Assembly (NCBI GenBank): GCA_044236265.1
Contig: JBIIGV010000013.1
Location: 1 to 40,069, forward strand
Origin: Oligoflexales bacterium
Lineage (GTDB): Bacteria; Bdellovibrionota_B; Oligoflexia; Oligoflexales; RGVZ01
Reading direction: 5' to 3'
Length of the DNA stretch: 40,069 nucleotides
Part shown: positions 1-40,069 of the stretch, piece by piece
Numbering within the stretch: the first letter of the stretch is position 1
How the letters are laid out: each line of letters begins with the position of its first letter
Notes under the pieces: model-generated
Seen by the model: only the letters and a program-made list of their open reading frames with translations
Databases searched by the model: none
What the model was told of the DNA's origin: nothing
Made by a program: the position numbers and the translations under genes

Positions 1-534
1 ATCCTGGCGCAAGCGGTTTTAGAGTTGGAGCGAGCTGTTAAAGCTCGAAAGACCCCTGCAGTAAGTCTTGAAGTACAGTCCTTTGCTGCGATCTCGGATG
101 AAGCGACCCCTGAGACAACAGAGTTTGTGTTTGATTTCCGACTCCTTCCTGGTGATTCCCGTGACGCAGTTTTGGCGCAAGTGGGTCAGCTAATGTTAGG
201 ACGTCCCTTGAAGTTTAAGGTCACAGATGAGCCCGTCATTGCTGATGCGTCTCCGATCAATACCCCGTTACTGGAGGCGATCAAACGTGCCAATGTCATG
301 GTTCATCCAAAACAAAAGAGTAGGCCACCCGTGGAAACCCCAATTTTAAACTCTACAACTGACGCAGCTTATTTTCGTCAGCGAGGGATGATTGTTTATG
401 GGTTTGAACCGATCATGCTTGATCCAAATAACGAGCACAGTCACGGAGACAATGAGCATATCTCAGTTGCTTCGATGCGATTTGCAACGCGCGTTACGGA
501 ACTTTATTTAAAAGATTTTTTAGGTCGACGTTAA
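1..534 (+). CDS. M20/M25/M40 family metallopeptidase, C-terminal part (5' end outside window)
   Basis: Frame is open from base 1. DFRLLPG, 'TTDAAYF' and C-terminal 'HSHGDNEHI' motifs are typical of M20 peptidases/deacylases. Confidence 0.75.
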   Translation: MLAQAVLELERAVKARKTPAVSLEVQSFAAISDEATPETTEFVFDFRLLPGDSRDAVLAQVGQLMLGRPLKFKVTDEPVIADASPINTPLLEAIKRANVMVHPKQKSRPPVETPILNSTTDAAYFRQRGMIVYGFEPIMLDPNNEHSHGDNEHISVASMRFATRVTELYLKDFLGRR

Positions 535-545
535 GCTTTAAATCT

Positions 546-1226
546 CTACTCTGCAGAGATCTTGGCAAATATAAGTTTTCGCAAGTCAGTGACACTCGCA
601 CAGTAATGATCCACTCCAGCTGTGGTCAGCTCGTCTTTGGAGCCGTAACCATAGCCAACACCGAGGCTTGTGAGTCGGTTCGCCTTGGCAGCATCGGCGT
701 CGTGTTTGCGATCACCGATCATAACCACCGAGCGATCTGCGACAATATTGTAACGATCCAGCATCCAGCTTAGAAGATCGGCCTTATTGCTGCGTGTTCC
801 GTTTAGCTCACTTCCGTGAATATCTTCAAAAAACTCTTCCAGTCCCCAGTGTCTTAGAATCTGTCGACCATAGGTATGGGCTTTAGCAGTGGCTACAAAC
901 ATACGCACATCAGATTGCTGAAGGTCCTGAAGAAGTTCGCGGATGCCGTCATAAGGAATGTCGCGGTACATGAGCCCTTCGTTGACGTACCAGTGGCGGT
1001 AACGGACGACGGCCTTCTCTATGGTGTCTTTGTCGGTGGTGCCGATCAGCTTCGCCATACAATCGCGCAGAGGTGGACCGATTACCCAAAGAAGGTCTTC
1101 TTCTGCCGGTACGGTTAGCCCTGACTCTCGTAAAAACTCTGAGTAAGCACCGATGATACCGCCACGTGGATCGGTGATCGTCCCGTCCAGGTCCCATAGT
1201 AATGTCTTAAAGGGTTTCGACGTCAT
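546..1226 (-). CDS. HAD-superfamily hydrolase (phosphoglycolate phosphatase/5'-nucleotidase-like)
   Basis: Motif I WDLDGT, VATAK and motif IV IGDRKHD. Start set at ATG 1226, giving an ATGA overlap with the upstream stop at 1223-1225. Confidence 0.88.
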   Translation of the reverse strand: MTSKPFKTLLWDLDGTITDPRGGIIGAYSEFLRESGLTVPAEEDLLWVIGPPLRDCMAKLIGTTDKDTIEKAVVRYRHWYVNEGLMYRDIPYDGIRELLQDLQQSDVRMFVATAKAHTYGRQILRHWGLEEFFEDIHGSELNGTRSNKADLLSWMLDRYNIVADRSVVMIGDRKHDADAAKANRLTSLGVGYGYGSKDELTTAGVDHYCASVTDLRKLIFAKISAE

Positions 1227-2038
1227 TGTTTGATGAGAAGTTCCCGTGTCCATTCGTACAACTCTTCGCAGTCTTTTTCTGCGTCAGAAACGCTACGTAC
1301 AGGTCCAAACTCAATCACTGCTTTGAGTCGTTCGACTTTCAATAAACTCATCAGGTGGGTAGCAAAGGTGTCGTTTTCAATGTAAGCCACCTTGCGCATG
1401 GGTTCATAACGGATGCGAAATGGTTGTACGGGGATATTATGTTTTTCAGCGATCTTGAATGCACCGTGGCGCCAAGGTTTGCTCTCATACATGCAGGTGG
1501 TACCTGACGGGAAAATGCCGATACTACGTTTGTGTTTCACGATGGTTTCGACAATGGCCTCGGCTGCATTGGCGCGTGATTTGCCACTTTCTCGTTTCAC
1601 GAACACAGTGCCCGCTTTTTTACTGGCATCACCGATGACAAGCCACTTGGAGACTTCTTCCTTGGCAACAAACACCACGGGAACACTGGCCATGAGCAGC
1701 GGGATATCAACGTAGCTCATGTGATTACCGACGAAGAGCACAGGTGTGCCCATTTCGGGTGCAACGCCCTTGATCTCAAGATCCATGGACATTACGCCTA
1801 AAACATCTCGAGCCCACTGCAAGATCATCGCTTGCAGTTTTACTTGGGGAAGAGATCCTTGTTTCTTTTCAATTTTTAGTGCTTCCCGATAAGCAGAGGC
1901 CGTGATCTGAAAGACCTTTGCAAACTTGGCCGGCACGCTGAGTTGACGCTTGAAAGCACGACGACGTGCCCCCTTTGCATGAGTGGAGGGCACGTCGTCT
2001 CGAAACTTCAATAAACGTCGGATTCGGTAACGGATCAT
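1223..2038 (-). CDS. plsC: 1-acyl-sn-glycerol-3-phosphate acyltransferase (PlsC-like)
   Basis: NHMSYVD (HX4D), FVAK, FVKR and FPSGT blocks. ATGA overlaps at both ends. Confidence 0.85.
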   Translation of the reverse strand: MIRYRIRRLLKFRDDVPSTHAKGARRRAFKRQLSVPAKFAKVFQITASAYREALKIEKKQGSLPQVKLQAMILQWARDVLGVMSMDLEIKGVAPEMGTPVLFVGNHMSYVDIPLLMASVPVVFVAKEEVSKWLVIGDASKKAGTVFVKRESGKSRANAAEAIVETIVKHKRSIGIFPSGTTCMYESKPWRHGAFKIAEKHNIPVQPFRIRYEPMRKVAYIENDTFATHLMSLLKVERLKAVIEFGPVRSVSDAEKDCEELYEWTRELLIKQ

Positions 2039-2679
2039 ATACCAGCTTTGACGCCTACCAAGATGGCTGTGTTATTGAATGTGATGTCCTTTGCGCCTGC
2101 AGATAGATCGACGCCGCCAATCTTACCTTCTGAAATAGATAAGGTCTCAGAAGACTGCTCAAAGGCCAGCGACACAGCCATAAAAGGTAATCCCTCATAG
2201 TTCAGTCCTGCAGCAATTCGTGGACCAGTGCTTTTAAGTACAACGCTTCCCGAAGCAGTCACGCCTGCCACTGACGCTTCAGTGGTTGCCTTATAGGCCG
2301 ACACGGCTGTGTAACCAACGCGGGCGAATGGTACTAGATCCATGATTAGTGAGAATGGCAGCCAAGCAGTGACTTCTGGAACGATGGCTGTCGATGTCAT
2401 CGATTTAAAACCATGATCAGCAATCTTGGCGTCAAAGGCGTCAGAAACGAGGCGAACGCCGACTCCGATGGGAACAAGAGGAATTGGGTCCAAGTATCCA
2501 GCAATTTCTACGGTCTGGCCGGAAAGGGTTTTGCCGGAGGAACCACTCTGCTCAAAGTTACCGGAGCGTTGGCCGACACTGAGTTCGCCATGAATCAACG
2601 CCATGGCTGGGGTTGTGGCTAAGATTAAAGCAGAAATCGCCGCAGTTTTCGTGAAATGCAAAATCATGGATGGTCTCAT
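2035..2679 (-). CDS. Putative outer-membrane beta-barrel protein
   Basis: Signal peptide (..ILATTPAMA), alternating amphipathic strands, C-terminal VGVKAGI. Start chosen at ATG 2679 after AAGGAAG. Confidence 0.6.
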   Translation of the reverse strand: MRPSMILHFTKTAAISALILATTPAMALIHGELSVGQRSGNFEQSGSSGKTLSGQTVEIAGYLDPIPLVPIGVGVRLVSDAFDAKIADHGFKSMTSTAIVPEVTAWLPFSLIMDLVPFARVGYTAVSAYKATTEASVAGVTASGSVVLKSTGPRIAAGLNYEGLPFMAVSLAFEQSSETLSISEGKIGGVDLSAGAKDITFNNTAILVGVKAGI

Positions 2680-2813
2680 AGGGCTTCCTTGCATAATGAG
2701 GATTTGCGATACTAGATAGTAAAGCACAAAGGGTTTTGATTTTCCACAGATCAGTCTAGCCGGACGACACACTTCCCGGCGATTATTTTGGGGTCCATTT
2801 GCCAAAGTTTTAT

Positions 2814-3959
2814 ATGAATTCAGCGTTAAAGATCCTCTGCGGCAGCGTCCTCTCAGTGTTTGCAGCCAATGAAGCGTGGGCTAGCGGTGTGGCTAATCCC
2901 GCAGAACTGGCTGTGGTCAGGCACCGCGGTCATAGCAAAAAAGGTCATTTTGCAGTCATTGATCAGGGAAGTGACACTGGCTTTGTGATTGGTCGTGATG
3001 TGTGCTTTTTTGGATCTGACCTGCGTAAATTGCTATGTGCCGGAATTGTGCGCACAAAGCCCCGCGCCGCAGCTATTGTGCTGACGCCTGAAGACAAAGA
3101 TAAAATCACTGATGGAGTATACGCTTGGCCTGCAGATTTGGGGCCGGTGACCTCTTATATGGTGGAGCGGTTGCAGAATGGCGCCCTCGACGACAAGGGT
3201 GATGCCGCAAGCTTGGCTGAGGAGGAGGAAGATCCTCCAGCGCCAATTCTACCGCCGGTGCTCAAATCGAGAACTCAGTTTCATATTGCCCCGACGATGT
3301 CGCTACCGATTTGGATGAATGATCTGCGGTTTGAGGCAGGAGCGCGTGCGAAAGGCTCTGGCGAAATCTGGAGCAGTGGTGACACGATCCGAGGATCAGT
3401 GGTGGGTTTTGGTCTAAGACACCACATCCCTCAAAACGGTAACGGCGATGCAGCCTTTGATGTGACCTATCACTTCGTGCCGCAAAATCCTGTCAAAGAC
3501 GATTTTGATTTAACAGATGGCTCAGTAGCGGTGCAGTCAGCTGTGTGGTCTCATCATTACCGATTCCGATGGCTGCGTGGCGCTACGTGGCGTCACAGAG
3601 ATGATAGTGATTTACTCCTCTATACAGGCCTAGGTTACGACCTTATGATGGCCAAGTTTGAAGCTGCGAAGACGGGTGCCTCCAAGGATAAATTGGTGAC
3701 AGGCTCCATCTCGGCCCATGCAGTGGAGATTCCTCTTGTGGTCGCTTACCAGATGCATTTTGGTCGCTTCATGCTCACCTCTGGTGCTGACATGGCTATT
3801 CCGCTCTATATGGGCGGCGTGAAAGCCAGAGGAACCCTTCATTATTCTGAAAACGTCGGCAATGCCGACAAATCTCTCGGCGGCGCCATTGACGCCCTCA
3901 ACGTACGCCGAGGGTGGTTCTCCGTCGCACTCCAGTTTGGTCTGGGTGCGGTGTTTTGA
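2814..3959 (+). CDS. Hypothetical exported protein with probable C-terminal outer-membrane beta-barrel
   Basis: Signal peptide (..ANEAWA), small N-terminal beta domain, acidic/Pro linker (EEEEDPPAPILPP), beta-strand-rich C-terminus ending in Phe (FGLGAVF). Confidence 0.6.
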   Translation: MNSALKILCGSVLSVFAANEAWASGVANPAELAVVRHRGHSKKGHFAVIDQGSDTGFVIGRDVCFFGSDLRKLLCAGIVRTKPRAAAIVLTPEDKDKITDGVYAWPADLGPVTSYMVERLQNGALDDKGDAASLAEEEEDPPAPILPPVLKSRTQFHIAPTMSLPIWMNDLRFEAGARAKGSGEIWSSGDTIRGSVVGFGLRHHIPQNGNGDAAFDVTYHFVPQNPVKDDFDLTDGSVAVQSAVWSHHYRFRWLRGATWRHRDDSDLLLYTGLGYDLMMAKFEAAKTGASKDKLVTGSISAHAVEIPLVVAYQMHFGRFMLTSGADMAIPLYMGGVKARGTLHYSENVGNADKSLGGAIDALNVRRGWFSVALQFGLGAVF

Positions 3960-4021
3960 GGCTTCAATCCAGAGCGCTCAGAATATAAAGAATTTTCTAG
4001 TCTCGATTCACGATCGAGACT

Positions 4022-6772
4022 TTAGCGCCCAAGGCGCTTAAATGTCGGTGACTTCGCGGTGTCACACCCTGGGAATCGCATCTCTGGGGTTTTGCCGTAG
4101 ACACTATTGTTCATGATGCTCGGATCACAGGTGAATAGCAGTTGATTATCATCGCTCACTTTGAAGCGAAGATACTCTGTTCGTTTGTCATTTCCACAAC
4201 TGCTTTCAGTGAGGTTTTGCTTTGTGCCTCGAGTCCAGTTTTTTAAGCCGCAACCAAATTGATCGGGATATGTATTTGCAGCGGTGACGCCTGCGTCGGT
4301 AAATATCAATCCTTCTTTGCGGTTAAACGATACATCAATTGGAAACGTACCAGCATCGCTTGTAAAGGTTGCGGAACCGTCTTCTATCATTTGTGAGAGC
4401 TTGGTGCCCACAGCACAGTTATCCGAGGCAAATAACTCTTCTGAAAATGTGACTTTGCCCCCGCTGATAATACCTAGTCGCATTTGCTTCGATTTAACCG
4501 TATTTGGAGGTGCGCCAAAGCTGTCTCCGCCACCGCCATCAGCCATAGTTCCATCTCCGCATATCACTTCTACCGGTGACGACGCAGCTGTGTAACTTGA
4601 CAGATACAGCTTGATGTCTGTCCGGCCCTCGAAATATTTGAAATAACAATCGTTCGGCGCAATGGCGGTGATGATATTGTTTTCGGCCTTACTCTTGGGA
4701 ATTGTGACTAATGTTGCTTCTGAAACTGCACCGACAGGAATGTTGGAGGAGTAGCTTTCTACAGGTGTCATGCCGTTGATGCTTATTTTTAATTTATAGT
4801 CTGTTTTTCCATTGGTGACGGTCGGCTTGGCAATAACGAGTAGATCATTTGTTAAAGTGCCTGTGGATGAACTGTTTCCATAAGACCAGTCTGGCATGTC
4901 AGCCTCGGTTGTGCTGACGTTTTGGCAGTAAAAAATCGACGTGTCACTGATCAACGCAAGTTTAAAGCTGTAGTTTTTCAGCGGAGCTAAATTGTTGATG
5001 TGTTTGGACCCTTCCCCTTTATTCGACCAAGCGTCTGATGACATGGCGAGCGGTTTTGGGTTTGATGAGCAACCGAGACCGTCGTACTGCGTCAGTTGTA
5101 GGTCCTCAATTTTGATTCTTTCACCCTCCCAATGCAGTCGAGCCCATTGACCGCCGGCTGCATAGCTGCGAATCTTAAAATAAGGTTTATTTAAAAATGT
5201 TTGGCGTTTCACACATGATGAATAAATTGTGTCAGATCCATTGGTAGAGCCCTTGATTTTAAAGGAACGAAGGTCGGGTTCATCTGGACTGAGCGCAAAT
5301 ACTTCGACAGTGCTGTTTGAGACCTCCTTTCCGATGTCTCCCGAGCAATCCTCCGATTTATAGGCGAGTAGATAATATGTATGGCGTCCGCCTTCCCAAT
5401 CAATTTCTGTAACACCACCCTCGTTTTGATAAATATTACTTATGGTAACTCCCGCTTCCGGAGGGGAGGGAACTGAAGGTAACGGAGTGACCGGAATGCA
5501 GTTGGATGCCAATGATGGATGGTCAGCATTCATCACCTTGGCCCATAGATTTTTATGAACATCGCCTGACTGAAGGTCAACGGTTATTGTGTTTGATGTC
5601 GAAGTAGTATGAGATCTTCTGTTTGTACAAGCATCGTTATCATAATATTCCAAACGCACGGTCGTTATATCACTAGACCAAGCTGCCGACACTTCGAGCT
5701 GCGAAGGCGCTTCGGACCCAAGAATTATCTTAATACTGTTGATCTTGAGGTACGGAAGGCTTTCTGATCGCTTAAAAACTGGTAAACATGCAGAGGTTTG
5801 CGTCTCGTTTGATATATCATTGATCCGGTAATACCAGTCTTGTTGAGTTAGGCTATCCATGCCGACGAATCCCAAGGATGAAACGGTCTCCCAAGTTCCA
5901 GAGCAATCTGCATTGGTGTACTTTTTAATTGCAAGGTTGGTATCTTTTTTCCCACGGACCACAAAGTGACTTTTGCCGAATTCAGAATTTGATTGGGTTT
6001 GAACCTGACCCCACGTCGGTTTGAGAAAGCTTGGTTCGGTGTATGCTTGCCGCGCGACACACATGCCCCAGTCTCCTAGCAGGGGAAATTTTGCATTTGC
6101 AACCGTGCCTGTTCCTTCACTTGTGGTTGCGCTGACTCTAGAACTGATTGGCTTTTCAGCGCGGGCTAGTTGAAACGTGCCAAATTTAGTTGTTTGGAAC
6201 GTAACCTTGCTATTCGATATGACTACCTCTTCGCCCGGGATCACGCCTTTTACAAACGTTACTTCACCATTCACGACTTTGCTCCAGTGATACATCACAA
6301 CGAGGTTGTCGCTGTTTTCTGTTAACGCTAAAGACGTGACGGATAAAGGTAAAGAGAGTGTAAACGGATTTGACGCTTCAACGTTGGAGCTTGGAATAAA
6401 GCTGACACTCGGACCTGCCGCTGTGACGGTGTTGTTAGTTAGGCCGATCTCTGCGAGGAAGTCGGCAGAACTCAATGTTGGCCCTTGACCGACTGTGATT
6501 TCAACGGGAATTGACAGAGATCCCGGAGGAATGGCTATGGCAGACCCTGCTAACGCTCCTGAATCAAATCTCATAATTTGAGTTGTTGTAGCATTGGGAT
6601 CAATGGTCGCCGTGATGTTGCCAGCTTCGTCAATGGTGGTGGACAACGCGGCAAGGCCGGAGGTTTTGTTGCGGATGGATGATTTCATAAACGAGTCACT
6701 GCAGGCCGTCGTGATGACTCCAGAGAGTGAAATAATTGCTATAAGATTTAGGTAGTTTGCTGTTCTGTCCAT
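4022..6772 (-). CDS. Large multidomain surface lipoprotein, 916 aa (hypothetical)
   Basis: Lipobox-like ITTAC, RBS AAGGAGG, N-terminal ZU5-like region (AIAIPPGSL..GPSVSF..FTLSLP), repeated Y-x4-5-C motifs. Confidence 0.7.
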   Translation of the reverse strand: MDRTANYLNLIAIISLSGVITTACSDSFMKSSIRNKTSGLAALSTTIDEAGNITATIDPNATTTQIMRFDSGALAGSAIAIPPGSLSIPVEITVGQGPTLSSADFLAEIGLTNNTVTAAGPSVSFIPSSNVEASNPFTLSLPLSVTSLALTENSDNLVVMYHWSKVVNGEVTFVKGVIPGEEVVISNSKVTFQTTKFGTFQLARAEKPISSRVSATTSEGTGTVANAKFPLLGDWGMCVARQAYTEPSFLKPTWGQVQTQSNSEFGKSHFVVRGKKDTNLAIKKYTNADCSGTWETVSSLGFVGMDSLTQQDWYYRINDISNETQTSACLPVFKRSESLPYLKINSIKIILGSEAPSQLEVSAAWSSDITTVRLEYYDNDACTNRRSHTTSTSNTITVDLQSGDVHKNLWAKVMNADHPSLASNCIPVTPLPSVPSPPEAGVTISNIYQNEGGVTEIDWEGGRHTYYLLAYKSEDCSGDIGKEVSNSTVEVFALSPDEPDLRSFKIKGSTNGSDTIYSSCVKRQTFLNKPYFKIRSYAAGGQWARLHWEGERIKIEDLQLTQYDGLGCSSNPKPLAMSSDAWSNKGEGSKHINNLAPLKNYSFKLALISDTSIFYCQNVSTTEADMPDWSYGNSSSTGTLTNDLLVIAKPTVTNGKTDYKLKISINGMTPVESYSSNIPVGAVSEATLVTIPKSKAENNIITAIAPNDCYFKYFEGRTDIKLYLSSYTAASSPVEVICGDGTMADGGGGDSFGAPPNTVKSKQMRLGIISGGKVTFSEELFASDNCAVGTKLSQMIEDGSATFTSDAGTFPIDVSFNRKEGLIFTDAGVTAANTYPDQFGCGLKNWTRGTKQNLTESSCGNDKRTEYLRFKVSDDNQLLFTCDPSIMNNSVYGKTPEMRFPGCDTAKSPTFKRLGR

Positions 6773-6803
6773 AGATCAGACGCCTCCTTTGTCCCTAAGG
6801 CGG

Positions 6804-6831
6804 TGTTCGACAGATGGGGGGCATATCTTTA
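6804..6831 (-). promoter_or_regulatory. sigma28/FliA-like promoter
   Basis: Minus strand TAAAG..-N16-GTCGAACA about 30 bp upstream of the 916-aa lipoprotein start. Confidence 0.5.
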
Positions 6832-6912
6832 GACGTTGTTGGCAGTTGTCCTTTATTAAGACGGCTATTTCTGGCATATCATGGGGTTATCTGACATTAG
6901 CCTGAGGCCTTC

Positions 6913-8313
6913 ATGACCCAAAAACAGACCCCCGAAGCATCCCCTTTTGACCTTCCAGCAGTGATCTCGTCCCAAGTGGCGTCAGGTGTAAAAACACCAC
7001 CGACCAGTGATGACGCATGGCAGGTTTTGCATCGTGCGCACGCGCAGCGACTGCAATCTGCGTGGGGTGGTGTGCTATCGCGACTTGGAGTTGATGGTCT
7101 CGTAATTCATTCGGGTCAGTCTGTGCTTAAATACAGTCGTGATGATCAGTATTGGCCGACGGCAATGACGCCGCATTTTGCTCATTGGTGTCCATACGCC
7201 GAGACGCCAGCGTTTTTAGTGATTCGTCCGGGAGAAAAGCCCAAGCTGATCACCGAACGCCATCAATCATTCTGGGAAGGGCCTGCTCCACGAAATCTCC
7301 GCTGGGATCAGACGAGTTTTGATGTGGAGACTGTTGACGATCTTGGTGCGTTGAAGTGGCCTGTGGGCTACGCCTTTATCGGTGATGATCTAAAACTCGC
7401 GCTAAAAACAGGGCTTGTGATTGAGCAGTGTAACCGCGCTGATCTCTTGGCTGCAGCCGATGGTTTCAGAACACTGAAGTCAGACTATGAAATTGCCTCG
7501 ATGCGTGTTGCTGCCGAGGTGGCTGCTCGTGGTCATAATCATCTGCGTAAGCTATTTGATCAAGGCCCAGTCAGCGAATTTACGCTGCACTTGGAGTACC
7601 TGCGACTGACTGAACAATCTGATTTTGATTTGCCCTATGGCAACATTGTAGCTTTGGGAGCCAATTGCGGGATTCTCCATCACGTGCACTATGACCGTAA
7701 GATCATTGACGGCGCGACATCGCTACTCGTAGACGCGGGAGCTACATGTAATGGCTTTGCGTCAGATATCACCCGCACATGGGTGCGCGGCAGTTCTGAG
7801 ATGGCGGCATTGTTTGGTGCACTGATTAAAGCAGTCGACAAGGCGCAACGTGAGTTGGTGAAAGGCGTGACCGTTGGTCGACGCTACGAGGACCTCCATA
7901 ATCACGCTCACGCACTCTTGGCTTCGGTACTTAAAGATAGCGGGCTTGTGACGTGCAGTGTGGATGAAATGGTTGCGGCGGGACTGACGCGGTTGTTTTT
8001 CCCCCATGGCCTTGGTCACTCACTTGGGATTCAGGTGCATGATGTGGGAATGAAACTAGCAAAACCCTCCGCAGAAAATCCCTACTTGAGAAATACCAGT
8101 ATGATCACGGCGGGGCAGGTGGTCACGATTGAACCGGGGGTTTATTTTATTCCTAAACTGATGCAAGACGCCCTGACTGGGCCCAAGAAAGCATTTGTAA
8201 ACGAGGCTCTCGTCAAGGGGCTCATGCCGTTTGGCGGTATTCGCATTGAAGATGATATTTTAGTCACCACTCAAGGTCCGATAAACCTGACAAGAGACCT
8301 TGTTTTTGAATAA
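6913..8313 (+). CDS. pepQ: Xaa-Pro dipeptidase (prolidase, M24B)
   Basis: LVDAGA, ASDITRT, FFPHGLGHSLGIQVHDVG, TIEPGVYF and GGIRIEDD metal-binding motifs, in the E. coli PepQ-like arrangement. Confidence 0.92.
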   Translation: MTQKQTPEASPFDLPAVISSQVASGVKTPPTSDDAWQVLHRAHAQRLQSAWGGVLSRLGVDGLVIHSGQSVLKYSRDDQYWPTAMTPHFAHWCPYAETPAFLVIRPGEKPKLITERHQSFWEGPAPRNLRWDQTSFDVETVDDLGALKWPVGYAFIGDDLKLALKTGLVIEQCNRADLLAAADGFRTLKSDYEIASMRVAAEVAARGHNHLRKLFDQGPVSEFTLHLEYLRLTEQSDFDLPYGNIVALGANCGILHHVHYDRKIIDGATSLLVDAGATCNGFASDITRTWVRGSSEMAALFGALIKAVDKAQRELVKGVTVGRRYEDLHNHAHALLASVLKDSGLVTCSVDEMVAAGLTRLFFPHGLGHSLGIQVHDVGMKLAKPSAENPYLRNTSMITAGQVVTIEPGVYFIPKLMQDALTGPKKAFVNEALVKGLMPFGGIRIEDDILVTTQGPINLTRDLVFE

Positions 8314-8381
8314 ATAATGATATGGTACCATTGTGTTACTAAGTTGATGGGTGGCTTAAAGCTGAAAACGGAGTTTGCGAC

Positions 8382-8768
8382 GTGCCTGCACCTGAATTGA
8401 AATTTATCGCTATCAAGTTCGATAAGATGGCTGATCAGGATGAAACAGTTCTTCAGGGATACATCCAGCGAGAGTTGACCAAACGAAATGCTGCGGTTGA
8501 CGAAGCCAATACTCCCGTCAAGCAACAGCGTGAAGCCTTTCGCGTGAAGTTTAACAATATGAAAGTCAAAGCGATCACTGAAGCGACGCAAAAACTTCCT
8601 CAGCAAGAGTTTGAAGTTAATTTGGAAGATATTTCTGTGGGTGGCTGCTGCATTGGGTTAAACAAAGAGATTGGCGTTGCCAAAAATGGCACCATCTATT
8701 TGACATTGCATTTCACGCAACCGAATCTTTCTGTTCGCGGCACAATCTTAGGGCTTCGCAAGTCCTAA
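8382..8768 (+). CDS. PilZ-domain c-di-GMP receptor, apparently circularly permuted
   Basis: RxxxR (QREAFR) and DxSxxG (DISVGG). GTG start after GGAG. Confidence 0.75.
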   Translation: MPAPELKFIAIKFDKMADQDETVLQGYIQRELTKRNAAVDEANTPVKQQREAFRVKFNNMKVKAITEATQKLPQQEFEVNLEDISVGGCCIGLNKEIGVAKNGTIYLTLHFTQPNLSVRGTILGLRKS

Positions 8769-9323
8769 TTCTTCTCGCAGGGCATCAAGTCCAGATTTTT
8801 TGATCGTCGAAATGGCGTGGGTGCTCACGATGCGTACGCCCTTACTTTTCAGAGCATTTTCTAAAAACCGCATGCGCTGCATCAGTTCGCCACGAGAAAC
8901 TTTGTCGCACTTAGTTAAGACTAGTACCAGCGGAGCGCGCTGACTTAAGGCTAGAGCTAGCTGAAAGTCCGTGTCATCCATATCTCTGCGTGGATCCCAA
9001 AGGAACAAAAACTTTGTGATCACGGGTCTCGCCAGGTATCCGTCCATGAGCTCTTGCCAGTCCGCATGCTCGCGGTTACCTGTGGCTGCAAAGCCGTAAC
9101 CAGGAAGGTCGACAAAATAAAGACTATCGTTCACCGAGAAGAAGTTGGCCATCTGCGTGCGTCCAGGTGTGCGACTGGTTCGCGCTAGGCCCGTGTAATT
9201 CAGCAGGGCATTGAGAAGGCTAGATTTGCCAACGTTTGAACGTCCGATGAACGCCAACTCAGGCAGGCTCATGGGTGGTAATTGGTGGGCCTTGGCCGCA
9301 CTTGTTTCGTACTTGGCTTTCAT
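8748..9323 (-). CDS. engB: Ribosome biogenesis GTPase YihA/YsxC/EngB
   Basis: GRSNVGKSS, PGRT, DLPGYG, TKCDK. Likely start ATG 9323 (MKAKYETSA). Confidence 0.93.
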   Translation of the reverse strand: MKAKYETSAAKAHQLPPMSLPELAFIGRSNVGKSSLLNALLNYTGLARTSRTPGRTQMANFFSVNDSLYFVDLPGYGFAATGNREHADWQELMDGYLARPVITKFLFLWDPRRDMDDTDFQLALALSQRAPLVLVLTKCDKVSRGELMQRMRFLENALKSKGVRIVSTHAISTIKKSGLDALREELGLAKP

Positions 9324-9517
9324 GGTGAGGCAGCTTCTACAGGCGTTCGCCATGAGCGTCAAGGCTGAATAGCCGCTCTAACATCCTGAAATTTCAAGAT
9401 GTCTTTGCCAGACTGATAAGGCCTTGGATCGCCCAAAAAAGTGCGGTAAGGTCTCAAATTCCTAAGTGAATGCAACAATTTAGACAGCTTTTGCGGTGAG
9501 CCTATGGGAGGGCTTTC

Positions 9518-11419
9518 ATGAGTCGCATCCATCTTCTTGATGACACCTTAATTAACAAAATCGCAGCCGGCGAAGTGGTCGAGCGGCCGGCGAGTGTGGT
9601 CAAAGAGCTTATCGAAAACAGTTTGGATGCCGGAGCCACTAAAATCTCTGTGGAACTCCAGGAGGGCGGTCGCAAACGAATCCTGATTTCGGACAACGGG
9701 TCGGGCATGTCGCGGGATGATGCGGCAAAAGCGTTACTTCGTCACGCGACATCTAAGATCAAAAACGCTGAAGATCTGTTTAATCTACATACCATGGGTT
9801 TTCGCGGTGAAGCACTAGCGTCTATCTCATCCGTTTGCCGGTTTACGCTGATGACGTGTGAGCAAGGCTCGACTGCTGGTGTGCGTTTGCAGTCAGACGG
9901 TGGTGCTAGTGTTGAAGAGGCTCCATGGCAAAGTTCCGGCGGGACCACGATCATCTGTGACGATCTTTTCTATAATGTTCCCGTTCGACAAAAATTTTTG
10001 AAAGCTGCGGCTGCCGAATACGGCGCGGTTCTTGAGCTTATGCAAGCACTCGCCCTGGCTCATCCGGCCGTGGATTTCACTTTGATTCACAACAGCAAAG
10101 AGGTTTTACGAGCACCTGCGATTACACCAGCGGACAAAAACGAAGCCACTCTGAGAAAAAGATTTTCTCAAGTGATGCGTGGTGACGCTGGGCTCGGAAT
10201 GGTTTACGTGCAAACTGAAGGTCCCTACGGTTCAATGTCGGGTTTGATTTCAGCACCCGGTGTTGAACGCGGATCAGCCAAGGATATGTTTCTCTTTATC
10301 AACGGTCGCTGGATTAAGGACAAATCCCTGCGCTTTGCAGTCCTCCGCGGTTATCACAGTCATTTGCTACGCGGTAAATATCCTGTCGTTGCCGTGTTTC
10401 TAACAGTTGATCCAGGACTCGTGGATGCGAATGTTCATCCAGCTAAAACTGAAGTTCGGTTGCAATACGCTCAGGAACTTCATTCAATGGTCGCAACCGC
10501 TGTTCGCGAGGGACTAAGGCGTGCAGACTGGGCGGCTCACGCCTCTGTTGAGATTGGTGTTGGTCCCTCGGTAAACAAAACATCAGACGATAGCGGTGAC
10601 GCGTCATCATGGATGGCACCTTCCTCGCGGTCCCAGCCTTGGACCAGCGGCGCCGGAGCGAGGACGTCTGCGCGGTCATCTTTCACTGCAAGTGATACGC
10701 AGTCCTCATCGTCACGTCCTGCTCAGTGGCGGGATGTCACGCCTAAGCATCGCGCGTTGTTTGACGATTTGGGCACAAATAACGCTCCAGCTCAGTCTGT
10801 GGATGTCAGTTCTGTGACGCAGTCCATTCCGTGGTCGGAATTACAATATCTCGGCAGCATCGCTGACTGTTATTTACTATTTAGTCACGGCGACCGTCAA
10901 AGCGGCGCAAGACTTCTTGGTATAGATCAGCACGCGTTCCACGAGCGCGTGTTGTATGAGCGCCTGGCCCGTAATACGGAGTTACTGCGGGCAAGCCAGG
11001 CATTATTGGTACCTGAGGGGTTGACCCTTTCCGTTAAGGAACTGCAGGTTCTGAAAGAGCTAAAATCCATGCTTGAAGAGCATGGTTTCAAGTTCGACAT
11101 CCTTGGTGATGACACGATTGAAGTCCGAGCTGTTCCAGCATTGCTTTCCAAGTGTGACCTGCAAACACTTATGGAAAGCTTGGCGAGCCATCAGGATTCG
11201 CAGATGCCAATTGAAGGCAATATAGGCTTAACTCATGACATGCTTTCCACCATGGCTTGTCACGGCGCTGTGCGAGCGGGGGAAAAGCTCGGTGAGAACG
11301 AACTTAAAATTTTATTGAATGAAGCTCGTGATGTTGACTTCTTTCATAATTGTCCCCACGGACGCCGCGTGTTCCGCTGGTGGGACGAGGCCCAGATTGC
11401 CCGTTGGTTTGACAGGTAG
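9518..11419 (+). CDS. mutL: DNA mismatch repair endonuclease MutL
   Basis: IAAGEVVERP, GFRGEAL, DANVHPAK, endonuclease motif DQHAFHERVLYE, ACH and CPHGR. Confidence 0.97.
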   Translation: MSRIHLLDDTLINKIAAGEVVERPASVVKELIENSLDAGATKISVELQEGGRKRILISDNGSGMSRDDAAKALLRHATSKIKNAEDLFNLHTMGFRGEALASISSVCRFTLMTCEQGSTAGVRLQSDGGASVEEAPWQSSGGTTIICDDLFYNVPVRQKFLKAAAAEYGAVLELMQALALAHPAVDFTLIHNSKEVLRAPAITPADKNEATLRKRFSQVMRGDAGLGMVYVQTEGPYGSMSGLISAPGVERGSAKDMFLFINGRWIKDKSLRFAVLRGYHSHLLRGKYPVVAVFLTVDPGLVDANVHPAKTEVRLQYAQELHSMVATAVREGLRRADWAAHASVEIGVGPSVNKTSDDSGDASSWMAPSSRSQPWTSGAGARTSARSSFTASDTQSSSSRPAQWRDVTPKHRALFDDLGTNNAPAQSVDVSSVTQSIPWSELQYLGSIADCYLLFSHGDRQSGARLLGIDQHAFHERVLYERLARNTELLRASQALLVPEGLTLSVKELQVLKELKSMLEEHGFKFDILGDDTIEVRAVPALLSKCDLQTLMESLASHQDSQMPIEGNIGLTHDMLSTMACHGAVRAGEKLGENELKILLNEARDVDFFHNCPHGRRVFRWWDEAQIARWFDR

Positions 11420-11440
11420 GAAGGGTAGGTAGACCAGTCC

Positions 11441-12376
11441 ATGAAGTGGCATTGTCAAATGCCTGCCGGTGAGCGTCCTGAGTTCCTTGTGGTCGGTGGA
11501 CCGACAGCGAGCGGCAAGTCAGCTGTTGGTCTTGAACTAGCAAAGGTCTTTTCTGGTAGCATCATTTGCTGCGATAGCGTTCAGCTCTACAAAGGTTTTG
11601 ATATTGGTTCGGCCAAACCATCACTTGAAGAGCGTGAGGTTTTTCCCCATCTTTTGTTTGACGAGTTTGATTGGAATGAGCCATGTGATGCGGCTATTTA
11701 CGCTGCAAAAGCGCGGCTAGCCATTCAAAAGGTTCGTTCTGAGGGGAGTTTGCCTATTGTTGTCGGTGGTACTGGTCTTTATTTGCGTGCGCTTCTCGGT
11801 GATGCCTGGGATGACGATATCCCAAGTGATCCGGAACTTCGCGCATCACTTGCAGAGCGTTCTAGCGATGATCTTTACGCGGATCTGAAGACTCGAGATC
11901 CTCGTCGCGCGACACAGCTGCACATGAATGACCGCTTTCGTGTGATCAGAGCTCTTGAAATCAATATCTTGACTGGTTCCCCCGTAAAGGACATTTCTTC
12001 ACCATCGTCTCAGCGTCCGAGAAAGCACTTGATGATTTTTATGAATCCTCCGCGAGATGAACTTTACGCCCGGATCAATTTCCGGACGACACAGATGCTA
12101 CGTGATGGTTTGATCGACGAGGTGCGAGAGTTAATCCACTCTGGTGTGGATCCCCTGTGCAAGCCCATGGGAAGTATTGGCTATAAAGAGGTAGTCGAAA
12201 TGCTTCAAAATAAATTGGCGCCAGAGGATCTTGAAGCGGCGATCGCCACCGCTACGCGGCAATATGCAAAACGGCAGGTGACGTGGTTTAAGAAGGTGCC
12301 CAGTGATGCAGAACTTTCGCGTGTGGAAGATCTTCGCGACGTGATTGATGCAATCAAACATGCCGACTTTATTTAG
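11441..12376 (+). CDS. miaA: tRNA (adenosine(37)-N6)-dimethylallyltransferase
   Basis: GPTASGKS, DSVQLYKGFDIGSAKP, VGGTGLY, YAKRQVTW. Follows mutL, a conserved synteny. Confidence 0.96.
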   Translation: MKWHCQMPAGERPEFLVVGGPTASGKSAVGLELAKVFSGSIICCDSVQLYKGFDIGSAKPSLEEREVFPHLLFDEFDWNEPCDAAIYAAKARLAIQKVRSEGSLPIVVGGTGLYLRALLGDAWDDDIPSDPELRASLAERSSDDLYADLKTRDPRRATQLHMNDRFRVIRALEINILTGSPVKDISSPSSQRPRKHLMIFMNPPRDELYARINFRTTQMLRDGLIDEVRELIHSGVDPLCKPMGSIGYKEVVEMLQNKLAPEDLEAAIATATRQYAKRQVTWFKKVPSDAELSRVEDLRDVIDAIKHADFI

Positions 12377-12474
12377 AGTTTCGACGTCGTGCTTACCTAA
12401 TGCTCTGATTTAGCAGGCGTATCCACCAAATCCCGCAACCTGCGATACTTTCCCGGGTTTTTGCAGATTTTTGC

Positions 12475-12502
12475 TAAAGTTTAAAGCTTGATTTGCCGAA
12501 GA
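12475..12502 (+). promoter_or_regulatory. sigma28/FliA-like promoter
   Basis: TAAAGTTT-N12-GCCGAAGA (TAAA-N16-GCCGA), close to the consensus TAAAGTTT-N11-GCCGATAA. Confidence 0.6.
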
Positions 12503-12534
12503 ACCTCTTAGAAATGAAGGGTGGTCTTTGGCCT

Positions 12535-13479
12535 ATGAAAAAATCGATCAAACAAGATTGCGAGCAGCGGCATCCGACTCTGCTCGCTGGGTTTCTGTGG
12601 TTATTCTTGCTCTCCTGTTCACCGATCAACACAACTGCAAGTTCACCTGGCGCTGATCAGAAGGGGCTGCCTTCTGATGATGCTAATGCGAAAAAATTCA
12701 TGCCTGGAACGCCAGCGGTTGAATCAACGTTGGCCCTTCCTGAGTGGTGCAACATGGATCGATCCAACGGAGAGGTTCGATTTAAATGTTCTCGAATCGA
12801 TAGCGGTGTCAATCTGATCTACGAGGGTCGATTTACGGCAGCTAAGTCTTTTAACCCGTCCAATGATTGCTGGTTTGTGGATGAGGTGACAAAAAAAATA
12901 AACTGCCGCGGCACTCTGACTGGAGAGACATTTATAATGGATGTTTCAACAGCGAGGGAAAAAGTGACAGAATCCCTACCTGCCGTGCTGATCGCGATCA
13001 ATTTTGCGGTGTCCAGTAAATACGAGGCCAACAGTGACGCCGTAAGATTTACAAGTGACGTCACCTCGTTTTTTGGCAGTCGGATACAACAACTGATGCG
13101 TCGCGAAGGGCTAGCGGGTATTGCGGGAGATCTTGGCATGCTGGTCAACAAATACATTCCCTCTGGTTTGACGGCAGTGCAGGCGGCAGCATTTCAGCTT
13201 GTCGCTTACCAGGCATTCGATATCATGGTGACAGAATTATCAGGCAAGAAAGACTACGATCTGGCTGGAGTCGTCTTGCGTGGGCTGGAACTGAGTCGAG
13301 CCTTGCCCCCCGAGATTCTCGGTGAGCAGCGAAACAGTTTGACAGGGACGCATGTGGCCAAACTTCTATCGAGCAACGATGCGGTTGCTCTCGAGCGGTT
13401 TTTTAAGATCATATCGCCCGGGGTTTCAGGGGTCAGCTCACAGGAACGATTTCTGGCTGGTTTGCGAGAGGCTCCATAA
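12535..13479 (+). CDS. Hypothetical lipoprotein
   Basis: Likely start ATG 12535 (MKKSIKQ). Lipobox-like FLLSC, Cys-paired beta-rich N-terminal part, helical C-terminal part. Confidence 0.6.
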   Translation: MKKSIKQDCEQRHPTLLAGFLWLFLLSCSPINTTASSPGADQKGLPSDDANAKKFMPGTPAVESTLALPEWCNMDRSNGEVRFKCSRIDSGVNLIYEGRFTAAKSFNPSNDCWFVDEVTKKINCRGTLTGETFIMDVSTAREKVTESLPAVLIAINFAVSSKYEANSDAVRFTSDVTSFFGSRIQQLMRREGLAGIAGDLGMLVNKYIPSGLTAVQAAAFQLVAYQAFDIMVTELSGKKDYDLAGVVLRGLELSRALPPEILGEQRNSLTGTHVAKLLSSNDAVALERFFKIISPGVSGVSSQERFLAGLREAP

Positions 13480-13584
13480 CTTGCTGTAAATACGAATAAA
13501 TTTGCCACAGCATTAAGGTGATGAACTTTATTGCATTACATCTTATACTGCCCGACCCTAAGTTTGATAAACGGGAGTATAGTT

Positions 13585-14313
13585 GTGACCAAACCATCAG
13601 TACAAATGACAAGGCCCATTGAAGAATCCATGGTCGCGGCGATGTTCGACCGCATCTCTGGTCGCTATGACTTCCTAAATCGCTTGCTGAGTGCTCGTCA
13701 GGACGTCCGCTGGAGAAACATTCTAATATCCATGGTGCCGACCAAGAAAAACGGTCGCTTTCTCGATATGGCAACGGGTACTGGGGATGTTCTTTTGGCG
13801 GCTGCAAAAGCGCACCCAGAGTACGCTGAATTCATCGGCGGAGACATCTCCAAAGGAATGTTGAGCTTTGCGGAGAGAAAATCAGGTGAGGCAGGCTTAA
13901 CGAGTCGTATTCAATGGGCTGTTATGTCGGCTGAAACGATCCCAGAAAAAACCGAATCAATCGACTGTGCATCCATCTCCTTTGGATTAAGAAATGTCGT
14001 CAATAAAGAAAAAGCTCTTAGTGAGTTTGCGAGGGTTCTGAAGCCGAAGGGTGTATTCCTGATATTGGAATTTTTCACGCCGACATCGGGTCTGATGTCA
14101 AAGGTGTTTCAGTTTTACTTCCACAATATCCTGCCAAGAATTGGCAGTTTATTTAGCGAAAAAGAGGCCTATACCTATCTTCCTAAAAGCGTGGCGAGTT
14201 TCTACAGTCCAAGCGAATTGCGCGACAGCCTGCGCAGTAAAGGTTTTGTCGTGGAAAAGGAAGTTAACTTCCTGTTTGGCGCGTGCCGCTTGGTAAAAAG
14301 CCGGAAGGTTTAA
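13585..14313 (+). CDS. ubiE: Ubiquinone/menaquinone biosynthesis C-methyltransferase UbiE/MenG
   Basis: MFDRISGRYDFLNRLLS, LDMATGTGD, ISFGLRNV, RVLKPKG, AYTYLPKS. GTG start after GGGAG. Confidence 0.93.
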   Translation: MTKPSVQMTRPIEESMVAAMFDRISGRYDFLNRLLSARQDVRWRNILISMVPTKKNGRFLDMATGTGDVLLAAAKAHPEYAEFIGGDISKGMLSFAERKSGEAGLTSRIQWAVMSAETIPEKTESIDCASISFGLRNVVNKEKALSEFARVLKPKGVFLILEFFTPTSGLMSKVFQFYFHNILPRIGSLFSEKEAYTYLPKSVASFYSPSELRDSLRSKGFVVEKEVNFLFGACRLVKSRKV

Positions 14314-14336
14314 CCGAAAATCAATCTTAAAAGTAA

Positions 14337-14371
14337 AAATCCCCCTCCGTCCCTGGAGGGGGATTTATTTT
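14337..14371. terminator. Bidirectional rho-independent terminator
   Basis: AAATCCCCCTCC-gtccct-GGAGGGGGATTT perfect 12-bp stem flanked by A/T tracts, between convergent genes. Confidence 0.85.
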
Positions 14372-14403
14372 CAGCCATAATAACGATTGCAGCTAAAACT
14401 CGA

Positions 14404-15579
14404 TTATAGATCTCTATACCTGAGCTTATCCCATGCCGCGTCGCGGCAGCTTCCATCTTGATCGCAGCAGTACACAATACACGCATTCACCATCTCTGAA
14501 TCTTGAGCGGTCGTTGCAACTCTCTGACAGTAGTTACGGTCAGATTCAACCGGATAGATGGAATCCATGTTCGCCTGCATGTAGTTCATCCCGCGCCCAT
14601 TATTGCCACAATAGAGCGCACACATATACGATCGTGTGTTGTAGAATTCGCCAGGCCCGTTGTTATAAAGGTGGATTCCGTACTTCGCCATGCAAGCACG
14701 AACGCCAGAATAGTCGTCTTGAACGGGGATTGCTGAATTGACAAAGTTATCACGTTGACTATCCAGCCTGTCTCGGCCCTCATAGTAGCTTTGGATATCT
14801 TGGGCTAAGCATGCAGAGTTCGCGTAAAGTACGTAGCCGCCATAAGCTAGGTCGACACCGCAATTTGTCAATGTCAGTGCGATTTCCAATGAAGACGCTA
14901 TGCTCTCGATGCCCTTTGAAAGTTGGACCAAGCTCTTTGATCTCTCGCCTGCTAACCATTGCGAGCATTCGGCTAATGTTCCCATTCTTTCGATGATTGC
15001 TTTAACGCTTGATAGACCCAAACCGCCCAGCGATTGGATACCTTGGATGCTGAGTTGACTTTGTCCCTGTAAATTTGATGCGACACCAGCAAGTGATACC
15101 AAATCCTTGACAGCCTTATAATTGCCGTCAAGACAACGGTACATCGCTTTACGTTTGATCTGTTTACCAAACTCAGTCTGACCGACAACTCCCTGGGTTG
15201 AAGTCACAATGGCTGACGTGTCACTTGCAAGATTTTGCAAGTCAATTGGCATGACTCCGCCACTACCCACAAACTCATTGATCTCGTTAAATAGATCGTA
15301 AGCAGCTGTAGAAGCATCGTAGACGTCCTTAACACCTCTAACGACATTGGCAACGTCCGTGACAATTCCCCCGCCGGCTAGTTTCCCTGCAGACTTGAGC
15401 GAGTTATATGCGCATTGGAAAGCTTTTTGACTCGCTGCATCCGACGCTGCGCCACTGCTCTGGAGATCGCAACTAAAGCCTTCAGACTTAACGGCAGAAG
15501 CTACTGGGGTCGAGCTCTTACAGGAAACGATCCCAAGGGATGCTATGAATAAAGTGGTCGCAGGCATGCTCCATTTCAT
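14404..15579 (-). CDS. Hypothetical Cys-rich lipoprotein
   Basis: RBS AAGGAG, lipobox-like GIVSC, helical core and Cys-rich C-terminal domain. Confidence 0.7.
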   Translation of the reverse strand: MKWSMPATTLFIASLGIVSCKSSTPVASAVKSEGFSCDLQSSGAASDAASQKAFQCAYNSLKSAGKLAGGGIVTDVANVVRGVKDVYDASTAAYDLFNEINEFVGSGGVMPIDLQNLASDTSAIVTSTQGVVGQTEFGKQIKRKAMYRCLDGNYKAVKDLVSLAGVASNLQGQSQLSIQGIQSLGGLGLSSVKAIIERMGTLAECSQWLAGERSKSLVQLSKGIESIASSLEIALTLTNCGVDLAYGGYVLYANSACLAQDIQSYYEGRDRLDSQRDNFVNSAIPVQDDYSGVRACMAKYGIHLYNNGPGEFYNTRSYMCALYCGNNGRGMNYMQANMDSIYPVESDRNYCQRVATTAQDSEMVNACIVYCCDQDGSCRDAAWDKLRYRDL

Positions 15580-15612
15580 ATCGATGTCTCCTTTAAATAG
15601 GTCCGTGGGGAG

Positions 15613-15640
15613 GTATCGACACTTTTGGGGCAGAGTTTGA
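15613..15640 (-). promoter_or_regulatory. sigma28/FliA-like promoter
   Basis: Minus strand TCAA-N16-GTCGATAC about 35 bp upstream of ATG 15579. Confidence 0.5.
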
Positions 15641-15872
15641 TATTATTTTTTAAATTAATGAATTTATTGAATTTTTTGAGCTCATTTACCCCAATTTCCG
15701 ATGGCGCCCCCCACAAAACATGCCTCTGTAACTCGCGATTCTAGTTACGTCCATAAATCCTCGGTGCCGTCGGGGTGGTAAAAACTCCCTGTAATATTCG
15801 TTAAATAGAAGATAAAAATGTTTAATATGACGTGGTAAAAACTTACTATTATAAAATTATTATTAAAATATA

Positions 15873-15902
15873 TTGACTTTTAATAAGTCACTAAGTTATA
15901 AG
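15873..15902 (+). promoter_or_regulatory. sigma70-like promoter overlapped by a palindromic operator
   Basis: TTGACT-N18-TATAAG with AT-rich UP-like DNA upstream. TGACTT-N5-AAGTCA at 15874-15890. Confidence 0.55.
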
Positions 15903-15951
15903 GCGCCGGTTGATGAAAATTTACTCAATACTCGCAAAAAGGAGATCAGCA

Positions 15952-17298
15952 ATGATCAACAGAGCTAAGAGTTTGTACTGCGCGGCATTGGTCGCAGGTT
16001 TGCTTGTCGGTTGCGGCAAAGCCAAGAAAGAAACCGTATACGTGGCCCAGCCTCCAACAAACGGGCAGCCAAACAACACTCAGAATCTCCCAAGTGACCC
16101 AGCATCCCAGACTGATTTGCTTGCGGTCGAGATCACCAACTTTTCCCAGGTGAGTGGCCAGAGCGTTCAGAATGGCGCGCAAATTCAATTTGCTTTGAAG
16201 AGTTCCGCAAGTCAGGTGTCTGGCATCCAGTACAAGTGCTCTCTTGAGCAAACCGGATCACTTGGCACGAATACAGCACAAGCGTGTACCTCTCCTTACA
16301 CCGTAAGACCTCAAACGGATGGTCAGTACACGTTTACCGTGTATGCAGTCCACAATTCGTCTGGTGCTGTTGGTAACGCATCACAAGTGACATTCGCTGT
16401 TGGCGTAGCTTATCCAGGCAACGGTGGTGGCGGTTATCCAGGTAACGGTGGTGTTGGCACGAACACTCAAGGCAATCAAAGCTACCAAGTGGGCGATCTT
16501 CTGATGGTGAACGTACCTTATGGTATGCACATGGTTTATCATTCACAGTTTCTCGGTTCCGGGTTCCCAAGATTCCGGATTATCGACGGTTCGATGAATG
16601 ACTCCGCTGCTCCATATCCAATTTACTGCCGCGCGCAGCAAACTGGTGAGCGCCTGATTCAAGATCGTACGCTGACAGGCATGCCGGTGAACTACTGTGA
16701 AATGTCCCAGTTCATCAATCCAAACGCTCCTGGTAGCCCTATGGAAAACCAGTTCCGCTGGATGAATATGAATACCATGGCTTACAATAGCTTTGCGATG
16801 TCGTCGGATGCGACTCTCGGACGTGGAAGCCTTGCTCGCCTCGACAACGAGTCTTTAGCCGGCATGTACGTGAACGTATTTACAAACATGACAGGTCGTC
16901 CTTTGACGCAAGCTCAGGCGCCGTTTACAAACGAGTTTAGCCAAACTGTCAGTCGATTGCAGATGAACTGTGGTTCTGAGCCGATTCGCTACATCGGAAC
17001 TGCACCAATCTGGCAAGGTTACTTCAATGGAACGATTGCGGTAAATCCAATGTTCGGCTGTACCCACGCGCGTGATGGTAAGTGGTTCGTAAGTATCGGT
17101 TCCTTCCCAATGGATCGCTACATCCCGACGTCTCCAACATGTGACTGGAACTGCTGGTCTAGACAGAACTTCACGAACGTTCGCGCGGCTGAAATCGTCG
17201 TAGAGTACGGTCCTTATGAAGTGCAGCAAGATCCAGTGCCATACGCTCGCAAAGCTCAGGACACAATGCTTAGCAACCTGAGAAAGCTGTCGCGTTAA
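15952..17298 (+). CDS. Hypothetical lipoprotein with Ig-like domain
   Basis: RBS AAGGAG, lipobox LLVGC, Ig-like segment YKCSLE..CTSPYTV..DGQYTFTVYAV, YPGNGG x2 Gly-rich linker. Confidence 0.7.
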   Translation: MINRAKSLYCAALVAGLLVGCGKAKKETVYVAQPPTNGQPNNTQNLPSDPASQTDLLAVEITNFSQVSGQSVQNGAQIQFALKSSASQVSGIQYKCSLEQTGSLGTNTAQACTSPYTVRPQTDGQYTFTVYAVHNSSGAVGNASQVTFAVGVAYPGNGGGGYPGNGGVGTNTQGNQSYQVGDLLMVNVPYGMHMVYHSQFLGSGFPRFRIIDGSMNDSAAPYPIYCRAQQTGERLIQDRTLTGMPVNYCEMSQFINPNAPGSPMENQFRWMNMNTMAYNSFAMSSDATLGRGSLARLDNESLAGMYVNVFTNMTGRPLTQAQAPFTNEFSQTVSRLQMNCGSEPIRYIGTAPIWQGYFNGTIAVNPMFGCTHARDGKWFVSIGSFPMDRYIPTSPTCDWNCWSRQNFTNVRAAEIVVEYGPYEVQQDPVPYARKAQDTMLSNLRKLSR

Positions 17299-17347
17299 AT
17301 TGTCTCAAACGTGTATGACACCGAATCATACACGTTCTCACTCAACG

Positions 17348-17379
17348 ACCCCCGGGCACACAAGTGCTTGGGGGTTTTT
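17348..17379 (+). terminator. Rho-independent terminator
   Basis: ACCCCCGGGCAC-acaa-GTGCTTGGGGGT (12 bp, two G:U) followed by a T-tract. Confidence 0.8.
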
Positions 17380-19189
17380 ATTTGTTATCTTTAGTTGATT
17401 GCGCCTGAATGCTAGTAGCGCCTAGAGACACTAATTCGAAGTAACGCCCGCGTTTTGCCTCTAATTGAGCTGGCGAGCCTGCCTCGACCACGCGCCCCTG
17501 TTCGAGAACCAAAACTTTATCGCAGCGCTTGATGGTTTCCAAGCGGTGAGCAATGACAATAACGGTCCGGCCCTTGAGTAGCTTCTGAGTGGCATTTTGA
17601 ATCAAAGCTTCGGAATGAGGGTCGATACTGCTGGTTGCCTCATCTAGAATTAGAATCGGTGGTTTGCCGAGTAGGGCGCGAGCAAATACGATGAGTTGAC
17701 GCTGTCCATGGCTTAAGTTGGCGCCGTGTTCGCGAAGGTTAAAGTTATAAGTTCCAGGAAGCTGCTCAATAAAGGTATCGGCACCGACGAGACGGCAGGC
17801 CTCACGTACCTCGCTGTCTGATATGTTCTCGCGACCAAGACAGATATTAAATCTGATAGATCCCTCAAACAGCACAATATCTTGGGGTACAATTCCCAGA
17901 TGAGAGCGAACACTTGTGGGGCTTAGTTCTGCAATAGAGTCGTTATTAACATATATATCTCCTGAAAAACCTGCATAAAGTTTGGCGATCAGCTTAACGA
18001 TGGTCGACTTGCCGCTACCCGTTGAACCAATGATTGCTAGCGAGGAGCCTGAGGGTGCCTCGAACGTTACGTTGTGCAGGACATTGGCGCTGGCTTTGCC
18101 GTAAGTGAACGATACGTTTTCAAAGCGGATGCTTGCGGCATCTGGCCAATGAGCTGTTTTGGTTCCGGGAACGAAATCGCTACGGTCCAGGAGTCCAAAG
18201 ATCCTTTGGATCGATGTGAATGCGCCCTGGAGCATAGCCATTTTGGTTCCGAGCATCTTTAAAGGCTCAAACAGTTGCTGAACATATTGAACAAAGGCAA
18301 CCATCACCCCTGCTGTTAGAGTTTCTTCAAGAGCCGATCCTGATGTAAGGCCTGTGGTCTTGATGGCGACGAACAACACAATTCCAAGTGTAATGGAGGA
18401 GATCCCGTCAATGGTAGAAAACATCAGAGCATCGTAGTAAACGTTTTCCAACTGGGCGTCGCGAAACTTTTTATTCAATCTTGAAAAGCGAGATGACACT
18501 CCAGGCTCTGCATTGAGTAACTTAACCGCATTAACGCTGGTCAATGCCTCTTGGGCAAAACCATTAAGTTCGGCCAGGTTTTTGCGAGACTCCAACATGG
18601 ATTCGTTCAATTTTTTTGAAAACCATATGACGATCCATGTGATGATCGGGAGAATGATTAGGGCGACAACGGCAAGTTGTGGGGATAAGACGAACATACC
18701 GACGACGCAGCCAGCCAATACCATCAAATCAATGATGCTTGAAAGTACGCCTTGATTCAGCGATTCGCTCAAGGTGTCAAAATCACTCGTAGCACGGGTT
18801 GCCAAAGCGCCGCTGATTTGATGGTCATGCCATGATGGGGCTAGGTCCAGGACGTGTTTGACGAGTGCTGTTCTGAGATCTCGAATCATCTTGTGAACAG
18901 CTGTTGAGGTTGTAAGCGACTGTATACCAGCAAAAATGTAGCTTGTTAGGGATAGTCCAAGACATGCGGATGCCCACATCAAAGTGACTGCAAAATCTCC
19001 CTTTAGAATACCGTGATCGATGGCCCGTTGAACCGTTAGTGGTTGGACCATGGAAATGATGGCGACACAGGGCATCATGGAAGCGCCGATAAAGACCAGT
19101 TTTTTATTCGGCCTAAGCCAAGGCCATAGCTTTACCAACGAACCAAAAGAGAAGGCGCTGTGCATCTGTTTGTCCGCAGCTGTCTTCAT
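17378..19189 (-). CDS. ABC exporter, fused permease/ATPase (MdlB/TM288-like subunit)
   Basis: N-terminal TM domain, GSTGSGKST, signature LSHGQ, LILDEAT, IAHR. Confidence 0.9.
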   Translation of the reverse strand: MKTAADKQMHSAFSFGSLVKLWPWLRPNKKLVFIGASMMPCVAIISMVQPLTVQRAIDHGILKGDFAVTLMWASACLGLSLTSYIFAGIQSLTTSTAVHKMIRDLRTALVKHVLDLAPSWHDHQISGALATRATSDFDTLSESLNQGVLSSIIDLMVLAGCVVGMFVLSPQLAVVALIILPIITWIVIWFSKKLNESMLESRKNLAELNGFAQEALTSVNAVKLLNAEPGVSSRFSRLNKKFRDAQLENVYYDALMFSTIDGISSITLGIVLFVAIKTTGLTSGSALEETLTAGVMVAFVQYVQQLFEPLKMLGTKMAMLQGAFTSIQRIFGLLDRSDFVPGTKTAHWPDAASIRFENVSFTYGKASANVLHNVTFEAPSGSSLAIIGSTGSGKSTIVKLIAKLYAGFSGDIYVNNDSIAELSPTSVRSHLGIVPQDIVLFEGSIRFNICLGRENISDSEVREACRLVGADTFIEQLPGTYNFNLREHGANLSHGQRQLIVFARALLGKPPILILDEATSSIDPHSEALIQNATQKLLKGRTVIVIAHRLETIKRCDKVLVLEQGRVVEAGSPAQLEAKRGRYFELVSLGATSIQAQSTKDNK

Positions 19190-20952
19190 GGGCGAACCTC
19201 TGTTTGATTGGTTGACGCTTGATTTAAGGGCTTCGCATCGGACTCTTCAAGCGATATCGTCTCTATGAGAGATCGTACGTCACCGTAGCTGCCTGATCCA
19301 ATAATTCGCCCATCGCGCATAACCAAAACCTTGTCGCACGGCTCAAGAATGCTGACACGGTGCGACGCAATAAGAAGTGCCGACTTTGTCTCCAATAAGC
19401 TATGGATTAGGCGATGCTCTGTATCATGATCAACCGCCGACAACACATCATCGAGAATGATCATTTCAGCAGGCCTAAGTAATAATCGCGCAAGTGCTAA
19501 TCGCTGCTTCTGGCCTCCAGAAAGCTTAATTCCCTTTTCGCCGATTGGGGTGTCCCAAGTCTCTGGAAGGCGCATGATGTCATCGTAAACCTGTGCCATG
19601 CGTGTTGCTTTTTCAAGGCGTTCAGTAGAAGTGCTTTCATCAGGGAGTCCAAGGCAGAGGTTAGAGCGGACGCTTTCGCTGAATAGAAGTGGTTGCTGGA
19701 GCCCGTATGCGATTGAGCGTCGAACGTCTGATGGAGGCATTGTTAGGATACTTTTCCCGTTTAATAGGACCTCGCCTTGGCTGTGATCAATGAGCCGGGT
19801 GATGATGTTGAAAAGTGTTGATTTGCCGCATCCGATATTTCCAAAAATGCCAACGCGCTCTCCTGGTCTCACCGTGAAAGAAATCTCGGATAGGCAGGGG
19901 CGTCCATCCGGCCACGCAAAAGAGAGATTTTTCACCGCCAAAATAGTCTTTGTTGGAATTTGATCTGAGGCTTCTTGAATGTTTTTTGCATGCTCTGGAC
20001 TAAGTCCTGAGAGATCCTCCAGGCGTTCAGACGCTGGTTTGGCGCGTTGATAGACGTTTAAAATTATACCGAGGCTTGCGAATGGAAAGGTCAGCATGCC
20101 AATGTATATGTTGAACGCCATAATATCGCCGACTGAGAGTTGACCAGCGATAATTTGCTTACCGCCCCAAGCCAGAGTCGCAAACTGACTAAGGCCAATC
20201 AGAATTGTCATGACAGGCCAAATCAATGTTCTAATCCAGACTGTGCGGATATTTGCTTCGTAAATAGCCTCAGTGTCAGGTCTGGTTCGGCTAATCATCG
20301 CCGATTGGGCGTTCATCACTTGAATCATATGGGCTTGGGCAAACGTTTCAGAAATCTTACCGGTCAGACGTCCCATAGCCTCAGTGCTCTCGCGCATGGC
20401 TTTATACAGTCGCGGCATCATGACCTTGGTCAAAAGCAGCATGGGGATCATGGGAAAAATGGCCAACATCGTTAGCACGGGGTCGATGCTGGCCATCTTT
20501 GTCACTGTGAATATTGATATGAAAATAACGTTGAGGACCTGCAAGGCGCCAAATGCGAAAAATATTCGGAGTTGGGTGACGTCGTTATTAAGCCGGGACG
20601 TCAGGTCTCCAATTGAAAACGGCGCAAGAAGGCTCATGGGCACGCGCAGAATGTGAGTGAACACGTCATCTTTTATACTAGCTTCAAGGGTGCGGCCTGG
20701 CCAGAAGATGAGCATGCGGGACGCCGTGCGGATTAATACTTGCGTGAGCCCTAATCCGATAATGACTAATGATAGCGTTGTGTATGTACTTAGGGAGTTT
20801 CCGGTTGCTAATGCATTTATTATCTCTTTGGCGAGCTGTGGTATTTCCAGCACGATAATATTCGTCACGATCAGTGCCAGGGTTCCGCCGAGGTACCAAC
20901 GCCATTGGGGTGCCGCATATTTTTTTCCAAGGCGCTTAAGCGGGCTGCTCAT
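19186..20952 (-). CDS. ABC exporter, fused permease/ATPase (MdlA/TM287-like subunit)
   Basis: TM domain, GNIGCGKST, LSGGQKQR, degenerate Walker B IILDD. ATGA overlaps at both ends. Confidence 0.9.
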   Translation of the reverse strand: MSSPLKRLGKKYAAPQWRWYLGGTLALIVTNIIVLEIPQLAKEIINALATGNSLSTYTTLSLVIIGLGLTQVLIRTASRMLIFWPGRTLEASIKDDVFTHILRVPMSLLAPFSIGDLTSRLNNDVTQLRIFFAFGALQVLNVIFISIFTVTKMASIDPVLTMLAIFPMIPMLLLTKVMMPRLYKAMRESTEAMGRLTGKISETFAQAHMIQVMNAQSAMISRTRPDTEAIYEANIRTVWIRTLIWPVMTILIGLSQFATLAWGGKQIIAGQLSVGDIMAFNIYIGMLTFPFASLGIILNVYQRAKPASERLEDLSGLSPEHAKNIQEASDQIPTKTILAVKNLSFAWPDGRPCLSEISFTVRPGERVGIFGNIGCGKSTLFNIITRLIDHSQGEVLLNGKSILTMPPSDVRRSIAYGLQQPLLFSESVRSNLCLGLPDESTSTERLEKATRMAQVYDDIMRLPETWDTPIGEKGIKLSGGQKQRLALARLLLRPAEMIILDDVLSAVDHDTEHRLIHSLLETKSALLIASHRVSILEPCDKVLVMRDGRIIGSGSYGDVRSLIETISLEESDAKPLNQASTNQTEVRP

Positions 20953-21665
20953 TGGTTGCCGCCGAAAAATCTTTGCTCAATCAGCGCTGCTCTCTCCGTT
21001 AAGCTGGCACTGGGCCAAGCAGTCAGTTCACTCAGCTGTCCAGCTTCCAGGAGAATCGCGCGTGGACAAATCTGCGCCGCCAGCAACGGTGTATGAATGC
21101 TGACTAACGTTGTCTTGCCCCGTTTGGCGCGCTCGCCGATGGTGACTTCGAGCGTTCTGCTGTTTGAAATGTCCAAAGCATTGAATGGCTCGTCTAAAAT
21201 CAGAACGTCTGGATCGTGGACGAGGCTGACAGCCAACCCAATTCTTCGCTGCATGCCATGACTGGCTTTTGCCAGGGGTCGGTGGCGCCAACTAATGGCA
21301 TCCCATCGCGTAAGCTCACGTTCAACGAGAGCTTCGGGTTCTGCTAGGCCAAGTAAACGTGCCTCGTAAGACAATATTTCGTCAGCTGTGGTCCATGGGG
21401 GCAAGGATGATTCTTGAGGGAGATAGCCGACATGTTTCCTGAGGTCTGTTGCATCGGGACTCATTTTTTGCCCAAGGATCTTCAGTTCCCCGTCTTGTCT
21501 ATCGATTGACCCAGATAATAACTGAAAGAAAGTGCTTTTACCGGCGCCATTTTTACCAAATACGGCAATCGTCTCTCCCGGCTCAGCCGTAAAATTAATT
21601 GGGCCAAGCGTAAAGCCTGTGCTCCATGAACGTTTGAGGTTTATTGATTCAATGATATGCGCCAC
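20949..21665 (-). CDS. ABC transporter ATP-binding protein (EcsA/ABC-2-like)
   Basis: GKNGAGKST, GYLPQ, ASHGMQRR, LILDEP. Start GTG 21665 or TTG 21671 after GGAGG. Confidence 0.85.
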   Translation of the reverse strand: MAHIIESINLKRSWSTGFTLGPINFTAEPGETIAVFGKNGAGKSTFFQLLSGSIDRQDGELKILGQKMSPDATDLRKHVGYLPQESSLPPWTTADEILSYEARLLGLAEPEALVERELTRWDAISWRHRPLAKASHGMQRRIGLAVSLVHDPDVLILDEPFNALDISNSRTLEVTIGERAKRGKTTLVSIHTPLLAAQICPRAILLEAGQLSELTAWPSASLTERAALIEQRFFGGNQ

Positions 21666-22833
21666 GGGCAAATCGTCCTCCCTGGTAGCGGTGTGCTTCT
21701 CGGTGTAACAAGAACGTGAACGGTGCAATAATGGGAGCAGCAATCACTGCTGACCCAACAAAGACACTGATCAAGGTCATCAATATAATGTTCGTTGCAG
21801 GCTTTTTGCCATCAATTTGCATGACAAAAGCGGGGGCTAACCAAACAGGGAACGCTGCAAGAAAACCACTGATTAATATTGCTTTCAAAACTTTCTCGTC
21901 AAAAACGCCGCCCGTCATCGTAGTCCGGATAAGCGCGGCTAAGCAAAGGCAAACAATCGTGATTGCTAAGGTTTGTATCGCTATACGCGTGAAAATCCTT
22001 TGCCAGGACATGATCCATTCGAAGTGTGACACAGCAGCTTGTCTTTCGATCCAGGCTGTCTTCAAATCATCATCAACAACCAGCGGCACGATCCAAGCCA
22101 GAATGATGCCGCCAGATAATGACGCTAGATATGTCAGCTCCGCTGGTTGCTCTCGGATGATGGCGATCATAGCAAAAATAACTGGTAAGCCTGCTACCAG
22201 TCGCAATGTTGCTCCCGGTGCAGCGGGTTGGCTAAGGCGCGCCATCCGCCAAGCCACGAGCGGCGGAAGTCTGTAGTTTACGTTTGATCGATGGGGCGTT
22301 AGGTCGTTTTTACGGTTGATCGATGAACGGAAATCGTATCGGAGCGTATTGATGACCGGTAAGCTCAAGGCCAGCAACCAATGAACCCTGGTGAGTACAT
22401 CGAGATAACGATTTAGCAGCATGGCTGAAAGCCACAGTAAAATCATATTTAAGATGAAAGCAGCTAGACGTCTGAATTTGGCGATCCTGTTGTCTGTGAC
22501 GCCCCATTGGCTGAGCATGGCCAGCCAGTTGTCTGGATCACGGAGTTTCCTAGCCACGTAGTTGGCGATGATGAAAGAACAGAAACACAACGCCGCAGCG
22601 TTAAGATAGAAGAGTGAGGACTTCGCTAAGTTGGGGTCAATTTCCGGAAGTTTTTCTCTAAAAAAATCTCCAAAAATATAAATAAAAAGTGCAATAACCA
22701 CCGTTGTTGCGGCAGATGTTGTCAGGAAAGTCGCGGCTGATGCCTTCAATCGTCGAACTTCTTGGCGGAGCATGGGTACAAACGCGTCGGTCCAGAAATT
22801 CACGTCGTGAGCTGTATGAGTCTTGTTCGTCAC
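21649..22833 (-). CDS. Polytopic membrane protein, probable permease partner of the adjacent ATPase
   Basis: About 10 hydrophobic segments in two halves; overlaps the ATPase start. Confidence 0.65.
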   Translation of the reverse strand: MTNKTHTAHDVNFWTDAFVPMLRQEVRRLKASAATFLTTSAATTVVIALFIYIFGDFFREKLPEIDPNLAKSSLFYLNAAALCFCSFIIANYVARKLRDPDNWLAMLSQWGVTDNRIAKFRRLAAFILNMILLWLSAMLLNRYLDVLTRVHWLLALSLPVINTLRYDFRSSINRKNDLTPHRSNVNYRLPPLVAWRMARLSQPAAPGATLRLVAGLPVIFAMIAIIREQPAELTYLASLSGGIILAWIVPLVVDDDLKTAWIERQAAVSHFEWIMSWQRIFTRIAIQTLAITIVCLCLAALIRTTMTGGVFDEKVLKAILISGFLAAFPVWLAPAFVMQIDGKKPATNIILMTLISVFVGSAVIAAPIIAPFTFLLHREAHRYQGGRFARGAYH

Positions 22834-22853
22834 TAACTATCACTCCGTTTTGA

Positions 22854-23684
22854 TCAGGTGCCGGGATTCCACCTGAGCGATATTTCAGCTCCGATGCTAT
22901 CAGAAAATTCTGCAGATTTAAGATCATGATGTAGCGATGTCGTAACCGTGAACTTAGGTGTCGGATTTACCGAAAAAATGGCACTCGCATATCTGCGCAA
23001 AATCCAAGAATCGATGCCTTTGCTGGTTAAGTTAAGCCATTCCTGGGTGGCTCCGAATTTAAATGAGAGTGATTCGTTTTCCAGGCCGATAAGAAACTGC
23101 TTTGGAGCCTGCAGGTCAATCAAAAGCCCGTCGGCCCCTAAACGATACCAAGAAATTTCTGGTATTATCAGTGGAGCTTTACTGGAGCGATTTACGTAGT
23201 AAATGCCAGCCCATGATCTGGCGTAGTCTGAAGGGCGAAGCCGTAACCACGGCAAAGGTTTCAAAAGGTTTGCTGTTAAACGGGTCACCGCAGCAGGCTT
23301 TGCGTCAAATTGACCAAGACGCGCGATATCAATCCGCCATGCGGGATCTCCTTCGGGTGAGTGGTGCAAAAATCCAATTCCGAGTCTTTGATCCCGCGCT
23401 AGAGTGCGACTGTCATCATCGATGTTATCCAGATAACGAAGTGTCGCAAACGGCATAGACATCCCTGCACGTACGGGAATGGGAATATCAGCCTGGATAA
23501 ATCGCTCGTCAGTGAAGTGGTATGCCTTCACCTCGGTGGTGGTCGTTCTCCACCGCCTAGTGCCGACAACGGGCCCTGCCAGGGGCTCAATGGCTACTGC
23601 CAGGGACGAGACTGTGCACGATAACAGTAGTGCCAGGCCCCTACCAGAGAACATGTTTTGCAGCAAAGAATGTCGCGATTTCAT
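22854..23684 (-). CDS. Hypothetical exported protein, possible outer-membrane beta-barrel
   Basis: Signal peptide (..SSLAVA), amphipathic strands, C-terminal ISLRWNP. First gene of the ABC cluster. Confidence 0.5.
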   Translation of the reverse strand: MKSRHSLLQNMFSGRGLALLLSCTVSSLAVAIEPLAGPVVGTRRWRTTTTEVKAYHFTDERFIQADIPIPVRAGMSMPFATLRYLDNIDDDSRTLARDQRLGIGFLHHSPEGDPAWRIDIARLGQFDAKPAAVTRLTANLLKPLPWLRLRPSDYARSWAGIYYVNRSSKAPLIIPEISWYRLGADGLLIDLQAPKQFLIGLENESLSFKFGATQEWLNLTSKGIDSWILRRYASAIFSVNPTPKFTVTTSLHHDLKSAEFSDSIGAEISLRWNPGT

Positions 23685-23750
23685 AGTCGTCTATGCTACA
23701 TTGCGAGTGGAAATAATCAATAAACTTCCTTTGTTGCGGGAGTGTGAATT

Positions 23751-24413
23751 ATGAAGAAAATTGCGGTGATTTTGAACGGGTGTGGGCACAGGGATGGCTC
23801 TGAAATACATGAAGCTGTTTTGACCCTTTTGGCTATTGAAAATGCAGGAGCAACTTGGGAGGCTCTTGCTTTGAACAAACCGCAGGCGAGAGTTTTAAGT
23901 CATATTGATGGTCGACTGGAGGCGGACGAGCCGCCACGAAATATGCTGAAAGAGTCCGCCCGAATTGCTCGTGGAAGAATTCGAGATCTCCAGACGGCCA
24001 AAATTGATGACTATGCTGCAGTCATCATTCCGGGTGGTAATGGGACGGCTTCAAATTTGTGCGATTTTGCAGAGCAAGGTTCAAAGATGAGTGTGGTCCC
24101 CGAAGTGACCAAGTTTCTTGAGGCCGCCCAAAATAAAGGCAAGCCGATTGGAGCTGTGTGTATTGCTCCCATCATGCTTGCGAAGGTTTTCGGGGGTAAG
24201 GGCGTGCAATTAACCTTGGGTTCTAGCGAAGGTGATGCGGCAAATGCTGCGCGGGCTCTCGGTGCTAGTGTCGTCGCTTGCAAGGCGACCGAGTGTGTCG
24301 TCGATTCCAAGCTAAAAATCGTCACAACGCCCGCTTACATGCTAGATGCTGGTGTGGCTCAGGTCAGTGAGGGTATTGCCAAATTAGCTAAGGAAGTCGT
24401 TAGCCTTAGTTGA
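23751..24413 (+). CDS. elbB: Glyoxalase ElbB / ES1 family (DJ-1/PfpI superfamily)
   Basis: KKIAVILNGCGHRDGSEIHE, ESARIARG, PGG, GAVCIAP, VTTPAYM. Confidence 0.93.
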   Translation: MKKIAVILNGCGHRDGSEIHEAVLTLLAIENAGATWEALALNKPQARVLSHIDGRLEADEPPRNMLKESARIARGRIRDLQTAKIDDYAAVIIPGGNGTASNLCDFAEQGSKMSVVPEVTKFLEAAQNKGKPIGAVCIAPIMLAKVFGGKGVQLTLGSSEGDAANAARALGASVVACKATECVVDSKLKIVTTPAYMLDAGVAQVSEGIAKLAKEVVSLS

Positions 24414-24537
24414 TCAATCACAACATTAGCCTTCAGATTTTTCAGACTGCTTCGGTCGCCCAGATCGGGTGGCTAGCTATATCATGATTGAGTTTCTGGT
24501 GAGTTCATTTTTCAGATGATTAACAAGGAGATCAAAC

Positions 24538-24933
24538 ATGAGACGCAATCTATTTTTAATTACGATGTCATTGGGTTTATCCTCACCCGCGTTCAGCGCG
24601 GTGCCTGATTATGCAGGCTGCGCCGAGCAGGACTATGTTACTTTGGCGGGCCCAAGTGTAACAATCGAGGTCCAAGGGTCTGGATATTCTCCTGCGTGCT
24701 TGAAGATTAAAAAAGGCACTGAAGTCACGATTCCTGCCAGTAAAAAACACCCCCTGCAGGGCGCTCGTGATTTCGGCGGGGTCGCAAATCCGATCACAAG
24801 TAATGAGGGTGAGCATTTACGAGACCAAGTGGTCTCTTTGAATGATGTTGGTTTTTACGGTTACTACTGCACAAAGCATGGTGACGCTGAATCTGGGGAC
24901 GGCATGGCCGGAATGATTTGGGTCGTTGAATAA
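24538..24933 (+). CDS. Periplasmic cupredoxin (plastocyanin/azurin-like blue copper protein)
   Basis: Signal peptide, His (KHPLQ) and YYCTKH-x8-M (GMAG) type-1 copper ligands. RBS AAGGAG. Confidence 0.85.
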   Translation: MRRNLFLITMSLGLSSPAFSAVPDYAGCAEQDYVTLAGPSVTIEVQGSGYSPACLKIKKGTEVTIPASKKHPLQGARDFGGVANPITSNEGEHLRDQVVSLNDVGFYGYYCTKHGDAESGDGMAGMIWVVE

Positions 24934-25010
24934 TAGCCAGTTTTTGATTTGAGGCCTTAATTTGGTGGGCCAATGCTCGCGGGTGTATTAAACTTCTATT
25001 CTCATGCTTC

Positions 25011-26825
25011 ATGATGGGGTTTAAAGTGACGACTCTCGCGAGCAAGTTTTACGCTGGACGATTTGCAGAGATCATTTCAGAAAAAATTGATGGCCCATCT
25101 ATTCCAGGCTTTGATGCGTCGACATCCGTTTACCTCATTGGATCCTTGTCGTTTTTGTCCCGCATCAATGAGGCCGAGGCTCTTTTCGCTAAGTACCGTC
25201 AGCACATGACAGATCAAGAACGTTTCGAATCAGCCTATTACGTGGCCACAGCTCTTCGTCGTGAGCGTCGTCGTACGTCGACGGCCAAAGCGAAAGCGAT
25301 GCTGATTGATATGGTACGTGAATTACGACGCTTGGGGGCTCGTGATCATCGGATGGAATTTTTTCTTTATTGTGGCATCGCGTTTCATCGGTATATCGAT
25401 GGGCGTTTTGATCTTGCGCTTTCTTGGTCGCAACGAGCCTACGACAGTGCGTTTAGTGCTGGGTTCCCATTTGGGCGTTTAGTGGCTTACGATATGATAG
25501 GGCATAGTCAGCTCATTGTTGGTCAAATACGCGCTGGGCTTAAGAATCTCGAGTCTTCTGCATTGATTGCCGAGTCGCTGGGGCAGGGTGCTATCAGGCA
25601 GGCTGTCGATGTGGCGTCACGATTGTATAAATCGACCTATGGTATGGGCCGGGCCAAAGATCTACTGGATGATCTTGAAGGCGCCATCCGTGCCTGTGCC
25701 TTTGAAAATAGTTACACTCTCGCCAGTCTTTATATTGAAAAAGCCCGCTTGCAAATTCTTTCTGGCGACGGTCATTTGGCAGAACATTCGCTTCGTGAGG
25801 CGGGAGAGTGGGTTTATCGGCTGGATATTCCATTTTTGGACGCTCATTTGTCGTTTCGCTTTGCGCATCTATCGTATTTACAGGGAGACTATTCCAAGGC
25901 TCTCGACTTGATTAGGGCGGCAAAAAATAGAGCTTCAGACGCGCAATCAGCAAGCATTACGGTTGGTATTCTTGGTTTGGAGCGTCGGATATTAAGAGCT
26001 CTTAACCGCGAAGACGATGCAGACGCACTAGTAGCAGAAGTCAGAGATTTGGGAAAAAAATCCGGTCAGATTATCTCGCAGCGGATCAATTGCCGCGAGG
26101 GGATCACGGTCTATTCCGTCGTGAGACACGGGGAGGATTTACTGGGCGATCTTTTGGATGACATCCAGAAAAACGCGCTAGATGTGCGACCTCGGGTGAT
26201 TAAATCAGGATTCTTAGGTTTGCTACCGAGTATGGTCGGCGTTTCGCAGTACAGTGATAGTTTGATATTCGGTTTTGACGGTGAATCTGTGACGATCATT
26301 ACCAAAGGCTTTGTCCGCCATGATCGCGATGGTTGGCCAGATCTCATGCGTAAATTATTCCTGGCATTCGCAGAGTCTCGGCAGCTGAACAAAGAAGACA
26401 TCGCCGAAAAAGTTTGGCGCCAAACATATAATCCCACCCGACACGATCCTTTGATTTATGCGCTGATGGCGCGCGTGCGAAAAACCCTGGAACACTGTGA
26501 GCACTGGCTTCAGACCACAGATGGTGTCTATCGCCTTCTCGATAGCGTTGTTATAAAAGATGTGACCCGAGATTCCAAAACGCCTCTAGAAACATCACCA
26601 TCAGGTCCTCGATTAGGTGCTGATCTGATTCCAGCTGACGTAAGCATCCGGCAAGCAAAAATACTCGAGATTTGTTTGAGTCGGGGGTCAATCTCCAATC
26701 GCGACGTCTGTGATCTGTTTCAAGTGTCAGAGGTTACGGCTGGACGTGATCTGGCTGATCTCGCCGAGAAGGGCCATCTTCGCCGGGTTGGTAAAGGACG
26801 AGCAACGTCTTACACAAAAGTGTAA
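25011..26825 (+). CDS. Putative transcriptional regulator: TPR-like helical region, OmpR-like winged helix and C-terminal DeoR-like HTH
   Basis: 'KEDIAEKVW..YNP..IYALMARVRK..GVYRL' and 'ISNRDVCDLFQVSEVTAGRDLADLAEKG..VGKGR'. Confidence 0.75.
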   Translation: MMGFKVTTLASKFYAGRFAEIISEKIDGPSIPGFDASTSVYLIGSLSFLSRINEAEALFAKYRQHMTDQERFESAYYVATALRRERRRTSTAKAKAMLIDMVRELRRLGARDHRMEFFLYCGIAFHRYIDGRFDLALSWSQRAYDSAFSAGFPFGRLVAYDMIGHSQLIVGQIRAGLKNLESSALIAESLGQGAIRQAVDVASRLYKSTYGMGRAKDLLDDLEGAIRACAFENSYTLASLYIEKARLQILSGDGHLAEHSLREAGEWVYRLDIPFLDAHLSFRFAHLSYLQGDYSKALDLIRAAKNRASDAQSASITVGILGLERRILRALNREDDADALVAEVRDLGKKSGQIISQRINCREGITVYSVVRHGEDLLGDLLDDIQKNALDVRPRVIKSGFLGLLPSMVGVSQYSDSLIFGFDGESVTIITKGFVRHDRDGWPDLMRKLFLAFAESRQLNKEDIAEKVWRQTYNPTRHDPLIYALMARVRKTLEHCEHWLQTTDGVYRLLDSVVIKDVTRDSKTPLETSPSGPRLGADLIPADVSIRQAKILEICLSRGSISNRDVCDLFQVSEVTAGRDLADLAEKGHLRRVGKGRATSYTKV

Positions 26826-26862
26826 AACACACCGAAAATCAGGTTAGGAAGCCTCTAAGAGT

Positions 26863-27390
26863 CTAATGGCGGCGAACGCGGATAATGCCGATCGGCTCAT
26901 GGGATAGGGCTGTCTGTGCTTGCTTGATGTGAGCAATTTTTTCGGGAGTTATTTCAGGTCTTGACTGTAAGTATTGATCTGCTGACTGGATATCTAGGGG
27001 AAAAAGGCCACTATCGTTTTTACCGTAAGTCATGACGCAATCGAATGCAGTCGCGTCCCCGTTGCATTTTGCGATCGCCGAAGGATCACCGCTGGAATTC
27101 ACAGAATCGTTGGTAGACAAATTCCAAGCCTCACCATCAAAAGAGCCGATCAGTAAAAATCGTTTGGGATTTTGCCCGTCTAATTCTTTGGGCAATTTGT
27201 AATCCAAAGAAGCTGACTCTCCGTTGAGTTGGAGCTTGGCTTTGTTCAAACTTACGATCAAAGGGCTTTCCAGAAACTCACCGGATGGGACCTCATAAGT
27301 CATGGATGAGCTGTCTTTGGCGTCTAGTTGTGTTGAGGCGAGTAATATGGTGGAGACAAAGATGACGGCTTGTAGCGGTTGTTTGAGCAT
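26863..27390 (-). CDS. Hypothetical secreted protein
   Basis: RBS GGAGG, signal peptide (..STQLDA), one Cys pair. Confidence 0.65.
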   Translation of the reverse strand: MLKQPLQAVIFVSTILLASTQLDAKDSSSMTYEVPSGEFLESPLIVSLNKAKLQLNGESASLDYKLPKELDGQNPKRFLLIGSFDGEAWNLSTNDSVNSSGDPSAIAKCNGDATAFDCVMTYGKNDSGLFPLDIQSADQYLQSRPEITPEKIAHIKQAQTALSHEPIGIIRVRRH

Positions 27391-27524
27391 TTACGTTTAC
27401 CTCCACGTGTTATGATCTCCTGATCGTCAGGGATTTACAACGGCTTGAGCAACTTGCAAACTATTTTCTGTTGCGTCAATTTGACCTTCTTAATAATCCA
27501 ATCAAATCCCATCATCCTTTTACG

Positions 27525-27552
27525 TCAATGTTTGTGGAGCCCTGTCCGACAC
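27525..27552 (+). promoter_or_regulatory. sigma28-like promoter (weaker match)
   Basis: TCAA-N16-TCCGACAC upstream of the 27611 lipoprotein. Confidence 0.35.
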
Positions 27553-27610
27553 CTCGCTACGTTAGGCATACTGGCAATGGTTGCCAAATAGGGCCTTAAG
27601 GAGGTTTAAA

Positions 27611-28114
27611 ATGATGATTAAAGCACGAGTTTTAATGGTTTCAGTAATGGCAATGGGGATGATGACCCTTAGTGGCTGTGGTCGGGACACGTCCTTTGAC
27701 AGTTTGGATGGATTTGGCCTTGGCGGTGGGCGCGATGACCGGCAGGCTGGACGGCATGGTGAGAACGAGTCTTCAGATGATCATGGTAGGGGGCGACACA
27801 GTGATGATGACGATGATTCCGATCGTCAGGACCGTAATCGCATTCAATCTCCAGGTGACCAGATCGCGGCCCGTGGGTCGACGGTAGATCTGTTGATCAA
27901 AAAAACTCGCTCAGGAGATGATGATGTCTATTCCTTCAGTGCGGTTGGTCTACCACAGGGCTTGGCCATCGATCCAGTGTCGGGTCGTATATCTGGGGTT
28001 GTTTCGGCGTCAGCGATCACATCTCAGGTGACAGTCACCGCGATGAAGCGTAGTGGAAGCGGAACTCACATGGATCTTTATAGCGTGAAGTTCGCATGGG
28101 TCGTAACAGAGTGA
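27611..28114 (+). CDS. Lipoprotein with D/H/R-rich low-complexity segment and He_PIG-like Ig domain
   Basis: RBS AGGAGG, lipobox LSGC, 'YSFSAVGLPQGLAIDPVSGRISG' typical of putative Ig domains. Confidence 0.75.
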   Translation: MMIKARVLMVSVMAMGMMTLSGCGRDTSFDSLDGFGLGGGRDDRQAGRHGENESSDDHGRGRHSDDDDDSDRQDRNRIQSPGDQIAARGSTVDLLIKKTRSGDDDVYSFSAVGLPQGLAIDPVSGRISGVVSASAITSQVTVTAMKRSGSGTHMDLYSVKFAWVVTE

Positions 28115-28126
28115 CCTGAGCTAAAT

Positions 28127-28160
28127 AAAGAGCGCACCACATTTGGTGGCGCGCTCTTTT
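28127..28160. terminator. Rho-independent terminator between convergent genes
   Basis: AAAGAGCGC..ACCA-catt-TGGT..GCGCTCTTTT. Confidence 0.75.
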
Positions 28161-28180
28161 CGTTTCTCACAAGAGATAAT

Positions 28181-28513
28181 TTACTTTAAACAGCCAGCTT
28201 TACTGAATTCATTTTCAAGGTTGACTTGTTGATCTGTGCAGACCAATCCATATCGCCAAAGATCATGCTTTCCGAAATCTTGTTCGCTCCAAATAATTTC
28301 CAACGGAATCTGGCGCTCGCCAATGATCAAGGACGCTTTGCTACCAACGGAAAACTGAGCAGAACATATGACCCCCATACCATGGGAACTGACGTCCAGA
28401 GGTTTCACGTCAACATCTTTACTGTTGACGACGAGTCTTCCGGGCAAAAGACCCGTTAGTCGCTTCCGCTCACTGAGCCGGCGCTCTTTAAGTTTCAGTT
28501 GATATGCTGGCAT
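28181..28513 (-). CDS. PilZ-domain protein
   Basis: RLSER (RxxxR), DVSSHG, terminal YGLVC. ATG 28513 after GGGAGG. Confidence 0.8.
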   Translation of the reverse strand: MPAYQLKLKERRLSERKRLTGLLPGRLVVNSKDVDVKPLDVSSHGMGVICSAQFSVGSKASLIIGERQIPLEIIWSEQDFGKHDLWRYGLVCTDQQVNLENEFSKAGCLK

Positions 28514-28583
28514 GACACCATCCTCCCGTACAAGCTCGACTACAACCGTCAAGATAACTCCGCGCAACTACTTACAAGGGATG

Positions 28584-28610
28584 CCATCGGCAAAAGGGCC
28601 TCAAGACTGA
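28584..28610 (-). promoter_or_regulatory. sigma28/FliA-like promoter
   Basis: Minus strand TCAG-N15-GCCGATGG upstream of the PilZ gene. Confidence 0.5.
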
Positions 28611-28811
28611 GAAAATCAGTTAAGCTCAATAAATACAGTGATTTACATTGATAATTGGGTCGTCGCTTCTGGGCGTCAAATAGTGGCCATCAGCACTCCA
28701 GGGGAGTCTTCTCAGCTTTTAGGGGCGGAATTGGTTCATTAGCCCAATTTTTGTACAATATTATTAGGAGATTCGAGCACTCACCAAGTTTCTCAAACCG
28801 GGAGGTTTAGT

Positions 28812-29720
28812 ATGTTGGCACTATTTCCAGAGTTATCAGCATGCGCCAAAGCCAAAGATATCGAAAAACTTGCGATTCTGGTGCGAACGTATTTTGCCGG
28901 AGCCGACGCGACAAAGGCTCAGTTTGATGTGCTTTCGACCGTTCGACAATTTGGAATTCCGGTTGGGGTCGCTCCGATCAAATACTTTGGTGCTATTGCT
29001 GTGCGCGATGATGGTGGTGATATTCGGGCCAGTATACTGGTGCGAGAGAACCTTGAAGCTAAGCAGCAGCGTTTTATTTTAGCCCATATTTTGGGTCATT
29101 TTTTGTTACAGATCCAACCACGACTAGCGTCCAGTGACTGGCGAAGTTCCGGCTTCAAGGAGTTGATTGACCCCAGCCGCCGCTATGCTGTTGCTGAGGG
29201 GCTAAGTCATTTGTCAGCCGCAGATTTCGCAGCAGAAGATATGGCGGATCGATTTGCTGGTGCCTTGCTTATGCCGTCAGCAATGGTCAAGCGCGCGATG
29301 GAAAAATTGGGTGATGTGGTGAGAGTGGCAGCTTTTTTTGCAGTTGATCTAGATGTTTTGGAGCGTCGATTAGAGGATATTGGGGTTGCTGATCATGCTG
29401 TCGCTGCGCAATCAAAGTTACGATCAGGTGCTAAAGTTGCGACGCCTATTGACGTTCTAAATGAACTCGCCCATAGTGAGGTTCCGCGCGATGTTCCGCC
29501 TGAGCAGCTGATTCGTGATGTCAGTCAGCCGATGGCAGCCATGCCGCGTGCGGTGGCAGCGCATTCATACAGCGATGCTGCACAATCTGATTTATCAACT
29601 GCAGAGGATGCGCCGACCCCCAAGCGGAAGCGAAAATCCGATCCGCGTGGATTGAAAGGCATGGATAGGATCCGAGAGCTGGCACGAAGAATGGACAAAT
29701 TTGGTGACAAGTCAAAGTGA
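28812..29720 (+). CDS. ImmA/IrrE (peptidase M78) family protein with degenerate HExxH
   Basis: 'QRFILAHILGH' and 'AEDMADRFAGALLMP', C-terminal HTH-like VAAFFAVDLDVLERRL. RBS GGAGG. Confidence 0.8.
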   Translation: MLALFPELSACAKAKDIEKLAILVRTYFAGADATKAQFDVLSTVRQFGIPVGVAPIKYFGAIAVRDDGGDIRASILVRENLEAKQQRFILAHILGHFLLQIQPRLASSDWRSSGFKELIDPSRRYAVAEGLSHLSAADFAAEDMADRFAGALLMPSAMVKRAMEKLGDVVRVAAFFAVDLDVLERRLEDIGVADHAVAAQSKLRSGAKVATPIDVLNELAHSEVPRDVPPEQLIRDVSQPMAAMPRAVAAHSYSDAAQSDLSTAEDAPTPKRKRKSDPRGLKGMDRIRELARRMDKFGDKSK

Positions 29721-31683
29721 ACTAGATGATAGCCGGTTGTGGACGCCGTCGAAGACTCGCATCGATCAAAGTTTAATGCAGGCGTTCCTGCGCTATGTTG
29801 GTCACAATGTTGACCCAAAAGTGAGTGATTGGTCGTCTTTGTATTCGTGGTCAATAGACTCTTGCGCCGATTTCTGGCGAGAATTGTCATTTTTTGTTGA
29901 TATAAAATTCAGTACGCCTCCAAGCTCAATTTGTGCGCCCTCAGTGACCATGCGTGAAACCAAGTGGTTTGAGGGAGCGAGGCTTAATTTTGCGGAAAAT
30001 ATATTACCTAAGCCCGATAGTCGCGAGGTTATGGTTGCCATTGCCGAGGGTGTTCCTGTGGAACGGTGGACTGGGCTTAGGCTCTGGAACGATGTGGCTC
30101 AGTGCGCCGCAGCATTGCGGCTTCTTGGAGTGGGTGAAAACGATCGTGTGGCAGGTGTGCTGATTAATGGTCCCGAGGCGGTCATATGTATGCTTGCGAC
30201 AGCATCCGTGGGTGCTATTTGGTCATCATGCAGTCCTGATTTTGGTGCGAGAGGTATTGCAGATCGTCTGCAGCAGATTGAGCCAAAGGTTGTATTTGCA
30301 ACTGACAGTTATTCCTACGGCGGAAAGATTGTCAAAAATCTACAGCAGACGATTGATGCTCTGAAAGGCTTGGCTGACGCTCCTCGCGTGATTGCTGTTG
30401 ATCATTTCAATAGAGGTCATGATGACTTTGCAGCGTTTCTCGGCTCATCCAAGTTACTGCGGAACGCAGAACAACCACAGAAGATAGACTTCGTGCCCCG
30501 GAGATTTCAGGATCCGCAGTATATTTTATTTAGTAGCGGTACCACGGGTCTGCCGAAATGTATTGTCCATGGCGTAGGCGGTACGCTTCTACAGCACAAA
30601 AAAGAGCTGATGCTTCACAGTGACCTTAAACCTAATGACACACTTCTTTATTTCACAACGTGCGGATGGATGATGTGGAACTGGATGGTGTCTGCACTCG
30701 CGTGCGGTGCGCGGATTGTTGTGTTTGATGGAGCACCGGGATTTCCCGATGTATCACGTCTGTGGACCATTTGCCGTGACGAGCGCGTCACTCATTTTGG
30801 AACGAGTCCAAAATTTATTTCAGCGTGTATGCAGGTAAAGGATTTAACTCCGGGAGATTCGCAGGGGATCCCCGGATTGAGGACGGTTTTGTCGACTGGA
30901 TCTCCCTTGCTGCCGGCTCACTTTGAGTGGATTTATAAAAAGTTTCCCGACGTTCACTTGGCATCCATTAGCGGAGGTACGGATATCATCAGCTGTTTTA
31001 TGCTGGGCAATCCGCTCTTACCAGTCTACGCAGGCGAAATTCAAGCACCTGGGCTTGGTATGGCCATTGAGGGTTGGAACGACCACGCGGTTCCTGTCGT
31101 TGGCGAAAAAGCTGAGCTTGTCTGTGTCAAACCATTCGTGTCGATGCCGGTCTACTTTTGGAAAGATCTTGACGGAACCCGTTACAAAAAAGCGTATTTT
31201 TCTGCTTACGGGAGCCGCGATGTTTGGCGCCATGGTGACTTTGTTGAGTTTACAAAGCACGGCGGTGTCGTCGTTTATGGGCGATCTGACGCCACCTTGA
31301 ATCCAGGCGGTGTGCGCATTGGGACGGCTGAATTATATCGCGCCGTTGAAACGTTACCTTTTGTTACGGACTCTGTGGCAATTGGACAGCAAGTTGACGA
31401 TGACACGCGGGTTGTTTTATTCGTGAAGCTGGCTGCGGGACACGCTTGGAATCCAGAACTCGCTACTGTTATCAAAAAAACTATCCGTGAGTCCTTAACG
31501 CCTCGGCATGTTCCTGCGGTTATTCTCCCTGTGTCGGACATTCCCTACACGCGCAGTGGAAAAAAGGTGGAAATAGCTGTTACGCAAGTGATTCACGGTG
31601 AGGATGTTCCAAATCAGGATGCCTTGGCTAACCCCGAATCGTTGCACGAATACCGCCAGCTGCGAGAGCACTTAAAAGTTTGA
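29704..31683 (+). CDS. Acetoacetate--CoA ligase
   Basis: WSSCSPDFG, FSSGTTGLPKCIVH, TTCGWMMWNW, SISGGTDI, GRSDATLNPGGVRIGTAE, SGKKVE. Confidence 0.93.
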   Translation: MTSQSELDDSRLWTPSKTRIDQSLMQAFLRYVGHNVDPKVSDWSSLYSWSIDSCADFWRELSFFVDIKFSTPPSSICAPSVTMRETKWFEGARLNFAENILPKPDSREVMVAIAEGVPVERWTGLRLWNDVAQCAAALRLLGVGENDRVAGVLINGPEAVICMLATASVGAIWSSCSPDFGARGIADRLQQIEPKVVFATDSYSYGGKIVKNLQQTIDALKGLADAPRVIAVDHFNRGHDDFAAFLGSSKLLRNAEQPQKIDFVPRRFQDPQYILFSSGTTGLPKCIVHGVGGTLLQHKKELMLHSDLKPNDTLLYFTTCGWMMWNWMVSALACGARIVVFDGAPGFPDVSRLWTICRDERVTHFGTSPKFISACMQVKDLTPGDSQGIPGLRTVLSTGSPLLPAHFEWIYKKFPDVHLASISGGTDIISCFMLGNPLLPVYAGEIQAPGLGMAIEGWNDHAVPVVGEKAELVCVKPFVSMPVYFWKDLDGTRYKKAYFSAYGSRDVWRHGDFVEFTKHGGVVVYGRSDATLNPGGVRIGTAELYRAVETLPFVTDSVAIGQQVDDDTRVVLFVKLAAGHAWNPELATVIKKTIRESLTPRHVPAVILPVSDIPYTRSGKKVEIAVTQVIHGEDVPNQDALANPESLHEYRQLREHLKV

Positions 31684-31867
31684 GTCACTCTGCATACGGA
31701 AACTTCTGAAATCAGTTGTCCTAGCACGGACGAGTGGGTTAGCGGATTCCTAAGAACTCAGTAAAATAGTCTTAATTTCAGTTGGTTATACTAATCTTCT
31801 TATGCTTTGGCTGATCCATTCCGTTACGTTGACTGTCGGATAAGCGATCCGCACCCTGGAGGAACCT

Positions 31868-32275
31868 ATGTCTAGTCAAATGCCAGAAGAAGCTCTTGGA
31901 GATGCTCCCGAGTCAGCCGTCACTCAAGCGCCGCCTCGCACGGCCGTTGAGTTGCGGGTCGGGATGAAGACATTCGGCACGCGTCATTATTTGAATATGG
32001 TGACAACAAACGTGTCAGCCAATGGCATGCTGCTGCGCGTGGATGATCCCAAAGAAGTGGCACCATTTCAAAATAAAACACTTTTGGAACTGGTTTTTTA
32101 TCCAGATGGTAAATATGTGGATCACGAGATTAAAGCGATGGGGGTCGTGGTGCGGTTTATCGCAACAAGCGGTAAGGACGCCCGCAAAGAACAATTTGGT
32201 GTTCGCGTTGTGGATGCTGCTGATGGTTATGAGGATTTGATTGGATCCATCATGAAAAGTCAGGAAGCCGCTTAG
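31868..32275 (+). CDS. PilZ-domain protein with degenerate RxxxR
   Basis: QAPPR, NVSANG, GVVVR, FGVRV. RBS GGAGG. Confidence 0.7.
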   Translation: MSSQMPEEALGDAPESAVTQAPPRTAVELRVGMKTFGTRHYLNMVTTNVSANGMLLRVDDPKEVAPFQNKTLLELVFYPDGKYVDHEIKAMGVVVRFIATSGKDARKEQFGVRVVDAADGYEDLIGSIMKSQEAA

Positions 32276-32276
32276 T

Positions 32277-33026
32277 TTAAATTTGATATTTATTAGGGTT
32301 GCCCCATGTCTCGTTTAGTCTCATGTCAAACGCATGCGACAGAGCGATGCGGCAATTTTTATCTTCATTCGGGCCATGCCAGGCCAATCGACCATTCTTC
32401 AATATAGTCATTGTGTCAGCAAAACAAAGCGCAAGATCAATATCGTGTAGGCTCATGATAATGGTTTTACCGGACTTCGCTGCCTGACGAAGCTGCTGCA
32501 TGAGTTCTACAGAAGCTTTTATATCCAGTGATCCGCAGGGTTCATCCAGGATCATGTAAGGAGTGTCGCTAGCGATCGACTTTGCAAGGTAGGTTTTTTT
32601 GCGCTCACCTAATGAAAGCGTTGTTACAGCGCGATGAAGTTTGTCAGTTAGCCCCATCGTTTCTGCAGCCTGGCGTACAACATCATTGTCAATTTGGGAT
32701 GGATGACCTTGGTGGTGAGGCCAGCGTCCCCAAAGAATAATATCTTTTACCGTATATGCAAACGGTGAGTGATGCTCCGACTCGGTCCAGCTAATTTTGC
32801 GGGCCAGCGCTAGTTCGTTTAGATCTCTGGCGGATTGGCCATCAATATCGATGGCACCCTCCACATGATGTTGAAGCTGACATAGGGCTTTAAGAAACGT
32901 TGTTTTACCGCTTCCGTTGGGGCCGACGATGATGTGACATTGTCCCTTGGAGAACTGCGCTGAGATATCTTGGATGAGGTACGTAGTTTTTCGATTGCTA
33001 ACGGAGAGATGTCTTGCGTCGATCAT
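32277..33026 (-). CDS. Iron-chelate/cobalamin ABC transporter ATP-binding protein (FecE/BtuD-like)
   Basis: GPNGSGKTT, GRWPH, LSLGE, ILDEP, LHDIDLA. ATG 33026 with ATGA overlap. Confidence 0.88.
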   Translation of the reverse strand: MIDARHLSVSNRKTTYLIQDISAQFSKGQCHIIVGPNGSGKTTFLKALCQLQHHVEGAIDIDGQSARDLNELALARKISWTESEHHSPFAYTVKDIILWGRWPHHQGHPSQIDNDVVRQAAETMGLTDKLHRAVTTLSLGERKKTYLAKSIASDTPYMILDEPCGSLDIKASVELMQQLRQAAKSGKTIIMSLHDIDLALCFADTMTILKNGRLAWHGPNEDKNCRIALSHAFDMRLNETWGNPNKYQI

Positions 33027-33979
33027 GCATTCTCCTTGCGCCACAAGAGCCAAAGAAAATACGGCGCTCCTATGATCGTCGTGAGAATGCCGACATCCAT
33101 GTCAATAGGAGCTCTTGCCACGCGTGCAATCATGTCAGCGAAGACCGTCAAGCTTGCTCCAAACAGTGCTGAAATGGGAATCAATAGACGTAAATGTGGA
33201 CCGACAACAAGACGCGCAAAATGGGGGGCGATCAGACCGATAAATGGTAAAGCCCCGCCGACGCTCAGTGATAAACCAACAAGTAGTGAAATTAAAATCA
33301 CTTGGGTGACACGTACTCGTTGTACGCGAATACCGATACTCTTGGCGCCATCGTCTCCCATGGAGAGAGCGTCGAGAGTTGGCGCTTGAAACCATGCAAT
33401 CAAACCGATCAAAACTGATCCTGAGCCGATCACCGCGGCATGGGACCAAGTACGGGCAGAGAAGCTTCCCATCAGCCAGTGGTAGAGCGACATTCCATTG
33501 CCTCGTTCCATCAATATCCCGACGCATAGAGCCGTCCCAGCTGCCAAAAGTGCATTCATGGCAAATCCACCCAAGAGCAGATGGCCTAGACCGCCGTAAC
33601 CATTTATGGAAAATCCCATGAATGTGATCGCAATCATCATCGCTGCGGCGGCGCCTATGGATGTATAAATATAAGGGTGTTGCAGTGTGGTTGTGTCATT
33701 AGTTGAAGCCGTCATCAGCGTGGCTAAGGCCAGAGCAAATGCAGCACCAGACTCAGTTCCAGTTATTGATGGTGAGGCCAATGCATTGCGGAAAAGTGAT
33801 TGGCTCAGAGCTCCAGCTACCGCAACGGCAGCGCCTGAAAATAGTGCGGTCACCACCCGGGGTAGACGCACCGTCCACAAAATGTCCGCGCCTGGATTGA
33901 ATCCTGAAGCCCCCCATAAGGCGGCAAGTGCTGTGACAAAAAGCAAAATGAATGTGGCTAAGAAAAAAACGCGTGACAT
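33023..33979 (-). CDS. Iron-chelate/cobalamin ABC transporter permease (FecCD/BtuC family)
   Basis: RLPRV, QSLFRNALASP, WLMGS, FIGLIAPH, GAPYFLWLL. Confidence 0.9.
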   Translation of the reverse strand: MSRVFFLATFILLFVTALAALWGASGFNPGADILWTVRLPRVVTALFSGAAVAVAGALSQSLFRNALASPSITGTESGAAFALALATLMTASTNDTTTLQHPYIYTSIGAAAAMMIAITFMGFSINGYGGLGHLLLGGFAMNALLAAGTALCVGILMERGNGMSLYHWLMGSFSARTWSHAAVIGSGSVLIGLIAWFQAPTLDALSMGDDGAKSIGIRVQRVRVTQVILISLLVGLSLSVGGALPFIGLIAPHFARLVVGPHLRLLIPISALFGASLTVFADMIARVARAPIDMDVGILTTIIGAPYFLWLLWRKENA

Positions 33980-34076
33980 TTCCCGACCATAGCATTTTTT
34001 ACGCAGCAGCGGCCACTGGAAATCAAAGACGGGTTAAAGCTTGCATTCGTGCCTCTTCCGACGCAAATTGTTGCCT

Positions 34077-34784
34077 ATGGAAACCAAAGACATTCAGCAT
34101 GAGCGTCCCGTCAAACTTCACGTAAGCTGGCTAAAGAGGCTTCAAGGTGAGTTTGACGCACCCTACATGAAGAGTTTACGGGTATTTCTTCAGGCTCGAA
34201 CTCAGGAAAAGGCCGTTATCTATCCTCAGCCATCCGAATGGTTTTCTGCGTTCGACTCTGTGAATTTTGATGACGTCTCGGTTGTGATTTTGGGACAAGA
34301 TCCCTACCACGGTCCCGGTCAAGCTCATGGACTTTGCTTTAGCGTGCGTGAGGGCGTGTCGCTACCGCCAAGTTTAGTGAATATCTATAAAGAGCTTAAG
34401 GCCGACCTTGGTATCCCTCCAGCAAAAACAGGCCACTTGCTACCGTGGGCCAAACAGGGTGTTCTGCTGCTCAATAGTGTTCTTACAGTGGAAGACGGCG
34501 CTGCTGGGTCTCATCAGGGGAAGGGCTGGGAGCTTTTTACGGATGTTGTCATTCACAAGTTGGCCGAGGAACGGGATGGTCTTGTTTTCGTGCTTTGGGG
34601 TGCTTACGCGCAAAAGAAAGGCGCTTTCATAGATCGAAAGCGCCATTTCGTGATTGAAGCTCCGCATCCATCGCCGCTCAGTGCACATCGCGGTTTTTTT
34701 GGAAGCCGACCATTTTCAAAAATAAATGATTATTTACGCAAATCCGGGAAGCGGCCGATCGATTGGCAGCTTCCCAGTCCATGA
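34077..34784 (+). CDS. ung: Uracil-DNA glycosylase (family 1)
   Basis: GQDPYH, HGLCFSV, PPSL, GVLLLN, HPSPLS. Confidence 0.97.
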   Translation: METKDIQHERPVKLHVSWLKRLQGEFDAPYMKSLRVFLQARTQEKAVIYPQPSEWFSAFDSVNFDDVSVVILGQDPYHGPGQAHGLCFSVREGVSLPPSLVNIYKELKADLGIPPAKTGHLLPWAKQGVLLLNSVLTVEDGAAGSHQGKGWELFTDVVIHKLAEERDGLVFVLWGAYAQKKGAFIDRKRHFVIEAPHPSPLSAHRGFFGSRPFSKINDYLRKSGKRPIDWQLPSP

Positions 34785-34785
34785 A

Positions 34786-35265
34786 TCAGGAGCCAGACTC
34801 TTCGAGTTGCTGCGCAAGGTAGTTTTGAAGTCCAATATCCTTGATCGTGCTAAGTTGAGTCTCAAGCCAATCGGTGTGTTCCTCTTCGCTTACAAGAATC
34901 TTCTCGAGTAGGTCGCGCGTTCCATGATCACTGGCATCCCAACAAAGCTCGATCGCCTTCTTGAGGCGTGGGATCGCTCTGTATTCAAGTGCAAGATCAC
35001 TTTCTAGTTGCTCTTTTACAGTCTCGCCAATGTTTAACTTATCGAGTTTCTGCAAGTTTGGTAGGCCTTCAAGAAACAGGATGCGCTCTGTCAAAACGTC
35101 AGCGTGTTTCATCTCGTCGATCGATTCTTTGTAAATCTTGTGACCTAATTTCTTGTAGCCCCAGTTCTTGCACATCTTGGCGTGGAGAAAGTATTGGTTG
35201 ATGGCGGTCAACTCGCCGGTAAGAATGTCATTCAACGCTGCAATAACTTTCGCATCACCCTTCAT
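34786..35265 (-). CDS. bfr: Bacterioferritin
   Basis: [25 protein letters not shown] (heme Met), [21 protein letters not shown]. Confidence 0.97.
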
Positions 35266-35368
35266 AAGGTTCGCTCCTTTAAAATGAGAACTACGCAATA
35301 CCCGGAGTGATGCTAACAGACTCGGGCACTAAATGAATCTTAAATTTCATGGTCACCCGTAGTATTGA

Positions 35369-37024
35369 CTAAAAATTATGCGTGCGTTGCACGGGGACAA
35401 GTGTTACCCCGCGGGTCCCCAATTCCTTTAAAATGTCACCCGGGACGTCGTCGGCGCTATACCGAAACCATCTTAGACGAGGTAATGTCAAAATGAACTC
35501 CCAGTCCTTGATTTCGGGATTAGCTGCAGCACTTACGGCCTCCAGGTTTTCTAGACCCTTCAGGGCTTCGATGGAGCGAAGTCGCCGATCATCTAAATTG
35601 ATCTGACGCTTAAGAGCAAGGTCGCGACTTTTCCGGGCGAAGTCGCCGGCGGCCAACAGATCGCGTAAGGTTAGAATGAGTGTTCGGCGATCAGATCCAG
35701 CGGCAGCGCCGAGCTCCGCGATTTTTCGGTAATGAGTTTCGTCGATATTTTTGAGTTGAGTTTTTGCGCCAAATACCTGCATTTTCTTTGCAAGTCGCGA
35801 AAGGCTTTGGATGCTTGAAATGGCATTATTGCGCACATCAAGAATGTTCAAATGATCCAGTTGTTCTACACCCCGCATCGACCGTAATACGTTATCTGTG
35901 GCAATGAGTGACGTGAGCTGCTTGGCGTGCCGCAGCCAAGCAAGTTGATGGAGGTTTCGGTGTGACAGATCTAACGTCGTTGCGTTTTCTAAAAACTCTT
36001 TCAGCTTCATGCACTGATCTTTTGATATGTCAGCAGGGATATTTGCCACATCGAAAAGTTGCATCAGATCGTGGCGCGAGGCCTCTGTAAGATGGGGGCT
36101 TTGGCAGGCGTCAAGAAAGCTATTGTCCATCACAATGGTGTCATCATCAGTGGTAGCTGCTTGGGCTGTTTCACGAACGCAGAAGTCCGCTAGCACTGGA
36201 TCATTGATCCTGTATTTCGCGGTCGAGCGCAGCCAGCAGAGGGACTCAGTGGCAAGGCCATAAGCTCCTGCCTCATAGTTGCTGGCACATGGCATTGGGC
36301 CTCGCGATGTGACGCCTAATAGAATCAGTTTTCTTCCAGAATCTTTTTCCAATGCAACTTCAGCAAATGCCGGACCACCGCTATCACCTGAGCATGCGTC
36401 GACATCTTGATTGCCAGCATAGAGCTCAGCGCCTGTTCTAAATTTGATGGGTGTTTTTCCCTGTAACCGCATGCCGATTTTGGGTTCTTCGCCGTTGGTA
36501 GGTAAGGACAAAGATGAAAACCCGTAACCTGCGATGATGACAGATTTGATTGCATTTAATAGCGAGTTTGCGTGGGTGCGAGTCTGCGGTAGCTGAATGG
36601 GACTGATTCCTGGCACGGGTCGAGTTAGTTTAATCCAGCCAAAATCATAAGCGCCTCTGTAGTCAGACCAAAACTTAGGATGAATCGCCGCGCGTTCAAT
36701 GTCGTAAGTATTTTCAGTGGTCCGAGGTGTTGTTGTGGCGCCGGTAACAATTTTCAATGACGCTAAGGTCGTCGATTGCGGTCGGGTTGCCTTTTCCAGG
36801 CAGTGGGCTGCAGTCAAAACAAGGTCATCAGCAATTAAGGTCCCGGTGCAAATCGTTAGCTCATCACGAACAATGGCAACGACGGCATCCAATTGGCGAT
36901 CATTGGAAGGGGAGCCTCCAATAATTTTTAAAGTCGATGGATCGGTTAAGCGAGCTTGGCCGCAGCCGCACAAAAAGAAGACTATATTTAAGGTGATTTT
37001 AATGATCTGAGGGTGCCTACGCAT
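35369..37024 (-). CDS. Trypsin-like (S1) serine protease lipoprotein with C-terminal leucine-rich repeats
   Basis: Lipobox-like FLCGC, IIGG, LTAAHC, YDFG, GDSGGP, and LRRs such as LDLSHRNL and LDVRNNAISSI. Confidence 0.88.
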   Translation of the reverse strand: MRRHPQIIKITLNIVFFLCGCGQARLTDPSTLKIIGGSPSNDRQLDAVVAIVRDELTICTGTLIADDLVLTAAHCLEKATRPQSTTLASLKIVTGATTTPRTTENTYDIERAAIHPKFWSDYRGAYDFGWIKLTRPVPGISPIQLPQTRTHANSLLNAIKSVIIAGYGFSSLSLPTNGEEPKIGMRLQGKTPIKFRTGAELYAGNQDVDACSGDSGGPAFAEVALEKDSGRKLILLGVTSRGPMPCASNYEAGAYGLATESLCWLRSTAKYRINDPVLADFCVRETAQAATTDDDTIVMDNSFLDACQSPHLTEASRHDLMQLFDVANIPADISKDQCMKLKEFLENATTLDLSHRNLHQLAWLRHAKQLTSLIATDNVLRSMRGVEQLDHLNILDVRNNAISSIQSLSRLAKKMQVFGAKTQLKNIDETHYRKIAELGAAAGSDRRTLILTLRDLLAAGDFARKSRDLALKRQINLDDRRLRSIEALKGLENLEAVSAAANPEIKDWEFILTLPRLRWFRYSADDVPGDILKELGTRGVTLVPVQRTHNF

Positions 37025-37050
37025 TAGGCAGGATTAACAGAACTATTACA

Positions 37051-37251
37051 TCAGCTGCAAGGATTAATCCGGTGAGCTGATAATGATGGTTTGGCGGACT
37101 CTTTCTTGACGAGATCCCGGAGGTCGTTGGCGCATGCGCCGCAGCAGGTACTGGCTTCGCAGGACTGAACGATTTGCTTTAGCGTCTGCCCGGATTGGGC
37201 CATTTCCTTGACCTTGCGGTCTGAGACACCTTTACAGAGGCACAGAATCAT
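37051..37251 (-). CDS. bfd: Bacterioferritin-associated [2Fe-2S] ferredoxin
   Basis: MILCLCKGVSD...STCCGAC (CxC...CxxC). Start ATG 37251 after GGGAG. Confidence 0.9.
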   Translation of the reverse strand: MILCLCKGVSDRKVKEMAQSGQTLKQIVQSCEASTCCGACANDLRDLVKKESAKPSLSAHRINPCS

Positions 37252-37307
37252 GGGTTGAGCTCCCGATTTGGTATTCAACAAGCGATCGTGTGCTCCAAAT
37301 ATGTCAA

Positions 37308-37328
37308 AAATGAGAGTCATTCTCAATT
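37308..37328. promoter_or_regulatory. Fur-box-like operator upstream of bfd
   Basis: AAA-TGAGAGT-C-ATTCTCA-ATT, a 7-1-7 dyad resembling TGATAAT-n-ATTATCA, about 60 bp upstream of bfd. Confidence 0.65.
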
Positions 37329-37421
37329 AAATTTTTCAGAGTTTTGCACAAGTTTAATTGAGCAGTCTAAGAGCTTGAAATTATTTGATTTTATAGGATT
37401 CGGCCCTATTCGCTGAACACG

Positions 37422-37814
37422 TCAGAGCGCGTTCTCGACCTCTTCGGGGCTGCAGTAGGGAAGGCGACACCCGGTAGGAATCCGTCGATTGACCATCTCG
37501 GAAATAGTTGCTGGAGAGTGACCTTCGCTAAACAGACCTTTCGCAACTCGCGAAAAAAGGGCTTCAACTTCTGCGCTCAGATCCTGGTATGAATTGGTAT
37601 CCATGCGAGACGCCATTTTTGCGAGGTCTTCAAGCTGAGCTGTCGTCCACTTGGTTTCACCGCCAACCTCCATCGGGTTTTTGATGGTTCCAGATTCAAC
37701 CTCAAGAAGCATTATTTTCTGAATCATATCGGACGCCCAATCGGGGCATGCGTCCTGCGGAGTCGCAGTTAAGGATGACTGGGTGTCCATGTTGGTCTCA
37801 AATGTTGTTTCCAC
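37422..37814 (-). CDS. Hypothetical protein
   Basis: 130-aa acidic helical ORF filling the gap between bfd and GST. Start uncertain. Confidence 0.55.
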   Translation of the reverse strand: METTFETNMDTQSSLTATPQDACPDWASDMIQKIMLLEVESGTIKNPMEVGGETKWTTAQLEDLAKMASRMDTNSYQDLSAEVEALFSRVAKGLFSEGHSPATISEMVNRRIPTGCRLPYCSPEEVENAL

Positions 37815-38039
37815 GGAGATACCGCCTTGATCGTTTGTTTCATGAAATCAATAGAATGCACCGGGGTTTCTACCATTTTTATAGCGTTGCGCAAGCTTTT
37901 ATCACCATGGGCTTCACACCCCCGAGATCGCAGCGAAAAATCAGACTTTGTAACAGTGAAATTCGGTTTACCAGGGACCTGGCGGGTCTTAAACTCACGG
38001 GTGGTGCTACTTGGCCCCCAATGACAAAGGTAACCTGGC

Positions 38040-38663
38040 ATGCTTCATTTTTTTCATCATCCACAGTCTCCCTACAGTCGTAAGATTTTCTTTCTGCTTG
38101 AAGAAGCAGGCCATCCCTATGACCTACGTACGGTCTCGCTTGAGAAAAAGGAGCAGAAGGACTCAAGCTATTTGGTCCTGAATCCTGCAGGCCGCGTTCC
38201 TGCAATCAAGGACGGAGATTTTGCGTTGTCTGAATCAAATGCGATTTTGCGCTATCTCACCCGAAAGTATCAGCTCCATCAATTCTATCCGACAGCAGTC
38301 GAAGAGCAGGCGCAGGTAGATATGTGGTGGGACTTTTGCTCCAATCACATCAACCGACCTCTCATCGACCTAGCGTGGAATAAAATCATGGCTCCCCTTT
38401 ATGGCGGTAAGCCCGATGCAGCAGTCATTGCCAAGGCAGAGAAAAATCTTGAACGTGATTTGCCCGTTCTCGAAAAACAGCTTCAAGGTCGCAACTATCT
38501 ATTGACGGCAAATCTTTCACTGGCTGATATCAATCTCATGCCGTTTGCCGTGTACGCCAAAGATGTCATCCGTCTTGATGACTTCCCTGCGTTTAAAGCA
38601 TGGATCAACAGGGTTGAGGAGCGTCAGGCGTGGAAAAATGTCGTGTCCTATAGTGGCCACTGA
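38040..38663 (+). CDS. Glutathione S-transferase family protein
   Basis: SPYSRK, NPAGRVPAI, LSESNAILRYL, SLADI. Confidence 0.93.
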   Translation: MLHFFHHPQSPYSRKIFFLLEEAGHPYDLRTVSLEKKEQKDSSYLVLNPAGRVPAIKDGDFALSESNAILRYLTRKYQLHQFYPTAVEEQAQVDMWWDFCSNHINRPLIDLAWNKIMAPLYGGKPDAAVIAKAEKNLERDLPVLEKQLQGRNYLLTANLSLADINLMPFAVYAKDVIRLDDFPAFKAWINRVEERQAWKNVVSYSGH

Positions 38664-38801
38664 TGGTTGTAAATAATTTTGAACTACGCGTCTTGTGACT
38701 AAGGCGCGGGCTGTGCTCGAACATACAAGATCATCACTGCGGACAGTGCAAAAAAGACACCGTCCACTGGTCTAAAGAGCAGTGAAAATTTTTGCGCGAA
38801 A
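38399..38801 (+). repeat. Direct repeat copy 1 (GST 3' half plus downstream DNA)
   Basis: Aligns by eye to 39666-40069 with 13 substitutions and one 1-bp indel. The true right end is unknown because copy 2 is cut by the window edge. Confidence 0.97.
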
Positions 38802-38957
38802 ATGGAATGATGGCTTTTGAGTCTTTGATCTTCAGTCAACGGGATTGTGGAGAGCTTTTAATTCAAAGCAACTCGGGGCAAGATTAGTAATCCCTATAAA
38901 TTGACTATCTATAGCAGGCTAAATAATCAGTAGTTACAAGTTCTTGTGGTATTTTTC

Positions 38958-38984
38958 TCAAGTTTATTGCTTGGAAGCCGTACA
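38958..38984 (+). promoter_or_regulatory. sigma28-like promoter
   Basis: TCAAGTTT-N11-GCCGTACA upstream of the Cys-rich gene. Confidence 0.45.
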
Positions 38985-39071
38985 GTTGATGAGTCGAGGT
39001 CTGAGGGTCCAGCTTCGATTGTGACTCGACGGACCCGGGTGGAACACATTCTGTATTTTGGGAGGCCGGGA

Positions 39072-39563
39072 ATGAATTTAAATTTATTTTGGAGATTGTG
39101 TCTAGTTGTCGTTGGGGTCTTAATTCCCAATCTTCGCAACGCAGAGGCTGGTACTCCTCCCTATCAAAACTCCGGGATGGTTTGCGTCTGTCAATGTAAT
39201 GCAGGAATGAGCGGTTATTTGTGCCCCGTTGAATGGGACGCAAAACTTGTTGTGACCAGTCCACTCGGGTGTGACAGTGGTGGAATTATTGCGCCACAGT
39301 GTAAATATCTTCGAACATGTCCTTCATCATTCAACTTCCCAGCACCGTCCGACGGCAACTGCAGTAGGCTTAGTGGAATCACTTGTGCAGGGATCAAGCA
39401 TCCCCAATCCCCAGGAAGTGCCACTCAGGGAATCACCGAGTGTTCAGGAGGGCCTGTTTTAGTTCCGAATCAACCTTCTCCGCCGTCGCTTCCTACATCG
39501 TCAAACCCTCCATTTACGATGCCGACAACAGCCCCAAACCCATGGATGCCAAAACAAAAATGA
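39072..39563 (+). CDS. Cys-rich secreted protein with Pro-rich tail (hypothetical, 163 aa)
   Basis: GGAGG RBS at 39061, signal peptide ending AEA, 10 Cys in the mature part, P/S/T-rich C-terminus. Confidence 0.72.
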   Translation: MNLNLFWRLCLVVVGVLIPNLRNAEAGTPPYQNSGMVCVCQCNAGMSGYLCPVEWDAKLVVTSPLGCDSGGIIAPQCKYLRTCPSSFNFPAPSDGNCSRLSGITCAGIKHPQSPGSATQGITECSGGPVLVPNQPSPPSLPTSSNPPFTMPTTAPNPWMPKQK

Positions 39564-39583
39564 ATTGACTGATAAATTGGATA

Positions 39584-39658
39584 AATCGAGGCCACATAAC
39601 TGGATCACTATTGATGATTCAGTCCAATCAAAAGATATCCAGTTATCTGGCCTAGATT
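39584..39658. repeat. Long imperfect inverted repeat (hairpin)
   Basis: AATCGAGGCCACATAACTGGAT (39584-39605) and ATCCAGTTATCTGGCCTAGATT (39637-39658) pair at 20 of 22 positions. Inner TGATT/AATCA stem. Confidence 0.9.
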
Positions 39659-39665
39659 AGTACCG

Positions 39666-40069
39666 TTATGGCGGTAAGCACCGATGCAGCAGTCATTGCC
39701 AAGGCAGAGAAAAATCTTGAACGTGATTTGCCCGTTCTCGAAAAACAACTTCAAGGTCGCAACTATCTAGTGACGGCAAATCTTTCACTGGCTGATATCA
39801 ATCTCATGCCTTTTGCCATCTACGCCAAAGATGTCATCCGTCTTGATGACTTCCCTGCGTTTAAAGCATGGATCAACAGGGTCGAGGAGCGTCAAGCATG
39901 GAAAAATGTCGTGGCCTATAGTGGCCACTGATGGTTGCAAATGATTTTGAACTACGCGTCTTGTGACTAAGGCGCGGGCTGTGCTCGAACATACAAGATC
40001 ATCACTGCGGATAGAGCAAAAAAGACACCGTCCACTGGTCTAAAGAGCAGTGAAAATTTTTGCGCGAAA
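39666..40069 (+). repeat. Direct repeat copy 2, running to the window end
   Basis: Offset of 1267-1268 bp from copy 1. Confidence 0.97.
39668..39931 (+). pseudogene. 5'-truncated GST duplicate (C-terminal helices only)
   Basis: 87-aa ORF identical to the GST C-terminus except the first 5 residues and L>V, V>I, S>A. No N-terminal thioredoxin-like domain and no clear RBS. Confidence 0.8.

Follow-up and report, generated by a model that had tools for sequence, protein, structure and literature searches.

The element e14 at icd is an example of a gene-restoring integrative island. A different style of gene capture has been described for ISCR1: in the available text of PMC7707992 and PMC3575428, complex class 1 integrons are laid out as 3'-CS, ISCR1, cargo and partial 3'-CS, and, as far as the text of PMC7707992 at hand goes, ISCR1 circles re-enter by homologous recombination at the duplicated anchor. 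According to the accessible part of PMC13181058, elements of the IS91 family form circles, carry adjacent DNA along when termination fails and make no target duplication. Capture of the ISCR type is known mostly from clinical resistance regions. Here we analyse a locus of an Oligoflexales bacterium at which IS91/ISCR-family DNA adjoins duplicated gene ends. A literature search, with most subscription journals outside it, found neither this locus nor IS91 in Oligoflexales described.

The stretch of DNA analysed (40,069 nucleotides, hereafter the window) is the complete contig C145 of an assembly of 3.25 Mb in 234 contigs, 89% complete (G000). Its only long direct repeat had been pointed out in an earlier note made from the sequence: the stretch 38399-38801 is repeated at 39666-40069, and our alignment confirmed that the two differ by 13 substitutions (9 within coding sequence, 4 downstream) and an A inserted at 39680. 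The repeat can be extended to 38396/39663 with one further difference, and its copies, J1 and J2 (Table 1), enclose 864 bp (38802-39665). The end of the contig coincides exactly with the loss of near-identity between them. Codon comparison bore out the description of the nine coding changes, of which five are synonymous and the rest are L/V, V/I and S/A exchanges (synonymous share 5/9 against a neutral 0.25, P ~0.05). The same note had read this arrangement as a discrete cassette of ~1.27 kb; we call the stretch from J1 to the palindrome before J2 the 1.27-kb unit.

Table 1. Features at the distal end of the window
Feature	Position	Strand	Evidence
Glutathione S-transferase (GST), intact, 207 aa	38040..38663	+	Pfam GST_N E 5e-15, GST_C E 2e-11
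Junction copy J1: final 268 bp of GST, short intergenic stretch, antisense MFS 3' fragment	38396..38801	+	96.3% to J2 (407 columns); 87-94% to copies on C39 and C195
MFS_2 transporter 3' fragment, last 36 codons, one premature stop	38684..38797	-	tblastn 83%/36 aa; Pfam MFS_2; codon comparison
IS91/ISCR-family HUH transposase internal remnant, 61 bp	38796..38856	+	nhmmer E 6e-7, profile of 5 element copies; 80% to G001 and G002 copies
Spacer, ribosome-binding motif at 39060-39065	38857..39071	.	sequence
Cargo gene, 163 aa, likely signal peptide, ten conserved cysteines, Pro-rich tail	39072..39563	+	homologs P0013, P0015
REPIN-like palindrome, degenerate member of a dispersed family	39580..39662	.	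fold z -5.0/-7.1 vs shuffles
Junction copy J2: displaced GST 3' end and MFS fragment	39663..40069	+	repeat comparison; loose end behind 38807 in X1, X2

Our results show that the repeat is the junction of two convergent genes, GST and MFS_2, and not a GST 3' end alone. The 138 bp of downstream DNA that the earlier note had seen in the repeat is indeed repeated, but its identity had to be corrected: it is the antisense 3' end of the MFS gene, running into an IS91-family remnant with which it has at most 4 bases in common at the joint. An intact MFS_2 gene lies elsewhere in the genome (G000:C195:7922-9331). A search of Rfam with 37000-40069 gave no match.

A two-strain assembly chimera, which we regard as extremely improbable, would account for the window stopping inside the repeat and for the fact that, among the contigs of the public runs compared, no one piece covers both J1 and J2. 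Public DNA runs containing the stretch are mainly lake metagenomes (no RNA dataset is listed), and contigs from 4 of the 24 listed runs were compared against 36500-40069. The joint between J1 and the spacer is bridged by X4 (record 22) and X6 (record 29), and the joint between the cargo and J2 by X1, X2 and X4 (records 4, 15 and 24). Moreover, loose contig ends in these runs reproduce the flanks of two further junction copies (J3 and J4, see below), and a frameshifted GST product characteristic of J2 is found in three variants on 7 contigs from three sources. This demonstrates that the repeat structure is not a chimera of two strains. The cargo of the window was the only cargo seen, in 4/4 runs; no empty allele, other cargo or circle was seen in these runs, whose contigs cannot prove absence. 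Mobility of the 1.27-kb unit within the species is unsupported by the contigs of the 4 runs, and the presence of the frameshifted copy on 7 contigs together with a single cargo in 4/4 runs suggests an old, shared structure. A joint in X1 that skips from 38779 to 39885 is not taken for an empty allele; in our reading it follows the route from J3 to J4 that carries the photolyase.

The inserted A at 39680 shifts the frame of J2 by +1 and creates an 87-aa ORF (39668-39931). The GST cluster has 9 members, namely 6 full-length proteins and the 3 variants of this product. Residues of copy 2 also occur in the 5 other full-length GST alleles (R120 in 5, V155 in 3, I171 in 1 and A203 in 3), and the 9 members display all four possible pairings of residues 155 and 171. 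The copies therefore exchange sequence or descend from segregating alleles, although the allele mosaics among junction copies may partly come from assembly collapse of repeats. The earlier suggestion of functional allele ends from different strains stands insofar as the copies differ like functional alleles and copy-2 residues are found in full-length GSTs from other assemblies.

Further copies, as the earlier note had anticipated, are present on other contigs with other cargo. The assembly holds four junction copies: J1 and J2 in the window, J3 at C39:1164-1332 and J4 at C195:9221-9404. The ends of C39 and C195 overlap and yield the order J3, photolyase gene, J4, intact MFS, and a public contig of 1922 bp (record 6) links two junction copies, as expected across the photolyase. 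J3 and J4 each retain just ~50 bp of GST, against 265 bp in J2, which starts 215 bp farther upstream. The first bases of J3 and J4 agree to ~5 bp and lie ~50 bp ahead of the stop codon of GST, with different left neighbours, an observation that the model proposed below leaves unexplained. Pairwise, J1 to J3 differ at 7-10 of 164 bases, whereas J4 is 19-23 bases away from each of them. Its GST portion is decayed (1 synonymous and 6 other changes relative to J1), and damage in the MFS part is common to J1-J3. Taken together, the decay of J4, the damage shared by J1-J3 and the divergence indicate that the duplication of J4 is the oldest and that of J1/J2 the youngest.

We consider it quite likely that the contigs follow one another as C145-gap-C77-gap-C39-C195 in an island of ~14 kb, in which the overlap establishes the C39-C195 join and only that one. 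C77 starts with the next part of the transposase, ~120 bp further on, and propeller repeats at its far end would be compatible with the surface-protein gene that breaks off where C39 ends. No recombinase or integrase was recognised in C145, C77, C39 and C195, that is, in the island with its gaps. Elsewhere G000 has a single PF00589 match, an Xer-like tyrosine recombinase on C69, and PF07508 matches on C86 and C15, the former a large serine recombinase; it also encodes recA and a ComEC-family gene.

A check for an empty site succeeded at the level of the genus, but within the species the 4 runs offered neither an empty allele nor another cargo. In the congener with the most similar GST (G012, 78%), a single empty junction is found in the order trypsin-bfd-130aa-GST facing MFS-DUF1295-amine oxidase. 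An orthologous GST is present in 7 of the 12 other genomes of the genus, the duplicated end in none of the loci fetched, and congeners differ in the region behind GST. A metagenome scan with GST returned 4 close loci of 71, none with an adjacent MFS or a duplicated end, and a scan with a 21-base junction pattern gave 0 matches (near-identical records are possibly outside the scan).

The remnant behind J1 derives from an IS91/ISCR element. Full copies in G001 and G002 (~2.07 kb in the latter) encode a Y2 HUH transposase with an IS91 zinc-binding domain, exceeding the Pfam cut-offs of Y2_Tnp (PF04986) and Zn_Tnp_IS91 (PF14319), and have a conserved oriIS end downstream of the transposase gene beside the target tetranucleotide, without inverted repeats. 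Among 36 ori ends examined, CGCC follows in 15 and other tetramers in 8, and 13 have no clear end motif. The best NCBIfam match of the transposase is to ISCR clade Ia (E 2.5e-58), far below its cut-off, and it reached neither the ISCR nor the IS91 equivalog cut-off. Matches to the element were found in 13/13 genomes of the genus and, outside the genus, in 0/81 genomes from the order (E<=1e-8), and the closest relatives of the transposase among named records are mostly from Oligoflexales. G000 itself holds 12 remnants totalling 2.8 kb, and no intact transposase gene was found in its 89% complete assembly.

A 170-bp piece from earlier in the transposase gene lies left of J3; nine bases left of J3 match positions 1362-1370 of the element, and the right joint of J1 falls at ~1394, which places the two joints ~25 bp apart. 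That they are reciprocal would depend on this nine-base match and on the contig order proposed above. Both here and at a second locus described below (lysC in G006), the order of the remnants is permuted, with the 3' half following the left copy and the 5' half preceding the right one, the order to be expected from opening a circle within the transposase gene. The joints show short stretches of shared bases. No IS91 DNA was found at the left boundary of J2, the right boundary of J3 or the left boundary of J4.

Contigs of runs X1 and X2 further reveal a second exit beyond 38807 that is missing from the assembly, where a junction copy is followed, at the point at which J2 ends, by a second, different transposase allele. 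This allele covers the same part of the transposase as the remnant behind J1, its joint falls on the identical base, and most likely it follows J2. About a quarter of 30 bases differ between the transposase pieces behind J1 and in the second exit, mostly at third codon positions. This contrasts with the 3.5% divergence of J1 and J2 and is not explained by the model.

Comparison of G000 with itself listed 30 direct repeats on the same contig, and in 3 of them the duplicated part is a 3' end from a chromosomal gene. Besides GST, the genes are topB (C121; 223 bp at 91%, up to the stop codon) and, at 83%, a gene on C216 that resembles an oxidoreductase, topB being named by profile match and the gene on C216 by eye. 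The displaced topB copy adjoins an IS91 remnant; no such remnant was found at the C216 duplication. The duplication is present in 0/5 congener topB loci, and in G012 an IS91 remnant lies behind topB with no duplication. We also examined 40 stretches around IS91 matches, chosen for flank length from 115, and 20 control stretches. Direct repeats of any kind occurred in 6/40 and 2/20, respectively, one of the controls having a 70-bp repeat behind a tRNA-like gene. The layout seen at GST was found in 1/40 of the IS91-flanking congener loci and is thus a rare outcome. At this locus, lysC in G006, a 251-bp junction with a convergent gene is duplicated (95%) and remnants stand at both inner ends, with an ori end and an 8-bp microhomology; the cargo is an Mg P-type ATPase. 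In the sister genome G004, the lysC junction is empty. Over GST, topB and lysC, 24 of 34 coding differences are synonymous (P 3e-4 against a rough expectation of 0.40), which is more than expected for one copy decaying from birth.

These data bear on a generic explanation that we hold to be somewhat unlikely, in which a variable site gains DNA by additive recombination. Incoming pieces from related strains would be anchored by their homology to GST, with an illegitimate joint at the far end (homology-facilitated illegitimate recombination, or Campbell entry of chance circles), and IS91 scraps and REPIN would be bystanders, no more than dispensable DNA where joints survive. The C216 duplication and 6 of the 9 inner boundaries lack IS91 DNA, the region behind GST is variable among congeners, the recA and ComEC-family genes are present, and allele-like divergence is compatible with any donor model; a comparable model has been proposed for Vibrio T6SS immunity arrays in the available text of PMC5361080. 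IS91 remnants may therefore simply mark variable regions, as the C216 duplication without a remnant and the G012 topB remnant without a duplication would have it. Against this, a remnant adjoins 3/9 inner boundaries, an abutment that, in a post hoc comparison, is unlikely with respect to the genome (P 8e-8) and even to the local background of 5-kb remnant neighbourhoods (P 0.009). Bystanders would likewise not be expected to give permuted remnants at both inner ends of two loci, nor joints ~25 bp apart at GST.

The explanation we favour, and hold to be on balance the probable one, is that cargo-bearing IS91/ISCR DNA entered by recombination, duplicating the junction, and that later modules were stacked through recombination between divergent alleles. 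The window would be the proximal end of an island grown stepwise at the GST/MFS junction, each step adding one junction copy. At the outset, rolling-circle read-through by an IS91/ISCR element would give a cargo-bearing circle or a longer-than-unit product. The element DNA would then join the chromosome inside the transposase gene and not at its ends, with duplication of ~185 bp of the junction, either through two microhomology joints or through capture of the junction followed by a RecA crossover, two routes that are indistinguishable here. Junction copies would subsequently serve as homology handles, by which modules from other strains are inserted before older ones, and GST would remain intact because each incoming copy supplies a working 3' end. 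The 1.27-kb unit (junction copy, 61-bp remnant, Cys-rich gene and REPIN) would accordingly be a secondary, non-autonomous module with the REPIN-like palindrome as its far boundary, mobile or collapsible only through RecA recombination between the 400-bp repeats.

The canonical two-step model of ISCR1 makes a related prediction: an element lacking terIS is fused to the junction, moves by rolling circle beside a cargo and forms a second-round circle that returns by homologous recombination. We consider this course improbable. Two observations do fit the model as set out in the accessible text of PMC7707992, namely the arrangement junction-element-ori-cargo-partial junction at lysC and left ends that vary, and the ISCR clade Ia profile is the nearest to the transposase. 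However, every joint lies within the transposase gene, the apparent target CGCC is at the start of none of the displaced copies, the 1.27-kb unit is devoid of an ori end, and a second remnant precedes the right copy at two loci. Returning to entry by recombination inside the transposase gene, one can extend it to the whole genus: IS91/ISCR circles would routinely take a short piece of a host junction into the transposase gene as a homing handle, allowing integrase-free, gene-sparing addition of cargo after core genes (at GST, topB and lysC), in arrays extended by other strains and still active in lake populations. This broader reading we regard as unlikely.

Within the 1.27-kb unit, the Cys-rich gene noted earlier proved to be a real ORF. 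Its homologs P0013 (54% identity) and P0015 (32%) retain ten cysteines that are invariant in a three-way alignment, and its likely signal peptide was judged by eye. No Pfam family matched the product, a search of 90% clusters found nothing beyond the cargo itself, and the best score of an Atlas search was an uninformative 0.76. A survey of 94 genomes of the order found the gene in 2; in G002 the homolog lies in a different context without the repeat, and an IS91-end match there is sub-threshold only. P0014 and P0016 were dropped as homologs, being low-complexity or chance matches. The unit is a decayed module, and its cargo represents a small new Cys-rich protein family. A profile search of the spacer (38857-39071) detected no ori end. 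The promoter-like motif proposed for the enclosed stretch did not hold up: no site was called on the + strand, and the 1 site obtained against 2.1 expected is not above chance. Longer decayed IS91 homology across the spacer was hinted at by pairwise alignment and is unsupported by the profile search.

The hairpin described in the earlier note is real, but it belongs to a dispersed repeat family, with 10 near-full copies at E<=1.2e-6 among 15 matches, 8 of the copies being the seeds. The end motif of the palindrome also lies beside a RAYT-like Y1_Tnp gene on C88, on one side, the other side being the contig end; the sole NCBIfam match of this gene is to REP-associated transposase, at 69.8 bits with a cut-off of 80. 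REP elements are capable of forming duplication join points. The core consensus of attC sites is RYYYAAC/GTTRRRY. The hairpin was rejected as an attC site, given that its arms deviate from both cores and the family copies are near-perfect palindromes.

A discrete, non-autonomous cassette that integrates site-specifically in GST with a recombinase supplied in trans appears very unlikely to us. J3 and J4 do start almost at the same position, as displaced fragments of one att site would, and the genome does have the large serine recombinase on C86 and the Xer-like tyrosine recombinase. But J2, the copy that bounds the 1.27-kb unit, begins far upstream of them, no core is common to the GST, topB and lysC joints, the assembled island yielded no recognisable recombinase gene, and the hairpin is not attC. 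The earlier reading of a cassette with GST as its landing site is thus not supported: left boundaries vary, the same layout recurs at topB and lysC, and no att core, ori end or recombinase was found. The search for HUH enzymes and recombinases that it had called for did recover HUH remnants, but no recombinase in the 1.27-kb unit.

The three loci described here, all from one freshwater genus of Oligoflexales, suggest that elements related to those of clinical resistance regions also build variable islands behind ordinary genes. Duplications of 160-400 bp are left here, although transposition of IS91 makes no target duplication according to the part of PMC13181058 available. If joints inside the transposase gene were the rule, they would point to a transposase-independent, testable fate of rolling-circle intermediates. 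Complete genomes can readily be searched for the signature, in which a gene 3' end and its repeat enclose the cargo with an IS91 scrap on either side.

Each of the known systems resembles the locus in part. Gene-restoring islands and tandem arrays, in the portion of PMC4383910 available, also have a restored target on one side and a displaced 3' fragment on the other, with tandem stacking; here, in contrast, no integrase was recognised, crossover positions vary (the 215-bp offset of J2 from J3 and J4 is at odds with all displaced fragments coming from one att core), and the duplicate spans two convergent 3' ends. Integron cassettes would require attC cores and an integron integrase, and the only tyrosine recombinase found is Xer-like. 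The Vibrio T6SS/Rhs displacement arrays share proximal growth, displacement of older modules and 3' remnants that mark the events; as described in the accessible text of PMC5361080, their displaced ends are non-homologous toxin domains with immunity genes, whereas those at GST, whose cargo is unrelated, all copy one enzyme/transporter junction and share 87-96% identity. Unconventional circularizable structures, in the available text of PMC7843796, likewise have long direct repeats containing gene parts around one cargo gene and no recombinase of their own, as do the 407-bp repeats here around an ORF without a Pfam family, and by analogy the 1.27-kb unit could be excised by recombination between its repeats. 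The repeats of those structures are nevertheless at least 99% identical, as compared with 96% here, where one copy is frameshifted.

The closest likeness is to ISCR1 complex integrons as the available text on them describes them: an IS91-like element is joined to a conserved stretch, the cargo is flanked by partial copies of this anchor, in the 1.27-kb unit as well, and stacking proceeds by homologous recombination of circles. Unlike in those integrons, the anchor lies in the chromosome of an Oligoflexales bacterium, where two convergent genes of housekeeping type meet, and the transposase is represented by short, internal, permuted pieces with joints inside its gene. Instead of an intact transposase fused to the anchor, 61 bp follow J1; no oriIS separates element from cargo in the unit, one being present at G006 lysC; and CGCC as a terIS-like start is seen in 0/5 displaced copies. 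The 1.27-kb unit works like an ISCR1 complex integron and is not a member of that class. The transposase fragments at the joints indicate a known style of gene capture and not a new cassette system.

Duplicated gene ends accompanied by remnants of an IS91/ISCR-family HUH transposase element (IS91) were found outside the window as well, both in the Oligoflexales assembly that holds it (G000) and in the congener genome G006 (see table). The topB duplication encloses three genes, one of them ATPase-like, and the displaced topB copy directly adjoins an IS91 remnant. In G006, the cargo enclosed by the duplicated lysC junction is a Mg P-type ATPase and both inner ends of the duplication carry IS91 remnants, while the lysC site of the sister genome G004 is empty. 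At the duplicated 3′ end of an oxidoreductase-like gene on contig C216 of G000 no IS91 remnant was found; this duplicate is preceded by an apparent second copy, diverged in sequence, of the block of three genes upstream.

Coordinates of the features in the window, in other contigs of G000 and in the congeners G006 and G002 (L numbers label fetched stretches)
Feature	Location	Details
topB 3′ end duplication	G000:C121:32834-38897 (L162)	repeat 223 bp, 91%
lysC/convergent-gene junction duplication	L120:5952-11971 (G006:C2)	repeat 251 bp
Oxidoreductase-like gene, 3′ end duplicated	G000:C216:15149-22734 (L163)	83%
Mini-island	L143:2780-3848 (G002:C2)	~930 bp; 70-bp direct repeat
Second intergenic repeat family	G000:C123:6544-9988	~70 bp, three copies
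Large serine recombinase	G000:C86:516-2258 (L175)	580 aa
Open frame, internal repeats	G000:C202:33713-79186	>15,000 codons
Two 22-bp direct repeats	window 15775-15853	57 bp apart, 82% alike
IrrE-like (Peptidase_M78) protein	window 28812-29720	302 aa
Bacterioferritin, trypsin-LRR and bfd ferredoxin genes	window 34786-37326	

In G002, an 8.6-kb stretch of contig C286 (L027) contains the IS91-family element three times, two of the copies being inverted and 87% alike. The direct repeat of the G002 mini-island begins directly behind a tRNA-like gene, and two small genes are enclosed. Back in G000, the region holding the second repeat family also has a 102-bp duplicate of a small gene's 5′ end, and the small gene pair adjoining the serine recombinase looks by eye like a toxin-antitoxin module.

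Within the window, the 22-bp repeats are probably due to chance or operator-like, and the C-terminal part of the IrrE-like protein is long and of low complexity. The trypsin-LRR gene lies between the bacterioferritin and bfd genes; the trypsin gene adjoins bfd in the congener G012 and in stretch L029 too, and was not found beside bfd in other congener loci.

Shared insertion-sequence-like ends are the break points of G000 contigs (the right end of C88, and ends of C16, C9, C207, C67, C169, C2 and C168). Several of them are followed by the end motif of the dispersed palindrome family, which suggests an insertion sequence that uses these repeats as its target.
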